Below, piece after piece: positions 1 through 63,653 of a stretch of 63,653 bases of DNA. The notes beneath the pieces were generated by a model. It did no database searches. It saw only the letters and a program-made list of their open reading frames with translations, and was not told the origin of the DNA. The first letter of the stretch is position 1. Each line of letters begins with the position of its first letter. The stretch comes from Nanobdellota archaeon (GTDB taxonomy: Archaea > Nanobdellota > Nanobdellia > Pacearchaeales > GW2011-AR1). The position numbers and the translations under genes are program-made. The DNA is taken from the NCBI GenBank assembly GCA_018817405.1, contig JAHITZ010000046.1, forward strand, positions 1 to 63,653. Direction: 5' to 3'.

Positions 1-350
1 TAATGCAATCGTAGATTGCATATTGGCCGGACTCTTGTACATACGTAGATAACTTCACCAAGGGTGAAGCTATTGTAGTTTTCTTGATGCGTACAACTTT
101 CTTTCTAAGAAAGTTGTACTTCGAGTCCAGTCCGGGACGTTCCCCCTTTTCTATTTCAAAAATTCTAAAAGTTTCTCACTTTTTTCTGTTTTGTTTAAAT
201 TTTTTAAAAATAACTTAAACATATTGAAAAATATGCAAATTCTCCGTCGGCAGAATAAAAAACTATTTTTACAACAAAAAAATTTTCACGATAGATTTAT
301 AAACAATAAAGTCTTAATGTAATTATAAAATAAAAGAGGTGTTACTAAAA

Positions 351-413
351 ATGCCAGCAAAAAAGAAAAAAGCCACAAAGAAGAAGACAACAAAAAAGAA
401 AAAGAAAAGATAA
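351..413 (+). CDS. hypothetical 20-aa lysine-rich micro-protein
   Basis: ATG..TAA reads MPAKKKKATKKKTTKKKKKR. GAGGTG SD-like box at 336-341, TTTATAAA box at 296-303, oligo-T tract just downstream. Below the ORF-track size cutoff. Confidence 0.3.
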   Translation: MPAKKKKATKKKTTKKKKKR

Positions 414-427
414 CTTTTCTTTTCATG

Positions 428-446
428 TTTTTTTATTTTTTATTTT
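428..446 (+). terminator. oligo-T tract (archaeal-type terminator candidate)
   Basis: T7-A-T5-T-A-T4 run directly after the micro-ORF stop. Confidence 0.35.
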
Positions 447-505
447 AAGTTATTCAAACGTCTTCTTTTTTAATTTAATTGTTCTTTCAAGAATAAAAGT
501 TTTGG

Positions 506-1000
506 TCAGACATCGTCGGAGCAGAGATTCTTCTTCCGATTCATTTTTTCTAAATATTTATACATATTGCTCTGTTTTGAACCTTTTATCAAATTAATGA
601 CTGCTGTTTCGGCATCTTCAACAGAAAGCGCATCCCCAATAATCCCAATCTCGCTTTCTTTAATTAAAATCTCACATCCTGAAATCTCAGAAAGTGTTCT
701 CCGCGTTTTTCCTCTCTTTCCTATTAATCTTGACTTTATATCTCTTAAATTTCGCTTCGTGTAACTTTTTATATGCACAACACGAAAAACCATGTCCTCT
801 CCTTTCAACAACATTGCTTTCTTAACAGAAAAACCAAAAGCAATTGCATCAAACACACATCGCGCACCATATTCATCCAAGGAGTTCCCTTCGATAACAA
901 CTTGACTTCCAGATATTTTCACTTTAACATTTAGTTTGTCTTCTAACTCTTTTTTGTTCTTAACAACTTCTCTAATCCTTTTAACATAAACTGTTTCCAT
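506..1000 (-). CDS. KH-domain RNA-binding protein (archaeal Dim2/Pno1-like)
   Basis: KH module with GKRG loop (LIGKRGKTRRTLSEISG) and AIAFGFSVKKAMLL segment typical of Pno1/Dim2. Lies next to aIF2-beta. First ATG at 1000 (track start 1006 is TTG), AT-rich box ~28 nt upstream. Confidence 0.75.
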   Translation of the reverse strand: METVYVKRIREVVKNKKELEDKLNVKVKISGSQVVIEGNSLDEYGARCVFDAIAFGFSVKKAMLLKGEDMVFRVVHIKSYTKRNLRDIKSRLIGKRGKTRRTLSEISGCEILIKESEIGIIGDALSVEDAETAVINLIKGSKQSNMYKYLEKMNRKKNLCSDDV

Positions 1001-1149
1001 GCTCAAAAGAACAAACGCAAGTTTTTAATTATTTGTTTTACAAATAACTAAAATAAGATAGAGCCAGCAAAAAATAACCCAGAACCTAGGCGCTGAATTG
1101 TTTTCATGATATTTAGCGAGTGAAGCGAGGAATTTATTGAATCTATTTT

Positions 1150-1446
1150 CTACAATAACACCAATGCAAACGGAACACCACTAACTTTTCCAACACCCTC
1201 TTCCGCAATAATTCCAGCCTTAACAGCAGCCTTAACTGCTTTCTCCCCGACAATATTAAAAGTGGCATCATCCAAAGCAAGTTGTTTCAATTTTTCCAAA
1301 ACATGCTCTTCGTCTATTTCATCCCCCTTATAAAAGTTCTCCCGAACATCCAACTGCATCTTCTCCTCCTCAAACTTTTTCCCAACCAACTCGCTATCAC
1401 AAAGAGCAACTACTTTCCTATAAGATTCATGGATTTTTATTTGCAT
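1150..1446 (-). CDS. DUF424-like small archaeal protein
   Basis: MQIKIHESYRKVVALCDSELVGKKFEE...IVGEKAV...GVPFALV pattern resembles DUF424. ATG at 1446 lies 3 nt after the aIF2-beta stop. Confidence 0.55.
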   Translation of the reverse strand: MQIKIHESYRKVVALCDSELVGKKFEEEKMQLDVRENFYKGDEIDEEHVLEKLKQLALDDATFNIVGEKAVKAAVKAGIIAEEGVGKVSGVPFALVLL

Positions 1447-1448
1447 TT

Positions 1449-1859
1449 TTAAAGATGATACTTCACAGGACTCTTCGCCCCACAAGCAAGACAATGCTTC
1501 AACTTAACACCTTTCTCTGAAACAACCTCTGTATCTGGCTTGCCACAAACAGAACAGATAACAAACTCCTTAGCATATCTCTCAATTTTTTCATTAACTT
1601 TTTCTGAATTCAACTTTGTCTTCAGCATCAACCTGTTTCCTATAACCTTGCCATAAACCGCTAGCTCTTTCTGCAAAAACTTCGCCAAGTGATTCGCATC
1701 CCTGCGAAGATAAGACACAATCTGCCCAAAGTTTGTTATAAAAGTGCTATTCCCTGTGACATGACCCTCAACTCTCGGTATCTCAAACCTCTCGCTGCCT
1801 TTTTCAACCACCTTAACATCGTTATACGCCTTCTCTAACAATTTTTCATAAGCTTCCAT
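1449..1859 (-). CDS. eif2b: translation initiation factor aIF2 beta subunit
   Basis: 136 aa with FEIPRVE, NF..I...L.R....L.KFL.KELA motifs and a C-terminal zinc ribbon (CSVCGKPDT...CLACGA). TTTATAAA box ~28 nt upstream. Confidence 0.9.
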   Translation of the reverse strand: MEAYEKLLEKAYNDVKVVEKGSERFEIPRVEGHVTGNSTFITNFGQIVSYLRRDANHLAKFLQKELAVYGKVIGNRLMLKTKLNSEKVNEKIERYAKEFVICSVCGKPDTEVVSEKGVKLKHCLACGAKSPVKYHL

Positions 1860-1902
1860 AAATGCAAAATAAAATCAGAGTTTATAAAGATGTTCATTGT
1901 TT

Positions 1903-2033
1903 AGCTTTGTCCGGAGTTACGCGATTTCAATAGAATTTGGGGGATGGGTGTGGGATGGCCAAGGCGGGTATCGACGACAGTCGAGTTAGCGGGAAACGAA
2001 ATCGCGTTTATTTCTGCGACTCCGGACAAAGCC
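1903..2033. mobile_element. MITE-like element, family A copy 1 (131 bp)
   Basis: 15-bp terminal inverted repeats (1903-1917 AGCTTTGTCCGGAGT vs 2019-2033, 14/15). Perfect 8-bp direct repeats CATTGTTT flank it at 1895-1902 and 2034-2041. Inner stem GCGATTTC/GAAATCGC. Second copy at 53123-53232. Confidence 0.55.
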
Positions 2034-2106
2034 CATTGTTTCAGTTATTACCTGCCAAAGAAATGATACAAGTTAAATTTATATATCTCTTAAACTCTTA
2101 AAAATC

Positions 2107-2376
2107 ATGATACCACACAAACAAAGAATTTTAATGACAATCCTATTTGTCTTACTAATCCTATCTATCGGATACATTCTAATTGATAAATACAACGAAA
2201 AAAGACAGCAAGAACAACTAAACGCATTTCAGCAAGGCGCGCAAGCAGGTTACGAGCAGGCAGTCATACAAATCGTCCAACAAGCCCTAACTTGCCAATC
2301 AGTTCCGTTGTATGTAGAAAACCAAACAATAAATGTCATTGCAGTAGAATGCTTACAAAAACAACCTGAAGATTAA
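2107..2376 (+). CDS. hypothetical small membrane-anchored protein (Q-rich)
   Basis: 89-aa ORF with N-terminal TM helix (ILMTILFVLLILSIGYILI). No recognisable family. Confidence 0.45.
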   Translation: MIPHKQRILMTILFVLLILSIGYILIDKYNEKRQQEQLNAFQQGAQAGYEQAVIQIVQQALTCQSVPLYVENQTINVIAVECLQKQPED

Positions 2377-2587
2377 CTTCTTTCTTTTTCCAGTAAAAGG
2401 ATTTATTATATTACACGAAAACCAGCACATTTGTTTTATCAGAAGAATTATAACAAACAATAACTTCAAACAATATTGTTCTAGATAATATTACCAAACA
2501 ATCCTTTGATGAGTAGATGAAGAGGGTAATGAATCATGTAATTTTGATATTACAACAAAAAAGAATTAATAATTGAATATTCCTAAC

Positions 2588-2819
2588 TATCTCCGCACAA
2601 GAATAAAAATTGCAGATTTGTTCCCATTTGGGTTTGATACCCCGCATCTTGCTGCGAGTGAACGAAGCGAATGTGGGATAGCGAATTTCAGGAAATCTCT
2701 TTATTTTTTGCAACAAATAATCAATTTCGTGCGGAAAAATTCAACGACGAAACTTGCACGAAATTGAACCAGTTGGGTGGGACAAAAAATAAATCTGAAA
2801 AGTCTATGCGGAGATACTG
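2588..2819. mobile_element. TIR-bearing non-coding repeat, family B copy 1 (~232 bp)
   Basis: Perfect 10-bp TIR TATCTCCGCA (2588-2597) / TGCGGAGATA (2807-2816). Flanking TCCTAA at 2581-2586 and 2820-2825. Internal 12-bp hairpin 2721-2732/2756-2767. About 85-90% identical by eye to 36884-37124. Confidence 0.4.
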
Positions 2820-2862
2820 TCCTAAACAAAAGAGTTATAAAACTAATTCCCTACTTATTTAT

Positions 2863-3375
2863 ATGAATGTAAAAAACCTTGTTTTAGGAATTGGAATAAT
2901 AATAGTTTTTGCCCTGGTCCTTTGGCAAGGAATAGAAGCCTTTTATCCTTCCCCTCAATGGGATGGTTTTTGTGACGAGAGTATTGAAAAACCAATTCCA
3001 TTAGATAGAGAACAGCTCACTCAAACAGAATGTGAAGAACAAGGCGGCGTCTGGAAAAACAATTACTGTGATTATTATTCAGAATGCCAGCGAGAATTCG
3101 ATGAATCAAAAGACAAACACACAAAAATAGTTTTCATTGTTTCAATAATCGTTGGCATCGTCGTTATAATTCTAGGTTACTCAATCCTAAGTCTTGAACC
3201 AGTCGGCTCTGCTCTCATCGCCTCGGGAATCTGGGCAATTTTCTACGGAAGTGCAATAAACTGGCGCAACTTCTCAAGCGTAATCCGATTCGCACTCCTA
3301 CTTCTAGCCCTAATACTATTAATCTGGCTTGCAATGAGATTAAATAGAACAGTCAAGAAAATAAAAAAAAAATAA
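2863..3375 (+). CDS. hypothetical membrane protein with Cys-rich extracytoplasmic loop
   Basis: Start moved to ATG 2863 because the upstream part of track ORF 2671 is repeat B. TTATAAAA box ~25 nt upstream. N- and C-terminal TM helices. Confidence 0.55.
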   Translation: MNVKNLVLGIGIIIVFALVLWQGIEAFYPSPQWDGFCDESIEKPIPLDREQLTQTECEEQGGVWKNNYCDYYSECQREFDESKDKHTKIVFIVSIIVGIVVIILGYSILSLEPVGSALIASGIWAIFYGSAINWRNFSSVIRFALLLLALILLIWLAMRLNRTVKKIKKK

Positions 3376-3493
3376 AAAATAAGTTCTAAACGGCTCAACC
3401 AGAACGATATTAATGCATTCATTAATTAACTTGGCTTTGGGATATTTACGCGAACGTAGTGATCAAAATTATTTAAGCTATTTAATATATTCA

Positions 3494-4135
3494 TCAACCT
3501 AAATACCTCAACTTCCCCGGCCTTGGTTCGTAAGCCACGCCATCCTCAAGCAATTTCTTAATTTCATTATTAATAATCTCTGGCGGCTCCTTCAGCTCAA
3601 GAATAATCTTGTCAATATCAATCCCCCCATCCTTCTCCGCCTCCTTAACCATTGTCAATATCTTATCCTTCAACTGCGCAATTTTCCCGCTATCCAATGT
3701 CTGCGGCGCCTCTGCCTCAACTTCCAGTTTCCTAACTAAAAGAAATGCTGGATCTTTTTTTTTCATTATCTCTGGAGCAATGTAAATCTCATTACTCCAA
3801 AACTTAATCAACCCTACAACCAAAACAGTATCTCCCTGGTTTAACTCTTCAAACTTGGAAACATCTTCCCCAAACAACTTAACTCTTATCTGCCCAGTTG
3901 CATCATCCAATGTTAAACTCCCATACTTTTTCTCTCCTCCCTCTTGAATAAATTTGTCTACAACATTTGCGATTAAATTAACTCTCACAACATTTTTTCC
4001 ATTCACTTCAATATTTCTCAGCCTCTCCTCTTCAAAATTCTGCTTCCCAGACAAAATGCTTCCCACCAAAAGCTTGTAAGCCACATTCCTTTTCAATTGC
4101 TGCCCTGCCCCAGCTATAGGTAATTGGTCGTTCAT
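3494..4135 (-). CDS. OB-fold nucleic-acid-binding protein (RPA2/RPA32-like, tentative)
   Basis: OB-fold-like core (VRVNLIANVVDKF...GSLTLDDATGQIRVKLFGED...GDTVLVVG) and a C-terminal winged-helix-like tail. Sits immediately downstream of mcm. First ATG at 4135. Confidence 0.5.
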   Translation of the reverse strand: MNDQLPIAGAGQQLKRNVAYKLLVGSILSGKQNFEEERLRNIEVNGKNVVRVNLIANVVDKFIQEGGEKKYGSLTLDDATGQIRVKLFGEDVSKFEELNQGDTVLVVGLIKFWSNEIYIAPEIMKKKDPAFLLVRKLEVEAEAPQTLDSGKIAQLKDKILTMVKEAEKDGGIDIDKIILELKEPPEIINNEIKKLLEDGVAYEPRPGKLRYLG

Positions 4136-4219
4136 ACCCAAAAAGAGAAAACCAGAGGTTTTAAGTTTTTAGCTACTCAATTACTACAACCTCTCCAAAT
4201 AACCCTTCTCCCAACCCCA

Positions 4220-6253
4220 CTATAATCTTTGAAGATAACCCTTCCTCGGCTTGAAAATATCCCCTGCCTTTGACAACTGATCTATGGCTTCCTCCAATTC
4301 AGTCTCTGTCATCTTCCCCTCAACAGCCCGCTCCAACTCTTCCAAAGGAATCAACTTTCCAAGCCTTGATTCCAATTGTGACAAAGTTTCCTTAACCAAT
4401 AAAATTTTTCCTCTTTTAGAAGCAGTCACGCCAGTTGTAACTCTATCAATATCAAAACTCTTCGTCTCCTCGTCATAACCGACCTGCATCAAGGAAAACT
4501 TCAAAAGTTCAATAGCCACGCGAGAATCTTCTGCCTTAACCTCTTCGCTTAATCTCATTCTTGCATGTGCCTCGCTCAATCTCACCAAACCTTCCAGCTG
4601 TCTTGCTGTAATCGGAATCGGTTTTATCTCGCTGTCTGATCTACCTGGCTGTCCTCTCAACCTGATATAAAACTCTTTTATCTCCTCTATTGCCTCATCA
4701 CTCAGCTTTGGTTTAATTTTCTGCTTTGCATAAGCAATATACTTCCTAAGCAACTTAGAATCCACAACATCTCTAATCACTTCCTGTTTATGCTCTTCCA
4801 AAACATGACTTGCCACAGATTCATCTTGCTTCCTATTTGGCAAATCCCTTATAACGAAAAGAACATCAAACCTGCTCAACAGCGCCGGAGAAATATCAAT
4901 CTGTTGAGGGATTGGAGTGTAAGGGTCAAATCTTCCAAGCTTCGGATTTCCTGCAGCCAAAACAGTTGTCTCGGCACGAAGAGTCGCCTGAATATTTGCT
5001 TTTGAAATTGTCACAGATTGCTGTTCCATTGCTTCGTGCATCGTGCTTCTGTCGTGCTCATCCATCTTCTCAATCTCATCAATACACACAACACCTTTAT
5101 TGCTTAATACCATTGCCCCGCCTTCCAAAGACCACCCCCTTAAAAATTCATCCTTTACAACAGCTGCAGTCAACCCAGCTGCAGTCGCTGCCTTCCCAGA
5201 AACATACCTTCCCTTGGGCGCAATTGTAGAAACATATTTCAACAAAACAGATTTTGCAACTCCAGGATCCCCCACTAACAAAACATGAATATCTCCCCTT
5301 GTCGCACCACCGTCAGACCTTTTTTTCTTAACTCCTCCAAACAACTGCAAAAGCACAGCTTCCTTAATCTTTTCATAGCCATAAATACTCGGAGAAATAC
5401 TCTGGCTCAACCTCTTAAAAATATTTGGGTCTGCTGCTAATTCTAAAATCTGTTTTTCATCTTCATCACTCATCTCTAACTCTTCAAAGCTTTCTTCCAT
5501 TGAAATTGTATTGTTTGCCTCAAGAGCAATATCAAACCGCGTTGAAATCGCCCCTGTCTGCAATGGCACAGGAACCTCTTTTAAAACTCCATAAATTCTA
5601 ACCCTGCTTCCCGGAGTTGTCTTCTTTTCCATTTTTATGTCAACTAAATCTTCTTTCAAAAAAATATTCATTCTCCTAGGCTGCTCGCCCCCTTCCAATG
5701 TATCTGGCGATTCCTCAATCACCAATCTCTGAGCGTCAACCATTTCCTTGCTCAACAATTTAAAATTCCCTTTCCACCCGCAACTGCACCTGCTCGGCTC
5801 CCTAAATTTTCTCTCAATTTGTAAAACACTTAAAATAGCACCGCAATTAGGACACTCAAACCTTGCATTAACCACCTGCGGTCTTACCTCTGACGCCTGA
5901 CGAACAAGTCCTTCAATAGCAACAAGTTTATCCAGATGTCTTGCTCTAATTGCCCTAATGTATACATTGCAGCTCTTTGGCAATTCAACAATCCTGACTC
6001 TTGGCTTTTCTAACAAACCCATTTCTTCCAAAGCCAGCTCCAAAACAGCGATGGTTTCTTCTGGCAGTTCAAGAATATTATCTGCCAAAACAGGAGAATA
6101 AGACTGCAACTGCTGAAAATCAAGCCGCACAACCCCTTCATCCCTCCTCACCGACTCTCCAAGCTCTTTCTTGTATGCATTAAAGAAATTCTTTGCCTCT
6201 AAAACAAGGTCTTCTTGCTTACGCTTCGGCTTTTGCTTGCCTTCAAGTTCCAT
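4220..6253 (-). CDS. mcm: MCM replicative helicase
   Basis: 677 aa. Zn finger CPNCG..CSCG, Walker A GDPGVAKS, Walker B CIDEIEKM, arginine finger SRFDVLF. Confidence 0.95.
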   Translation of the reverse strand: MELEGKQKPKRKQEDLVLEAKNFFNAYKKELGESVRRDEGVVRLDFQQLQSYSPVLADNILELPEETIAVLELALEEMGLLEKPRVRIVELPKSCNVYIRAIRARHLDKLVAIEGLVRQASEVRPQVVNARFECPNCGAILSVLQIERKFREPSRCSCGWKGNFKLLSKEMVDAQRLVIEESPDTLEGGEQPRRMNIFLKEDLVDIKMEKKTTPGSRVRIYGVLKEVPVPLQTGAISTRFDIALEANNTISMEESFEELEMSDEDEKQILELAADPNIFKRLSQSISPSIYGYEKIKEAVLLQLFGGVKKKRSDGGATRGDIHVLLVGDPGVAKSVLLKYVSTIAPKGRYVSGKAATAAGLTAAVVKDEFLRGWSLEGGAMVLSNKGVVCIDEIEKMDEHDRSTMHEAMEQQSVTISKANIQATLRAETTVLAAGNPKLGRFDPYTPIPQQIDISPALLSRFDVLFVIRDLPNRKQDESVASHVLEEHKQEVIRDVVDSKLLRKYIAYAKQKIKPKLSDEAIEEIKEFYIRLRGQPGRSDSEIKPIPITARQLEGLVRLSEAHARMRLSEEVKAEDSRVAIELLKFSLMQVGYDEETKSFDIDRVTTGVTASKRGKILLVKETLSQLESRLGKLIPLEELERAVEGKMTETELEEAIDQLSKAGDIFKPRKGYLQRL

Positions 6254-6627
6254 AAGAAACTGAGAAATAGCTCATTTAAATTGTTTGTTGTTATTAGTAT
6301 TAGCTTAGTTTTCTGAAACAATTTTTCTCCATATACCTTTTTGCAACAAATAAACAATTGCTACACGTCAGAAACACAGAGCAAAAACAATGTAGCAATT
6401 GTAGTAACAGGGTGTGGTGGGTAGGGCGAGCAATTACGCGTCAGTAGTGTGTGTAACCAATAAGACGCGTGGTTGGGAATTGCAAAAATGCGAAGTCAGA
6501 CGTCAACTTCAGAAAGTTAAGAGTTACTGTTGTTAGAACGAGAAATTACTCTAGCAGAGTAAATGAGTGATTGTCAAAAAACCAAATAAAACAAAGAATT
6601 TTTGTGATTAATTACAAAAAGATTTTA

Positions 6628-8244
6628 TTATATACATCTCATCCTACAACTGATAGCGCATTCATCAGGAGGGGATGTATAATCATGAAATCTTCTCGCA
6701 ACCAAATGCCAACCTCTATTGCCGTCATAATTAATAATACACTCACAATCCCCATCTCCAGCCCTGTAAACCTTGTCCAATGCACAAAAACCTGCTCCAA
6801 CATAATCACTTGTGTCTGAGTTACTGTAAGTCCCCCAACCAACACTTGCTTCTTCTGAAACAATTTGTGCAAAACTAGTAGATCCTCCAGAGTTAACAAT
6901 AAAGTCATCCGTAATAGAAGTCTCAACATCTATCGTGCTAGCAGTAACAATTCCCCCCACATAAAGATCTCCCTCTGTCTGAATCTCATAACCAGCTACA
7001 CTTCCACTTCCCTGTCGAATCATACCATCAACAATCAAATTATTTGTCCCAGGGTCAGTTAAACCACCAACATGAATCCCTCCAACTCTCAGATGTTCAT
7101 TTATATAAACCGGCTTATTACCATACGATTTAATCCACGTATCATCATCCATACGCCATCCACCGCCATGGTCTTGAAAAATAATACCGTTATCGCCCTT
7201 AACACGCACCCAATTACCATCAACCGTAATGCTCCCTGCAACACCTAACGCACCACTAATTTGAACATTTCCTACACTATCAACAAACACCACATGGTCT
7301 GGATAACCATCGCTTGCACTTAAAGAATAAACTTCAATATCTTCTCCAGCACATCTTATTGAACCTGCATCGTCAATTTCAGAACAATCAAAACTTATAC
7401 TATCAGCACCTACTAAAATACCTTCCCCATCCCCCACATTTAAACTTACTGCTCCTGCAATCCCTCCCCCAGTAAGGCCTGCTCCTGCACCAACCGAGGT
7501 AATGTCTCCTTCACCACCCCCCTCAGGCCATTCATTTATACACACACCATTCAAACAAACTCCTTCTGGAGCATTTAAGTTTATCGCTCCACCTGCATTT
7601 GAATTTGCAATAGTTAAATCAATTGCTCCATTACTACTAAAACCAATATAAGCTCTCCTGCCTTGAGTATACCCTTCTGGGTAAAATCCCATGAAAACAT
7701 GACCTCCCAAATCGCCTGGAACACCTTCAAGATTCAAAGCACCTGCATTCCCCTTCACATGTAATCTAGATTGAGGGTCAGTCGTCCCAATTCCAACATT
7801 TCCATAATTATCTATCCTAACAGCACTTTCAATCCCCCCAACATTTTGTGTTCTAAATTGTAATTCAATATTGGAAGAACCAGAATCATCTCTTGCTTGA
7901 ATATACGCAACACCCGAATTACCATCCCCCCCGTAAGCGTACAACCATAAACTCCCTTTGCCATAATAATCGCCCGCCACATGCAGTTTTTCTTTAGGGC
8001 TTGCTGTACCAATCCCTACCTTCCCATCCAAATAATAAATATCATCCCCTAACTCCCCCCACACCCCGCCAATACCCCCTTCATTGATTATAGATTGTAA
8101 ATCACCTCCTCCTTCTAAAACAATTTGCGAAGCAGGATGACTCGGAGCCAAAGGGTCATAAGCAACAACTAACCCCAAACAGCCAACACTTATTAAAACT
8201 AAAACAACCAAATACTTATTCCTAAAATTAATCTCAAATCTCAT
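6628..8244 (-). CDS. secreted/cell-surface protein with GIGT-x2-P-x3-LHV repeats and Cys-rich C-terminus
   Basis: N-terminal signal anchor (YLVVLVLISVGCLGLVVA). Two copies of the VGIGTxxPxxxLHV motif. Gly-rich beta-type sequence. C-terminal CxC/CxxxC cluster. Confidence 0.6.
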   Translation of the reverse strand: MRFEINFRNKYLVVLVLISVGCLGLVVAYDPLAPSHPASQIVLEGGGDLQSIINEGGIGGVWGELGDDIYYLDGKVGIGTASPKEKLHVAGDYYGKGSLWLYAYGGDGNSGVAYIQARDDSGSSNIELQFRTQNVGGIESAVRIDNYGNVGIGTTDPQSRLHVKGNAGALNLEGVPGDLGGHVFMGFYPEGYTQGRRAYIGFSSNGAIDLTIANSNAGGAINLNAPEGVCLNGVCINEWPEGGGEGDITSVGAGAGLTGGGIAGAVSLNVGDGEGILVGADSISFDCSEIDDAGSIRCAGEDIEVYSLSASDGYPDHVVFVDSVGNVQISGALGVAGSITVDGNWVRVKGDNGIIFQDHGGGWRMDDDTWIKSYGNKPVYINEHLRVGGIHVGGLTDPGTNNLIVDGMIRQGSGSVAGYEIQTEGDLYVGGIVTASTIDVETSITDDFIVNSGGSTSFAQIVSEEASVGWGTYSNSDTSDYVGAGFCALDKVYRAGDGDCECIINYDGNRGWHLVARRFHDYTSPPDECAISCRMRCI

Positions 8245-8304
8245 CTCTTTCCTAAAAACAACTAATTAAAGAAATATTTAAACCTTCCCATCTATAATAA
8301 ACAC

Positions 8305-8808
8305 ATGAACAAAAAAATAGTTATTATCTTAATCTCACTAATCGCACTTCTGTTTATCTTATTCATCACACGAGTAGTAAACCCAAGACAAATTGATGAC
8401 ATTAGTCCAGAAATTCCATGCGAGCAAGAATACCTAGAAAAATCAGATATTCTCTGGGTAATTCCAAAATTCAACGACATTCCAATAGACCAATATCCAG
8501 AATGGTGCAACCAAATCCTGAATCTAAACAAAACTCTCGGTCTCCACGGTCTCCACCACAATTACCAAGAATTCAACTCAGAAATAACACAAGAACAACT
8601 CCAAGAAGCAGTAACAATTTTCGAATCTTGCTTCAACCAAACCCCTAAATTATTCAAACCCCCTCAGCTAAAAATCTCCAAAGAAAACAAAATCCTCATA
8701 AAACAAAACAACTTAAAACTAAATGCAAAATTAAATCAACTAACCCATAAAGTTTATCATTGCTCACACTCTGGACAATTTTCAAATAAGTTCATTGATG
8801 GGTTCTAG
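8305..8808 (+). CDS. hypothetical membrane-anchored protein (weak DUF2334/deacetylase-like)
   Basis: N-terminal TM helix. GLHGLHHNYQEF resembles the HGxxH of DUF2334 proteins, but the match is weak. TATA-like box ~26 nt upstream. Confidence 0.45.
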   Translation: MNKKIVIILISLIALLFILFITRVVNPRQIDDISPEIPCEQEYLEKSDILWVIPKFNDIPIDQYPEWCNQILNLNKTLGLHGLHHNYQEFNSEITQEQLQEAVTIFESCFNQTPKLFKPPQLKISKENKILIKQNNLKLNAKLNQLTHKVYHCSHSGQFSNKFIDGF

Positions 8809-8828
8809 TCACTCTAAAACAAACCTCG

Positions 8829-9182
8829 CTAAACAACAGCAGGTCGTAGCTGGTCATACTCTCCAAGAATCGCCCCAACATACTCAGGTAATTCACTCAT
8901 CTTCTCCCTCACTTCTTCAGGCAAGGGCATATTTCTCCCAATAGGATTAATCACACCTCTTTTACCATTCACAGTGGATAAATCGATCTCAAACAGATAT
9001 TGATAACACAACGAACAAAAGTTCTCTCTCATCCCAACATCCACATTCTCATCAACCAGCCCAAAAAATCCATTACCACCAGATGTATTGGTAACAGTTC
9101 GCTTGTAAAAAACAACATACCTCTCTCCGAGATTATGTGTCTCCTGAGTTTCTCCCTTAACAATTTTTTGCGTAAGCACCAT
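8829..9182 (-). CDS. hypothetical protein
   Basis: 117-aa ORF with ATG start, no recognisable motif. Confidence 0.4.
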   Translation of the reverse strand: MVLTQKIVKGETQETHNLGERYVVFYKRTVTNTSGGNGFFGLVDENVDVGMRENFCSLCYQYLFEIDLSTVNGKRGVINPIGRNMPLPEEVREKMSELPEYVGAILGEYDQLRPAVV

Positions 9183-9218
9183 CTTAAAACATTTCTTTAA
9201 ACATTAATAAAGATTTAT

Positions 9219-10325
9219 CTACTCCAAAGCAAACCTCAGTATCGCCCCAACCCCTTTTGTCAAATTAAAAAACTGCTCACCATCCTGATGGTCTATTCCT
9301 ATTATCACAACCTCAGACCCAATGTTCTCAGCCATTTTCTCAAACTCTTTTTCCTTATCCCTTTCCCATTTCTTAGACATCAACAAAACCTCTACAGCAC
9401 CACGTTCCAAGGCAAGTCGAACATTATCCTCACCATAAACTGCCCGCATCTTATCCTTTCCAAGTGTATTAAAAAAACGCTCTACTATTTTCTTTTCCTT
9501 AATCAGCTCTTGCTCCTGAATCTCTTGCTGCGACGCCTCAACCAAAAGCTCCAAACCATGTTCATCAACATATCCCAAATCCTTTATTGAAATAACCTTT
9601 TCTTTCAGCTTCGTAACCAACTGTCCCTCATCAAGAAAATCTTCTTTCGTTGGAATCGGCCCGCCAACCAGAATCCCCTTCAACCTAGGCATCTCAAAAA
9701 ATATTTTTTTCATTTCAGCTGCAACACGCCTAAAAAATTCCTTAGCCAGTCCTTCTGTAATTCTATGAAATCTTTGTGAGCTCTGCCCCCCTGCCCGAAT
9801 CTTCCCAGGAACCCCCGAAGTCAATTTCTGCAAAACCTTGATTTGGTTTCCCTCTAACAAACCTATTGTCGCCTGCTGTCTGTCAATCACAAGCAACCCG
9901 TAAACTTCTTCAATCCCAACCATTTCTTTCAATGGCTCAATAACAAATTCCTGGTCACACCTGTAAATTTTAACATTCAAAGATTTAAACGGCTCAATCA
10001 CCCACAACTGAATATCTGAATCACCTTCTTTCTGGGAAATATTCCCGCAATAAATCGCAAGCCCGTTAGGTGGAGTTTGCTTCATGCCCTTCAACTCCCG
10101 GATTATAGTATCAAGAGCAGCAATAACATTTTTCCTTGTTGAAGTTGATTTTATGTTTGAAGCCGTGCTTTTCTCACCTTCAATCTGCCGAGTCACAATA
10201 TTAATATTTGCCCCCGCTGGAATCAAGACAGTCACAAGCTCTGTATGCCCTCCCCGAATACTTTCCAGTAGCTCAATCAAGTCTTCAAGTTTCTGCTTTT
10301 CTTTTGCTTCATCTTTTTCTGCCAT
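9219..10325 (-). CDS. prf1: peptide chain release factor aRF1
   Basis: NIKS stop-codon recognition motif and GGQS peptidyl-hydrolysis motif. 368 aa. Confidence 0.9.
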   Translation of the reverse strand: MAEKDEAKEKQKLEDLIELLESIRGGHTELVTVLIPAGANINIVTRQIEGEKSTASNIKSTSTRKNVIAALDTIIRELKGMKQTPPNGLAIYCGNISQKEGDSDIQLWVIEPFKSLNVKIYRCDQEFVIEPLKEMVGIEEVYGLLVIDRQQATIGLLEGNQIKVLQKLTSGVPGKIRAGGQSSQRFHRITEGLAKEFFRRVAAEMKKIFFEMPRLKGILVGGPIPTKEDFLDEGQLVTKLKEKVISIKDLGYVDEHGLELLVEASQQEIQEQELIKEKKIVERFFNTLGKDKMRAVYGEDNVRLALERGAVEVLLMSKKWERDKEKEFEKMAENIGSEVVIIGIDHQDGEQFFNLTKGVGAILRFALE

Positions 10326-10366
10326 TTTAAAGAATAAGAAATAGAGTTAATAAAATTATGCTACCC

Positions 10367-10669
10367 TCAAAGGCCCAAAGTCCCCTGTGTTGGTCTAGGC
10401 TGTTCTTCAGGAAAAAGCAATTGCCTTGCTTCAGGACAATGAATCCTTTGCCCATCTTTTGCTCGTGTAATATCTCTTAGCAACCGCGCGTTCACATCCC
10501 TTTGATTACCATACTTTTTTACAATCACGGCATCCATCAAAGTCAACTTTTTAGGACCAACCTTAGTCATATGCCCATAACTCGCAAATAAAGCCACAAA
10601 ACTCCTCCCCTCAATATGGTCCTCTCCAACATCTTCCCTATGCAAACCATATCTTGTCGCGTCACCCAT
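10367..10669 (-). CDS. hypothetical protein
   Basis: 100-aa ORF. TTTATAAA box and G-rich SD-like box upstream. No recognisable family. Confidence 0.4.
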   Translation of the reverse strand: MGDATRYGLHREDVGEDHIEGRSFVALFASYGHMTKVGPKKLTLMDAVIVKKYGNQRDVNARLLRDITRAKDGQRIHCPEARQLLFPEEQPRPTQGTLGL

Positions 10670-10726
10670 TTTTATCCCCCATTCTTAAACTAAAGAGTTT
10701 ATAAAATTAATCCTTCCGCACCACAA

Positions 10727-11128
10727 CTAATTGCAACTCTCAGTAAAAAATGGCCCATATTCTCCAGCTCCATAACTCATACCGTTTAATGTAACTTCCT
10801 TCCCAACAAGATCAACAATAATAGTTTTAGTTTCTATATCAAAAGAATTGCCCCAATCTCTTGCAAGCTCATATTTAATGTCCTCAAAGATTATATAATA
10901 AATTGTGTTTTCACTTCTCGTACCTTCCAACACAACTTCTGATTCAACAACGCCTGTAATTGTAGTCTCAACCGCAGCAGGCAACATATCCGGCATCACA
11001 TCTATTATTATTGGGCATTCATTATCAGGAATCATATAACTCTCTTCTTCGGGATAAACAACACTTACTATGGCTATTGCTAAAAATGCAACAACAATCA
11101 GTCCAATTATAACGTTTGTTTTTTTCAT
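10727..11128 (-). CDS. hypothetical membrane-anchored protein
   Basis: N-terminal TM helix (VIIGLIVVAFLAIAIVSVV) followed by a soluble domain. Confidence 0.5.
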   Translation of the reverse strand: MKKTNVIIGLIVVAFLAIAIVSVVYPEEESYMIPDNECPIIIDVMPDMLPAAVETTITGVVESEVVLEGTRSENTIYYIIFEDIKYELARDWGNSFDIETKTIIVDLVGKEVTLNGMSYGAGEYGPFFTESCN

Positions 11129-11176
11129 AAATTCTAAAATAATATTTAATACAAAAACCCTGTTATAACTTCGAAC

Positions 11177-13555
11177 TTATTTGAAGTCAACCCCAAACTT
11201 CCCTTCCTTAATCTCTGAAGCATTGACAACAGACTTCAAATCATCCAAAACATCTTTCAAAACCCTCATATCTTCCTTACTCAACATCAACTTCACCGGA
11301 GAATTCATCGCCTTCTTATTCTCTGACTTTACCTGCCTAACTTTCTTCAAAACTTCAATAAACTTATCTCCAACTTTCTCAACTTTCTTAGATCCCTTCA
11401 AATCCAAAGAAGGCCACTCACTAACATGAATGCTCTTTTTTTTCTCGCGCAAAGCAAAATAATTCTGATAAATTTCCTCTGTTATAAAACAAGTTATCGG
11501 CGCTATCATTTTCAAAATCGCCAGAAGCGACTCATACAAAACATACTGCGCAGACTCCTTCTCCTCTTTCATACCATTATATACCCTATTCTTTATAATC
11601 TCCAAGTAATTATCTGTAAAAGTGTTCCAGAAAAACTTTTCAATCTCGCGCTTTGCTCCAGAAATATTATAAGATTCATACGCGCCGTTAACTTTCTCCA
11701 AAGTTCCCGAAAGTTTCTGCATCATCCACTCATCAATTTCAACCAACTTCTTCGGTTTTTTCCCATTAAAATCCTTCAAATGCATAAACACAAACCTCGA
11801 AGCATTCCACAATTTTATAATAAATCTTTGCCCAGCTACCAACTCCTGCTCTTTAAACGGCAAATCAATTCCAATTCCTGCAGAACCAACCCAATACCTA
11901 AACGCGTCAACACCATACTTTTCAATTAACTCGTCAGCCCACAACGCATTCCCTTTACTTTTATGCATTCCTTTTCCATCTGGGTCTAGAACATAAGTCC
12001 CAATCATAACATCTTTCCAGGGAATTCTATTGAACAACAAGTGCGATTTTAAAATCGTATAAAACGCCCAGGTCCTAATAATATCATGCGACTGCGGTCT
12101 CAACGAAAATGGCTTTATTTTCTTATACAACTCTGGGTTTTCCAGCCATTTCCCTGCAACCTCTGGACTATTTGAAGAAGTCATCCATGTATCTAAAACA
12201 TCTTTTTCAGGCCTTGCCTTTTTTTTACATTTTTTACATTTCTTGCCAACTTCAATCGGGTCAACAGGCAGTTCTTTTTCATCTGCAAAAATCACTTCAT
12301 CACATTCCTCGCAATACCAAACCGGAATCGGCACTCCGTAATATCTCTGCCTAGAAATAATCCAATCCCACCCAAGATTTTCAGTCCAATTCTCAAACCT
12401 CGCCCTCATAAATTTAGGATACCACTTGATTTCCCTCGCTCTTTTTATCAGTTCTTCCTTATATTTCAAAGTTTTAACAAACCATTGTTTCGTGACAATG
12501 TATTCAACAGGCGTTCCACAACGCCAGCAACTCCCAACTGTCTGTTCCAACGGCTCCTGACTTTCCAGCCTTCCTTCTTTTTCTAAATCTTCCAGCATCT
12601 TTCTCCTTCCTTCTTCCAAACTCAAACCTTCATACTTTCCAGCCAGTTCATTTAAACTCCCGTCAACATTCAAAATTGACTTCAATTCTAGCTTATGTTT
12701 TTTCCACCACTCAATGTCAGTATTATCTCCAAAAGTACAAACCATAACAACCCCTGTTCCAAAATCCTTGTCAACTTTTTCATCAGTCATAACTTTAACT
12801 TTATGATTAAACAACGGAACAATCAATTCCTTTCCAACTAAATACTTAAATCTCTTATCTTTAGGATGGACAAACACACCGACACATGCTGGCAAAAATT
12901 CAGGACGCGTGGTCGCAATAGTAACTTTTTCGTTTTTAAAATCAAACACATCAAAATAAACATAATTCAACTTCGTTGTCCTGTGCAAGTCTTCAACCTC
13001 TGCCTGAGCTAAAGCTGTCTGATGATGCCCGCACCAAATAACCGGTTCCTCCTTTCTGTAACAATCGCCTTTCTTCACCAACTTCAAAAACGACATCTGC
13101 GAAACTCTCTGCGCCTCTAGCGAAATCGTCGTGTACAACAAAGACCAATCATAACTATGCCCAAGTCTCTTAAAAACATTGTCAGAATATTCTTTTATAA
13201 CCTTCTCTGATTCTTTCAAACAAAGCTTCCTAAACTCTGCCCGATTTGTCTTTGACTTGTCAATTCCCATCTTCTCTTCAACATATTTCTCCGTAGGCAG
13301 ACCATTATTATCAAATCCAGGAGGAAAATAAACCTCTCTTCCAAGCAACCGCATAATCCTCGCCATAATCTCAAACTGCGTATAATGTAAAGCATGCCCG
13401 ACATGCAAATGCCCAGACGACGCATAAGGCGGCGGCGTGTCAATCGAATATATCTTCTTCTTGCTCTTGGGATTGAATTTGTAAATCTTTTCCTTTTCCC
13501 AATACGCTCGCCATTTCTCTTCAATTGCTTTTATGTCTAGTTGTTTCTTTGTCAT
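11177..13555 (-). CDS. valS: valyl-tRNA synthetase
   Basis: IDTPPPYASSGHLHVGH (archaeal ValRS-type HIGH region) and KMHKSKGN (KMSKS). 792 aa. Confidence 0.9.
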   Translation of the reverse strand: MTKKQLDIKAIEEKWRAYWEKEKIYKFNPKSKKKIYSIDTPPPYASSGHLHVGHALHYTQFEIMARIMRLLGREVYFPPGFDNNGLPTEKYVEEKMGIDKSKTNRAEFRKLCLKESEKVIKEYSDNVFKRLGHSYDWSLLYTTISLEAQRVSQMSFLKLVKKGDCYRKEEPVIWCGHHQTALAQAEVEDLHRTTKLNYVYFDVFDFKNEKVTIATTRPEFLPACVGVFVHPKDKRFKYLVGKELIVPLFNHKVKVMTDEKVDKDFGTGVVMVCTFGDNTDIEWWKKHKLELKSILNVDGSLNELAGKYEGLSLEEGRRKMLEDLEKEGRLESQEPLEQTVGSCWRCGTPVEYIVTKQWFVKTLKYKEELIKRAREIKWYPKFMRARFENWTENLGWDWIISRQRYYGVPIPVWYCEECDEVIFADEKELPVDPIEVGKKCKKCKKKARPEKDVLDTWMTSSNSPEVAGKWLENPELYKKIKPFSLRPQSHDIIRTWAFYTILKSHLLFNRIPWKDVMIGTYVLDPDGKGMHKSKGNALWADELIEKYGVDAFRYWVGSAGIGIDLPFKEQELVAGQRFIIKLWNASRFVFMHLKDFNGKKPKKLVEIDEWMMQKLSGTLEKVNGAYESYNISGAKREIEKFFWNTFTDNYLEIIKNRVYNGMKEEKESAQYVLYESLLAILKMIAPITCFITEEIYQNYFALREKKKSIHVSEWPSLDLKGSKKVEKVGDKFIEVLKKVRQVKSENKKAMNSPVKLMLSKEDMRVLKDVLDDLKSVVNASEIKEGKFGVDFK

Positions 13556-13588
13556 ACAAAAAAGATAAGCAGAGAGGGATTAAAAATC

Positions 13589-14356
13589 TTAGGGTTTCGC
13601 GCTTTTCCAAAGCAAATTGAAATATTCCAAGAAGCTATTTGCCACATCTTGTGAATGTATGTAAATAGAAGAAACCTTCTTACCAAAAATTATGATGATT
13701 GTTCTATCTCTATAGAGATTTATGGCTACAGGGGATGTGTGTTCTATGTATTTTGTCATGGTTCCAGAAAACCTTTTAGAAGAATAAAGTTTTGAAGTTG
13801 TCTCCTTCTGATTATAATTAAAAAGCATTTTTGTCTTTATCCCTTTTTCATTTCTCATAACATGCACTTTTTCGAAAAACATTTGCACCCTTTTTTCCAT
13901 TTCTGTCTCACTACCCCAAGTCCCACCAATAACATAACAAGTTTCTCCCTTTTTCAGAGTTTCAACTTGCTCTCGAAAAATAATCTCTAGACCTTTCATC
14001 CCGCTCAATAGTTCAACTTCCTGATCCTCCTTAGATGAGTTAAATTTTTCTAACAACGCCGGAATAATTGATTTGGTTTGTTTTTCAATTTCTAGTATCT
14101 TCTCTTTCTTTTCTTCTAAATAACTCAATATCTGCTTAGGGTTTGTCGGCTTGAAGTGTTTAACCTTGTCATTAATATAAACAGAAACCAAACCTTTTTC
14201 CTGTAGTTTGCTAAGTATATCATACACCTTTGAACCAGCTATGCCAGATTCGTGAACAATATACTTTCTTGTGGAGTCGCCCAAATCCAGCAACGCAAGG
14301 TAAACTCTTGCCTCAGAAGAATTTAATCCGATTTCCTGTAAAATTTGCGTATTCAT
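13589..14356 (-). CDS. TrmB-family transcriptional regulator
   Basis: N-terminal wHTH (GLNSSEARVYLALLDLGDST...). Paralog of 49285-49992 with a shared C-terminal WKSAK. First plausible ATG is 14356. Confidence 0.75.
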   Translation of the reverse strand: MNTQILQEIGLNSSEARVYLALLDLGDSTRKYIVHESGIAGSKVYDILSKLQEKGLVSVYINDKVKHFKPTNPKQILSYLEEKKEKILEIEKQTKSIIPALLEKFNSSKEDQEVELLSGMKGLEIIFREQVETLKKGETCYVIGGTWGSETEMEKRVQMFFEKVHVMRNEKGIKTKMLFNYNQKETTSKLYSSKRFSGTMTKYIEHTSPVAINLYRDRTIIIIFGKKVSSIYIHSQDVANSFLEYFNLLWKSAKP

Positions 14357-14410
14357 AGGACTACCTAAGGTAACCCTAATATTTAAGTATTGTTGTTTTA
14401 TGTTACTACT

Positions 14411-14905
14411 ATGACAAGACATGAAACTAACATGGAGAGAAGAATAAGAAAGGACAAAGGAAGAGAGAAAACAGGCATAGAGAGATTTATAGAAAAGTGG
14501 GCAGTCCATATTGCAGTGCCTCTTATGGGAACGTTGATAGCTATTGGTTCGTATGGTTTAGGAGGAATAAATGAAAGATATAAAATTGAACGTGAAAAAC
14601 CAGAACAGCCGCAACTTAATTATCAAGATTTAGTCGGGTTTGGCAATTCAAATGATGTAATAAAGAAAGACATAAAAACAGTAATGTATGATTTTGGTGG
14701 CGAATCTCTTTTTGTTCTGAGTGATTTAACTCGTGATGGGGAAATTGATCATATGACTGTGCAAAGTTGCGTTCCATACCGGGGACACGAATTAAGTCAC
14801 ATCTATATCAGCAAAGAACTAGCACCAACCTCTAAACAAGATGAAAACTTTACAGTTGTGGATCCTTCCTTTTTTTATACATTTAACAGGCTAGATGAAA
14901 ATTAA
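14411..14905 (+). CDS. hypothetical membrane protein
   Basis: ATG 14411 lies ~28 nt after an AT-rich TATA-like box. One TM helix (AVHIAVPLMGTLIAIGSYGLGG). Confidence 0.45.
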   Translation: MTRHETNMERRIRKDKGREKTGIERFIEKWAVHIAVPLMGTLIAIGSYGLGGINERYKIEREKPEQPQLNYQDLVGFGNSNDVIKKDIKTVMYDFGGESLFVLSDLTRDGEIDHMTVQSCVPYRGHELSHIYISKELAPTSKQDENFTVVDPSFFYTFNRLDEN

Positions 14906-14925
14906 TAGAATAACTTATTAACTTA

Positions 14926-14943
14926 TTTTTTTATTTTTATTTT
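14926..14943 (+). terminator. oligo-T terminator candidate
   Basis: T7, T5 and T4 runs about 20 nt after the stop at 14905. Confidence 0.35.
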
Positions 14944-15037
14944 GGATTAATCAAGCCTTATCCATATTCCACATATCCCCCCGCTAGATAATCCTCACAA
15001 ACCAAAACCTTTTAAACTTCTTATCTTTCAAAATAAC

Positions 15038-15205
15038 ATGCCAAAACAAAACAAAATCCACATGCCTGGAGCATTCGGCGGTCTGATGCGCTACGACGAA
15101 GAATTCAAGTCCCGTTTTATGATTTCACCAAACGTAATTATCGGATTTGTAATTGCAATCATAGTTTTTGTTCTTGCTTTAACACTTTTGTTTCCAGTTG
15201 GATAA
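15038..15205 (+). CDS. secG: preprotein translocase subunit Sec61-beta (SecG)
   Basis: 55 aa: MPKQNKIHMPGAFGGLMRYDEEFKS... plus a C-terminal TM helix, the typical archaeal Sec61-beta layout. TATA-like box ~26 nt upstream. Missing from the ORF track (<60 aa). Confidence 0.7.
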   Translation: MPKQNKIHMPGAFGGLMRYDEEFKSRFMISPNVIIGFVIAIIVFVLALTLLFPVG

Positions 15206-15296
15206 TCACTACTCTCACCCACCCCCCACCCCAAAATCCTACATAATAAAAATCCTCAATTAACTTCTCATAATTATTTCCGATTTACCAATGTCG

Positions 15297-15354
15297 AGAT
15301 TTGCATTTACTTTCTCACGAACTAAAGTATGGAGTTTACGCAAAATGCAAATCT
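15297..15354. repeat. 58-bp palindromic element, family C copy 1
   Basis: 12-bp arms AGATTTGCATTT/AAATGCAAATCT enclose inner stem TACTTT/AAAGTA. The core ACTTTCTCACGAACTAAAGTA is repeated at 20976-21035. Confidence 0.5.
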
Positions 15355-15361
15355 TAATGTG

Positions 15362-15476
15362 TCAAGAACCCTCGGACTAAAGTCCGGGGCGTGTCAGGGT
15401 TCTTGATCATGACCGAGAACCAGCACGCTCACTCCGAACTGAAGTAGGGAGCGTGCGCTTCAATGTCCTCGGCATG
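15362..15476. other. two compound GC-rich stem-loops (candidate structured RNA or nested palindromic elements)
   Basis: 11-bp stem 15362-15372/15396-15406 encloses CGGAC-TAAA-GTCCG. 9-bp bulged stem 15408-15417/15468-15476 encloses the 8-bp stem 15423-15430/15449-15456. Sits in a 390-nt gene-free gap. Confidence 0.35.
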
Positions 15477-15566
15477 TTAATTCTCCTCAATAGTCCATTG
15501 GCCTCAAAGTTTGAAACAATTAAACTATTTGGCAGTTGTAACCCCCGTATCTCCGCCCAACAAAAA

Positions 15567-15575
15567 CTATAAAAA
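15567..15575 (+). promoter_or_regulatory. TATA box for nac
   Basis: CTATAAAAA centred ~26 nt upstream of ATG 15597, a leaderless-type spacing. Confidence 0.5.
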
Positions 15576-15596
15576 CCCATTCCCTTATTCTAAAAC

Positions 15597-15932
15597 ATGT
15601 TCCCAGGACTAGGTGGTATGAACCCAAAAAAAATGCAGGGCATGATGAAACAGCTAGGCATCCAGCAGGAAGAAATCCCTGCAGAAAAAGTAATAATTGA
15701 AACTTCTGACAAAAAAATAATTATAGAAAACCCAAATGTCCAAAAAATAAAAATGCAGGGGCAAGAGTCCTTCCAAATTACAGGTAAGGTAAAAGAAGAA
15801 ACTCAGGAGAATTTCACACAAGAAGATATCAAACTAGTTGCAGAAAAAACCGGCAAATCTGAAGCAGAAGCCCGCACAGCTCTTAAAAAAACAGGCGATA
15901 TTGCAGAAGCGATTGTGAAACTGAGTGAATAA
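15597..15932 (+). CDS. nac: nascent polypeptide-associated complex protein (NAC alpha)
   Basis: NAC domain (KVIIETSDKKIIIENPNVQKIKMQGQESFQITG) plus a C-terminal UBA-like segment (EDIKLVAEKTGKSEAEARTALKKTGDIAEAI). Confidence 0.85.
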   Translation: MFPGLGGMNPKKMQGMMKQLGIQQEEIPAEKVIIETSDKKIIIENPNVQKIKMQGQESFQITGKVKEETQENFTQEDIKLVAEKTGKSEAEARTALKKTGDIAEAIVKLSE

Positions 15933-16042
15933 AATAAAAACAACCACTTCAAAACAGCAACAGCAATTTTCTAGAAAAGTATTTAAACATCCCTTACCTA
16001 TCAAACCCCGAGCTAAATGGATTATACGGTATAGAGATATCT

Positions 16043-16468
16043 ATGGAAGGAATTATAAAAGAGAAAATTAGTGCTGATCATCTTCTTTACGTGAGTTTGA
16101 AGTACACAAAAACATGTGATGTAATCATTAATCTGCTCTCTCGCTGGAAAAAAATGATAGAAAGATGTATTGACAGGCTGGTTGCAAAGGCAAAAAAAGA
16201 CAAAAAATGGAAACCAGTCCCAGATGCTCCCCGCGCTAAACTAATTCAATTGAAAAAAATCTATGCAAATGTTCCAGAAGTGCTGGAAACACTCGAGATA
16301 TACGAAGTGTTCAGAGACATTGATAAATTAGAAAAAGTCCGCGAAAATGAATTCAGAAAGGGAGTCAACCTAAGAGTTACCTACAAAGGAAAACCAACAA
16401 ACATCAATTTAAATCAATTAAAAGAATATGCAATTATTCTAGAAAGGTTTATAAGCTATATCAAATAA
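16043..16468 (+). CDS. hypothetical protein
   Basis: 141-aa ORF directly upstream of minD. No motif recognised. Confidence 0.45.
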   Translation: MEGIIKEKISADHLLYVSLKYTKTCDVIINLLSRWKKMIERCIDRLVAKAKKDKKWKPVPDAPRAKLIQLKKIYANVPEVLETLEIYEVFRDIDKLEKVRENEFRKGVNLRVTYKGKPTNINLNQLKEYAIILERFISYIK

Positions 16469-16517
16469 TTTCTTCTACTTGAGTAGGGCCACACAAAAAA
16501 TTATAAAAGAATACAAA

Positions 16518-17276
16518 ATGAGTAGATTAATAACAATAACATCTGGAAAGGGGGGGGTTGGTAAAACAACAACATCTATTAACCTTGCCACAGCCCTGAA
16601 CTCTTTTGGAAAAGATGTCATAGTGGTTGACGCGAATCTTACAACTCCAAATATAGGCTTGCATTTAGGGGCCCCGATAGTTCCGATAAGCTTAAATCAC
16701 ATTCTTCTAGGCAAGGCAAAAGTTGCAGAAGCTATTTACGAACACGAATCAGGGACAAAAGTCATCCCATCCTCTCTTTCTATTAACGAATTAAGACGAA
16801 TCAACCACAAAAAACTAAAAGATGTCGGTAAAAAATTAAGAAGAATGGCAGACATAACCATCTACGATTCAGCAGCAGGACTCGGAGAAGAAGCAATCGC
16901 AGCAATGGAATCCGCAGACGAATTAATCATTGTCACTAATCCTGAGATTCCTGCAGTCACAGATGCACTAAAAACTTCAAAACTAATAGAACAGCTCGGC
17001 AAATCTGTAAAGGGAGTCATAGTAACTCGCGTCAAAAAAAACTCAAAAACTCAAATGCCAATCTCAAACATCGCAGAAATGCTAGAGCTACCCATACTTG
17101 GAGTCATCCCAGAAGACGAACGCATCCAGCAATCCCTCGTAATGAAAGATGCACTCGTCCATACCCACCCAAAGTCCAAACCAGCTCTTGCATATAAAAA
17201 AATCGCAGCAAAATTAGTAAACATGGAATTCAACGAAAAACCCAGCTTCTTTGATAAGTTGTTTGGTAGGTACTAA
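16518..17276 (+). CDS. minD: MinD/ParA-family ATPase
   Basis: Deviant Walker A SGKGGVGKTT. Start placed at ATG 16518 (track start 16479 is TTG). Confidence 0.85.
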   Translation: MSRLITITSGKGGVGKTTTSINLATALNSFGKDVIVVDANLTTPNIGLHLGAPIVPISLNHILLGKAKVAEAIYEHESGTKVIPSSLSINELRRINHKKLKDVGKKLRRMADITIYDSAAGLGEEAIAAMESADELIIVTNPEIPAVTDALKTSKLIEQLGKSVKGVIVTRVKKNSKTQMPISNIAEMLELPILGVIPEDERIQQSLVMKDALVHTHPKSKPALAYKKIAAKLVNMEFNEKPSFFDKLFGRY

Positions 17277-17282
17277 CCTAAA

Positions 17283-17290
17283 CTATATAA
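17283..17290 (+). promoter_or_regulatory. TATA box
   Basis: CTATATAA centred ~26 nt upstream of ATG 17313. Confidence 0.45.
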
Positions 17291-17312
17291 ACCTCCCTGA
17301 CTTAATTACAAA

Positions 17313-17864
17313 ATGAAAAAAGAGCAGTGGATTATAGCTATCATAATAATTCTTGCAATTATTGGTTATTTTGCTTTTGTGAAAGATGTTGCTTTATTGA
17401 GCTCTTTTGAAAGTGATGTTAATTCTGAAGAAATTGATTTTGGTATCAAACCACCACCTCCATCGCAGCTCCCGAATTTTGAATGTAATCCTCCATGTAA
17501 TTTTCCTGATGAAGTAATGGGTTTTGGTGAATCTAATGATTATGAGCTTGAAACTAATGATGACTGTTCGAGTGATAGTGAATGCGAAACCCTTTGTCAA
17601 CCTTTAGCAGAAATTAACGAAGATAGGGCTTGCGACGATGCAGGCGATGATATTCGAAAAAATTTTAAATGTGACCAACCGCCTGAAGGATCTGGATTTA
17701 TTTGTACAAGAAGCCTCGAAATGGGTAATTGTTATATTACTATAGAATCTGAAGCGTCGGGGGACTGTGTAGGGGTATTTGATCCGGAATGTGTTTGTTT
17801 TGCCACTGGTGCGCATGCAAGAAAAGATGCTGAGTTTTGCTGTTCTAAAAGTGCTACTTATTAG
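17313..17864 (+). CDS. secreted acidic Cys-rich protein
   Basis: N-terminal signal anchor, then a D/E- and Cys-rich sequence. Confidence 0.5.
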   Translation: MKKEQWIIAIIIILAIIGYFAFVKDVALLSSFESDVNSEEIDFGIKPPPPSQLPNFECNPPCNFPDEVMGFGESNDYELETNDDCSSDSECETLCQPLAEINEDRACDDAGDDIRKNFKCDQPPEGSGFICTRSLEMGNCYITIESEASGDCVGVFDPECVCFATGAHARKDAEFCCSKSATY

Positions 17865-18267
17865 GTCCAGTAAGATTAATCAACTTATGATAATCCACCG
17901 CTTCGCGACCATTCAGTCCAGAATAACCTTCTAAAAAACACAAGTCTTTACTTCCATCTTTGCTTTCTTTTACAACTCCTCCGATAACTCTGTTACCGAA
18001 TTTAAAACTTATTCTGTTGTTTAACATTCCACCCATATATGAATATCGATATGACCAGGCCATAGTACAATCCTCAACCGCCTCTGGCAAAATCGCCCTG
18101 CAAACCGCATTGTTCGTCCCAACCAAAGCAGCCAGCCCAATCAAAACCTTAGCCCTTCTAGATAACCTTCTCCTCTTCCCCTTCACTGGAGCATAATTAA
18201 GCCTTCCACTAAAACATTCTTCCCCATCAGCCAATTCTGCCAAAGGTGCTTCGTTTTCTCTTTCCAT
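17854..18267 (-). CDS. hypothetical protein
   Basis: 137-aa ORF. ATG start with a TATA-like box ~35 nt upstream. Confidence 0.4.
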   Translation of the reverse strand: MERENEAPLAELADGEECFSGRLNYAPVKGKRRRLSRRAKVLIGLAALVGTNNAVCRAILPEAVEDCTMAWSYRYSYMGGMLNNRISFKFGNRVIGGVVKESKDGSKDLCFLEGYSGLNGREAVDYHKLINLTGPNK

Positions 18268-18459
18268 AAAAACCCCTCTTCATCTCATTATAAAAACCTT
18301 TCGAATCTCACAGCTCTGTTAAAAATCTCGATATCTGAAAGTCTCTTCAATTAACAATATCCAGATATCGCGCGGGTGGGCGGTTGGGTAGTCAGATAGT
18401 GGGGCAAATTCCGACCACTTTTTCAATAGAACCGAATCTCACTACTCTCCTAAATAACA

Positions 18460-18789
18460 TCAAGAAACCAATCTCCCTGTTCTAACATAAACAGAACAAT
18501 GGTCTTCTTTAACAATCCTGCCAAGGCAATGCCACTTTTCATCGTACTTTCTTTGCACCTCCGGATTCGCAAACCTATAAAACCTACTCCGCCTGTTCTT
18601 CATATATCTCTTCTCAGCCCTCTCCAAAAGAGCCTCTCTCTCATAAGAACCATCCCAAAAGTTAAAATAAACCAATTCATCCACATTCTCTCGCAACCTA
18701 TTACTTACAAAACCAAGCATCCAATCAGCCATCATAACCTTTCCAACAACCTTCTCAAACCAATTCCGTTCAGGTTTCAACCTTGCCAT
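18460..18789 (-). CDS. hypothetical protein
   Basis: 109-aa ORF. GGGGAG SD-like box about 7-12 nt upstream of the ATG. Confidence 0.4.
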   Translation of the reverse strand: MARLKPERNWFEKVVGKVMMADWMLGFVSNRLRENVDELVYFNFWDGSYEREALLERAEKRYMKNRRSRFYRFANPEVQRKYDEKWHCLGRIVKEDHCSVYVRTGRLVS

Positions 18790-19062
18790 AAAAATCTCCC
18801 CTAAAACAAGGGTTCTCGGTTAAGAATTAATCTCCATTTATAAACAAATTACTTTTCGGGCGTAGCCCAATCAATGATTAGCTAACCCTCATGCCATATA
18901 TCGGTTCAACAGAAATGTGAACTATTTATAATCCAGAGGGTTATTATTCTATCGAATACAAGTTAATAGTTAAATCTAATTATACCTAAAGCTTACAGGA
19001 CTCTTCTTCTGTTTTAATAATTAACATCCTCTTCTATTAATTTTTTCTTTTGCCATTTTTAT

Positions 19063-19374
19063 TCAACTATCCTCATACCACCTAATCGCATCATAAACTT
19101 CATTAGGCATAATCGACATTAAACCAAAACGTTCAAATCCTTCTTCTGTTTTAGCAATTTTCTGCAATCCTAATATCAACTCCCTTCCAACCCCTCTCCT
19201 TATCCCATCAACAGCATTGACATGCGTCAATTCCCCACCACATTCTCTTTCCAACATTTCACGAAGTTGTTCCCATTCTCTGTAACCAGTAACTTCTCTG
19301 CTGGCATTCATCATATCTACAACTGCCGAATCCTCCTCCTCTCGAAAACCTTGAAAAATTTTTCCTCTTGTCAT
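19063..19374 (-). CDS. hypothetical protein
   Basis: 103-aa ORF, no motif recognised. Confidence 0.4.
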   Translation of the reverse strand: MTRGKIFQGFREEEDSAVVDMMNASREVTGYREWEQLREMLERECGGELTHVNAVDGIRRGVGRELILGLQKIAKTEEGFERFGLMSIMPNEVYDAIRWYEDS

Positions 19375-19380
19375 TTTTAT

Positions 19381-19719
19381 TTAACTAATCCTCGTCCCTA
19401 CTTCCATCGAATTATCAATCTCCAGAATCTTCACCACGCTCTTATCCTCGCTCACACCAGCCAATATCATCCCATTACTCTCAACCCCTCGCAATGAAAC
19501 AGGCTCAAGATTCGCAACAAAAATCGTCTTCTTCCCAACCAAATCCTCAGCAGAATAAAAACCCTTCAACCCCGCCACAATCGTCCTCTCATCACCCTCC
19601 CCCAAATCAACAGTCAACACAAGCAACTTGTCCGCATTCGGATGGTCTTCCACTTTCTTTATCTCCCCAACTCGCATATCCAACTTTGCAAAATCTCCAA
19701 ATGGAATTTTCTCTACCAT
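19381..19719 (-). CDS. tRNA-binding domain protein (Trbp111/CsaA/EMAP-like)
   Basis: LDMRVGEIKKVEDHPNADKLLVLTVDLG...RTIVAGL...L.GK...FVANL.P..LRGV.S.GMIL signature. First ATG at 19719. Confidence 0.75.
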   Translation of the reverse strand: MVEKIPFGDFAKLDMRVGEIKKVEDHPNADKLLVLTVDLGEGDERTIVAGLKGFYSAEDLVGKKTIFVANLEPVSLRGVESNGMILAGVSEDKSVVKILEIDNSMEVGTRIS

Positions 19720-19822
19720 CCAAACTTCAGTCAAAAACAGTTTTTATATTTTTGTGTATTAATTCTTCTAACTAATAAAACTAATCAAAACATTCGATAA
19801 AAATAAAAAATAAAAAATAAAT

Positions 19823-20266
19823 TTAAGCCTTTCCAGTTATCGTGCCAGTTGATGACAATGGCAACTCACTTCCAGTCCTTGTAAACAAAATTTCAACATC
19901 TGCATTAACTGTATCACCGGCAGAAAAACTGCAGGTATTAAAATTTAGTATTTGTGTAGCTCCTGCGGCCAATGCTCCTGTTCCAGTAGCAGCAGCACAA
20001 GTTCCTTCTGCTGGCGTATTAACTGTTACACTAGCAGCAGTAGTAATCATAGACTCTCCACCATTATTCTTAATTTCCAGCTGAATCTGCGTTGGAGAAA
20101 TAGTGGCACCCATTGCATACAAGGGAGCAGTTACAATTGCACTCTCTGTAACCAAAGTACTAGGCCTAAAGTAAATCGCAAGCACACCAATAACAATTAT
20201 AGCTGCCAAAATAGCCCAGCCATAAGTCATCAAAAATTCCATAGCTGCCTGTCCTTTTCTTTTCAT
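19823..20266 (-). CDS. archaeal type IV pilin-like protein (class III signal peptide)
   Basis: MKRKGQAAMEFLMTYGWAILAAIIVIGVL is a KG/Q cleavage-type class III signal. AGGAGG SD upstream. Confidence 0.7.
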   Translation of the reverse strand: MKRKGQAAMEFLMTYGWAILAAIIVIGVLAIYFRPSTLVTESAIVTAPLYAMGATISPTQIQLEIKNNGGESMITTAASVTVNTPAEGTCAAATGTGALAAGATQILNFNTCSFSAGDTVNADVEILFTRTGSELPLSSTGTITGKA

Positions 20267-20310
20267 GTTTAACCTCCTTTTAAAATCTTAAATCAACAAA
20301 AACAAAGAAC

Positions 20311-20318
20311 TTTATAAA
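20311..20318 (+). promoter_or_regulatory. TATA box
   Basis: TTTATAAA centred ~26 nt upstream of ATG 20340. Confidence 0.45.
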
Positions 20319-20339
20319 CATTACCCTTCTTATTAAAAA

Positions 20340-20912
20340 ATGAAAACATCGACTTTCATAATTCTAATTGTCTTTGCAATGATAGTAATCTCCACTCTAA
20401 TCATTTCAATCTCAAAAAATCCCCAACAAACTATAACTCTTTTTTCAACAAAAGAAAACAGTCTTTCAACAGAAACACAAACTTCCCCTCCACCACAGCA
20501 ATCCCCAACAAACTCAGAGCCTTACCAAAATTCAAAAAAAGATTCATCTGAACTCTCTCAATCCACTGACCAAACCGCAAACTGCGACCCAAAACAAATT
20601 CCCTATACATTATTCGATTTCCAAAAAGTTCAAGTCTGCTTGCAGTATCAACAAACAACCTGTATTGAAAAACAAATCACATGCTCGGCAAAAATAAAAA
20701 ACCTTGACCTAACTCAGGGAGGCGAATTCACTGTGAAAATAAAACTACTTGGAGAACAAACAGAAGACTTAATTGAAGAATTTTTAGTCTCAGAAACAAT
20801 CCAGCCAAAACAAGAAGAAACATTCCTACATCAATTCCAAGTCACTGGCATACAAGCAGATCAAGAATTTTCCTGCTCAATCATCACAGAAAAAATCCCG
20901 ACAAAATGTTAA
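20340..20912 (+). CDS. hypothetical secreted protein (Q/T/P/S-rich linker)
   Basis: N-terminal TM/signal anchor, a low-complexity linker, then a Cys-containing domain. Confidence 0.5.
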   Translation: MKTSTFIILIVFAMIVISTLIISISKNPQQTITLFSTKENSLSTETQTSPPPQQSPTNSEPYQNSKKDSSELSQSTDQTANCDPKQIPYTLFDFQKVQVCLQYQQTTCIEKQITCSAKIKNLDLTQGGEFTVKIKLLGEQTEDLIEEFLVSETIQPKQEETFLHQFQVTGIQADQEFSCSIITEKIPTKC

Positions 20913-20975
20913 TTGTCAAGACGTCAAGATTTTCAAATCTTGATTGCCGTCAAGAATGTAATTGCCAACATTCTT

Positions 20976-21035
20976 AAGGTTTACATTTACTTTCTCACGA
21001 ACTAAAGTAAGAAGTTTATGTAAAATGCAAATCTT
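20976..21035. repeat. palindromic element, family C copy 2
   Basis: Shares ~60 nt with 15297-15354. Arms AAGGTTTACATTT/AAATGCAAATCTT have 2 mismatches. Preceded by two 8-9-bp hairpins (20924-20943, 20952-20975). Confidence 0.45.
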
Positions 21036-21041
21036 GATGTA

Positions 21042-21938
21042 TTAAATACAACTCACCCCATAAATTCCTGTGTGTTCAGGATTGTCAAGTCTAAACCAAT
21101 CCGGCATTCCAGAAATTTGACAACCATCAACAGGGCTGTTTGAAAAATAAGTATAATCAACAACAGACTTCCCAGCTTTTGCAGGAATACCTTGCTGAGC
21201 CAACTCTTGCAGATTAACCAAAGACTCAATGCCGCTCGCGCCTCCATTGTTCACGCCCTTTAACCTGTCCAAAAAGCTCGGTCCAGTATCAGACTGAATA
21301 TACCATGAATTCAAGGCATGGTCTTCAAAATAAGAAAGATTACCCTGCACAAATTTATTCAAAATCTTTCCCTGAGTATCAACAGCATAAAGAGGGTCAT
21401 CAAAAGTTTCAATAGGGACATAAGCATTAAACGTCTGAACTCTGTCCCACAGAACCAAATTTGTCTCATCTTCAATAACAACATCAACAGTCAAGCTAAT
21501 CTTCACATGCCAAGGAGAATCCTGTGAAATATTAAATAAAGGATTGCCTAAACTCACATTTGCATTAACCCTTCCTGCTTTCAAATTCAGATTATCAACA
21601 GTATCATTAAACATCACACCATTCATTAAACTATCAGAAGTCCCTTCAAAAGTGCCATAAAAAAACAACTCGTCTGCCTTCAAGTCTAAATTACTAATAA
21701 CCGAACCAGTCTCAAAAATCTCTCTCTCAAAAATGAACAAAATCCTATACCCAGAAGTATAAAGTTGCCTAGGCATGTCATCTTCAACAGCCAAAACAAA
21801 ATTATTCAGCGTTTCAACCCTATCCTCCACCGCTTTCCTCTCCCTAAAACTTGGAATAAAGGCAAACGACACAATAAAAATTGAAATAATAACTATCGTT
21901 AACAAAGTAAAAAACATCCCTCTCTTGTTCAATACCAT
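21042..21938 (-). CDS. pilus-associated protein with pilin-like N-terminus
   Basis: MVLNKRGMFFTLLTIVIISIFIV (RG/M + hydrophobic helix). Overlaps the upstream VWA gene by 10 nt. Confidence 0.5.
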   Translation of the reverse strand: MVLNKRGMFFTLLTIVIISIFIVSFAFIPSFRERKAVEDRVETLNNFVLAVEDDMPRQLYTSGYRILFIFEREIFETGSVISNLDLKADELFFYGTFEGTSDSLMNGVMFNDTVDNLNLKAGRVNANVSLGNPLFNISQDSPWHVKISLTVDVVIEDETNLVLWDRVQTFNAYVPIETFDDPLYAVDTQGKILNKFVQGNLSYFEDHALNSWYIQSDTGPSFLDRLKGVNNGGASGIESLVNLQELAQQGIPAKAGKSVVDYTYFSNSPVDGCQISGMPDWFRLDNPEHTGIYGVSCI

Positions 21939-24433
21939 ATTCTCGCTTGCACCTCTGCTTCTAACACAATAGGAATTCCACTCGTTTCACTCAATGAAAT
22001 CTCTAATTGCTGCTCAGTAAAAATCAAATCAATCTTTCCATCTGAATCCAAATCAAGATTGCTCAAAAGCTCCCAAACCGCTGAATTATAAGCATCGTTC
22101 CAATCCTGTAAATCATGCGAAGTTTCATTATAAACACAAACACTTCCATCGACATAAGACGAAGGAATCGTAACTTCCATATCAGAATCATCTTCAAATT
22201 GTATTCTCCAATTACAACCATAAGCAACCGGCTCGATATCAGAAAACGCAGAGGCATTTCTCTTCAAAGTATAAATTATTTTATTTGATTCCGAACCAGC
22301 AGAACTATTTGTAGGACTTGTCCCGGTCGTAACATTAACAAAATTATCTCCTTCAAACACTAACGAGGCAGGAATATTTATAATGTAGGGATCTCCCAAC
22401 AAGATATAATCACTCCCATAATCACTTAGCATATAAACATCATTTCCATCTATCTTGACATTATCAGTCCATCTCGGCCCAGAATAAGAAGCAACTTCAA
22501 CTTCCAAAACTTCTGCTCCAGAAGGCACATAAAAACTACCTGAATAAGCATTATCAAATTCTTCTTCGGCAGTTATCACCAAACCATAAAGTTCAACTGT
22601 GTTGTTATAATCAAACTCAATATACGAATCTGGAAAAAGTTTCATATAAACGCCGCCAGCAACATCAACTGTTTGTTCAGCATAAGTAGTGAGAATCTCG
22701 TTTGCAATTTGCTGATAGATTTGTTCCAACCCTTCAATAGTAGAATAAGTATAAGTTCCATTTGCACATTGAGCCATAGACTCCAAAGTTGCCTCGTCGG
22801 CCTGAGGACCAAAACCAATTGTATACACAACAATGCCATGATTGTTATAAGCATCACAAGCAGATTGAATAGCATTTTGCGTTGCACTGCCTCCTCCTTG
22901 CTCTGAACACGGCCTATTCGCTTGTCCGTCACTCATCACAATCAAAGATCTAAACTTATCAGAAGTAGAATCACTAACCAAATCATCAACAGCGCTGTTC
23001 ACACCACAGCAAATACAAGTCGCTCCGACAGCTTGCCAACTATCAATTTTATCTTTTAATGAAACAACATCTCTCGACAAAGCATGATAATCTTCTGCAT
23101 AAGCTTGCTCCTTATAGCCAACCAGTCCAATTCTGCTGTTTGATGTATTCAAGATAATATCAACAAATAATTTATTCGCATCTTTGGAGTCATAGGCCAT
23201 GCTCTGACAGATTCCCCCACAACTTTCACAATTTGGCTGATTATTATTACACCCTCCAGAAAACAAACAACACCAAAACCCAGCCCCAGAACAAGTGCCG
23301 CACATACTTCCGGACAAATCAGTTACAGAAAAAACATCAATGTCTCTTGTCTCTCCAGTAAAAGAAGCATTCCTTAACCCCAATCTAATCGGAACTGTCT
23401 CTCTGCTCAAAGAAGCATAATCCAGGAGAGAAGAAAGTTCAGAATTAAGTATCGTTATCGTTTCTTCGCCAGTTGTATTGCCTTCATAAACCGCAACATC
23501 TCCAAGATTCAAAAAGGGACTTGCTTCAGGACTATCCAAATGCAAACTAATGCTCATGCCCTCAATCTCTCCAGGAACATAAAAACCATCATACAAATTA
23601 ACAACACCTTCGATTCCTGGAAAATAATATCTTTCTGGCTGCTCGTAAACAACATCGCTGTTATAAACAATTTTAACAAATCCTCCTGCCACATACAAAT
23701 CATCGCCGCGTAACTCAACCACGTTTGCTCCAGAAACAAAAGAATCAACGGGAAGACTATACCTCTCAGGTGTAAATTCAGAACTTGATTTTTCATAACT
23801 TCCCATAGTATTAGTATTTACATATAAGACAAAATCCTTGTCTATTGCAATCTCCAATTCAGCAGAACTAATTGTTCCAGAATAATCAACTTCCAAAGAC
23901 ACATTTCCATCTCCAACATAACCGCCAAAATAAAAATAATCTTGTCTCAACCCGCTTGCCAAAGATGCCCGCGCGGCAAATCCAGTTACATTTTCTCCTT
24001 GTTTCAGACTAGAAATAAACCGCCTCGATGTAACCACCTTTTCAGCTGTTCCAATCGACGTAATATTTTTACTATAAATCAGCTTGTTTCCAACCCAAAT
24101 TCCAAAGTTTTCATTCCCAAACTCTAGTTCAGACATCATATTTTCTGCAAATGCCCGAGCCATATCTACATCATAAACAGAAAACTCACCAATCTGCTCC
24201 AACAAACTACTTGTTGGATTATTAATTTCTCCAGAATCAATCAAAGTCTGAACATAAGCATTATTAATTTCTTCAACTTTTAAACTCGACAAAACTGTTA
24301 AAACATCAGAAGGCAGTTCGCTATCAGCTTCCAAAGAAGAATAAATCGGATAAAACACAACCAAAACCAAAAAAATTAAAGCAAGAGCTATCAAAGCATC
24401 TACGCTGAAAAAAAATCCTCTTTTTTCTTCCAT
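21929..24433 (-). CDS. large pilin-like protein with von Willebrand factor A domain
   Basis: Class III-like N-terminus MEEKRGFFFSVDALIALALIF. VWA with MIDAS DLSGS ... SDGQAN. 8-Cys insertion directly after the MIDAS motif. Confidence 0.7.
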   Translation of the reverse strand: MEEKRGFFFSVDALIALALIFLVLVVFYPIYSSLEADSELPSDVLTVLSSLKVEEINNAYVQTLIDSGEINNPTSSLLEQIGEFSVYDVDMARAFAENMMSELEFGNENFGIWVGNKLIYSKNITSIGTAEKVVTSRRFISSLKQGENVTGFAARASLASGLRQDYFYFGGYVGDGNVSLEVDYSGTISSAELEIAIDKDFVLYVNTNTMGSYEKSSSEFTPERYSLPVDSFVSGANVVELRGDDLYVAGGFVKIVYNSDVVYEQPERYYFPGIEGVVNLYDGFYVPGEIEGMSISLHLDSPEASPFLNLGDVAVYEGNTTGEETITILNSELSSLLDYASLSRETVPIRLGLRNASFTGETRDIDVFSVTDLSGSMCGTCSGAGFWCCLFSGGCNNNQPNCESCGGICQSMAYDSKDANKLFVDIILNTSNSRIGLVGYKEQAYAEDYHALSRDVVSLKDKIDSWQAVGATCICCGVNSAVDDLVSDSTSDKFRSLIVMSDGQANRPCSEQGGGSATQNAIQSACDAYNNHGIVVYTIGFGPQADEATLESMAQCANGTYTYSTIEGLEQIYQQIANEILTTYAEQTVDVAGGVYMKLFPDSYIEFDYNNTVELYGLVITAEEEFDNAYSGSFYVPSGAEVLEVEVASYSGPRWTDNVKIDGNDVYMLSDYGSDYILLGDPYIINIPASLVFEGDNFVNVTTGTSPTNSSAGSESNKIIYTLKRNASAFSDIEPVAYGCNWRIQFEDDSDMEVTIPSSYVDGSVCVYNETSHDLQDWNDAYNSAVWELLSNLDLDSDGKIDLIFTEQQLEISLSETSGIPIVLEAEVQARIWY

Positions 24434-24440
24434 ATCAATT

Positions 24441-24911
24441 TTAATCAGATAAATATATACTTAATGTTATCGGCTCACCATTATAAGAGCTCACTCTTCT
24501 TACAACTGCTAAATTCTCAGATCCATCATCCATATTCCCAACTCCGCTAACCCCCCCAGAAACATTCAATTCTTTCGAGAAATTAATGTAGTAATCATGC
24601 CTTATATTAAACAACTCCTTTGTTGTGTCATAATCTAAAAGAAGAAAATTCTGCAGTTTCGTTTCATTAATCTTTCCTTCACTATCTAAAATCCCGATTA
24701 TCACAACATCGCTAGGATCCCAATTTTTCGGACTTCCTTCTGAAAGCAAACTTTCTCCTATCAATTTACCTTCAAAAACCAGCTCCTGTGAAATCTCTTC
24801 ATCCTGCCCGGAAAAATTCAAAGCGAAAAAATAAAATGTGACAATCGCTACTGTGAAAATCATAAAACCAACAATAAGATCAAACCCCCAGGCCTGCGCT
24901 TCTTTTCTCAT
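24441..24911 (-). CDS. pilin-like protein
   Basis: MRKEAQAWGFDLIVGFMIFTVAIVTFYFF N-terminus. Lies in the pilus operon. Confidence 0.55.
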   Translation of the reverse strand: MRKEAQAWGFDLIVGFMIFTVAIVTFYFFALNFSGQDEEISQELVFEGKLIGESLLSEGSPKNWDPSDVVIIGILDSEGKINETKLQNFLLLDYDTTKELFNIRHDYYINFSKELNVSGGVSGVGNMDDGSENLAVVRRVSSYNGEPITLSIYLSD

Positions 24912-24920
24912 TATGCAACT

Positions 24921-25733
24921 CTATTTTGAACTAACAAATTTTTTGTTAATATTTATTCCCTCATTCTCAATCTCAAAAATATAAATTTTCGAAGAATGTT
25001 TTGTTCCCCTCATCTTAACAATCTCAAACCGTCTTTGCCGTGCACCTTTAGCTTTTACAAAATACAGCAGAATAATTGAATCAACTTCAAACTCCAAAGC
25101 TCTTGAATGCAAATTTCCCTCATCAACAGATTCCTCCAAAGTTACCAGTGCTGTAGCCTCCCAATCTCGGATCAGACCAAACAAAGCCAAAGCAGCTTCT
25201 CTCTTTGCCAATTCATCTTCAAACAAAAGCTCGAAAGAAGTTATGCTGTCAATAACAATTCTCGAAATCTTTTTTTTCAAAATTATACTTTCAATTGTCC
25301 CCCCTCCCTCTTCCAGCATTGCCTTAACTTTTATAGGAGTATATTCCAAAAATGTAAAAAGCCCTTTCTTCTCGCATTCTTCAAGATTCCATCCAAACTT
25401 CAGCATGTTGCTATAAAACCGCTCCTTCTTCTCTTCGAAAGTTACATACAAACATTTTTCTCCCTTTTTAATTCCATCAATTAAAAACTGCGTTGCAAAG
25501 ATAGTTTTTCCAATCCCAGAACTGCCAACAACCATATTTGTAGAATCTTTCTCAAACCCTCCTTGAATCAATCCATCAAAGTTAGGAATGCCTGTAGTCA
25601 CTCTTTCCAAACTTTTGTTGCCTGATTTTTTCACAACTTTCCCAACAGGTGCTTTCTTCATCTTCTTGACCAATTTTTTCTTTTTCCCAAAACTCTGCTT
25701 CTTTTTAGAAACTTTCTTCTTTTTTTTGGTCAT
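24921..25733 (-). CDS. KaiC/RecA-superfamily ATPase (FlaH-like)
   Basis: GIPNFDGLIQGGF...VVGSSGIGKTIFATQF (Walker A) and RIVIDSITS (Walker B). Single KaiC-type domain with a 40-aa Lys-rich N-terminal tail. Confidence 0.8.
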   Translation of the reverse strand: MTKKKKKVSKKKQSFGKKKKLVKKMKKAPVGKVVKKSGNKSLERVTTGIPNFDGLIQGGFEKDSTNMVVGSSGIGKTIFATQFLIDGIKKGEKCLYVTFEEKKERFYSNMLKFGWNLEECEKKGLFTFLEYTPIKVKAMLEEGGGTIESIILKKKISRIVIDSITSFELLFEDELAKREAALALFGLIRDWEATALVTLEESVDEGNLHSRALEFEVDSIILLYFVKAKGARQRRFEIVKMRGTKHSSKIYIFEIENEGININKKFVSSK

Positions 25734-25767
25734 TAGTTATAAAACAAACCCACCTATAAAAACTTAA

Positions 25768-26778
25768 CTAAGCAAAAACTCCTGAAAAGTATTTTAGTAT
25801 AACTATTCGTGAAACAAAAAATACTGCCAAACTTACAAAAATCAAAGGAAGAACGAATCTAATCCCTTCCCTTTCCTTCCCTCGACTCACCAAACCCAAA
25901 ACCATTGAAGCCAATATATCTGTCACTATAACAAACAAAATAGAAAAATAAACAACAAAATTCACAGATATATTAATTTCTGTCAAAGTAAATGGCAGAT
26001 TAACTTGAACCTGCTGGCTAGGTAAATTAGACAAAATGCCTGTTAAAATCTCCACCAACACCGAAGACAAACCAAAAAGAAGAGGTGCGCCTATTGCGAC
26101 AGCAAAAAAGATAAAAATCACATACATCAAAACATTTGATGCAGCTCTTTTTTCAACAAAATTCCTCTCCCTCATATATGTTGCAGTCTCTTCAAGTAAA
26201 ACAGACAAATTCCCGCCAGCACTCATTCCAGATGTAATGAGAGTAATCGTCTTTGAAATCTTATCAGAATTTATTCTTTTAGCCATATCATTCAAGGCGA
26301 CATTAACCTTTTTCCCAGTCACAATATCCTTTCCTGTCTGCATAATTTCCTTATCTAAGGGTGCGAATTCACTTCGAGAGCTCAAAATCAAAGAGTGGTC
26401 AATAGTCATCCCTGCACGCAAATTTGAAGCCATTAAAGAGATAAAATCCGGAAAAACTTCCTCCATCTTTTTGATTCTCTCGGAAATTCTCAATTTCTTC
26501 TTAGCAAAAAAATAAATCTGAAACAACCCAACTAAAAAGACAAAACTTATTGCAAGATACATCCAAGTAATAGTAAAATAAAAAATCCCTGCCCATAAAA
26601 TCACAGCAACCAAAAACCACCGTACATACTTAAAATTAAATTTCTTTCTTTTTTTGGGATGAACAAAATCTCCTTTCTTCATTTTACTAAGCTTTTCTTG
26701 TAAATCGCCTTTTGCAACTTCCTCTTTATTCTTCAATTCCTTCTTAAACTCTTTATCTTTTTTAGATTTCTTTTTCAT
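25768..26778 (-). CDS. type II secretion F-domain membrane protein (TadC/FlaJ-like)
   Basis: Polytopic membrane protein with a helical cytoplasmic domain, directly downstream of the secretion ATPase and its TadB-like partner. Confidence 0.65.
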   Translation of the reverse strand: MKKKSKKDKEFKKELKNKEEVAKGDLQEKLSKMKKGDFVHPKKRKKFNFKYVRWFLVAVILWAGIFYFTITWMYLAISFVFLVGLFQIYFFAKKKLRISERIKKMEEVFPDFISLMASNLRAGMTIDHSLILSSRSEFAPLDKEIMQTGKDIVTGKKVNVALNDMAKRINSDKISKTITLITSGMSAGGNLSVLLEETATYMRERNFVEKRAASNVLMYVIFIFFAVAIGAPLLFGLSSVLVEILTGILSNLPSQQVQVNLPFTLTEINISVNFVVYFSILFVIVTDILASMVLGLVSRGKEREGIRFVLPLIFVSLAVFFVSRIVILKYFSGVFA

Positions 26779-27656
26779 AATAGACTCGGTCTGATTGATT
26801 TAATTACTCCAAGAAACATAAACTGCGCAAACACTACAAAAACAAAAAGCACACCAAACAGACTCATAGTAGTTATTTTATTTAAGTTTATCAACGAAGA
26901 AATAATTGTTAAAAATGTTATCGCCAACGCCGGAAGAATAACTGTCATCAGCATATAAAACATAATACTAGGATTCAACTTATTTCCGTAATTTTGAATC
27001 TGAATCAATTGCTCTTCATTTAAACTTTTTATGCTGTCTTTAATGACGATAGAAATATCGCTCCCAGCACGCATACCATTGCTAATCTGCCACAATGCCC
27101 TCCTAAAAAATAAAGAGGGATTCTTCTCCGCAATTTCTTCAAGCACATCTGACTGCGGAATCCCGGCATTTATCTTTCTTACAATTTTCTTAAACTCTTC
27201 ACTCAAAGCACCATAATCAGACGAAGAAATATTCACAAGAATGCTAAAAAGAGGAATTCCTGAAGTCAATTGCACCAAAACATCTTGCAGCGCAGAAAGA
27301 ATATTCCCCTCAATTTCTCGTTGTTTTCTCGTAATGAAAACCTTGGGATAAACCCTCCGACTAAAAAACACAAAACCAGAAAAAAGAACACTCATTCCTA
27401 ACGCCAACAATAGGGAATGTGAAACTTTCAACAAAACAAGAGTACTGGAAGCAAGAACAAAAACAAACAAAAAGGAATAAACCATCCCCCTCAAACAAAT
27501 AGCAGTATACTCTCGTCCAGTAATATCCAAATCAGACATCTCTAATTGTTTAGTAAGTTTTGAATTCTCTTTCTCTCTCACAAACCTAGTAAAAAAATTA
27601 GACTTTTTCTTTAACTTTTCTATCGGAGCAAACGAAAAAGGAATTTTAAATTTCAT
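26775..27656 (-). CDS. type II secretion F-domain membrane protein (TadB/FlaJ-like)
   Basis: Same architecture as 25768-26778. Shows a 4-nt overlap and 1-nt spacing to its neighbours. Confidence 0.65.
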   Translation of the reverse strand: MKFKIPFSFAPIEKLKKKSNFFTRFVREKENSKLTKQLEMSDLDITGREYTAICLRGMVYSFLFVFVLASSTLVLLKVSHSLLLALGMSVLFSGFVFFSRRVYPKVFITRKQREIEGNILSALQDVLVQLTSGIPLFSILVNISSSDYGALSEEFKKIVRKINAGIPQSDVLEEIAEKNPSLFFRRALWQISNGMRAGSDISIVIKDSIKSLNEEQLIQIQNYGNKLNPSIMFYMLMTVILPALAITFLTIISSLINLNKITTMSLFGVLFVFVVFAQFMFLGVIKSIRPSLL

Positions 27657-27657
27657 C

Positions 27658-29358
27658 TTACTCCTTCAAGATAAGGTCTTTATCTCCCTTATTAACAGCA
27701 TTTTTTAAGATTTCTTTGTTTTTGTAGTAAAGATTCATAACTTTTCCAAAGCCATTTAAATCTCGGATATTTTCTTTTATGAGCCACGAAAATATTTTCT
27801 TTTTCTCCTCCAAATCTTTTTTCAATTCCATTTGGGACATCCCTGTATTGCGGGAAATATCTTCAAAAAATCTCGAGCTTTCGCTATGTTTTTTAATTTT
27901 GTCCTGCTCTGGAACCCACCTATATAAGATATTTGCCCGCGCTTCATCCTTAGTTGCTTCAAATTCTGCAATCTGGAAAATTCTCCTAATTCCTTTCCGC
28001 CTATCCCTGAACATAACAACGTTCAAATTAACTGCCTTTAACAAATTAGATGGTACATTTAAAGGAGGATTCACTAGCCGAGAAATTGTTTCGGCAGCGG
28101 TGTCAGCGTGTACAGTTGCATAAACTGCATGCCCTGTATGCATCGCCTCAAACAAAACCATCGCTTCCATCGCCTTTCTCATCTCACCCAAAACAATCTT
28201 GTCAGGTCGCATTCTCAAACTATTAATCAACAAATCTAACATTGAGACTTCCCCCTTACCTTCAGGATTAGCTGTCCTTGTAACCAATGGAGTCCAGTAC
28301 AAAAACTCTGGAAGCATTAACTCTCTAGTATCTTCAATGCTAATAATTCTCTGGTTCGGAGGAATGAAAGGCATGCACGCATTCAAAAAAGAAGTCTTTC
28401 CAGAGCCAGTACCTCCAGAAATTAAAATATTCATCTCGAATTCAATCGCCAACCACAGTAGAGATGCCGTATCAATATCACAAGTCTTGTTATTAATTAA
28501 GTCAACCATCGTGAAAGGATCTCTCGCGAACTTTCTTATCGTAATTGTATTCCCTTTAGTATTAACAGGATATAACACAGCATTAATTCTATCTCCAGTA
28601 ACTAAATGTGCGTCCAACAAAGGAGTCAAAACTGTTATCTGTCTTCCGACTCTTCTAGCAATAATGTTTGCGTAATTAACAATATCTTCCTCTTTGTCTA
28701 TGAAAATGTTAGTCATTAACCACCCATACTTCTTAGAAAAAACTCTAATCGGCTCTTTCGAAGAAGTCAAAACAATCTCCTCTAAATTGGGATCATCAAC
28801 TAAAAACTCAATTTTTCCAAGCCCCAACATCTCCTGCATCAGCATCCCAATCAAAAAGTTCTCAACACCTTCATCAATCTTCGGCAATTTTTCATTCAAA
28901 AGTTTTTTAGCATCGACCATAAACCTTTTTTTTATCGAAGAAAGTGCTGCAGGGTCGACTAATTCTTTCATACTGATTGTTGTAATGGAAATTAAATCAT
29001 TTCTAAGAATATTCAACAAAGTCAGCGTCGCCGGACTTATTTCAGGAATATATAAATTGTATTTCAGACCCAGCGAATCTTTCACAATCTCAACATTTAC
29101 TGTTGCGCCATCAACTTCAATTTCATAACTTTCAATTTTCTCTTTCTTTCCATCTGACTTACTATCTTTCTTATCTTCTACAATTTTCTTATCTTCTTTA
29201 TGCTCCTTCTCAACAAAGTTCCCAGAAACAACTTTTTTCTTCTTATCTGATTTCCTAAAGTCAATCATCACCTCAGACTTCTTGATATTCTCAATCTTCA
29301 CCTTTTTTTTATGCATCTTATCTATTTTCTTCTTTTTTGATTTAATCTTTTTTTTCAT
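27658..29358 (-). CDS. type II/IV secretion ATPase (FlaI/PilB/VirB11 family)
   Basis: Walker A GGTGSGKTSFLNA, Walker B-type KIVLGEMR, His-box region TGHAVYATVHA. Lys-rich N-terminal extension. Confidence 0.9.
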   Translation of the reverse strand: MKKKIKSKKKKIDKMHKKKVKIENIKKSEVMIDFRKSDKKKKVVSGNFVEKEHKEDKKIVEDKKDSKSDGKKEKIESYEIEVDGATVNVEIVKDSLGLKYNLYIPEISPATLTLLNILRNDLISITTISMKELVDPAALSSIKKRFMVDAKKLLNEKLPKIDEGVENFLIGMLMQEMLGLGKIEFLVDDPNLEEIVLTSSKEPIRVFSKKYGWLMTNIFIDKEEDIVNYANIIARRVGRQITVLTPLLDAHLVTGDRINAVLYPVNTKGNTITIRKFARDPFTMVDLINNKTCDIDTASLLWLAIEFEMNILISGGTGSGKTSFLNACMPFIPPNQRIISIEDTRELMLPEFLYWTPLVTRTANPEGKGEVSMLDLLINSLRMRPDKIVLGEMRKAMEAMVLFEAMHTGHAVYATVHADTAAETISRLVNPPLNVPSNLLKAVNLNVVMFRDRRKGIRRIFQIAEFEATKDEARANILYRWVPEQDKIKKHSESSRFFEDISRNTGMSQMELKKDLEEKKKIFSWLIKENIRDLNGFGKVMNLYYKNKEILKNAVNKGDKDLILKE

Positions 29359-29882
29359 GCCTCACCTTTTTTTAAAACAATCTCAGCATCACCAAATTTT
29401 CCATATTTAATATAAGCCAAATTCCCTTCCTCCAATGTCTCAGCCCAGTTCTTCACAATTTCCTCATCAACATTAAACGCTTTTGAAACTGTATTAAATC
29501 CAACACGAGACCTTTTTTGTAATATCTTATAAAGTTTATCTAAATCAGTAGAATTCTGTTCATGATACGTTTTCTTTAGCACTTGCAACTCACCAATCTC
29601 TCTTTTAAATTCTAATTTCCCTTTAAGAAAAATAACCAAAGCAAACACAATGATCAAAAACCACTCCCCGATAACTACCAGTCTTGAAATAGAACTCTTA
29701 ATAGGATACATGTTTAAAATATCGTCGCCAATATCGACTTTTCCAATTGAAAAGCCAGAAATGCTTTCTTTAGGCAAACCAACCAACTCTGTTTCATAAG
29801 ACAAAAAATGAACAGTGCTGTGTGAAAGAGCAACTAAGACAAACAACCACAAAAATATTTTCGCTACAACTCTTTTTTTCAT
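29355..29882 (-). CDS. membrane protein, first gene of the pilus-machinery operon
   Basis: Two TM helices plus a C-terminal helical (winged-helix-like) domain. 4-nt overlap with the ATPase gene. Confidence 0.5.
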   Translation of the reverse strand: MKKRVVAKIFLWLFVLVALSHSTVHFLSYETELVGLPKESISGFSIGKVDIGDDILNMYPIKSSISRLVVIGEWFLIIVFALVIFLKGKLEFKREIGELQVLKKTYHEQNSTDLDKLYKILQKRSRVGFNTVSKAFNVDEEIVKNWAETLEEGNLAYIKYGKFGDAEIVLKKGEA

Positions 29883-29932
29883 GTTTAATACAAATCAAGA
29901 AACTTTAAAACTTTAACTATCTATCTAATCTC

Positions 29933-30340
29933 ATGAAAAGAGGGCAAATAAGCGTTGAGTATCTTATGATTATTTCGTTTGTAACATTTGTAGTTCTTAC
30001 GATTTTAGGTATTTCTCTATTTTACTCAACGCAGATTCAAGATTCAATTAAGTTTAATCAGCTTGAAAGATTTGCTAGAAAAATAATTTCTGCTTCAGAA
30101 TCAACATTTTATGCAGGTCAACCTTCGAAAACAACAATCACAGCATACTTTCCACGTGGCGTCACATCTATCGAAATTATAGAAAACAGTCTAGTTTTTT
30201 CCGTAGAATCTGCAAGTGGCACCAGTGTAATCGCGTATGGGTCAAATGTTCCCATAGAAGGCACTTTGTCTTTCTCGTCTGGCCTGAAAAAGATTCAAAT
30301 AATTGCTCAAACAGATAAAATTGAAATCTCTGAAACTTAA
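29933..30340 (+). CDS. pilin-like protein (class III signal peptide)
   Basis: MKRGQISVEYLMIISFVTFVVLTILG has the QxSxEYL motif. Confidence 0.6.
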   Translation: MKRGQISVEYLMIISFVTFVVLTILGISLFYSTQIQDSIKFNQLERFARKIISASESTFYAGQPSKTTITAYFPRGVTSIEIIENSLVFSVESASGTSVIAYGSNVPIEGTLSFSSGLKKIQIIAQTDKIEISET

Positions 30341-30735
30341 TGGTAAAAAAATCTCAGTCTGCAATTGAATTCATAATTCTTGTAGGACTAATGCTCTTCC
30401 TTTTTAGTTCATTTCTTTTTGTATTTCAGCAAAATCTTGAAAAAAAAATAGAACAAAAAAGAAACTTAGAAATCAAAGATCTTGCTTTAACAATTCAAAA
30501 CGAAATTAATATTGCAGCTGAAACAAGTTCAGGTTATCAGCGTTCATTTTCAATTCCTGAAAAAATAATAAAGTTGGATTATGGAATTTCCGTAGCTGAT
30601 GGATTTCTATATCTTAACACCTCAGACAGTAAACATGCTATTGGCTTACCAATTCCCACAGTCATCGGTGAAATTCAAAAGGGTACGAACACCATTACAA
30701 AAATTAACAGCACGGTTTATTTGAACACGCCCTAA
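30340..30735 (+). CDS. pilin-like protein (class III signal peptide)
   Basis: MVKKSQSAIEFIILVGLMLFLF. The TAATG overlaps the preceding gene. Confidence 0.6.
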   Translation: MVKKSQSAIEFIILVGLMLFLFSSFLFVFQQNLEKKIEQKRNLEIKDLALTIQNEINIAAETSSGYQRSFSIPEKIIKLDYGISVADGFLYLNTSDSKHAIGLPIPTVIGEIQKGTNTITKINSTVYLNTP

Positions 30736-30753
30736 CGGCTATTCTCACCTAAA

Positions 30754-31797
30754 ATGATAACCCTAGACACCAAAGACCGCAAACTCCTAACCCTCCTAGA
30801 CGAAAACGCCCGCTACTCAAACTCACAACTCGCAAGAAAAGTCGGATTAAGCAAACCAGCAATCGAATATCGCCTCTAACGCTTCAAAAAAAACAACATC
30901 ATCTTCGCTTATTACACTGTGATTGATATCACAAAACTCGGCTACTCCCAATACAAACTCTACTTCAAATTTCAAAACACAACAATTGAAAAAGAAAACC
31001 AGATAATTGATTACTGGCTAAAAGACAATTCATCAGTCTGGGTTGGACAAATCCGCGGACCCTGGGATCTGGCTGTCTCAATATTAGAAAAAAACAACTA
31101 CGATTTCGGCCAAACACTAACAAAATTCATGCAAAAATTCTCTCAATACATTTTACAAAAAGACGTCCTCCTGACAGAATACTCTCCAATGTACTCAAGA
31201 GAATATCTGACAGGCCGCGCAAACGAGCAGAGCGAGTTCATCAATAAAACGCCGCCACAAACACAGGCGTCCAATTTGCGCGGTCAAGAGAATTATTTAA
31301 AGGGTCCAAAAGAATTCCTCTACGGAATCCCCTCACAAACATATGAACTAAACGAAACAGACAAAAAAATCCTCTCGGAATTATCTAACAACGCCCGCAT
31401 CCCAATCCTCAAACTCGCAGACCTCACTCACCTCTCAAGAGACATAATAAACTACAGAATAAAAAAACTAACAAAAGAAAACATCATCGTCCAATATCGA
31501 ACATACCTCAATTTAGAAAACCTCAACATCCGACATTACAAAGTAATCTTCAGAATGAAAAACTTCTCTCCGCAAGAAGAAGAAAAAATAAAAGACTATG
31601 TAAAGAAACACGAAAAGGCAACTCAATTGCTAAAACTTATCGGCTCCTACGATTTAGAAATCGAATTTGAAGTCCAAGACGAAGATGAACTCTACAAAAT
31701 CCTCCACAACCTCAGACAAAAATTCTCATCAATCATAAGGGACTTCGACATAATCAGAATTATAAAAACTCACAAGCTAGATTTTTTTCCTTTCTAA
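30754..31797 (+). pseudogene. tandem Lrp/AsnC-type regulator interrupted by an in-frame TAA
   Basis: ATG 30754 opens an HTH (MITLDTKDRKLLTLLDENARYSNSQLARKVGLSKPAIEYRL). TAA at 30877-30879 sits where paralogs have K/R, and the same frame then continues to 31797. A second Lrp repeat starts near ELNETDKKILSELSNNARIP. Confidence 0.6.
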
Positions 31798-32157
31798 TCA
31801 ACCAAACAATCTTTCAATCGCTCCTCCAACCTCCCCATCTAATCCACCACCAAATCCCCTCAAAGCAAAAGAAAATAAGACAACCAAGAATATAATGATA
31901 ATGTTCAAAATAAGATAAATTATATTTTTCTTCTTGCTAAAAATATTCTCACCCAAACCACGAATAGAAAATAATGACAAGACTGGTATGATAATTCCAA
32001 TTACTGATGAAACAATAACGAACAATATCCCTTTAATATTCCATTCTAAACCATTCTCCCCAAGAGTCCGAAAAAGAATAGGAGAAGGAATATAATTACA
32101 AATCACAATAGCCATGATTGTCAAAATCGCCACAACAATAAAAATCTCTTTTTTCAT
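31798..32157 (-). CDS. hypothetical polytopic membrane protein
   Basis: 119 aa with three predicted TM helices. Confidence 0.5.
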   Translation of the reverse strand: MKKEIFIVVAILTIMAIVICNYIPSPILFRTLGENGLEWNIKGILFVIVSSVIGIIIPVLSLFSIRGLGENIFSKKKNIIYLILNIIIIFLVVLFSFALRGFGGGLDGEVGGAIERLFG

Positions 32158-32188
32158 GATAATTATAATTCTTCTTCTTGTTTATAAT

Positions 32189-34060
32189 TTACTCAACAAC
32201 ACTCTTTATCCTCCTCACCCCAGAACTAACGCTCTGCTCTTTCACAATCCTAAACTTCCCAATTTCCCGCGTGTTCTTCACATGAGGTCCAGTGCAAATC
32301 TCCTTGCTAAAATACCCTTTTTTATCAGAATGGTCAACAACAGTATAAACCGAAACAAGGTCTGGGTATTTCGCTCCAAACTCGCCCTGTGCCCCGGATT
32401 CAAAAGCATCTTTCAAAGGCACCTCCTCCCGCTTAACTTCAAGCCCGTTCTCAATAACCCTGTTCACCAATTCCTCAACTTCCCGCAATTCTGAATCTGT
32501 CAACTTCCTGTAAAAACTAAAATCAAACCTAGACCTCTCTGGATTTATATTTGAACCCTTTTGCTTAACCTCTGTTTTCAAAACAATTTTCAAAGCTTCA
32601 ACCAGAATGTGCGTCGCAGTATGCAGTCTTTTTGTTTTTTCAGAATCATCTGCCAGCCCAGACTTAAACTGCCCGCTCGATGCTGTTCGGCTTAAATCTT
32701 GATGCCTCTTAAATTCATCGTTGTACTCTTCTAAATCTATCTTAACATTTTTCTCATTCGCCAACTCAACAGTCATCTCAATTGGAAACCCAAAACTCTG
32801 GAACAAAAGAAACGCCTCCCTCCCCGTAATAATCTCATCCTTCGCCACCTGCTCAAACTTCTTCAAACCTTTTTCAAGCGTCTTCTTAAACCTCTCTTCC
32901 TCTAAATCTAACTCTTCAAAAATAAATTTATGATTTCTGTGTAGCTCCTGATAATCCGGATAAATTGGCAAAACACTCTTCGCAACATGAACTGTAAAGT
33001 TATCTTCAATCCCCAAGAGTCTACCATAACGAATCGCTCTCCTAATCAGCCTCCTCAATACATAACCTTGCCCTAAATTAGAAGGCTTAATCCCTCGCTC
33101 ATCTCCAAGAATGAAAACAGCCGCCTTGATATGATCTGCAATAATTCGCATCGCTCGTTTATTAGAAGAAATATTACTCAACACAGACGAATTATTATCT
33201 CCAAGAACACGTTTCATGGAGGGCGGGTGGGCACCATCCCCCACAACAGATTCATCATACTTCCTCTCACTCAACTTCTCAATTTCTTGAATTATCGGCC
33301 AAAACTCTGGTGTTTTATAATTATCATCCAACCCAAGTAAAACCGCAACCGTCCTCTCAACTCCGCCCCCAAAATCCACGTTCTTTTGTTCCAAACCTTC
33401 GTATTTACCCTCCCCAACTTTATTATACTGCATCAAAACATCATTCCCTATTTCAACCCATCTTTTATCTTCAACATCAAACTTTTCTGGCAGCTCCTTG
33501 TCTGAACCAATCCAATAAAACATCTCAGTGTCTGGCCCACACGGCCCGCTCTCTCCAGCAGGTTCCCACCAATTCTCTGCCTTACTAAGAAACGCAATCC
33601 TCTCATCCTTTACTCCAAGTCGCCTCCAAACCTCTGCACTTTCCACATCACGCGGAGCATCTTTATCTCCAGCAAAACAACTCACAGCTATCTTCTCTTT
33701 CTCAAAACCCAAAACCTTAGTCAAAAACTCAAAAGAGTACTCAATCGCCTCCTTCTTCCAATAATCCCCAAGCGACCAATTCCCCAACATCTCAAAGAAA
33801 GTGTGGTGCGTCTCATTCCCAACTTCATCAATATCTCTAGTCCTAATGCATTTTTGCACATTCACCAATCTCCTACCAAGTGGATGTCCCTGCCCTTGTA
33901 AATAAGGAACTAAAGGGTGCATCCCAGCAGTCGTAAACAACACAGTCGGATCATTCTCCGGAATCAAACTCGCACTGGGAATCTCCCGATGGTGCTTCGA
34001 CTTAAAGAATTCAATAAATTTCTTTATCAGTTCCCAACGGTTTTTTATTTTGCCTGCCAT
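32189..34060 (-). CDS. alaS: alanyl-tRNA synthetase, short bacterial-type
   Basis: FTTAGMHPLVPY, QKCIRTRDIDEVG..HHTFFEMLGNWSLGDY, and editing-domain HTATHIL...CTGPHV. Only 623 aa, so no C-Ala domain. Confidence 0.9.
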   Translation of the reverse strand: MAGKIKNRWELIKKFIEFFKSKHHREIPSASLIPENDPTVLFTTAGMHPLVPYLQGQGHPLGRRLVNVQKCIRTRDIDEVGNETHHTFFEMLGNWSLGDYWKKEAIEYSFEFLTKVLGFEKEKIAVSCFAGDKDAPRDVESAEVWRRLGVKDERIAFLSKAENWWEPAGESGPCGPDTEMFYWIGSDKELPEKFDVEDKRWVEIGNDVLMQYNKVGEGKYEGLEQKNVDFGGGVERTVAVLLGLDDNYKTPEFWPIIQEIEKLSERKYDESVVGDGAHPPSMKRVLGDNNSSVLSNISSNKRAMRIIADHIKAAVFILGDERGIKPSNLGQGYVLRRLIRRAIRYGRLLGIEDNFTVHVAKSVLPIYPDYQELHRNHKFIFEELDLEEERFKKTLEKGLKKFEQVAKDEIITGREAFLLFQSFGFPIEMTVELANEKNVKIDLEEYNDEFKRHQDLSRTASSGQFKSGLADDSEKTKRLHTATHILVEALKIVLKTEVKQKGSNINPERSRFDFSFYRKLTDSELREVEELVNRVIENGLEVKREEVPLKDAFESGAQGEFGAKYPDLVSVYTVVDHSDKKGYFSKEICTGPHVKNTREIGKFRIVKEQSVSSGVRRIKSVVE

Positions 34061-34096
34061 AACTAATCAAAAAACAGATTGTATATAAAACTTTCA

Positions 34097-35173
34097 CTAA
34101 ACGAGTGTTCTCTTTCCCTTAAAGGTCTTTCCTTTATCAGGACTTTCAAAAACCCTGAGGTTGACCCCATCTCTATCTGTCAACCCTCTAACAACAGGCG
34201 TTAAAACTCTAGCATTATTCAAACCATAAGTATTAAGCTTCCAGTTTTCAGGACCAACATATGTCCCAAACTTCCCATATCCTGTCAAAGTCCCAATGTC
34301 ATAACTCGCAGCTCCCACCCCATCGACTTTATAAGCTAAAACACCTTCAATAACACCCCTCTGCTGACTAAACTCCCTTTCCTTAAACCATCTCCTCCCA
34401 ACAGTTCTAATTGGATCCATTTCCTCAAAAAAAACAATAGATCTTCCAACGCCACCAACAGTCTGCGCGGCCCCAATCCCAGAACCCTCCAATTTTCTTC
34501 CAAACTCAGAAATTAAATAATCTCTAAGAGCATCTCCTTCCAAAAAAGAGCCCTCTCCTGATCGCGATGTGCCTGATGAAGGAAAAATTAGAATGTCCCC
34601 TATCCAATTGACCAAATCTACCCTAACTTTTTCACCTTTTTCTTTTCCAATCCTCGCTGCAACACCAAGCACACTATCTAAAAAGTTTTTCGAATATGCC
34701 CAAGCCCGTAGTTTTCCACGATCCTCTCGCTCCACCACACCCAATTGAATAAAACCCTCCTTACCTTCTGCTGGCTTGTAAATACAAATAGCACGTTCCA
34801 AAGATTCAGGTTCATTTACAATCTTCACATAAGTACCCAGCAAATAACCAGAGTCCTGAATCACTCTAAACGCAAGATCTCCAAATCTCTCATTATAATG
34901 GGCCCCACCATTCTGTCTGCCATTCCCATTTCCACCAACACCCTCAGCCTCCTTCTCTAAAACACCAGGCACAATTTCCCTAACAAAAAAAGCATTTTCC
35001 GGAACAGATACAACACTCTGATATTCTTTCCCACAACCTCCACAAAACCCTTTTTCCGCAGGAACAACAAAATTCTTCCCTCTTCGCCCACACTCCGCAT
35101 CATTACAGACACCATACCAAGCCACATTTCTCTTAACAACTCCCTCACCAAGCCCCTCCCCCCCATCAACCAA
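34097..35173 (-). CDS. hypothetical protein with N-terminal zinc-ribbon-like motif
   Basis: 358 aa. CNDAEC...CGGC cysteines. No in-frame ATG near the 5' end (track start is TTG). The frame stays open upstream to 35221. Confidence 0.45.
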   Translation of the reverse strand: MVDGGEGLGEGVVKRNVAWYGVCNDAECGRRGKNFVVPAEKGFCGGCGKEYQSVVSVPENAFFVREIVPGVLEKEAEGVGGNGNGRQNGGAHYNERFGDLAFRVIQDSGYLLGTYVKIVNEPESLERAICIYKPAEGKEGFIQLGVVEREDRGKLRAWAYSKNFLDSVLGVAARIGKEKGEKVRVDLVNWIGDILIFPSSGTSRSGEGSFLEGDALRDYLISEFGRKLEGSGIGAAQTVGGVGRSIVFFEEMDPIRTVGRRWFKEREFSQQRGVIEGVLAYKVDGVGAASYDIGTLTGYGKFGTYVGPENWKLNTYGLNNARVLTPVVRGLTDRDGVNLRVFESPDKGKTFKGKRTLV

Positions 35174-35219
35174 CTCTCCAGCATCTTCTCCAGCTTCTTC
35201 AGTATCAAGGTTAATCCCA

Positions 35220-35552
35220 TCAAAATGGATACAAAGTCACAGAAGTTCTAACCATCGGTACTAAATCAGGTTGCTCCGAAAGGATCTTATATTTCAATTC
35301 ACAACTCCCCCCTGTGCCATCAGCATCAGCCAACGCCTCACTAGCCTCTCCACTCTCAGCAGGCACTTCCAAAACATCAAAAACCCCCAACGCCTTCAAC
35401 CTATCATTAAACACTTCTCGGTCTGCCTCACTAAACCGACCTATCTGAATCGGTTCTGCACTTTGCTTCGGAGGACGATGCGTCACATAAGATTCAGGAT
35501 CAAATCCATCTTCATCTTCTCTCGTTCCATCCTTAACAGCTTCTTCACTCAT
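35220..35552 (-). CDS. hypothetical acidic protein
   Basis: 110-aa ORF ending CCA TTT TGA. May be joined to 34097-35173 by a +1 shift. Confidence 0.4.
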   Translation of the reverse strand: MSEEAVKDGTREDEDGFDPESYVTHRPPKQSAEPIQIGRFSEADREVFNDRLKALGVFDVLEVPAESGEASEALADADGTGGSCELKYKILSEQPDLVPMVRTSVTLYPF

Positions 35553-35599
35553 AGAAATCCCACAAGAGAATTCTATTTAAACATTTATACAACAGAAGA

Positions 35600-35941
35600 C
35601 TACATCCCCCTATTCAACTTTCCCAACTTTGCCCTTATCTTATCAATCTCCTCCTGCAACGACAACTTCCTTTCCCTTTTCTTCCTTTCCTTCTCCCCCG
35701 CCAGCCCAACAGGAACTTTATAATGCGCCTTTGGCAAAATTCTCTCCAGTTTATCAATCCATGTAAGAGTCTCCTCAGTCTTATTCTTCAAAGCAACTTT
35801 CAAAACAAGTTCTTCATTTCTTAAAGACCTGTATTTCTGAAAACTCTGAATTAAATTCAAAAGTTCCAACTGGCTGCTAAGCAAATGCTTCTTCCCGTAA
35901 TCTTTTTCCGGCGGAGATAACCTAATGTATTCGGACTTCAT
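35600..35941 (-). CDS. hypothetical coiled-coil protein
   Basis: 113-aa ORF. GGAG box 7 nt upstream of the ATG. Its start region is duplicated 65 nt upstream. Confidence 0.5.
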   Translation of the reverse strand: MKSEYIRLSPPEKDYGKKHLLSSQLELLNLIQSFQKYRSLRNEELVLKVALKNKTEETLTWIDKLERILPKAHYKVPVGLAGEKERKKRERKLSLQEEIDKIRAKLGKLNRGM

Positions 35942-35948
35942 CTTCTCC
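35926..35948. repeat. 23-nt direct repeat, copy 1 (covers RBS and start codon of 35600-35941)
   Basis: TGTATTCGGACTTCATCTTCTCC is identical to 35991-36013. Confidence 0.8.
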
Positions 35949-35990
35949 TGCCTCCTGAAGTCGGAATGCTTGAAAATTTCCTGTTTTCAT

Positions 35991-36013
35991 TGTATTCGGA
36001 CTTCATCTTCTCC
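35991..36013. repeat. 23-nt direct repeat, copy 2 (creates upstream 22-aa ORF 35938-36006)
   Basis: Identical to 35926-35948. Opens MKSEYNENRKFSSIPTSGGRRR*, whose TGA overlaps the main ATG (ATGA). Confidence 0.8.
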
Positions 36014-36126
36014 ACCCTCTAAAATAATTAAACTCATTATTAACTCCCTCAATAAAATATCCAAATACATTACGTCCTTTCCATGTTCTTTTATTAATTA
36101 TTCTTAACATCTTTGCATAGCTTTTA

Positions 36127-36789
36127 TTATTCCACCTTCTCAAAAATATTTTCTGAAACAGTCTGAACTCTGCTTTTAAGATGTATCAGGTCCTTTTCCC
36201 AAGAAGTAATTTCTTGCTCTTCTCTCAACTTTGTTTCTCTAATTTTCTTCACAAGATCGTTTATATCTTCTAACTTGCTTCCTACTTCTGTCAAAGCCTT
36301 TCTAGCAGAATGAAATTTATCAATCCTAACAAAAACATCTGCAGAGCTTGGCTCTGGAACTTTGGCTCTCACAATTCTTGGAGGCGGCTCAACAACATAT
36401 CTTGGCTCGGGTTCAGATTCACTTTCTTCTACTTCTTCTAATCCAGAATGCTCTGGAAACTCAAGTCCTTGTCCTCCAGTTTGAGAAGTTGAAGGATGCC
36501 ATTCTTCCATCTCCATAAGCTTGACTTCTTTCTCTTCTTCTGGTCTTGTAGAAATAGAGGGATGTAAAAATGTATCTTTCCTTTCAGACCACCCAGTATC
36601 TCCTGACTCTTTCTCTTTTACAATTTCTTTTGTCTCCTTACCCTCTGGCTTAGGAAATGCAGGAACAGAACCCTCCCATTTACTCACACTTTCCCGCGAA
36701 GCAACATTTCCTTTTGCACCAGGAAAGGATCCAGGCAAAGGAGGCAAATCAGGCAGTTTCGACTCATCCTCTTTTTTCTTAAAGAACAT
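36127..36789 (-). CDS. hypothetical protein (P/E-rich N-terminus, helical C-terminus)
   Basis: 220-aa ORF, no family recognised. Confidence 0.5.
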   Translation of the reverse strand: MFFKKKEDESKLPDLPPLPGSFPGAKGNVASRESVSKWEGSVPAFPKPEGKETKEIVKEKESGDTGWSERKDTFLHPSISTRPEEEKEVKLMEMEEWHPSTSQTGGQGLEFPEHSGLEEVEESESEPEPRYVVEPPPRIVRAKVPEPSSADVFVRIDKFHSARKALTEVGSKLEDINDLVKKIRETKLREEQEITSWEKDLIHLKSRVQTVSENIFEKVE

Positions 36790-36883
36790 TTTAACCTCAT
36801 ATCTTACAAGAAATTACACTATAAAAAGTTATCTTTCAATTCGATGTCCCAGATACCAACAAAAGATATACTGAACAACAGCA

Positions 36884-37124
36884 TATCCGCACAAAAATAA
36901 AAATTGCGGATTTATTCCCCCTTGGGTTTAATACCACGCAGCTTGCTACGAGTGAACGAAGTGAATGTGGGATAGCGAATTTCAGGAAATCTATTTATTT
37001 TTTGCAACAAATAATCAATTTCGTGCGGGAAAAATTCAACGACGAAAATTGCACGAAATTGAACCAGCAGGGTGGGTTGGGTGGGAGCAAAAAATAAATT
37101 TGGAGAGTCTATGCAGGGATACTG
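36884..37124. mobile_element. TIR-bearing non-coding repeat, family B copy 2
   Basis: Collinear with 2588-2819. Imperfect TIR TATCCGCA / TGCAGGGATA. Carries the same 12-bp hairpin and an extra TTGGGTGGG duplication. Ends just upstream of the tfe TATA box. Confidence 0.35.
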
Positions 37125-37167
37125 AACAAACCAAAAACTTTTTAACCCAACTTTCTCAATTAAATGG

Positions 37168-37986
37168 ATGCAAGAGAGACTTCTTAAAAAGATAATAACT
37201 GATTGCGCAGGTCCAGAATCAGAAAAGCTAGTAGACATCTTATATAAAAAACAAAATGTAAACGAATTTCTTATTGCAAAAAAACTAGACCTAACAATAA
37301 ATCAAACAAGAAATATGTTATACAAACTTGCCGACTCTGGCTTGGTCCAGTTCATCAGAAAAAAAGATAAGAAAAAAGGCGGATGGTACACTTACTTCTG
37401 GACTCTTAAGACTAAAAGAAGCCTATTTAAATACAAAGAAAAAATTCTAAAAGAAAGCACAAGCCTAGAAAGTCGGTTAAAAAGCCTGGAAACAGAACGC
37501 CATTTTTACTGTGAAAATTGCGACATTGAGTACAACGAAGAAAACGCGCTGCTTCAGGATTACACTTGCCCAGAATGCGGGGAAATCTTAAAGATGAAAA
37601 ATCCTGCAGAGTTTACAGGACACATAAAAAAAGAAATTAAGGGATTACAGGAAATACAATCACAAATAAATGAAGAGATAAAAAACGTAGAAGCAAAAGA
37701 GGAAAAATCAAAAGAAAGAAGACTAAAAGTTGAAAAAAAGGAGAAAGAAGAAGAAAGAAAAAAGAGAAAATTAGAAAGAGATAAAGAAAAAAAGAAAGCT
37801 GAAAAAGGCAAGAAAAAAATAAAAAAGAAATCTGTTAAAAAATTCAAAGGAAAAAAGAAAAAACAGAAAACAAAAAAAAGACCTGGTAAAAAGAAATTTC
37901 AAAAGAAAGTCCTGAAGAAAAGAGATAAGACTAAAAGTTCTCTATTCAAGGCGCTAAAACGGTTTTCTAATAAAGGAAGGAAATGA
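37168..37986 (+). CDS. tfe: transcription factor E alpha (TFIIE-alpha homolog) with Lys-rich tail
   Basis: N-terminal winged helix, zinc ribbon CENCD...CPECGE, and a long K/E-rich C-terminal extension. TATA-like box ~27 nt upstream. Confidence 0.8.
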   Translation: MQERLLKKIITDCAGPESEKLVDILYKKQNVNEFLIAKKLDLTINQTRNMLYKLADSGLVQFIRKKDKKKGGWYTYFWTLKTKRSLFKYKEKILKESTSLESRLKSLETERHFYCENCDIEYNEENALLQDYTCPECGEILKMKNPAEFTGHIKKEIKGLQEIQSQINEEIKNVEAKEEKSKERRLKVEKKEKEEERKKRKLERDKEKKKAEKGKKKIKKKSVKKFKGKKKKQKTKKRPGKKKFQKKVLKKRDKTKSSLFKALKRFSNKGRK

Positions 37987-38684
37987 ATTATTACATAAAG
38001 AAAAAAAAGAGAAAAAGCCTCATAGGCAGAATAAAATTTTCTGTGGTAGCTTGGCTGATAATCATTAACATCATTGCTTCAATAATTGGTTTTTTCTTGT
38101 TTGCTCTTTCAGAAGATTACATAAACTACATTGCACTTAAACCAGAAAACATTTTGCAGGGAAAATTTTTATGGACTCTTATCACTCACATGTTCGTCCA
38201 CGGGGGCATTGGACACCTCCTGATAAACATGTTTGTTCTCTTTTCTCTTGGAGGATTATGTGAAAAAATTATCGGCAGAAAACGCTTTTTGTGGTTTTAT
38301 ATTCTTTCAGGTTTATTTGCAGGGATTCTCTCTGTTCTTCTTGCAGGCTTTTTTGGCCTCACTGACTTAGGACAAAGAATCTTCGGCTCTCCAGACATCT
38401 TCATGGTCGGAGCTAGCGGTGCAATCTTTGCTATCGCAGGTCTCTACGTCGTCCTTCTCCCACGCCTGAAGTTTATGATAATCTTCCTACCTTTCTTTTC
38501 CCTACCAGCATACGTAATGGTTCCACTAGTCCTCTTCATTATGTGGGGCGTCTCAATCCTTTTCAATTGGCCAATCGGCAACGTCGCTCACTTCGGGGGA
38601 TTTCTAGCAGGAATTATTTATGGTTCTTACCTTCGCACAAGATACAGAAAAAAAGTCCAAAGACTGCAGGGAAGGTTTAGGTAA
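37983..38684 (+). CDS. rhomboid-family intramembrane serine protease
   Basis: HMFVHGGIGHLLINMF (HxxxN) and GASGAIFAIAG (GxSG). 6-7 TM helices. Confidence 0.85.
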   Translation: MNYYIKKKKRKSLIGRIKFSVVAWLIIINIIASIIGFFLFALSEDYINYIALKPENILQGKFLWTLITHMFVHGGIGHLLINMFVLFSLGGLCEKIIGRKRFLWFYILSGLFAGILSVLLAGFFGLTDLGQRIFGSPDIFMVGASGAIFAIAGLYVVLLPRLKFMIIFLPFFSLPAYVMVPLVLFIMWGVSILFNWPIGNVAHFGGFLAGIIYGSYLRTRYRKKVQRLQGRFR

Positions 38685-38836
38685 TAAGACCAGACAATAT
38701 AAACTACAATAGTTTTGTTACATAATTTGAAGAGATAACACAATCCTTACAATCTGTTCGGAGTTATAATTATTTTTCTTCATACAATCTTTCTTCCTAC
38801 AAATACATTTTAAAACTCCATTTCCCAAATAGTACT

Positions 38837-39427
38837 ATGAAAAATAAAAAATATCTCTCAATAAAAACCCAATTCAAAGAAGCTCTTTCCTATTTAAAAG
38901 AAACCAAGAATTACATTTACATCTCAATATTTATCTTTCTTCTTGGCTCAATCTTCGGATTCCTCTTCAGCTCCCACCTGATATTTATTGATAAATACCT
39001 AGCAGAATTAATAGCAAAAACAGCTGACCTGAACACAACAGAAATGGTTTTCTTTATCCTTCAAAACAATCTTCAAAGCTCTTTTTTCTCTATCCTCTTC
39101 GGTATTTTCCTAGGAATTTTTCCACTGCTAAGCAACATCACAAACGGAGTTGTATTGGGGTATGTATTAGCAAAAACTTATGAAATCTCAGGTTTTGTCT
39201 CTTGGTGGCGCCTCATCCCCCACGGCATCTTTGAACTGCCAGCAATCTTCATTTCATTCGGCCTCGGAGTTAAACTCGGCTTTTCCATCTTCTTCAACAA
39301 AAAAACCCGCATCAAAGAATTCAAACGCCGGTTCTACAATTCAATCAACACCTTCCTAATATTCATCATTCCCCTTCTAATCTTGGCTGCAATTATTGAA
39401 GGTCTATTGATTGGTTTTCTTATGTAA
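38837..39427 (+). CDS. SpoIIM-like (DUF95) membrane protein
   Basis: Polytopic protein with the conserved HGIFELPAIFISFGLG segment. Confidence 0.7.
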   Translation: MKNKKYLSIKTQFKEALSYLKETKNYIYISIFIFLLGSIFGFLFSSHLIFIDKYLAELIAKTADLNTTEMVFFILQNNLQSSFFSILFGIFLGIFPLLSNITNGVVLGYVLAKTYEISGFVSWWRLIPHGIFELPAIFISFGLGVKLGFSIFFNKKTRIKEFKRRFYNSINTFLIFIIPLLILAAIIEGLLIGFLM

Positions 39428-39485
39428 TCAAAAGCTATTTATACCTTTACTAATGACATAAATCATAGTTTACAAACTAAGACTC

Positions 39486-39824
39486 ATGTCCTGTTCGTGG
39501 GGGACAAAGGAAGGAGATGATACTTTTTTGGTGAAGACGTATTCTAAAAGAAAATCTGACACGCTTGATGATTTTGTTGTTGATTTTTTTGAAAAATTAA
39601 GGGCAAGATTTACAGTGTATGATCCAGACGGAGACGAAACAGTCTATTACGCAGTTTGTAATAGAACAAACTATAAGCAACATTTTTCCTGGGGATTTAA
39701 TTTGGTCTTAACAGAAGATTCCAAGGGACAAGTAGAACCTTACAAATTTCCCCACAGGGTCAAACAATTAACAAAGTTAAATCGGTGGGGTATTGCCATA
39801 GAAACAGCAATTTTAGTTTCATAA
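39486..39824 (+). CDS. hypothetical protein
   Basis: 112-aa ORF, no motif recognised. Confidence 0.4.
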   Translation: MSCSWGTKEGDDTFLVKTYSKRKSDTLDDFVVDFFEKLRARFTVYDPDGDETVYYAVCNRTNYKQHFSWGFNLVLTEDSKGQVEPYKFPHRVKQLTKLNRWGIAIETAILVS

Positions 39825-39872
39825 TCTTGCTGCCACAACAAAACTTTAAAACTCCCCTCCCCACTTATTCTT

Positions 39873-40406
39873 ATGTCTTTAGACCATATAACTAAAAAAA
39901 GCGTGGAAGAACTTGACTCTGAGATTGAACTTCAAAATACCAAAAAAATAGAGGCAGCTCTCTTCCTCTCAGGAAGACCTATGTCTCTCCAAGAACTAAT
40001 CACTCTGACAGATGTCAACCCTATTCTCCTGAAAAAAACCCTCTCTGACTTAGAAGATAAATACAAAAATTCAGGAATAAACATCATCAAGCAGGAAAAT
40101 ACCTGGAAAATGGACGTTGCCGAAGATTTTGTTGAAATGGTAAACAAACTTGCCACTGGCTCCAGCGAATTCACAAAAGCAGAACAAGAAACCCTTGCAA
40201 TCATCGCTTACAAACAGCCAATCAAGCAGTCTGTCATTGTTAAAATCCGTGGAAACAAAGCATACGACCACATAAAAAATTTCGTTAACCTTAGTTTGGT
40301 AAACAAAAAAAAGACAGGCCATACTGCTGAACTCTCCCTGACAGAAAAATTTTACGACTATTTCCACGTAACTAAAGGGAACTCCTTCCAAAGTTCAGAG
40401 GTGTAA
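39873..40406 (+). CDS. scpB: segregation and condensation protein B
   Basis: IEAALFLSGRPMSLQEL... and a second wHTH (TKAEQETLAIIAYKQPIKQSVIVKIRG). Confidence 0.8.
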   Translation: MSLDHITKKSVEELDSEIELQNTKKIEAALFLSGRPMSLQELITLTDVNPILLKKTLSDLEDKYKNSGINIIKQENTWKMDVAEDFVEMVNKLATGSSEFTKAEQETLAIIAYKQPIKQSVIVKIRGNKAYDHIKNFVNLSLVNKKKTGHTAELSLTEKFYDYFHVTKGNSFQSSEV

Positions 40407-40407
40407 G

Positions 40408-41646
40408 ATGCCTGACTTCATAACAATAGTCTATCTAACATTTATGTTTGTTGCGTTATATTTCTTTTCTTTCTTTATTATCTTAACTATAAAAAACAAT
40501 GAAAAATTGTTTAGCTACCCGAAACCTGAAAAAAAATTTTCGATTAGCGTTTTAACTCCTGCTCACAACGAGGAAGAAAGTATCCAAGATACGGTAGAGC
40601 ACATTATGGCTTTGGAATATCCAAAGAACAAGATGGAAGTTATAGTTTTAAACGATGGAAGCACAGACAATACCTCAAAGATAGTTAGAAAACTAATGAA
40701 AAGGTACAAGAACCTAAAACTAATTGATAATGAAAAAAATCTCGGCAAGGCAAGGTCTTTAAACATTGGAATCAAAAAAGCAAAAGGAGAATTAATAGCA
40801 GTCGTGGACTCTGACAGTTTCCCTAGCAAAAGTTCTTTAAAGAAACTAAGTGGTTTCTTTTCTAACCAAAACATGGGGGCGGTTACTTCTTTTGTTAGGG
40901 TAAGGAACAAGGAAAAAAATAGACTGGCAAAGATTCAGTCAATAGAATACTTAATAATGGGATGGAGCAGAAAACTCTTGGATTTTATTGATTCAGTTTA
41001 TGTTACTAATGGTCCTTTAAGTTTGTATAGAAAAAAATATATTTTGGAAGTCGGAGGTTTTGACCCAGCCACAGTTACAGAAGATATAGATATTACCTGG
41101 AATATGTTATATCACGGTTATAAAACAGGAATGTGTCTTGATGCTGATGTCTCAACAGTTGCCCCAAATAATTATAAAGTGTGGTTTAAGCAAAGAATGA
41201 GATGGGGGATGGGTGGACTACAAGCAATCTCAAAATACAGAAAGATGTTTTTCAGAAAAGGAATGTTCGGAGCATTCATTTTACCATTTGTCTCATTCAG
41301 TATAATCATGAGCTTGCTAACATTCATATTTTCCATCTACCTAGTATTCAAATTCTTAGCTGTGAGATTCTTAACAGTAGGATACTCAATAACAACAGAT
41401 TCTGCGATATTCAAACTTCAAGAAATTAATTTATACCCCTCTGTGATTATATTTTTCTTTGATGTTCTTTTTACGCTTTCAACAATATACTCGTGGTACG
41501 TCCTAAACAAAACAAAATATGAGCAGAACATAACTACTAAAAAATTCTTTAACATACTTTTTTATACTATTGTTTATCTATCAGTTTACCCCATAGTATG
41601 GTTTGCATCAATCTATAAATTTGCAAGGAAGGATTTAACTTGGTGA
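40408..41646 (+). CDS. membrane glycosyltransferase family 2 (processive, NodC/chitin-cellulose synthase-like)
   Basis: ISVLTPAHNEE, NDGSTD, VDSDS, TEDIDITW and QRMRWGMG (QxxRW). N- and C-terminal TM helices. Confidence 0.85.
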   Translation: MPDFITIVYLTFMFVALYFFSFFIILTIKNNEKLFSYPKPEKKFSISVLTPAHNEEESIQDTVEHIMALEYPKNKMEVIVLNDGSTDNTSKIVRKLMKRYKNLKLIDNEKNLGKARSLNIGIKKAKGELIAVVDSDSFPSKSSLKKLSGFFSNQNMGAVTSFVRVRNKEKNRLAKIQSIEYLIMGWSRKLLDFIDSVYVTNGPLSLYRKKYILEVGGFDPATVTEDIDITWNMLYHGYKTGMCLDADVSTVAPNNYKVWFKQRMRWGMGGLQAISKYRKMFFRKGMFGAFILPFVSFSIIMSLLTFIFSIYLVFKFLAVRFLTVGYSITTDSAIFKLQEINLYPSVIIFFFDVLFTLSTIYSWYVLNKTKYEQNITTKKFFNILFYTIVYLSVYPIVWFASIYKFARKDLTW

Positions 41647-41648
41647 AA

Positions 41649-42347
41649 ATGTTAAGTAACAAACACGTTTTTTGGGAGGCATTAATCATAGCAATGGTTA
41701 TATTCTGGACAGGCATATTCTTAGGAGTTTTATTTGAAAGTTCTAGAGCAAACAAAATAGAAGAACTATATTTTCAAGCAGAGACAGATATCTTTGATAT
41801 CCAATTAGAGGGAGAACTCCTTAGCATGTTTGAATCTAGTTGTGAACAAGCATTGAAAGAAAATATAGACTACGCTGACAGAATTTACCTTGAAGCAAGA
41901 AAATTAGGAAAATACGATGCCGCCACAAGAATAACAGAAGATATTGTAAGACTTCACAAACGATACGACTTACTCAGAGTTATGCTCTGGAAAAACATGA
42001 TTCAACTCCAACAAAAATGCCCAAGTAAAACTAATGTAATAGTCTATCTTTACCAATATGACAACCCCAGCACAAACAAACAAGCAAGACAAATAACATT
42101 CAGCAAGGTCTTATCAGACTTAAAAGAAAAACATGGAGACAGTATAGTTCTGATTCCAATAGCTTATGACACGAATGTAAAATCCCTTAACATATTAAAA
42201 GAAAGATATGAGTTAAATACAACCCCGATGATTATAATAAATCAGAAACAAAAGATAACAGAACTTCAGTCTGTAGAAGACCTAGAAAAAATCATGTTTG
42301 AAAACTCAGAAGACAATAAAACACAAAATACCTTGTTCTTAAACTAA
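41649..42347 (+). CDS. hypothetical membrane-anchored protein
   Basis: ATG 41649 lies 2 nt after the GT2 stop. One TM helix. Confidence 0.5.
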   Translation: MLSNKHVFWEALIIAMVIFWTGIFLGVLFESSRANKIEELYFQAETDIFDIQLEGELLSMFESSCEQALKENIDYADRIYLEARKLGKYDAATRITEDIVRLHKRYDLLRVMLWKNMIQLQQKCPSKTNVIVYLYQYDNPSTNKQARQITFSKVLSDLKEKHGDSIVLIPIAYDTNVKSLNILKERYELNTTPMIIINQKQKITELQSVEDLEKIMFENSEDNKTQNTLFLN

Positions 42348-42427
42348 TAAGATCATCCTCAACGCTTAGAAGGTCATATATATTAAATGCCAACAAACAA
42401 TAAAAACCCTTGATTTCTTTCTCTGCA

Positions 42428-43024
42428 ATGGACCCTTACTCTGAAAACCTGGTAGAAGCAATTGAAGAAGGAAGAATTGTAAAAGTCCCAGAAAGTTATG
42501 CAAGAAGAGAAGGCCTTGTAATTTTAAAAAAACCAGAAATTCCTCTAAACAACCCAGGCACAACCCCTTCTTTTTATTCTCACACTGAAAAAAAAGAACC
42601 AAAAAGACCTTTTACAGACTACATATCAAAAAAACCTGACTGGAGAGAACAGCAGGTTATTTCAGAACTTCTTGACAACTTCCACTGGCACATTCGCCTT
42701 CAACGGAAAAGAATGGGTCTTACAAGAAAGCAATTTGCCAAACAAATAAACGAGCCCGAAGAAAAAATCAAAATCCTTGAAACAGGCCGTCTCCCTACAA
42801 AAGACTTCATCCTAATCAACAAAATCCAAAAAGCCCTCGACATCAACCTAAGAAAAGATGGCAAAGAGTTCGACCTTTCAACTCAAGAGATCATGGAAAA
42901 AGCTCAGGAAGTAGAAATGGAAAGAATCCAACAACGAAGAAAAACTCGTTCAACAGAAAAAGCCGAAGAGGATTATAATGAAATATCGGGTTCTGGGATT
43001 GAAATTCTTGAGGATGAGATTTAA
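42428..43024 (+). CDS. HTH (XRE/MBF1-type) domain protein
   Basis: RLQRKRMGLTRKQFAKQINEPEEKIKILETGRLP...KIQKALDINL matches the MBF1-like HTH_3 pattern. No N-terminal Zn ribbon. Confidence 0.6.
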   Translation: MDPYSENLVEAIEEGRIVKVPESYARREGLVILKKPEIPLNNPGTTPSFYSHTEKKEPKRPFTDYISKKPDWREQQVISELLDNFHWHIRLQRKRMGLTRKQFAKQINEPEEKIKILETGRLPTKDFILINKIQKALDINLRKDGKEFDLSTQEIMEKAQEVEMERIQQRRKTRSTEKAEEDYNEISGSGIEILEDEI

Positions 43025-43054
43025 CCAAGATGACTCATTCCTTCCTGAGCCTTC

Positions 43055-45754
43055 TTAACCATTAACCCTCAATTTCGGATAATCTCCATCTTCCTGTTCC
43101 CATACAGCAAAAAAATCCCAATCAACATATGTATTATTGGGCCTAGGCACTGTCGTCATCTCTTCAGTAGTTCTACCGTCACCACCGCCCGCGCTTTCTG
43201 ATTGCCCAGAAGTTTGAGTATCCCAGTACGACAAGTTCATTATAATCCTTGCTGGTTCCTCTACAAATCCAATTATCCCACCGCTTGTAGCACCATTTAC
43301 AAAAATATTAGAATAGACATAGTTAATTAAAATGTCCCCAGTTTGTTCGTCTCCTTCCCTGATCATTCCAACCAACCCTCCGGCAAAGGAGCATTCTACC
43401 AAACCATCTTTTACATATAATGCTTTAATTGTTAAATTCTCATCCCCCAATAAATCTGAAAACAACCCACCACAGGTGGTTTGCGATTTAAGAGTAACGT
43501 TTTCTATTCCAAATCCTGCGAAGTAAGTGCTTTCTGGAGTTGGATAAGGTGGAGGTGGATGATCTCGTTTCAAGGTAAATAAACTTGCAATAGAGTCATT
43601 TGTTTCATAATTTAAGTTTTTTATCATGTGCCCTCTGCCCTGATAAGTGGTCCCATAATATAAGGGTATTGGTTCAAAATAGTCTTTGTATTCATACGAC
43701 CCAAAATCAATATCACACTCTTGATATATTTTATATGATGGTGTCTGGTTTTGTAAATATTTACGATCAATATAGTGAAGGGGAAGCAAATCTAATTCTT
43801 CTGCTGTACAAATATGAATAATACAATCGTCTGGACACAAAGTAAAATTTTCCCCCCTATCACAGATTCCGTTTCCGCATCCTTCTAAGTAAAGGTAACC
43901 ATAATCTACGAATTCTTGTCCAAGGGTGTTGACCGCGCGCAAACGTATGACTCTTTTCTTACTATTGCTAAAATTAAATCCACCCTCAATTATTCCAGTA
44001 TTTGGGTTGTATTGTGAGTCTATTACATGCCATTCGTCTAACTCGGTAATAGCTACGGTCGGATGAAGAAGTGACTGAGAAAGGTCGTAGTACTCCAAAT
44101 TTTCATTATTTATTTTTCCTCGAATAATTATTTGTTCGCTCCCGAACTCTTTTTCAATAGGTTCAAGATAAACAAAAATCGGCTTATCAGAAAAAACTGC
44201 TTGTATTGAATCTATAATTCCTGCTCCTTGATAATTAACTAGGGGTTTTTGGTTAACTAGTAAATGACTTGTACTCTTGATGGCGGATTTTATTTCTTCA
44301 GGAGTTAAAAAAGGATTCTTTTGAAGCATAAGTGCTACAAGCCCAGAAACATGCGGAGTTGCCATGCTTGTCCCGCTACCCAAAGCATGAGATTCATCAA
44401 TGCAAGATCCTCCCCCCTGATACAAAAACGCGCGAGCCGCACAAATTTCAACTCCTGGCGCAACAACATCTGGCTTATTCAAAACAAAATCTTTTTCTGT
44501 ATTTTCCCATCGGACAGGCCCCTTTGAACTCGACGGAACATACTCTAAGTTTTTATCAACCGAACCGACTGTAATTGCTTTTCTTGCTGTTGCAGGGGTG
44601 CCTATCGATTCTTCTCCTCCACCAAAAGCACCATCATTTCCTGAAGCAACAACCACTGTTACTCCCAATGACACAGCATTGTCAACTGCTTGTGAAAAGA
44701 TATCATCTGGTCCGCATTCTGAGGTATATGGCCAGCATCCAAAACCCACACTCATGCTAAGAATATCTACCCTATCGCTAAAATTCCCATCACCATTTGG
44801 GTCAACACTTGCTTCTATAGCCTGAAGAATATTATCTCCTACTGCAGTCAGGTTAATATCTCCACTACCGATGACCTTATATGCGACAATACTTGCACCA
44901 TGTGCAACCCCTTTCAAAACACCATCCCCAGCAGCAATTGAAGCTACGTGTGTTCCATGCCCAATTTCATCCATGGGATCATAGTCGTCATCTCCAAAAT
45001 CATAACCGCTAATTACTTTTTCGCATTCTCCATTAAGAAATTGTTGTGTAGTGCAGCTACCTAAATCAGCATGAGTATAATCAACACCACTATCAATAAT
45101 GCCAATAGTAACCCCTTTTCCTGTCAAACATTCTCTCGGAGTAGGTTCAGTTGTTGGTTCAGGAGATATTTCACTTATCGGATTACCTGTTATATGGGCG
45201 GGCAGGCCTGGCTCACAAGGTCTTCCATTTCTATCAAGTTCCCAAACATCATCTGCATTTATTAAAGGAACAGAATCTCTTAATAAAAAATCAAAACGCC
45301 AATTTGGCGTTATCGTTTCTACCTCTTCTAAAGATTGAAGTTGATTTAACTGTTCTTGTGTAAAATCGCCGCTAACAGAAATTGCATTCAATACATTCTT
45401 AAATTTGGCCCTTATTCTTCCGTTTGGGACAATTTGCCGAAGTTCCCTCTCAAAAGAAAGTTGTTGATTTTGTATTTTTTCTCGATGTTGCGTGAGCAAC
45501 ATCGTTGTACTCTCATCGCTTTTATCAATTTCGACTTTTTTCTCTAAAACGCCAGGTTCTTTCAACATGACAATCCAACCAACCGAGTTATGATTTCCAA
45601 AAGGAGCATTTTCTACAGCACCGTTCTCTACTCCACTCTTTTTTAGATTAGTTTCATCTGGAGACTCTCTCACAACCTCACCAAACAGATAAAAATAACC
45701 AAACGCTGATACAACAATAACCCCAATAATCAAATAAATCACAACTTTTTTCAT
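43055..45754 (-). CDS. secreted subtilisin-like (S8) serine protease, 899 aa
   Basis: Catalytic triad motifs IIDSGVDYTHADL, HGTHVASIAAG and GTSMATPHVSGLVAL. N-terminal signal anchor. Confidence 0.9.
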   Translation of the reverse strand: MKKVVIYLIIGVIVVSAFGYFYLFGEVVRESPDETNLKKSGVENGAVENAPFGNHNSVGWIVMLKEPGVLEKKVEIDKSDESTTMLLTQHREKIQNQQLSFERELRQIVPNGRIRAKFKNVLNAISVSGDFTQEQLNQLQSLEEVETITPNWRFDFLLRDSVPLINADDVWELDRNGRPCEPGLPAHITGNPISEISPEPTTEPTPRECLTGKGVTIGIIDSGVDYTHADLGSCTTQQFLNGECEKVISGYDFGDDDYDPMDEIGHGTHVASIAAGDGVLKGVAHGASIVAYKVIGSGDINLTAVGDNILQAIEASVDPNGDGNFSDRVDILSMSVGFGCWPYTSECGPDDIFSQAVDNAVSLGVTVVVASGNDGAFGGGEESIGTPATARKAITVGSVDKNLEYVPSSSKGPVRWENTEKDFVLNKPDVVAPGVEICAARAFLYQGGGSCIDESHALGSGTSMATPHVSGLVALMLQKNPFLTPEEIKSAIKSTSHLLVNQKPLVNYQGAGIIDSIQAVFSDKPIFVYLEPIEKEFGSEQIIIRGKINNENLEYYDLSQSLLHPTVAITELDEWHVIDSQYNPNTGIIEGGFNFSNSKKRVIRLRAVNTLGQEFVDYGYLYLEGCGNGICDRGENFTLCPDDCIIHICTAEELDLLPLHYIDRKYLQNQTPSYKIYQECDIDFGSYEYKDYFEPIPLYYGTTYQGRGHMIKNLNYETNDSIASLFTLKRDHPPPPYPTPESTYFAGFGIENVTLKSQTTCGGLFSDLLGDENLTIKALYVKDGLVECSFAGGLVGMIREGDEQTGDILINYVYSNIFVNGATSGGIIGFVEEPARIIMNLSYWDTQTSGQSESAGGGDGRTTEEMTTVPRPNNTYVDWDFFAVWEQEDGDYPKLRVNG

Positions 45755-45933
45755 TTCCCTATCAACAAATTAAAGATTAAATAATCTTCTAACCTAAATG
45801 ACTTCTCCAACCCCCCAGATGACTCCTTCCACCCCCCCACCCCAAACTCCTTTCCCTTCCCCAACACCCAATCTACCCTAAATAACCCCTTCCCCTTTAA
45901 CCCAAATGACTCACACCCTTCTCCCAGAACCCC
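45755..45933. repeat. G-rich (minus-strand sense) degenerate repeat region
   Basis: Several copies of GAGTCAT(C/T)TGGG-like units and many G3-G7 runs on the minus strand, between the lig stop and the protease promoter. Confidence 0.5.
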
Positions 45934-47661
45934 TCATCCCAGATGACTCATTCCCTTCTGAGCCCTCTTAACTTCAATCTTGATATCATCCAATGTAGCA
46001 ATATCCTTCAAATGATAATCCGGCCTATAATGTGTAATCCTAGGAAATCTCATCGCAAACCCTGAATTATAAGTCGGGCTTCCCTGAATATTCTGATACG
46101 TCAAAGAAACAACAATCTTCGGCTTCACCCTAACAACCTTCCCCTTCTCGCTTTCAATCAGAGGCTTCAACAACTTCGTCATCTCAGCATATGTCGTCCC
46201 CTCTTCCTGCTCCAATTCCTTAAGCCCTGAAGAAACCTTCCCAACATCTAAATAGTCTCCATTAGATTGACAAGCAACAATATAGCTCGTAAGCCAACCC
46301 CCACGCTTCCCACTCCCATATTCAGCTCCTGTAATAACCAAATCCAAATCATTCGCGGCCGGTTTCATCTTCACCCAATAACCAACCCTTCTACCTTGCT
46401 GATAGTTAGCGTTCAGATTCTTAACCATGATTCCCTCTTCACCAAGTTTCAAGGCTTCTTTGTAAAACTCTAGTGCCTTCTCCTCACTATCCGTAACAAT
46501 CTGCATGCTCGGTCTTATCTTCCATTTTTCATGCGGAATAATCTTCTCCAAAACCTTCCGCCGCTTAGTGAGCGCCTCCTGCATCAAACTCTTTCCATTG
46601 TAATAAATAACATCAAACACATTAACCTCAACTGGCAAATCCCTCTCTAGTTTTTCAATATCATACTTCCTCCGAATCCTTTGGCTTATGGCTTCAAACG
46701 GCCGCATTGTCTTTGTCTTCGGATCATAACCAACAACCTCACTATCCAAAATCACCTCGCGAGCCTTAACATATTTCTTTACCGTCCTAACAACATCCGG
46801 GAACTGCTTAGTAACATTCTCAAGCCTTCGAGTAAACAAAGAAACATCGTTCCCAACTTTATTAATCACAACCCTAAACCCATCATACTTGTGCTCAATC
46901 GCCGCCGGCTTCCCACAAATCCTAAACGCTTCCTTAATCTCCGTAACCTTCACAGGCAACATCACATTCATCGGCCTCCCAAGCACAATATCAATCTTCT
47001 CCAACGCCTTCTTCCCTTTCGAAGCAGCCTCAAACACAACAGCAAGATCATTCGCCATATCATACGCAACCTCAATCTTTACACTCATTTCTTTTTTCTC
47101 ATCCGGAAACAACGCCTCTGCAATTGCATCCCGCACCGTAGCATCTGCAACTCCAACGCGCAACTGCCCAACCAAAGTCCTAGCAATATACTTAGCCTCC
47201 TTCCCAGTCGCATTCCCAAACAACTCAGCAATCAAAGCAGTCTTCCCACTCACAGCCCCTTTCCCCTCAATACCCATTATCTTCCTAAAATTATTAAATA
47301 CCTTGGAAACCGTCAACCTCTTCGCAAACAAATTAGTCTGCTTCTTCTTCCCAGCAAACTCTTCGGCCAATTCCCCAAGATCACCAACCTTCCTGTAACT
47401 CTTCATAATCTCAGTATCTCTAATCCCAAACGCAAAAGCAATCGCCTTAATTGTCAACTTGTCTGAAATTCCAAGAAGCCTATCATCATAATCCGGAGTC
47501 ACCTTCCCCCTCAAAAGATAAATCCACTCCGGCTCACCTTCCTTAGCAAGCTTATTCAAAAAACCCGCAAGAATCGTCTCCTTCTCAAGCCTCTTTGTCG
47601 TAGCATAAAGCCCCTCATAAACCTCCACAAACTCAGAATAATTCATTTCCTTCTTCACCAT
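45934..47661 (-). CDS. lig: ATP-dependent DNA ligase
   Basis: Adenylation motif I EHKYDGFRV (KxDG). 575 aa, archaeal Lig1-type length. Confidence 0.9.
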   Translation of the reverse strand: MVKKEMNYSEFVEVYEGLYATTKRLEKETILAGFLNKLAKEGEPEWIYLLRGKVTPDYDDRLLGISDKLTIKAIAFAFGIRDTEIMKSYRKVGDLGELAEEFAGKKKQTNLFAKRLTVSKVFNNFRKIMGIEGKGAVSGKTALIAELFGNATGKEAKYIARTLVGQLRVGVADATVRDAIAEALFPDEKKEMSVKIEVAYDMANDLAVVFEAASKGKKALEKIDIVLGRPMNVMLPVKVTEIKEAFRICGKPAAIEHKYDGFRVVINKVGNDVSLFTRRLENVTKQFPDVVRTVKKYVKAREVILDSEVVGYDPKTKTMRPFEAISQRIRRKYDIEKLERDLPVEVNVFDVIYYNGKSLMQEALTKRRKVLEKIIPHEKWKIRPSMQIVTDSEEKALEFYKEALKLGEEGIMVKNLNANYQQGRRVGYWVKMKPAANDLDLVITGAEYGSGKRGGWLTSYIVACQSNGDYLDVGKVSSGLKELEQEEGTTYAEMTKLLKPLIESEKGKVVRVKPKIVVSLTYQNIQGSPTYNSGFAMRFPRITHYRPDYHLKDIATLDDIKIEVKRAQKGMSHLG

Positions 47662-47685
47662 GTAGAAGAAAAGCGGGAGGGGTAT

Positions 47686-47988
47686 TTATTTGTTTCTTCT
47701 CAATCTATTAATCTCTCTCCCAGCCAATCTCCCAAGATATAATCCTCCAAAAAACAAGGCAGCAGTACCTGCTGCTGCAGCTAGCTGATATCCAACTCCT
47801 TCGGGGCTTCCTAACTCTGAAAAAACACCTGGAAGCTCACCTGTCACATACATTCCAGCCCTATCCATTAATTTATACATCTGAGTCGAATGGAACACAG
47901 CTAAGCCAAGTCCAGTAGCTAAGCCTAAAAGTCCTTCCAACGTGCTTTCTTTCTCTTCTCTTGTTTCTTCAGGTTCTTCTTCCTTCAT
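47686..47988 (-). CDS. hypothetical small membrane protein
   Basis: 100 aa with two Gly/Ala-rich hydrophobic segments. Confidence 0.4.
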   Translation of the reverse strand: MKEEEPEETREEKESTLEGLLGLATGLGLAVFHSTQMYKLMDRAGMYVTGELPGVFSELGSPEGVGYQLAAAAGTAALFFGGLYLGRLAGREINRLRRNK

Positions 47989-48545
47989 TTTCTTTCTTTA
48001 ACCTCCTTCCGAGCTCATCTTTTTTCATTAACGAAATCATCCCAAGACAAAAACCGCTCCCACAAAAAAAAGAGCACGCTGGCGCACTTAACTCAATTTC
48101 TTTCCACTTGTCTAATTCACCAAAATAATCCCTGAATTGAGAATCTCCTCTGATTTCTTCAATCTCATTATCACAATACTCAACTGCTCTTCTAGAGATA
48201 TCTTCTATTAATCCGCGACAATCTTTTATTTCAGCCTCATACGCTTGAAGAATAGGGAAACCTCTTGGAACATTTAATTCTCTATAATTATCAGAAAGAT
48301 AAGCACTTACATCTTCTTCCCAGCTCCCTGCATCTCTAAAATCTTCTCTGAGTTCAACAAGAGAATCATATCTCTGAACAGGAAAGTCTTGAGGAGGGGA
48401 AACATGACGAGATCCTGCAAATATAGAGGTCGCCAATCCAACAGCCCCAACAATAAAGAGGAGCCAAACTTAATCTCGTTGCCCGCCCATAAGATCTAAT
48501 TTTCCTTTTTATTTTAGACTTCTGTTCTTCTTCCATACTTCTCAT
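47969..48545 (-). pseudogene. membrane-anchored hypothetical gene with apparent +1 frameshift near 48470
   Basis: ATG 48545 (2 nt after the uppS stop) opens MRSMEEEQKSKIKRKIRSYGRATR. The TM helix VWLLFIVGAVGLATSIFAG and the rest (to 47969) are in the +1 frame. Confidence 0.45.
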
Positions 48546-48547
48546 TT

Positions 48548-49225
48548 TCAAATTCTGTGGGCCGGATTATTTTCCTCCTTGTAAGATTTCCAGCGATCAT
48601 ACTCCTCCAAAACTCTCAACAAATCAGCCCTCTCCACTTCCGGGTTTAACTTATCTAAAACAACTATCTGTGACTGGCCCATTGCATAAACAGGACCACT
48701 TGAAGGTCTCATCTCCTTAGGTCTTATAACCAAGTCTATGTCTGGAAAAAGAAGCTGTCCTCTTAACTCCTCATAATTCTTAGGACCTCCCGCAAGTGCA
48801 TCGTTATAATCCTTCTCAAGGGAATACCCTAATAAAACAACAACTTCTCCAGAAGCACCATTCAAACTTGCTCTCTCTAATCTTTCACAAGCCCCTCTTA
48901 ATTCAAGAGGAATTTTTCCAGAATGATCAATTGCTCTAAACTTAATCGCTCTATTCTCAAAAAACCTATCTTCTTGCAATTCTCCAAAACATTCTCTAAT
49001 TGCATCATAAATTGGTCCTAAAGTTAGATCAGTCCTTTTATGAGTATAATCAGACATTACATGAAAAACAAACTGCTCTGATCTTCCTTCAGCAACAAAA
49101 AAATCAGAAAATAACCTCAATGTCCTAGCGCCAGCATGATAAGCCTCGCTAAAAGGAATCCCTTCCTTCCTAGCAAATCTTCTGTTTCCATCCGGCATGT
49201 ACAAAACTGATTTCGTCTTCGTCAT
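48548..49225 (-). CDS. uppS: cis-prenyltransferase (undecaprenyl/di-trans,poly-cis-polyprenyl diphosphate synthase)
   Basis: N-terminal MPDGNRRFA motif. 225 aa. Confidence 0.8.
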   Translation of the reverse strand: MTKTKSVLYMPDGNRRFARKEGIPFSEAYHAGARTLRLFSDFFVAEGRSEQFVFHVMSDYTHKRTDLTLGPIYDAIRECFGELQEDRFFENRAIKFRAIDHSGKIPLELRGACERLERASLNGASGEVVVLLGYSLEKDYNDALAGGPKNYEELRGQLLFPDIDLVIRPKEMRPSSGPVYAMGQSQIVVLDKLNPEVERADLLRVLEEYDRWKSYKEENNPAHRI

Positions 49226-49284
49226 AATCTTTGCCCTTCCAAAACCTATTTAAACCTAAGTTGTTATTTTTAATAACAACTAAA

Positions 49285-49992
49285 ATGGACATCAATGAAA
49301 AACTCCAACAAGCAGGTCTAACAGGCAACGAAACAAAGGTTTACTTAGAGCTAACAAAAAAAGGTCAATTAACAGCCAACCAAATAGCCAAAAACCTCGG
49401 GATGGACAGAACCCTCACCTACACAATATTAAATCACCTAATCGAAAAAGGTCAAGTAAACTACATAGTAAGGGAAAACAAAAAAACATTTTCCTGCTCT
49501 AATCCAGAAAGTCTTCTAAATCCCATAAAAGCAAAAGAATCATTGATTGAGGAGCTAATAAAAGAACTGGGTAAAATTAAAAGAACAGAACAGCAACAGA
49601 CCGAAATAAAAGTTTACGAAGGAAAAGAAGGAATAAGAACACTAATCAGCCACGCATTAAAAGAAAAAGAATTCTGTTCCTTCGGCTCAACAGGAAGAAT
49701 TTTTTACGCACTATACGAAATGCCTTCTGTTTACAAACAAGTAATAAAATCAAAGATGAAAGTTAAAATCTTAGGAAACAAAAGATACAAGGGGACTGAA
49801 GCATTTGGATTTAAAGAGTTCGAATTCAGATACCTTAATGTAGAAAGCGAAGCAACAACCTCTGTCTTTGGAGATAATGTCACAATCCATCTAATGAAAG
49901 ACAAGCCTGTTATCATTCTGATAAAAAACAAAGATATCGCCCGAAGTTACAAAAATTACTTCGAATTTATGTGGAAATCTGCTAAACGTTAA
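49285..49992 (+). CDS. TrmB-family transcriptional regulator
   Basis: wHTH GLTGNETKVYLELTKKGQLTANQIAKNLGMDRTLTY. Paralog of 13589-14356. Confidence 0.75.
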   Translation: MDINEKLQQAGLTGNETKVYLELTKKGQLTANQIAKNLGMDRTLTYTILNHLIEKGQVNYIVRENKKTFSCSNPESLLNPIKAKESLIEELIKELGKIKRTEQQQTEIKVYEGKEGIRTLISHALKEKEFCSFGSTGRIFYALYEMPSVYKQVIKSKMKVKILGNKRYKGTEAFGFKEFEFRYLNVESEATTSVFGDNVTIHLMKDKPVIILIKNKDIARSYKNYFEFMWKSAKR

Positions 49993-50681
49993 ATCCAACC
50001 CCTCTTCCGTATCCCACCATTATAAATCTGAAACGTCATAGACTTCTCCGGCAAAGACCTGTGTTTCCTCAAAAATACTTCACGACAACCTTTATCATTC
50101 ACCACCTCAATTAAACACTTCCCCCAATATTTCAAAATATCTCCCCCAACCATCCTGTCCTCATCCTCCCACCTGTAAATTTGATTAGTAACCAAAACCG
50201 GAATCTCTTTCTTCCTCGCAATTTCTGCAAGTGTTTTCATCTGCCTTGCGAGTTCAGAATTAATCGTCTGAACAGCCTCCTCGTTCTTTTCCCGCGCATC
50301 TGCAAAATCCAACCGATAAAGAATCGTCATCCCATCCACAACAATCAAATCAATTTGATCTTTCAATCTCTTGTTCAATTCAACAAAAGCCTTCTTCTGT
50401 TCATCAAAACTAGTTGGCTTCAAAAGAAAAATATTCTTCAAAACTTCTTTATGATCTTCCTTATCTCCAACAAGCTGCTTCACCCTCTCGATACTAAAAC
50501 CCCCCTCAGTATCAATAAAAATTATCTTCTTTCCTTTCTTCGCTTGCGACACAGCAGCAAGTAAACAAAAGTTAGTCTTCCCGGTTCCAGGCCCCCCATA
50601 CAAAACCGTAACTATATCACTATCATAACCTCCGTGCAACCATTTATTCAAATCATAAGACCCTGCTGATACTTTAACCAT
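49989..50681 (-). CDS. radB: DNA repair and recombination protein RadB
   Basis: 230-aa RecA-fold protein with Walker A GGPGTGKTNF and no N-terminal HhH domain. Confidence 0.8.
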   Translation of the reverse strand: MVKVSAGSYDLNKWLHGGYDSDIVTVLYGGPGTGKTNFCLLAAVSQAKKGKKIIFIDTEGGFSIERVKQLVGDKEDHKEVLKNIFLLKPTSFDEQKKAFVELNKRLKDQIDLIVVDGMTILYRLDFADAREKNEEAVQTINSELARQMKTLAEIARKKEIPVLVTNQIYRWEDEDRMVGGDILKYWGKCLIEVVNDKGCREVFLRKHRSLPEKSMTFQIYNGGIRKRGWI

Positions 50682-50735
50682 CTAAATTTACAAATAAACA
50701 AATATATAAAAATAATGATAAAACAAAAACAACAA

Positions 50736-50954
50736 TTATTTCTTTTTAACAGTCTTCTTTGCCACAGGTTTTACAGCCATTTCCTCATTCCTTGCGCAAG
50801 GCTTACACTCAACACCAGTCCACGCAGTAATCAAAACCAATACTGCTGCAATGCCGACAACCCACGTACTCGCCGCAGATCCAGCCCAAGGCCAGACCCC
50901 GAACCCAAATGTAGCAAGGGCAAACACTGTCAAGGTCCAATTAATACAAGTCAT
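50736..50954 (-). CDS. hypothetical small membrane protein
   Basis: Start placed at the second ATG, which is preceded by GGAGGTGA. Two TM helices and a Lys-rich tail. Confidence 0.45.
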   Translation of the reverse strand: MTCINWTLTVFALATFGFGVWPWAGSAASTWVVGIAAVLVLITAWTGVECKPCARNEEMAVKPVAKKTVKKK

Positions 50955-51018
50955 TTTCACCTCCATAAAAACAAATCAACACTTATTTTTAAGGGTTTCT
51001 AATTTTATAAATCCTTTT

Positions 51019-51273
51019 TTATTTCTTTACACCCTTAACAATCTTATCCAGGTCCTTCTTTACATCAACAACAGCATCACTAACTTCCTTCTTCACAGTC
51101 TTGCCACTGCTTGTAATTTTCATGACAATTGGCTTTGAAGGATGTTCCCTTCGCCAAGCAGCAAACTCAATTCCTTGCTTGTTTAAATAAACCCTCAAAA
51201 TCTCTGCAACAGTAATATTGTCTAGCTTTGCATCAAGATTATTCTTTTCCTGCTTTAAAATTTCAAGTTCCAT
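51019..51273 (-). CDS. rpoL: DNA-directed RNA polymerase subunit L (Rpo11)
   Basis: MELEILKQEKNNL...ITVAEILRVYL...GIEFAAWRREHPSKPIVMKI matches the Rpo11 pattern. TATA-like box ~26 nt upstream of ATG 51273. Confidence 0.6.
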   Translation of the reverse strand: MELEILKQEKNNLDAKLDNITVAEILRVYLNKQGIEFAAWRREHPSKPIVMKITSSGKTVKKEVSDAVVDVKKDLDKIVKGVKK

Positions 51274-51320
51274 ATTCACTATTCTGAAAGGTCGTTTTTA
51301 AATCTTTGGAAAAAGAGAAA

Positions 51321-51394
51321 AGCGCAGACTGGGATTCGAACCCAGGAAATACTCGGGCTGCAACCGAGCGCGTTAACCACTTCGCCATCTGCGC
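51321..51394 (-). tRNA. tRNA-Cys: tRNA-Cys (GCA)
   Basis: Manual fold: 7-bp acceptor GCGCAGA/TCTGCGC, anticodon stem CTCGG/CCGAG with loop TTGCAGC, T arm CTGGG-TTCGAAT-CCCAG, discriminator U73 as expected for Cys. No encoded CCA. Confidence 0.9.
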
Positions 51395-51489
51395 ATTTTT
51401 CTTTCCACCACCCTCCCCATCTCGTTCCTCTCTTGCTGTGCGGTTCCTCGCCTAATGGCTGCGGACCTGCTCGCTGCGGAGTAACGAGA

Positions 51490-51600
51490 TGGCCCTGACA
51501 GGACTTGAACCTGCGACCTACTGCTCTCTTCCACCTCTAAAATAGACGTGGTTTCCCTCGTTAGAAGGCAGTCGCTCTATCCAGGCTGAGCTACAGGGCC
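51490..51600 (-). tRNA. tRNA-Arg: tRNA-Arg (UCU) with intron
   Basis: Acceptor GGCCCTG/CAGGGCC, D arm GCTC..GAGC, anticodon stem ACTGC/GCAGT, loop CTTCTA|intron|A, T arm GCAGG-TTCAAGT-CCTGT. Confidence 0.85.
51526..51561 (-). other. tRNA-Arg intron (about 36 nt, canonical 37/38 position)
   Basis: The segment ACGAGGGAAACCACGTCTATTTTAGAGGTGGAAGAG lies between the anticodon loop and the 3' stem. Intron TTAGAGG pairs with anticodon-loop CTTCTAA. Boundaries are +/-2 nt. Confidence 0.6.
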
Positions 51601-51654
51601 GTACTCAATAAAAAAACCTTTTCGAGATTATATAAATATTCCCCTCAACCAAAA

Positions 51655-52986
51655 TCAAGGAACATAAACAACTTTCAACTCCGAGGGATTGCCACTTTCA
51701 GATGTTCTCACAGTAAGCCAGCTCCTACCATCCGGAACATTATTCGCAACATCATGCCCCTCCCTCAATCCGAGCAAAGTCCAACCATCTTCTTGTATCC
51801 ACAAAGGCTGAGTTAAATCAATTTCATAATCTGTATTCGACAACAAATCACTAATATCAATCCTATCACTTCCTTCAATCGGATAATCCACCGAACCACA
51901 ATTATCATAATCTTCAGCTATCAAAGAGTCTGGACTAATCTGACTAGTTTGAACCAAGACTATAAAATCATTCCCATCATCATCTTCATTAATAATCAAA
52001 GGCCCTGTCGTAAACCTCAAGCTTGCATCTAAAATTTCAACATCATCTTCTAAACGAGAAGTATCAAACGGTAAGAAAGTCCTATAAATCGAATATTGTG
52101 TTGGAGAATAAGAACCGCTAATGTAGGAAACAGTTCCCCCATACAAAGCAGTTCCGCTACTTGCATAATGAGCAACATTCCAGTCTGCTGCTGTAACACT
52201 AACACTCCCGTCACCTCCCGAAGAAAAGAAAGTCGCAGTACACGTTCCGTCTCCATTATCTACATCACCTTCTGCACAACCAGCAGAAATAATCTGTTTC
52301 ATAAAATCTAAAACCGCATCAAGAAAAGCCCCTGGAGTTCCCTTTTCAGAATTGTCTTGCAAACTTTCACAATCACTATCAGCCGGATAATCTATTTCTC
52401 CATCTCCGTCGTTATCAAACAAATCCTGACACTTTGCCTTTGGGATCACTTCATTTGTATCTTCCAATGAACCACAAGAAAAATCTTCTGGATAATCCTC
52501 AGCCCCGTCATTATCATCGTCAAAACCATTAGAACACTCTGTCCTGCCCGGATCAAACGGCGCCTCTGAATCAGCTCCAGGAGAATCACAGCTTGGGTCG
52601 TCTGGATAATCTGTATAAAAATCATTATCATTATCAATCCCATCTTGACATTCAGTTGGAAGGATATACCCCGAATATCTCAAACAAACAAAACCAACTT
52701 CTTGATCATCCCCGTACAATCCTTCTCCCCATTCACAATCACTGTTCATTCTCTGCGTCCCACAAAAATCATAACTCACATCACCACATTCAGGACTTGA
52801 AAAATGGAAACCTTTATCATGCCAATTTTTATGCCCGTCATCTTTAACATCCGCAACCCTCACCCTTCCAATACTATCTATTCCGGGCCTTAAATCAAAA
52901 TCATCACAAATCTGCGTCAGTTCAATCGCATAAGGCAACCAACCACTATTACTTTGACAATAATCAACAGCGTCATCAAAATTCAA
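51655..52986 (-). CDS. secreted protein with lectin-like N-domain and three acidic Cys-bounded repeats
   Basis: Three C-x-(D/N)-(G/L)-(I/F)-D-(N/D)-D-(N/G)-D...DYP-x-D...C repeats. There is no ATG (track start is TTG), and the signal anchor lies upstream in another frame. Confidence 0.6.
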   Translation of the reverse strand: MNFDDAVDYCQSNSGWLPYAIELTQICDDFDLRPGIDSIGRVRVADVKDDGHKNWHDKGFHFSSPECGDVSYDFCGTQRMNSDCEWGEGLYGDDQEVGFVCLRYSGYILPTECQDGIDNDNDFYTDYPDDPSCDSPGADSEAPFDPGRTECSNGFDDDNDGAEDYPEDFSCGSLEDTNEVIPKAKCQDLFDNDGDGEIDYPADSDCESLQDNSEKGTPGAFLDAVLDFMKQIISAGCAEGDVDNGDGTCTATFFSSGGDGSVSVTAADWNVAHYASSGTALYGGTVSYISGSYSPTQYSIYRTFLPFDTSRLEDDVEILDASLRFTTGPLIINEDDDGNDFIVLVQTSQISPDSLIAEDYDNCGSVDYPIEGSDRIDISDLLSNTDYEIDLTQPLWIQEDGWTLLGLREGHDVANNVPDGRSWLTVRTSESGNPSELKVVYVP

Positions 52987-53066
52987 ATGATTATTATAAC
53001 TACTGCAATAACAAGTAAGACAATCAAAACAGCTGCAATTGGTTTACTAAACCCTTTTTTGTTCAT
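52983..53066 (-). CDS. 27-aa class III signal-peptide-like ORF, probably the displaced N-terminus of 51655-52986
   Basis: MNKKGFSKPIAAVLIVLLVIAVVIIII* ends at a TGA that overlaps the TTG of the large ORF (-1 frame offset). Confidence 0.4.
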   Translation of the reverse strand: MNKKGFSKPIAAVLIVLLVIAVVIIII

Positions 53067-53122
53067 ATAATAAAAACGTTTTTCTAGTTTAAATTTCTTT
53101 GTTAACATAAAAAATATCTCCA

Positions 53123-53232
53123 AGCTCTGTCCAGAGTTACGCGATTTCGCTAAAATTGGGGAGATAGTGTGTGCATAGTCGAGTCAGCGGGAAATCGAAA
53201 TCGCTATGTTTTCTGCAACTCCGGACAAATCT
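53123..53232. mobile_element. MITE-like element, family A copy 2 (~110 bp)
   Basis: Ends AGCTCTGTCCAGAGT / ACTCCGGACAAATCT (12/15 complementary). Same inner stem GCGATTTC/GAAATCGC and AGTCGAGT.AGCGGGAAA box as copy 1, with ~25 nt missing internally. No clean TSD. Confidence 0.4.
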
Positions 53233-53245
53233 CCCTTTAAAAAAA

Positions 53246-53253
53246 CTTATAAA
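53246..53253 (+). promoter_or_regulatory. TATA box for the leadered DUF5679-like gene
   Basis: CTTATAAA lies ~44 nt upstream of ATG 53294, with AGGAGGT SD at 53281-53287. Confidence 0.45.
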
Positions 53254-53293
53254 CTCCTATTTCCTGTGAGTTTTACGAAAAGGAGGTCATTCC

Positions 53294-53446
53294 ATGGCAA
53301 CAACCGGATATTGCGTTAAATGTAAGAAAAAGGTCGAGATTAAGGACCCTAAAGAATCCAAGACAAAGAAAGGGACAAAGATAGCTAAGGGCAAATGCCC
53401 TGACTGCAACACGACCGTATGTAGAATGGGCGGAATTCAAAAATAA
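53294..53446 (+). CDS. small zinc-ribbon protein (DUF5679-like)
   Basis: MATTGYCVKCKKKVEIKDPKESKTKKGTKIAKGKCPDCNTTVCRMGGIQK has a CxxC...CxxC layout typical of DUF5679. Strong SD. Below the ORF-track cutoff. Confidence 0.65.
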   Translation: MATTGYCVKCKKKVEIKDPKESKTKKGTKIAKGKCPDCNTTVCRMGGIQK

Positions 53447-53450
53447 GCCC

Positions 53451-53467
53451 TTTTCTTTTTATTTTTT
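53451..53467 (+). terminator. oligo-T terminator candidate
   Basis: TTTTCTTTTTATTTTTT begins 5 nt after the stop. Confidence 0.4.
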
Positions 53468-53533
53468 CGAATGAGTAGAATTTATATATCTTTCTTTCTA
53501 GTTTCTGAACTAAAAATATAATTTGGAAGTTAA

Positions 53534-53911
53534 TTACATAAACAAGACTCTCAAAATGTCTGCGGGAAATACATCTACAATCTCATCAGCTTCTATATAA
53601 TCAAATTCGTGCTGTGGCCTCTCTCCTCCCTTAGCAAAACTTAGGTGAATATTGAATCTCCCTACTTCCAACGCCTTTGGAGAACACTCTCCTCTTTCAG
53701 CACCAGTTATTGGAACAGACCCATCTTTCCGATTAAAATCTCTACCATACCACTCTGACTCATACAACGGACCACCCATATGCTCATCTGTGAATATAAC
53801 TACTCTTCCAAACCCACTCATATTTCCAAAACTCTGTCGACCCCAACGCGGCTCATCTAAACACCCAACTGGCCCTAACGGTTTGCTTTTGTAAATTCTT
53901 CTTCTACCCAT
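53534..53911 (-). CDS. hypothetical protein
   Basis: First ATG at 53911 lies ~25 nt after a TTTTTATAGG box. No family recognised. Confidence 0.4.
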   Translation of the reverse strand: MGRRRIYKSKPLGPVGCLDEPRWGRQSFGNMSGFGRVVIFTDEHMGGPLYESEWYGRDFNRKDGSVPITGAERGECSPKALEVGRFNIHLSFAKGGERPQHEFDYIEADEIVDVFPADILRVLFM

Positions 53912-53993
53912 AACCTTTTCCAAATTTTTCCCTATAAAAACCTTTCCCCAACCTTAAAGAAACTATTTTATACCCTAATTCTCTCTTTCTAAC

Positions 53994-55592
53994 ATGCCCA
54001 AAAAAGAAAAACCCTTCTCAAAAAAAGAAACCCCTTCTCAAAAGAAAGAAATCCCCCACAAAGAAAACCACCCACCAATAAAAGACTCAGAAAAAGAATT
54101 CCTCGCATTCATTAAAGAAGCAGGCCTTGTTTGGGGCCCTTCCCCTGAAATCTACGGCGGCTTCGCCGGCTTCTATACCTATGGTCCTTTAGGCAAACTC
54201 CTAAAAAACAAAGTAGAAAACTCAATAAGACGCGTATTCAGTTCCCAAGGCATGCGGGAAATCGAAGGCCCAACAATCCTCCCTGACACAGTCTGGAAAG
54301 CCTCCGGCCACCTAGAAACATTCTCAGACAGAATAATCAAATGCTCCAAATGCAAAGCAGCCTTCCGTGCAGACAAACTAATCGAAGAAACCCGCGATGT
54401 CCCAGCAGACTCTTTCTCAGACAAAAAAATCCTAGAATTCATAGAAAAGAACAAAATAACCTGCCCCTCCTGCAAATGTGCCCTAGAAAAAAATATTGAG
54501 CAACAAAGCCTAATGATGAAAACTCAAGTTGCAGGCGAAGACGCTTCGTTAAGGCCAGAAACAGCCACAGGAACTTACCTCCCCTTTCCCCGCTTCTTAA
54601 CATACTTCCGTAAAAAACTACCCTTCGGAGTCTTCCAAATCGGCAAAGCCTACCGTAACGAAATCTCCCCACGCCAACACGTCCTCCGCGGAAGAGAATT
54701 CACCCAAGCAGAAGGCCAAATCTTCCTCGACCCAAAAACAAAAAACTCCTGGGAAAAATACGAAGCAATAAAAAAAGAGCTCCTGCCATTTTGGGATTAC
54801 AAAAGCCAAGAAAAGAACTCTGTGGTTAAACCAATCTCCCTAGAACAAGCTCTCAAAAAGAAATTTATAAACTCTCAAGCCTACGGTTGGTGCATCTACC
54901 TTGCTTACATTCAATTCGTAAACTTTGGAATCCCAAAAGAAAAAATAAAATTAAGACAACACCATCCAGATGAAAAAGCATTCTACGCAGAAGATGCCTG
55001 GGACATTGAAGTCCAATTAGACAACTACGGCTGGTTTGAAATGTGCGGAGTCCACGACCGAACCGACTACGACCTAAAACAACACTCCAAGTTCTCAGGA
55101 GAAAAACTAGAAGCACAACGCGAAAACGGAGAAAAATTCACACCCCATGTTTTAGAAATCGCCTTCGGCTCCGACCGCCCAACTTATGCCTTAATCGACC
55201 TATTCTATGAAAATAAAAACATCAAAGAAGGCAAAACAACATTCTCAATCCCATACCACATGGCACCAATAGATGTTTCTGTCTTCCCCTTGATGAAAAA
55301 ACCAGAACTAGTAAAATTCGCAACAGACATCAAGGAAGAACTCGAACGAGATTTCGTAGTCGACTACGACCAAACCGGCTCAATAGGAAGACGTTATCTC
55401 CGCTCCGCTACAGCAGGAACACCATTCGCAGTCACAGTTGACTATGAATCCTTAGAAAACAACGATGTCACAGTCCGCGACCGCGACACAGAAAAACAAA
55501 TCCGCGTCCCAATCGACAAATTAAGAGAGACCCTACACAACATCTTCAACGACCGCCTAAAGTTCGAAGACGCCGGCACGCCGGTGAAATAA
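53994..55592 (+). CDS. glyS: glycyl-tRNA synthetase (archaeal/eukaryotic class II type)
   Basis: YGPLGKLLKNKV, TVWKASGHLETFSD, LRPETATGTY, FQIGKAYRNEISPRQHVLRGREFTQAE motifs. 532 aa. Confidence 0.9.
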   Translation: MPKKEKPFSKKETPSQKKEIPHKENHPPIKDSEKEFLAFIKEAGLVWGPSPEIYGGFAGFYTYGPLGKLLKNKVENSIRRVFSSQGMREIEGPTILPDTVWKASGHLETFSDRIIKCSKCKAAFRADKLIEETRDVPADSFSDKKILEFIEKNKITCPSCKCALEKNIEQQSLMMKTQVAGEDASLRPETATGTYLPFPRFLTYFRKKLPFGVFQIGKAYRNEISPRQHVLRGREFTQAEGQIFLDPKTKNSWEKYEAIKKELLPFWDYKSQEKNSVVKPISLEQALKKKFINSQAYGWCIYLAYIQFVNFGIPKEKIKLRQHHPDEKAFYAEDAWDIEVQLDNYGWFEMCGVHDRTDYDLKQHSKFSGEKLEAQRENGEKFTPHVLEIAFGSDRPTYALIDLFYENKNIKEGKTTFSIPYHMAPIDVSVFPLMKKPELVKFATDIKEELERDFVVDYDQTGSIGRRYLRSATAGTPFAVTVDYESLENNDVTVRDRDTEKQIRVPIDKLRETLHNIFNDRLKFEDAGTPVK

Positions 55593-55706
55593 GATATATT
55601 TCCCAAAACAAGTTTCTTTATATATCCCAAAAAAGACAAACCCTCATGACACAGGGTGCATACAACGCAATAAAAAGTCAGATCCTCAGGAGATTCAACA
55701 GTTCGA

Positions 55707-56027
55707 ATGCTCGGAACAGCTGAATATGCTGCAGAGAGGGGTGTAGATGTCGCAAGAAAAATCTTGGAAAATGTTAGACAATCAATAAATACTAGAAAAG
55801 CGCAGATAGTTATAGAAGCCGGATTGGGATATAGACCAAATGAAGAAGAACTAAGAAGAGACTTCCCAACCATGATCAAAAACAAGCATTTGGACATCAT
55901 GGAGGAAGAAGGCCGATCAGCATACCGCTCTCCCAAATTAGGGATCTGGATAAGGGGTGAACCGGAAAGACGCGGCGATGATCTCTATTGCCATATTACT
56001 AAAGAAAAATTAGAGTTCACTCGGTAA
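55707..56027 (+). CDS. hypothetical protein
   Basis: 106-aa ORF. AGGAG box ~14 nt upstream. The start is uncertain. Confidence 0.35.
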   Translation: MLGTAEYAAERGVDVARKILENVRQSINTRKAQIVIEAGLGYRPNEEELRRDFPTMIKNKHLDIMEEEGRSAYRSPKLGIWIRGEPERRGDDLYCHITKEKLEFTR

Positions 56028-56066
56028 TGTTTTAAACCAATTCCTCCTTCTTAATTATGAATCAAA

Positions 56067-57068
56067 ATGAGAAAACGAATAGGCATCCCGCTAATAATCA
56101 TAATCCTGGCCTTACTATTCTACACCCTAAAAGACATAAATTTCCTCGAAGTTTATTCCCTACTAAAACAAATAAACCCCTTATACCTCATACTAGCAAT
56201 TCTCTCTTATCTCTGTTATTTCTTAATCTGGAATGCAAGATGGCAACACACTATGAAGGGCTTCGTAAACGCAAGATATTTTTCCTTGCTCAGGATCCTA
56301 TTCGCAGGCGTCTTTGTCAACACCATCACCCCAGGCACAGGAATCGGCGGCGAACCAGTCCGCGCTTACTACTTAAAGAAAAAATACAAGCACCCAAAAA
56401 CAAAATTCCTCGGTTACATCCTCGCAGACAAAACATTTAACGTAATCGCCTTCGCAATATTCATAGTCTTCTCCCTAATCTTCCTTTCTTTCTTCCTAAA
56501 AATTCCCTCAATAGCAAAAACTATCTCATTTACAATCCTCGCAGCCCTAGTTATCTTCACCATAATCCTCCTACTAGTCTGGAAAAACTCTCGCTACGAA
56601 ATGCGCTGGCTCGCTGAAAAATTCTACAAAATTAAATCGATAAGAAAACGTTTCAACAACCTCCCGCATTTAGAAAAATACCTCACAAGAAAGACACACA
56701 ACTTCACAATAGTCTTCAAAGAAGTAGTGACAGACAAACACAAGATATACTTTGGAATTATCCTTTCAATAATCTTAAGATTATTTGAATATCTTGCAGT
56801 CTATCTTATCTTCCTCTCACTGGGTGTAAACATGAACTTCATTTCAATAATAGTTGTTGTCACCCTCAGCCACCTATTAGGCGATCTCTCCCCCACCCCC
56901 GGCGGCATCGGCGTCGTCGAAGGCTCAATGATCTTACTATACTCTGCAATCGGCATCCCTCCTGCTCTTGCAGCAGTGGTAGCTTTATTAACCAGAGTCA
57001 TCTATTATTTCTATACCCTCTTGCTCGGAGGCCTGAGCTTACTATGGCTAAAGTTAGCATCAAAATAG
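56067..57068 (+). CDS. UPF0104 / lysylphosphatidylglycerol-synthase-TM-like (flippase-like) membrane protein
   Basis: About 8 TM helices. The N-terminal MRKRIGIPLIIIILALLFY...W and the G-rich PGGIGVVEG segment are typical of the family. Confidence 0.6.
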   Translation: MRKRIGIPLIIIILALLFYTLKDINFLEVYSLLKQINPLYLILAILSYLCYFLIWNARWQHTMKGFVNARYFSLLRILFAGVFVNTITPGTGIGGEPVRAYYLKKKYKHPKTKFLGYILADKTFNVIAFAIFIVFSLIFLSFFLKIPSIAKTISFTILAALVIFTIILLLVWKNSRYEMRWLAEKFYKIKSIRKRFNNLPHLEKYLTRKTHNFTIVFKEVVTDKHKIYFGIILSIILRLFEYLAVYLIFLSLGVNMNFISIIVVVTLSHLLGDLSPTPGGIGVVEGSMILLYSAIGIPPALAAVVALLTRVIYYFYTLLLGGLSLLWLKLASK

Positions 57069-57073
57069 CAAAC

Positions 57074-58078
57074 TTAGCTTGCCAGTAAAGCCTCAATTCT
57101 AGCTTCTCTTAAATTCCCTCTTGCCCTCTCTGGATAGTCCGTATGAAACATTTCAAGACAACCACTCACATAACCATCGTGGCTTATCCTTACAGCTCTT
57201 GAAAATGTCTCTGGAACAGGAATGTAATTAACAAAAACCTTAGAGCTACCTTCCTGCGTATATTCATTAAAGACAACCCCATACTCATCCATCCTAAGAT
57301 TTCTCACATCTATAACGCCCCTCTCAACTAACTTATCCATTAACCCCTTCTGAGCGTCATAATCCGATTTCAAAATAACTTCAGTCCTTCCCAACCGCGA
57401 GAAATCAATCCCTTCTCCACTAACAATCCCACTATAAAATTCAACCACTCCCTCCTCCGCCAATCCAAGCTCATCCCGAGACCCTGGCGTTGCAACATAG
57501 GGCGAAACAAGAAACTTGGAAAAACCTAAAGAACCCATCTCTTCAACCAGGTCCGCAAGCGCCCCTTGGTTATGTCTCATCAATGTAAAACTCACAAAAA
57601 CTCTTTCTACTAAACTTGAAGGCAACCCTCTAAGATTCTCTACAGTTCTCTCATAATTCCCCTCCCCCCTAATATAATCATGCTCTCTTTGAGTTCCATC
57701 TAAACTAACATCCAAATAACCAGGATCTATCGCAGCAATCTCTTCCAAAACCCTTCCATGCAAAAGAGTTCCATTCGTCACTAACCCAAACCTTAATCTT
57801 GGATTTTCATCTCTCCTACTAGCTAAATGTCTCAAAAGAGCTACTGTCTTATCCGGAGAAAGCAATGGCTCCTTTCCAACATTCCCAAAAGTCAAAGCAC
57901 TCATCTCGATAAGCTTATCAAACGTTTCAGTCCATTCCCTAATAGGCAATCCCCCGTCAGTCTGCTCATACCCAACATAACAGTGCCTGCATGCCAAATT
58001 ACATACATTATTAATAAAATAAGAAACCTCTAATGGCCTATTAACTAAATCAACCTGTCCAGAAAGTCCTAACGCCAT
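57074..58078 (-). CDS. radical SAM enzyme (maturase-like core, no SPASM/twitch Cys cluster)
   Basis: CNLACRHCY (CxxxCxxC), GKEPLL, LVTNGTLL, DVSLDG, HDYIRGEGNYERTVENL. Only one further Cys in the C-terminal 300 aa. Begins MALGLSG like the two upstream peptides. Confidence 0.85.
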   Translation of the reverse strand: MALGLSGQVDLVNRPLEVSYFINNVCNLACRHCYVGYEQTDGGLPIREWTETFDKLIEMSALTFGNVGKEPLLSPDKTVALLRHLASRRDENPRLRFGLVTNGTLLHGRVLEEIAAIDPGYLDVSLDGTQREHDYIRGEGNYERTVENLRGLPSSLVERVFVSFTLMRHNQGALADLVEEMGSLGFSKFLVSPYVATPGSRDELGLAEEGVVEFYSGIVSGEGIDFSRLGRTEVILKSDYDAQKGLMDKLVERGVIDVRNLRMDEYGVVFNEYTQEGSSKVFVNYIPVPETFSRAVRISHDGYVSGCLEMFHTDYPERARGNLREARIEALLAS

Positions 58079-58079
58079 G

Positions 58080-58292
58080 CTAGTCGCCTCTTTGCTCAGA
58101 AACTATCTTTTCTCTCAAATCTCTCAGCCCGCTCAGTGCAGTTTCATAAAGCACTCTTGCAGTTTCCTGATCTCTTGGGATTCCATCCAATAAATGCTCA
58201 TATTTTCGAATACCTGCGTCTACATCTGCAACTACAACTCTCCTGTAAACCTCTCCAATTCCACCATTCGAACCAGAGACCCCAAGTGCCAT
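58080..58292 (-). CDS. 70-aa peptide B with N-terminal MALGVSGSNGGIGEVYR motif
   Basis: Paralog of peptide A. Its stop lies 1 nt before the rSAM ATG, and its ATG directly follows the peptide A stop. Confidence 0.6.
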   Translation of the reverse strand: MALGVSGSNGGIGEVYRRVVVADVDAGIRKYEHLLDGIPRDQETARVLYETALSGLRDLREKIVSEQRGD

Positions 58293-58493
58293 TTAATTAA
58301 CACCTCTACTCATTCTTTTCTGCAAATTCCTCAAAGAATCAATAACCCCTACATATCTCTCCTTAACCTTCACATCAGAACATTGACCCTGAAGTTCTTT
58401 ATATTCCCTAATTCTCTCTTCTACCTCCGTAATAGAGAATTCTCTATAAGCTTCTCCAATTCCACCATTCGATCCAAAAAATCCTAACGCCAT
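58293..58493 (-). CDS. 66-aa peptide A with N-terminal MALGFFGSNGGIGEAYR motif
   Basis: First gene of the cassette. A TATA-like box and a palindrome lie directly upstream. 14/17 N-terminal residues are identical to peptide B. Confidence 0.6.
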   Translation of the reverse strand: MALGFFGSNGGIGEAYREFSITEVEERIREYKELQGQCSDVKVKERYVGVIDSLRNLQKRMSRGVN

Positions 58494-58508
58494 ATCTTAC
58501 TGTAAGAT
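58494..58508. promoter_or_regulatory. perfect palindrome ATCTTAC-T-GTAAGAT abutting the peptide A start codon
   Basis: 7-bp arms, located between the TATA-like box (~58511-58525) and the ATG at 58493, an operator-like position. Confidence 0.45.
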
Positions 58509-58535
58509 TAAAAATATTTAGAAGTATTTACCATA

Positions 58536-58555
58536 TTTTACTAATAAAAGTAAAA
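58536..58555. promoter_or_regulatory. palindrome TTTTACT-N6-AGTAAAA in the divergent promoter region
   Basis: 7-bp arms in the 123-nt region between peptide A and the Lrp-type gene. Confidence 0.35.
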
Positions 58556-58616
58556 ATAAGCAACAATAAATACCTAAATTAGTAAGTTTTAAAAATATCA
58601 CTCCCCTTAAAAAAAT

Positions 58617-59567
58617 ATGGAAATCAAACTAGACAAGATAGACCAGAAACTATTAAGCTATCTCTTTCACAACTTCAGAGAACCAATAACAAAAATAGCC
58701 AAACAATGTCATATCTCAAGGGAGCAGGCAGAATACAGAATAAAAAAATATGAAAACTCTGGATTAATCAAGGGTTACTTTACACTTTTTAATTTACATT
58801 CCCTTGGTTACACTAAAAATTACATAATAAAATTAAGGGTGAAAAATCCCAACAGAGAAAAACTCTCACAAATCAATCCTCAAAAAAACGTGTTAACCCT
58901 AACAAGAGTTCAATGTTACGGCGAATGGGACTACGGTTTAACAGTCTTCACAAAAGAAAAAACAAACATTCTTGATTTTATCTCCCAACTTTACGATCTA
59001 TGAAAAAACGACCTCTTAGATTACGAAATCTTCGAGCCAATAGAATTACATTTCTTCCCGTTAAAAATCTTTGGAAGTAAAAAGGAAGATAAAACATTAA
59101 GCTTGGTTGAAACACCACAAGCCAGAATTGACAAACTAGACCAAAAGATACTAGAAGAACTCTCTAATAAAGCAAAAATGAAAATAGTAAAACTTGCAGA
59201 AAAAACCAAAGAAAAAGTAGAGACCGCAAACTATAGGCTAAAAAGATTAGAAAAAAACACTATCATAGGATACAGGATATTTCTCGATTTAGAAAAAATA
59301 GGATATCATCTTGCATTAGTCACCTTAAAGCTAAATAACCTTTCCCAACAAAACAAAAATAAGATCCTAGCGTATGGAAACCAAAAAGAAAGAATCCATG
59401 CTTGCGGCATTGGGATCGGAAAGTTCAACGTTCTTTTTCAAATAATCTACAAAACACCTTCAGAACTAAGTGAAGAAATAAACAAAATTAAAGAAAATTT
59501 CTCAGACAATCTTGTCGAGTATGAGTTAATACACATAGAAAACGAACTCGAACCTAAAACAATATAA
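58617..59567 (+). pseudogene. tandem Lrp/AsnC-type regulator interrupted by a single in-frame TGA
   Basis: Track ORFs 58617-59003 and 59103-59567 are in the same frame. The only stop between them is TGA at 59001-59003. Each half carries an HTH (KIDQKLLSYL..., RIDKLDQKILEELSNKAKMKIVKLAE...). Paralog of 30754-31797. Confidence 0.6.
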
Positions 59568-59589
59568 ATCACATTTTATTCTTCTATAT

Positions 59590-60243
59590 ATGAAAATAGC
59601 AGCACTAATCTGCGCATACAACGAAGAAAAACACATCCGCAAAGTTGTAAATCAATGCTTAAAACAAATCAAAGATGTAATTGTAGTAAACGACGGCTCC
59701 AAAGACAACACCTTGAAAGAATTAAAAAAAACAAAAGCAACAATAATAACTTACAAAAAAAACCAAGGCAAGGGTGCTGCTTTGAGAAAAGGCTTTGCAT
59801 ACGCAACAAAAAAGAAATTTGATTATCTAATACTCTTAGACGCAGACGGCCAGCACGATCCAAAAGAAATTCCCAAGTTCATCAAAACAATAGAAAAGTC
59901 CCAGCCAGATCTAATCATCGGCTGCAGAAAAAAGCGCCACTCAAACATGCCCTACATCCGCCGTGCAACAAACTTCTTAACCTCTCTAATAATCAGCGTA
60001 AAAGGAGGCACATACGTCAAAGACTCCCAATCAGGCTACCGCGCAATAAAACTATCTTTCCTAAAAAAGCTAACTCTAAAAAGAAAAAGATACGACCTTG
60101 AAAGCGAAATGCTACTCAAAATGATGAAAAAACAAGCAAAAATAAAGTGCATCTCAATAAGAACAATTTACAAGGACGAAACCTCAACAATCCACCCAAT
60201 TAAAGACACAGCTCGATTCATCAGAGCACTAAAGATAAAATGA
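59590..60243 (+). CDS. glycosyltransferase family 2 (dolichyl-phosphate glycosyltransferase-like)
   Basis: ALICAYNEEKHI, VVNDGSKDNT, LLDADGQHDP. 217 aa, soluble DPM1/GtrB-like size. Confidence 0.8.
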   Translation: MKIAALICAYNEEKHIRKVVNQCLKQIKDVIVVNDGSKDNTLKELKKTKATIITYKKNQGKGAALRKGFAYATKKKFDYLILLDADGQHDPKEIPKFIKTIEKSQPDLIIGCRKKRHSNMPYIRRATNFLTSLIISVKGGTYVKDSQSGYRAIKLSFLKKLTLKRKRYDLESEMLLKMMKKQAKIKCISIRTIYKDETSTIHPIKDTARFIRALKIK

Positions 60244-60875
60244 CCTTCACATTCAAAAACGAACTCGCAAGAAAATTCGTCCACTTCCTCTCCCTATTCA
60301 TAATCCTCGTTTACTTCCTCGCCTCCGACTTCTTCAGCGAGAAAATCGCGCTAATCATTTTAGTATTAATTCTAATAATCCTCTTAGAATTTGAATACCT
60401 CAGAATAGAACTCGGAAACAAAATCCCAATCCTAAGCAAAATCTGGTCTTACATGCGAAGAAAAAAAGAAAAAGACAAACTCGGCGGCGATATCTTCTTT
60501 GTAATCGGCGCAATATTAGTCCTCGCAGTCTTCGACCTAAGAATTGCAATAGCAGCAATCTTAATGACCACTCTCGGCGACCTTTCAGCAGCCCTCATCG
60601 GAAAAAAATTCGGCAAACATCCCTTGTTAAAAACAAAATCCTGGGAAGGCACAATCGCAGAATTCATTGTCAACATAATAATCGGCATCTCAGTTTTCAT
60701 AATCTACACAGGCACGTCATTCGCCAACTGGCAAGCCTGGACAATCATCTTAGTCATGGCCCTCACCGCAACTTTCGTAGAAACCGTAGTAAACAAACTA
60801 GATGACAACCTCTTAATCCCAGTCTTCGCTGGCTTCAACGGCCAGATCGCTTTTCTGATTTTGAGTTATATTTAA
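60240..60875 (+). CDS. CTP-transferase-1 family membrane protein (dolichol/polyprenol kinase-like)
   Basis: Polytopic. RKFVHFLS near the N-terminus, GDLSAALIGKKFGKH and KSWEGTIAEF motifs. ATGA overlap with the GT2 gene. Confidence 0.6.
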   Translation: MTFTFKNELARKFVHFLSLFIILVYFLASDFFSEKIALIILVLILIILLEFEYLRIELGNKIPILSKIWSYMRRKKEKDKLGGDIFFVIGAILVLAVFDLRIAIAAILMTTLGDLSAALIGKKFGKHPLLKTKSWEGTIAEFIVNIIIGISVFIIYTGTSFANWQAWTIILVMALTATFVETVVNKLDDNLLIPVFAGFNGQIAFLILSYI

Positions 60876-61023
60876 CAACAAACCAAAAGAACATAATCAA
60901 CTGCAAAGTAACTCACAACACCCCACCTCCGGTCGAGATTTATTTGATATTTATGGGTGGCGGGGGAGTGATATAATATTTATCTTCCAAAACTATTAAA
61001 TACCTCCCATCATTTCAAAAAAC

Positions 61024-61251
61024 ATGGCAGCAGAAACATTCCTCATCTTCTGGATAATTTTCCTAATCTTCATCATCTTTGCAATAGCAGTCCTTACAAT
61101 GATTTTCTGGATCTGGATGATTGTAGACTGCGCTCAGAGAAACTTCAAAAACGAAAACGACAAAATCCTCTGGATACTAGTCATAGTCCTCGCAGGCATC
61201 ATCGGTGCAATAATCTATTACTTCGTAGTCAAACACAAAGATAAGAAATAA
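61024..61251 (+). CDS. PLDc_N-domain small membrane protein
   Basis: Two TM helices with the W.WMIVDC...K..WILVIVLAGIIGAIIYYFV pattern. Confidence 0.6.
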   Translation: MAAETFLIFWIIFLIFIIFAIAVLTMIFWIWMIVDCAQRNFKNENDKILWILVIVLAGIIGAIIYYFVVKHKDKK

Positions 61252-61374
61252 GGAATTAACCTTATTAACTCTCCCCTCTTCTAATCAACATACCAAGCGA
61301 AGCAGCACTTATCATTGCAGTTTTATTTGTCTTAGCGTACATACGCACTCATCCTAGCAGTCTTCTGGCTCCGG

Positions 61375-61527
61375 ATGCTAATCAACGCAATAAGAAGAAA
61401 ATTCAAAAGCTCTGGCGAAAAAGCAATCTGGATTTTAATCATAATTTTTGGAACTGTCGCCGGCGCAATAATCTACTTCATCGTAATCAAACACTTCAAT
61501 CCTAAAAGCCTTCCTAAAAAGAAATAA
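61375..61527 (+). CDS. truncated PLDc_N paralog (possible gene remnant)
   Basis: MLINAIRRKFKSSGEKAIWILIIIFGTVAGAIIYFIVIKH matches the second half of 61024-61251. The first helix lies upstream in another frame, without an ATG and behind an in-frame TAG. Confidence 0.35.
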   Translation: MLINAIRRKFKSSGEKAIWILIIIFGTVAGAIIYFIVIKHFNPKSLPKKK

Positions 61528-61555
61528 TTAAATAACTTCCCTTCTTTCAACAAAC

Positions 61556-62311
61556 ATGCACCAAGTTTGGTTTTATTCGTTGATAAGCGTTATCATAATT
61601 AGTCTAATATCCCTAATAGGGATCATAACCCTAAGTATTAAAATAAGCAAGCTCAGAAAATTCCTAATTTACTTGATTAGCTTCGCCGCAGGCACATTGT
61701 TTGGAGACGCTTTCATCCACCTCCTACCAGAAACAGTTGAATCTTACGGCTTTGGCTTAAACATCTCTCTCTACATCCTGCTTGGAATCGTACTCTTCTT
61801 CATCTTAGAAAAAGTAATTCACTGGCATCATTGCCATGGCGAGGTTCTTGAAAAAAACCACATCCATCCTTTTGCATACATGAACTTAGTTGGTGACGCC
61901 TTCCACAATTTCCTGGATGGAATAATCATCGCAGCCTCCTACATGATTTCCTTACCAGCAGGAATTGCAACAACCCTTGCTGTAGCGTTGCACGAAATCC
62001 CTCAAGAAATCGGCGACTTCGGCGTTCTAATCCATGGAGGTTTCTCCAAAGCAAAAGCCCTTGCAGTAAACTTCCTCTCAGCCCTATTCGCAATCCTTGG
62101 AGCTGTCCTAACATTATGGATAGGAAACAGCATAGAAGGCATAGAACTAATCCTAGTCCCAATTGCAATAGGCGGTTTTCTCTACATTGCAGGCTCAGAC
62201 CTCATACCCCAACTTCACAAATACTCTGAAAAACTCAGCAAATCAATATTACAAATAATAGCATTTATCCTAGGCATTGCTGTAATGGCTGCTCTTTTGT
62301 TGTTGGAATAA
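61556..62311 (+). CDS. ZIP-family metal transporter (ZupT-like)
   Basis: HEIPQEIGDFGVLIHGG motif and HWHHCHG His-rich loop. About 8 TM helices. Confidence 0.85.
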   Translation: MHQVWFYSLISVIIISLISLIGIITLSIKISKLRKFLIYLISFAAGTLFGDAFIHLLPETVESYGFGLNISLYILLGIVLFFILEKVIHWHHCHGEVLEKNHIHPFAYMNLVGDAFHNFLDGIIIAASYMISLPAGIATTLAVALHEIPQEIGDFGVLIHGGFSKAKALAVNFLSALFAILGAVLTLWIGNSIEGIELILVPIAIGGFLYIAGSDLIPQLHKYSEKLSKSILQIIAFILGIAVMAALLLLE

Positions 62312-62365
62312 CTTAACCAGCCGCAAAAGGAAGTTAGTAAGGCAACCGATAAGGTTTCTTACAAG

Positions 62366-62437
62366 TGGACCTGCCGGGAATCGAACCCGGATCACACGAA
62401 TGCCATTCGCGTATACTAACCGTTATACTACAGGCCC
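62366..62437 (-). tRNA. tRNA-Ala: tRNA-Ala (GGC)
   Basis: Manual fold: acceptor GGGCCTG/CAGGTCC with the G3:U70 Ala identity pair, anticodon stem CGCGA/TCGTG with loop ATGGCAT, T arm CCGGG-TTCGATT-CCCGG, discriminator A. Confidence 0.9.
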
Positions 62438-62481
62438 CAACCTACACTGAAATCTTAAATTATAAATCTTCCCACGCAAAT

Positions 62482-62489
62482 CTTATAAA
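62482..62489 (+). promoter_or_regulatory. TATA box
   Basis: CTTATAAA centred ~25 nt upstream of ATG 62511. Confidence 0.45.
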
Positions 62490-62510
62490 CCCTCCTTCAT
62501 TTTTCTACAC

Positions 62511-63317
62511 ATGGCAAAAACAATTGGCATTATCGCCATAAAAGGAGGTGTAGGCAAAACAACTATTTCTGCCGCTCTTGCTTCAGATTTAGCAAATCAC
62601 TACAACAAAAAAGTTTTACTCGTGGATGCTAATTTTTCTGCACCAAACCTCGGCCTGCACATGGACATTCTAGAACCAGAAAAAACAATTCACCATACAT
62701 TAGATAAAAAAATACAAATCAAATCAGCCATACAAAACAAATTCGGCGTTGACGTCATCCCAGGCGAATATGTCTACAACAAACCCCTGAATTACTTAAA
62801 ACTCAAAGACAAACTAAATACAATAAAAAACAGATATGATTTTATTATTCTTGACTCTTCCCCGAGCTTAAACGACGAAGTCCTCTCAACAATGCTTGCT
62901 TCAGATGCTTTATTTGTCGTGACAACTCCTGACTATCCAACTCTCTCCTGCACATTAAAAGCAGCCAAACTCGCCAAACAGCGAGGCAAACCAATTGCAG
63001 GCATTATAATAAACAAAATTCGCAATCCAAGATTTGAACTCAACTTGAAAGAGATTGAAGATTCTGTAGACATTCCAGTTATAGCAAGAATCCGTGACGA
63101 CAAAAACGCTGTAAAATCATTATTCACACGCATCCCACTTCCAATTTACAAAAAACACTCCCCTCTTTCAAAAGAAATCAACAGACTCAACGCAGCCCTA
63201 ACCAAAAATATTGAAAAAAAATCATTCTTCCAAAAACTAATGCCCTTCGATTTCAGAAAGGAACGCATCAATCGAGAACTCCTCAAGGAAAGTTTTTATA
63301 GTAAGACGTTCAAATAA
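62511..63317 (+). CDS. MinD/ParA/Mrp-family ATPase (second copy)
   Basis: Deviant Walker A IKGGVGKTT, VDANFSAPNLGLH and ILDSSPS motifs. Confidence 0.8.
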   Translation: MAKTIGIIAIKGGVGKTTISAALASDLANHYNKKVLLVDANFSAPNLGLHMDILEPEKTIHHTLDKKIQIKSAIQNKFGVDVIPGEYVYNKPLNYLKLKDKLNTIKNRYDFIILDSSPSLNDEVLSTMLASDALFVVTTPDYPTLSCTLKAAKLAKQRGKPIAGIIINKIRNPRFELNLKEIEDSVDIPVIARIRDDKNAVKSLFTRIPLPIYKKHSPLSKEINRLNAALTKNIEKKSFFQKLMPFDFRKERINRELLKESFYSKTFK

Positions 63318-63321
63318 AACC

Positions 63322-63582
63322 ATGGCAAAAAAACAGGACTGCCTCTTCTGCAAAATCGCAAAGGGAAAAATCCCAGTAAAAAAGGTAAAGGACTCTGACA
63401 ACTTCTTCGCAATCCTTGACGCCAACCCTGTAGCAAAAGGCCACACCTTAGTAATCCCAAAAAAACACTTAGTCACATTGCTAGACATCCCAAACACGCT
63501 CGGCTCTGAACTCTTAAAGTCCCGCAAGAAATCCCGTTGCTTTAGCTGTGGGATGAATTGCGGCAATCTTTTTCTATTTTGA
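63322..63582 (+). pseudogene. HIT-family protein, N-terminal fragment lacking the histidine triad
   Basis: CLFCKIAKGKIPVKKV..FAILDANPVAKGHTLVIPKKH is a good HIT N-terminal half. After LGSELLK the sequence degenerates and stops. No HxHxH occurs in any frame of the remaining 70 nt. Confidence 0.45.
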
Positions 63583-63653
63583 TTAATATAAAAAAATGAG
63601 CGACGACTCGCTCACTGTATCTACAAACATAGTGAGAACTGACTTGTTCTAAA

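Follow-up and report, generated by a model that had tools for sequence, protein, structure and literature searches.

A conserved N-terminal dodecapeptide shared by an uncharacterised radical SAM enzyme family and the small proteins encoded beside it

Why two short genes and the radical SAM (rSAM) gene abutting them should begin with the same few codons is the question raised by a locus of a Nanobdellota archaeon, which lies on a stretch of 63,653 nt (contig JAHITZ010000046.1) that was analysed as a whole and is called the window here. All three genes are encoded on the minus strand: pepA runs from 58493 to 58293 and specifies a protein of 66 aa, pepB from 58292 to 58080 (70 aa) and the enzyme gene from 58078 to 57074 (334 aa), with spacers of 0 nt between pepA and pepB and 1 nt between pepB and the rSAM gene. 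This arrangement had been described from the letters alone (hereafter the sequence-only reading), and its coordinates, its spacers and all the sequences quoted with them are exact. Precursor-like short genes adjoining the enzyme are moreover found beyond the window, since orthologous DPANN loci have one or two such peptides. The first 12 residues of the small proteins, which we call the tail, read MALGFFGSNGGI in pepA (58458..58493, minus strand) and MALGVSGSNGGI in pepB (58257..58292, minus strand). The two proteins are identical at 14 of their first 17 residues, as noted before, align by BLASTP over residues 1-34 (E = 2e-12) and reach 40% identity over the full length. The tail of pepA is slightly degenerate, having Phe in place of Ser6 (GFFGS), and therefore that of pepB alone is canonical.

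The comparison of enzyme homologues places this peptide in a wider frame. The rSAM enzyme belongs to a large family (536 homologues) that is found in DPANN archaea, CPR bacteria and many other bacteria, that yielded no homologue in plasmid and phage collections, and for which NCBIfam and Pfam hold no curated model. The motif MAxGxSGSNGGI occupies the extreme N-terminus in 104 of 120 homologues (~87%); M1 and G7 are invariant, and A2, G4, S6, S8, N9, G10 and G11 are at least 90% conserved, as compared with a mean column identity of 50% for the enzyme. The motif is ancestral to the enzyme family and forms its N-terminus almost throughout bacteria and archaea. The MALG start that peptides and enzyme have in common, a central point of the sequence-only reading, is real, but with the motif present in 104 homologues the enzyme did not acquire it as a copy from the peptides. 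In metagenomes, a degenerate DNA pattern of the motif returned 47 loci, all of which are either family rSAM starts or small ORFs, and the small ORFs abut a family rSAM wherever the contig is long enough (the contigs of L044 and L056 end before the rSAM, and L052 has its match in the small ORF of L048 and L076). Pattern search and neighbourhood comparison thus find the motif exclusively on this rSAM family and its satellites, though mostly on the enzyme itself, so that the partner recognising it is most simply the enzyme. The enzyme of one of these loci (L053) is divergent.

Several proteins carry the tail in tandem, both among the enzymes (P0025, P0072, P0117, P0165, L046) and among the small proteins (P0123-P0125, P0148, L040). 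Such repetition fits a substrate or an epitope better than a unique structural element; that the "MA" is retained in internal copies, none of which is N-terminal, counts on the other side. The strings SGSNGG, GSNGGI and GFSGSNGG are absent from the searchable literature; no published description of the system, or of an rSAM in a SIR2 and ABC/oligopeptide context, was found, and the literature on N-terminal cores, fused precursors and DPANN RiPPs held nothing that matches it.

If the tail belongs to the enzyme in most organisms, the small proteins have to be considered together with the state of the enzyme next to them. A separate tail protein is lacking at 42 of 58 non-redundant rSAM loci and abuts the rSAM gene at 16-17 of the 58. 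Orthologous rSAM genes without an adjacent MALG peptide had been named beforehand as evidence against a peptide-enzyme cassette; they are in the majority, yet they count against it only formally, because the peptide-less enzymes carry the motif in cis. The motif has been lost outright in three enzymes (those of the window, L002 and L072), which stand on separate branches, lost it in different modes and each lie beside a tail protein, as compared with none of the 41-42 loci without a tail protein, where the motif is canonical or differs by one substitution. A Fisher test of this contingency, calculated by hand, gave p ~0.02; within the archaea alone (p ~0.1) the complementarity of cis and trans tails is no more than suggestive. 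The degenerate cis motifs of L028, L032 and L064 are likewise found beside trans copies. For P0024 (L082) the sequence upstream of the gene amounts to 103 nt, up to the end of the contig. P0093 and P0065 were rejected as motif-less enzymes, since their starts had been mis-called and the motif lies upstream, with a GTG start in L083.

In the window, alignment of the enzyme with P0004 (63% identical) revealed a deletion of 14 residues that took out SNGGI together with the linker, and because of it the enzyme is without a full motif of its own; the MALGLSG at its start (58058..58078, minus strand) represents the remnant of its tail. With the cis tail lost, pepB (canonical) and pepA (Ser6 to Phe) would supply it, and we propose that the cassette of the window represents, in split form, a system of two parts for which most organisms have a single protein. 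That two helper proteins bear the tail instead of the enzyme suggests that the enzyme acts on it. The first 21 nt of the enzyme gene match those of pepA at 19 positions, from which the sequence-only reading had derived a duplication or gene conversion of the initiation region. The match itself stands, but it does not exceed chance, because about 10% of between-genome pairs of motif starts reach at least 19/21; codon bias within a genome also inflates the identity, and gene conversion between the 5' ends of pepA and the rSAM gene was rejected as not established. The other explanation offered at that time, a shared N-terminal docking motif, is closer to the data than gene conversion.

The small proteins themselves constitute a family that has no Pfam or NCBIfam model and no named homologue, in agreement with the earlier failure to recognise them. 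Stand-alone tail proteins are rare, with 27 matches among 1.84 billion representative proteins (a word-index search with pepA and pepB alone found 3 proteins, and a profile of 14 sequences was needed for more), and they are confined to neighbours of this rSAM in DPANN and some CPR lineages. A HMMER match to a 2554-aa kinase (P0163) was discarded, as its TPR-like repeats resemble the helical hairpin and not the tail. The peptides had been said to diverge after residue 17; the alignment of 22 orthologues contradicts this, showing conservation over the entire length, with Y16, R17, D23, G27, K30, Y31, L34, Y49, L56 and L59 conserved at 90-100%. The family extends over Nano-, Woese-, Pace- and Aenigmarchaeota in two stable subtypes, "APxEVKPLY-like" (pepA, entry P0122) and "IPxxQxExR..Y" (pepB, entry P0121), and several lineages retain two different paralogues per locus. 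Across 32 distinct copies, the motif codons differ synonymously (Ser8 is encoded by both AGY and TCN, and all four Gly codons are used), which indicates selection on the amino acids and rules out conservation of a common 5' end at the RNA level. Values of dN/dS lie between 0.16 and 0.58, below 1 in every pair, with dS saturated. On these codon comparisons, the small ORFs are evidently under protein-level selection.

AlphaFold2 (AF2) models give the same picture for both carriers of the tail. In pepB, residues 1-9 are disordered (pLDDT 46) and are followed by a predicted two-helix hairpin (helices 10-37 and 43-68; 58089..58265, minus strand) with a pLDDT of about 97. In a bacterial family enzyme modelled with an overall pLDDT of 92, residues 1-8 have a pLDDT below 50 and are given no position, and the extension formed by residues 9-36 reaches ~92. 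The tail is thus predicted to be disordered in both contexts, the architecture of a tail on a handle. Moreover, the first 27 residues of the tail proteins align with the N-terminal extension of the enzyme (hhalign, 27 columns, probability 97.6%, E = 3e-12), and residues 13-27 of the pepB hairpin are homologous to this extension in bacterial family members. By this profile alignment, the small proteins and the N-terminal extension of the enzyme are of common ancestry.

The search for known relatives of the enzyme led to peptide maturases. By profile, the enzyme is a member of the Radical SAM superfamily (PF04055, 58 bits against a cutoff of 29.5 bits), and among the matches listed this generic domain was the only NCBIfam or Pfam model whose cutoff was reached. 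The [4Fe-4S] ligands C26, C30 and C33, invariant positions in the family alignment, lie in CNLACRHC (CX3CX2C; 57980..58003, minus strand), and for the GGE-like, ribose and GxIxGxxE-like motifs of the core, FGNVGKEP, VTNGT and DxSxDG are conserved in 103 homologues. The closest NCBIfam similarities are to NirJ (66 bits against a cutoff of 515 bits), ScmE/F, PapB, MftC and similar models, and among the best 25 of 61 weak matches none came near its own cutoff, so that none of these 25 assigns the enzyme to a curated SPASM/twitch subfamily. The sequence-only reading had likened the enzyme to peptide- or protein-modifying maturases, and these are indeed its closest relatives by sequence (CteB, E = 2.5e-19; SkfB, 1.2e-14) and by fold. 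Foldseek with the model of a family enzyme ranked SuiB (bound to its precursor), CteB, SkfB and anSME at the top (E-values of 1e-13 to 1e-10) and also found ChlB, with TM-scores of 0.55-0.66 over ~346 columns. The overall fold of SPASM/twitch maturases, including the C-terminal beta-hairpin region, is present. CteB (SCIFF sactionine), SkfB, SuiB (streptide) and anSME thread a peptide or protein substrate into the barrel, and by analogy with these relatives the tail may be a substrate.

The family departs from these maturases in three respects. First, the auxiliary clusters are missing: the C-terminal region is a degenerate SPASM/twitch-like segment without cluster ligands (57080..57202, minus strand), Pfam SPASM stays below its cutoff (15.2 against 21.5 bits), and the family has one conserved Cys outside the cluster motif where CteB, SkfB, SuiB and anSME have 3-8. 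The window enzyme contains four Cys in total, the three cluster ligands and C307 (57158..57160, minus strand); a single Cys beyond the cluster motif and no auxiliary cluster had also been reported from the letters alone. C307 is situated in RISHDGYVxxC, is invariant across 103 homologues (C327 in the numbering of P0040), and its equivalent is the only further invariant Cys of the family. Second, there is no N-terminal RRE domain. The RRE is a winged-helix domain of about 90 aa at the N-terminus of RRE-dependent RiPP maturases; here the window enzyme reaches its cluster motif by residue 26 and typical single-tail homologues begin theirs at residues 34-48, and ahead of beta-1 AF2 models no more than a short strand plus a single helix. 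Third, the putative substrate is the N-terminus of the enzyme or of the small proteins, as opposed to the core of a leader-bearing precursor. We propose that the enzyme stems from the SPASM/twitch-related lineage of peptide maturases and has lost the auxiliary clusters.

Our preferred answer, to which we would give a probability of roughly 0.45, is that the enzyme uses the tail as its own peptide substrate, or as a handle, whether the tail comes in cis or in trans. The small two-helix proteins would derive from the N-terminal extension of the enzyme and present the tail as a flexible Gly/Ser-rich 12-mer. Docking on the enzyme would take place via the segment past the tail, which corresponds to residues ~13-27 in the small proteins and to the matching stretch of the extension in fused enzymes, and the small-residue tail may then thread into the barrel over the [4Fe-4S]/SAM site. 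There, the 5'-deoxyadenosyl radical would take a hydrogen from a tail residue, for which the invariant Gly7 and the neighbouring Ser/Asn are candidates. Other rSAM peptide enzymes also work without a twitch auxiliary cluster, as is the case for the proteusin epimerases PoyD and OspD. The family resembles the peptide epimerases (PoyD/OspD, EpeE/YydG) in that auxiliary ligands are absent and the C-terminal region has a single invariant Cys; it differs from them in that most tail residues are achiral Gly, and EpeE (8AI2) was not matched by the enzyme at E <= 1e-3. In EpeE, Cys223 is the H-atom donor to the C-alpha radical (PMC13012085). In the family studied here, the radical would have to be resolved without an auxiliary cluster, and C307 may donate a hydrogen as in the rSAM epimerases, or form a cross-link. 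What results would be an altered protein N-terminus, with a D-residue, a cross-link, or a stable radical or cofactor, and not a secreted antibiotic. What the sequences and models show directly is the anatomy of the cassette, its distribution, the cis/trans complementarity, the kinship of the small proteins with the extension, and the fold class; entry of the tail into the active site, the chemistry and the biological role belong to the proposal.

A spare-part arrangement of this kind has a parallel in the glycyl-radical systems. In PFL, a Gly-containing loop is the target of the PFL activase, itself an rSAM enzyme, and the small protein YfiD (GrcA) carries the same loop as the large one. The likeness is one of analogy only, as the tail lacks RVxG[FWY] and here the loop sits on the rSAM itself; no activase model occurs among the best 25 of 61 NCBIfam matches. 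It is somewhat unlikely, in our estimation, that the whole family forms an unrecognised class of self-modifying rSAM enzymes, in which the dodecapeptide becomes a protein-derived cofactor, stable radical or cross-link, in cis or as a spare part, and whose members in non-CPR bacteria belong to a new six-gene signalling or defence system of importer, SIR2-like NADase and rSAM. If it does, the split forms of DPANN and CPR organisms would be natural experiments that separate the enzyme from its substrate.

Should the tail be a substrate, the family would be one of the rare natural instances in which an enzyme is fused to the very peptide it acts on, with conservation in bacteria and archaea. It would imply a new reaction or protein-derived modification in a cluster-less branch of the SPASM/twitch rSAM lineage, and give a role to a gene which DPANN and CPR organisms, with their reduced genomes, have retained under a regulator of its own. 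In other bacteria it would also account for the conserved block of ABC importer, SIR2-like and rSAM genes, which is absent from the defence and RiPP catalogues searched. In split forms such as that of the window the chemistry is easily tested, since enzyme and substrate are separate genes of 334 and 70 codons. On the other hand, a substrate in cis allows one turnover per enzyme molecule, which is unusual, and the tail, nearly invariant across domains, differs in this from typical RiPP cores and would also fit a cofactor-binding or lid element.

These counterpoints lead to a reading that we consider doubtful but worth weighing, namely that the tail is a part of the enzyme (a Gly-rich lid, a phosphate or cofactor loop, or an autoinhibitory pseudo-substrate) and that the real substrate is a small molecule, a nucleotide or an imported peptide. 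With the same degree of doubt, the small proteins of DPANN and CPR organisms would in that case act as regulators or detached subunits, supplying the element or competing for it. The level of conservation is typical of catalytic or cofactor-binding motifs, the motif stands in cis in almost all members, and the cis/trans complementarity fits a split enzyme equally well. The neighbours in non-CPR bacteria point in this direction too: an Opp-like ABC importer with a family-5 solute-binding protein and a SIR2-like protein are conserved next to the enzyme, which suggests an imported or NAD-derived substrate and could make an imported small molecule or a nucleotide the true substrate of the enzyme. 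The SIR2_2 gene lies just upstream of the bacterial orthologues (ThsA SIR2 models, 77 bits) and is absent from the DPANN form seen in the window; it differs from Thoeris ThsA in having no ThsB/TIR partner and in its linkage to the Opp-like importer and the rSAM, a combination without equivalent in PADLOC, which matched no defence system. The enzyme has a weak similarity to viperins, which act on nucleotides, although viperin_w_prok scored 35.7 bits against a cutoff of 180 bits and the PADLOC pVip match (40.5 bits) was partial, covering residues 18-142 of the enzyme only. Against a structural role of the tail stand the tandem copies in at least 10 proteins, which are hard to square with a single structural element, the two different tail-protein paralogues per locus in several lineages, the disorder of residues 1-8 even in the high-confidence AF2 enzyme model, and the fact that the closest relatives by sequence and fold modify peptides.

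We regard it as unlikely that the system is a classical RiPP pathway, with pepA and pepB consisting of an N-terminal core and a follower, and with a core that is tailored by the rSAM, cleaved and released as a bioactive or signalling peptide, which the bacterial Opp-like importer might take up again. The maturase-like enzyme, the multiple precursor paralogues and multi-copy "cores", the helical part that could serve as follower recognition element, and the ABC importer with its family-5 solute-binding protein beside bacterial orthologues would all be in keeping with it. As in bottromycin precursors, on which the sequence-only reading had modelled its core-plus-follower layout, the conserved segment lies at the extreme N-terminus and a longer recognition-like segment follows. 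The data do not point to a secreted product of the bottromycin kind: no YcaO, protease or exporter gene is conserved near the DPANN, CPR or other bacterial loci, and the "core", in which 9 of 12 positions are at least 90% conserved, varies far less than RiPP cores usually do. From the general features of RiPP clusters, an adjacent short precursor is found, but protease and export genes and a variable core are not; neither are an immunity gene or a second tailoring enzyme conserved in any lineage. The bottromycin hallmark genes, among them YcaO and the B12-rSAM methyltransferases, are absent near the window cassette. Furthermore, the "core" hardly changes between Proteobacteria and DPANN and is conserved over two domains of life, and for most organisms the role of "precursor" falls to the enzyme.

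The tail may also be a docking motif for an external partner (Fe-S or SAM supply, the SIR2-like protein, a membrane complex or a protease), with the small proteins as adaptors or competitors, a possibility that we judge decidedly unlikely. A disordered yet conserved N-terminal peptide is typical of short linear motifs, and multivalent tandem copies are common among them; however, the motif is restricted to this enzyme family and the satellites next to it, and no candidate partner gene is common to the DPANN, CPR and other bacterial loci. Finally, that the small ORFs lack a function and arose when the 5' end of the rSAM gene was duplicated, or are leader ORFs acting only via translation, is very improbable even though they abut the enzyme gene, share its first codons and lie in a partly degraded cassette (regulator with an in-frame stop, enzyme tail deleted), since the family is conserved in full length and in two subtypes from Nano- to Aenigmarchaeota, every pair has dN/dS <1, AF2 predicts a confident helical hairpin, and in L072 the peptide gene lies 3' (downstream) of the enzyme gene, which excludes a leader-ORF role there.

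Whatever the substrate of the enzyme, the regulators encoded beside it led us to propose that its expression is conditional. In DPANN, a dedicated double regulator of the Lrp/AsnC type is conserved and transcribed divergently from the cassette, and in CPR the regulator is of the TrmB type. In the window, the double HTH_AsnC (Lrp-type) ORF (58617..59567, plus strand) is interrupted by a single in-frame TGA at 59001-59003, in a Trp position, as the sequence-only reading had recognised when it described a divergent, interrupted Lrp-type regulator; in orthologous loci the regulator is one protein of 313-323 aa. Recoding of TGA was rejected as the reason for the split regulator, since TGA ends 13 of 57 long ORFs in the window. 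Between regulator and cassette, the inverted half-sites TTACTAAT...ATTAGTAA (58538..58585) are candidate operators, and they recur in most of the orthologous DPANN loci. Several of the bacterial loci, inspected by eye from ORF translations, are situated among PIN, restriction-modification, FRG and transposase-like ORFs.

Sequence comparison indicates that a 12-residue N-terminal tail, MAxGxSGSNGGI, belongs to a family of radical SAM (rSAM) enzymes in which the window enzyme is an exception. The 536 homologues returned by a protein search bear archaeal names (Nano-, Pace-, Woese- and Aenigmarchaeota) as well as bacterial ones (Deltaproteobacteria, Bacteroidales, Methyloglobulus and Patescibacteria-type, or CPR, bacteria), and a scan of species-representative genomes for the enzyme gave 30 loci, among others in Brocadia, Scalindua, Sulfuritalea, Myxococcota, Rhodothermaceae, Phycisphaerales, Saccharibacteria and other Patescibacteria. 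All 30 lie in uncultured or metagenome-derived assemblies, none in a cultured organism. The motif, or a version shifted by one residue, starts 104 of the best 120 of the 536 enzymes; most other entries are single-substitution variants, fragments or mis-called starts, as in the homologue P0093, where the motif is encoded from the true GTG start. In an alignment of 103 sequences, Met1 and Gly7 are invariant and Ala2, Gly4, Ser6, Ser8, Asn9, Gly10 and Gly11 at least 90% conserved, so that the tail is more conserved than the enzyme (mean column identity 50%). Since the codons of the motif vary freely between copies, it is the peptide, rather than the RNA, that is constrained. The window enzyme is atypical in that a clean 14-residue deletion relative to P0004, a cis-tailed orthologue with 63% identity, removes SNGGIGEAQEDTDL and leaves MALGLSG.

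The three abutting minus-strand ORFs proposed by the sequence-only reading were exactly reproduced, pepA (58493-58293, 66 aa) and pepB (58292-58080, 70 aa) with 0 nt between them and the rSAM gene (58078-57074, 334 aa) after a spacer of 1 nt. The paralogy claimed for pepA and pepB was likewise borne out (BLASTP E = 2e-12 over residues 1-34, 40% identity overall). Codon 6 of pepA (58478-58475) encodes Phe in place of Ser6, a residue with at least 90% conservation elsewhere, and, with the enzyme tail deleted, pepB has the sole fully canonical tail in the cassette of this genome. Scans of both Pfam and NCBIfam found no family for pepA or pepB. A profile search yielded 28 small proteins of 60-111 aa, unnamed or annotated as 'hypothetical', none with a Pfam domain, whose named sources are DPANN archaea every time. 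When 1.84 billion representative proteins were searched exhaustively with HMMER, only 27 matched at E <= 1e-3, nearly all of them 31-106 aa long. The two larger ones are a tandem-tail enzyme and P0163, a 2554-aa Ser/Thr kinase with many TPR-like repeats, which matches the small-protein profile at positions 10-41 (E = 1e-8); the hairpin formed by the helices of the tail proteins is therefore similar to one TPR-like repeat. In the AF2 model of pepB, residues 1-9 are disordered (pLDDT 46) and two long antiparallel helices span residues 10-37 and 43-68 (pLDDT ~97). Two subtypes recur, often in neighbouring genes: IPxxQxExR..Y (pepB-like) and APxEVKPLY (pepA-like). Residues 1-27 of the small proteins align with the N-terminal extension of the enzyme family in a profile-profile comparison (probability 97.6%, E = 3e-12), which makes them relatives of this extension with an added helical hairpin. 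Full-length alignment was possible for 14 small ORFs from orthologous loci, and dN/dS was below 1 in every orthologue pair, at saturated dS.

A search of metagenomes with a degenerate DNA pattern for the motif gave 47 loci, in which each match marks either the beginning of a family rSAM or a small ORF, and the small ORFs directly adjoin an rSAM gene wherever the contig is long enough (in loci L044 and L056 the contig ends before an rSAM could appear; the small ORF of L052 is the same as in L048 and L076). For 58 non-redundant loci with sufficient upstream sequence, the cis motif was scored against the presence of an adjacent tail protein. Outright loss of the cis motif, by different mutations on separate branches, occurred in three loci (the window, L002 and L072), all of which have an adjacent tail protein. 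Where the motif is degenerate or carries a single substitution, three loci have a tail protein (L028, L064 and L032, assigned by hand because its variant peptides escaped the regular expression) and four have none; these four are single substitutions and were not counted as losses. With a canonical motif, 11 loci have a tail protein and 37 do not. Fisher's test of lost versus retained motifs, calculated by hand, gives p ~0.02 for the 58 loci; within archaea alone, the pattern is no more than suggestive (p ~0.1).

Tandem duplication of the tail was found in at least five enzymes (P0025, P0072, P0117, P0165 and that of L046) and at least as many small proteins (P0123-P0125, P0148 and that of L040), and likewise in P0164, with copies 14-27 residues apart. 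Every copy keeps Met-Ala, the internal second one included. Either recognition of the motif involves Met, or two isoforms arise by internal initiation. At L072 (1571-2657, minus strand), the DPANN enzyme without cis tail begins with MRVDNKRPLEV, and the gene for a tail peptide of 36 aa follows 1 nt past its stop codon, downstream and not upstream. At L053 (424-1480, plus strand), P0148, a 75-aa basic peptide with two tail copies, precedes a divergent rSAM (CNLNCPYCYAK) that has no cis tail, and a TrmB-like gene lies upstream; a sister family of rSAM enzymes may therefore share the tail system. The Patescibacteria-type loci L048 and L076-L078 encode, upstream of motif-bearing enzymes, their own tail proteins of 59-61 aa with a different, unrelated-looking body (MAVGFSGSNGGITTNVRKIDERTL...). 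They form a second family of tail proteins, and the tail has apparently become detached at least twice.

Above the Pfam cutoffs, the window enzyme matches Radical_SAM alone (58 bits), and no NCBIfam model came near its cutoff among the best 25 of 61 matches (top, NirJ, 66 versus 515 bits). An AF2 model of a bacterial family member, built with 103 homologues (pLDDT 92, pTM 0.90), has residues 1-8 (MAIGFSGS) below pLDDT 50 and residues 9-36 of the extension well placed (~92). Its top structural matches are precursor-bound SuiB, CteB, SkfB, anSME, ChlB and viperins (E 1e-13 to 1e-10, TM-scores 0.48-0.66), and the nearest solved relatives by sequence are CteB (E = 2.5e-19) and SkfB (E = 1.2e-14); together these matches place the family in the peptide- and protein-modifying SPASM/twitch lineage. 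Unlike the maturases of this lineage, it has neither auxiliary-cluster ligands nor an RRE domain. The absence of a SPASM or auxiliary cluster, claimed earlier, agrees with the four cysteines of the window enzyme (C26, C30 and C33 of the CX3CX2C motif, and C307) and with a SPASM match below the Pfam cutoff (15.2 versus 21.5 bits, residues 293-333). Beyond the cluster motif, one Cys, within RISHDGYVxxC, is invariant in the 103-sequence alignment. Cluster-less rSAM peptide enzymes, and likewise a single Cys as H-atom donor, have precedents among the epimerases PoyD, OspD and EpeE (PMC13012085).

The tail is family-specific, more conserved than the enzyme and disordered, and can be supplied in cis or in trans; binding of the tail by the enzyme itself is the simplest explanation. 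We tentatively favour the tail as the substrate of the enzyme (probability roughly 0.45), because the nearest relatives act on peptides and because the tail can be tandemly duplicated and is found on two different carrier proteins. A reasoned guess would be H abstraction from the invariant Gly7 or a neighbouring Ser or Asn; resolution via Cys307 might then lead, again as a guess, to epimerisation, cross-linking or a stable radical.

The main rival, rather unlikely in our view, takes the tail as a lid, cofactor-binding element or pseudo-substrate, with the real substrate elsewhere, and is hinted at by the ABC/SIR2 linkage in bacteria. In non-CPR bacteria (L005, L007, L009, L011, L013, L017, L019-L021 and L023-L025), the rSAM gene ends a conserved six-gene block that comprises an ABC ATPase (ABC_tran plus oligo_HPY), a family-5 solute-binding protein (SBP_bac_5), two BPD_transp_1 permeases and SIR2_2. 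PADLOC recognised the SIR2 protein as ThsA-like, and no known PADLOC system fits the block; the plasmid and phage collections searched contained no enzyme homologue. Nearby ORFs, judged by eye from their translations, are often PIN, restriction-modification, FRG or transposase-like. A secreted RiPP as product of the cassette is improbable, as protease and export genes are absent and the 'core' is invariant, which also disfavours the RiPP-like core-plus-follower precursors suggested earlier. That the tail serves to dock an external partner is quite improbable, as the loci share no partner gene. Non-functional small ORFs are hardly credible, being contradicted by conservation.

The cassette is read as a new form of a known arrangement, the pairing of an rSAM enzyme with a peptide. 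Neither the enzyme nor the small proteins are covered by a curated model in NCBIfam or Pfam, and the motif string was not found in the literature searched. That the family constitutes a separate, new class of rSAM enzymes that modify themselves is rather unlikely; if true, an undescribed system linked to SIR2 would have the bacterial form as its core.

Immediately upstream, every DPANN locus examined (more than 10) encodes a divergent protein of ~316 aa with two HTH_AsnC domains. In the window, this double Lrp/AsnC regulator (58617-59567, plus strand) contains one in-frame TGA (59001-59003), at a position occupied by Trp (TGG) in the orthologue of L001; orthologous loci have an intact single protein, which confirms the interrupted divergent Lrp-type regulator noticed from the sequence. 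TGA recoding as the cause was ruled out, TGA being an ordinary stop that ends 13 of 57 long ORFs in the window, and the split is thus attributable to a nonsense mutation, read error or readthrough. Between regulator and cassette, inverted half-sites TTACTAAT...ATTAGTAA (58538-58552 and 58571-58585), ~30 bp apart, recur in most DPANN loci (including L001, L012, L031, L032 and L034) and represent candidate operators. By eye, a perfect palindrome not reported by the repeat finder, ATCTTAC-A-GTAAGAT, abuts the pepA start codon. Other genes close to the window cassette (GT2, a CTP_transf_1-like gene, LPG_synthase_TM and a class-II aminoacyl-tRNA synthetase) are not conserved as its neighbours. In CPR loci, a divergent TrmB-type regulator replaces the double HTH_AsnC regulator.
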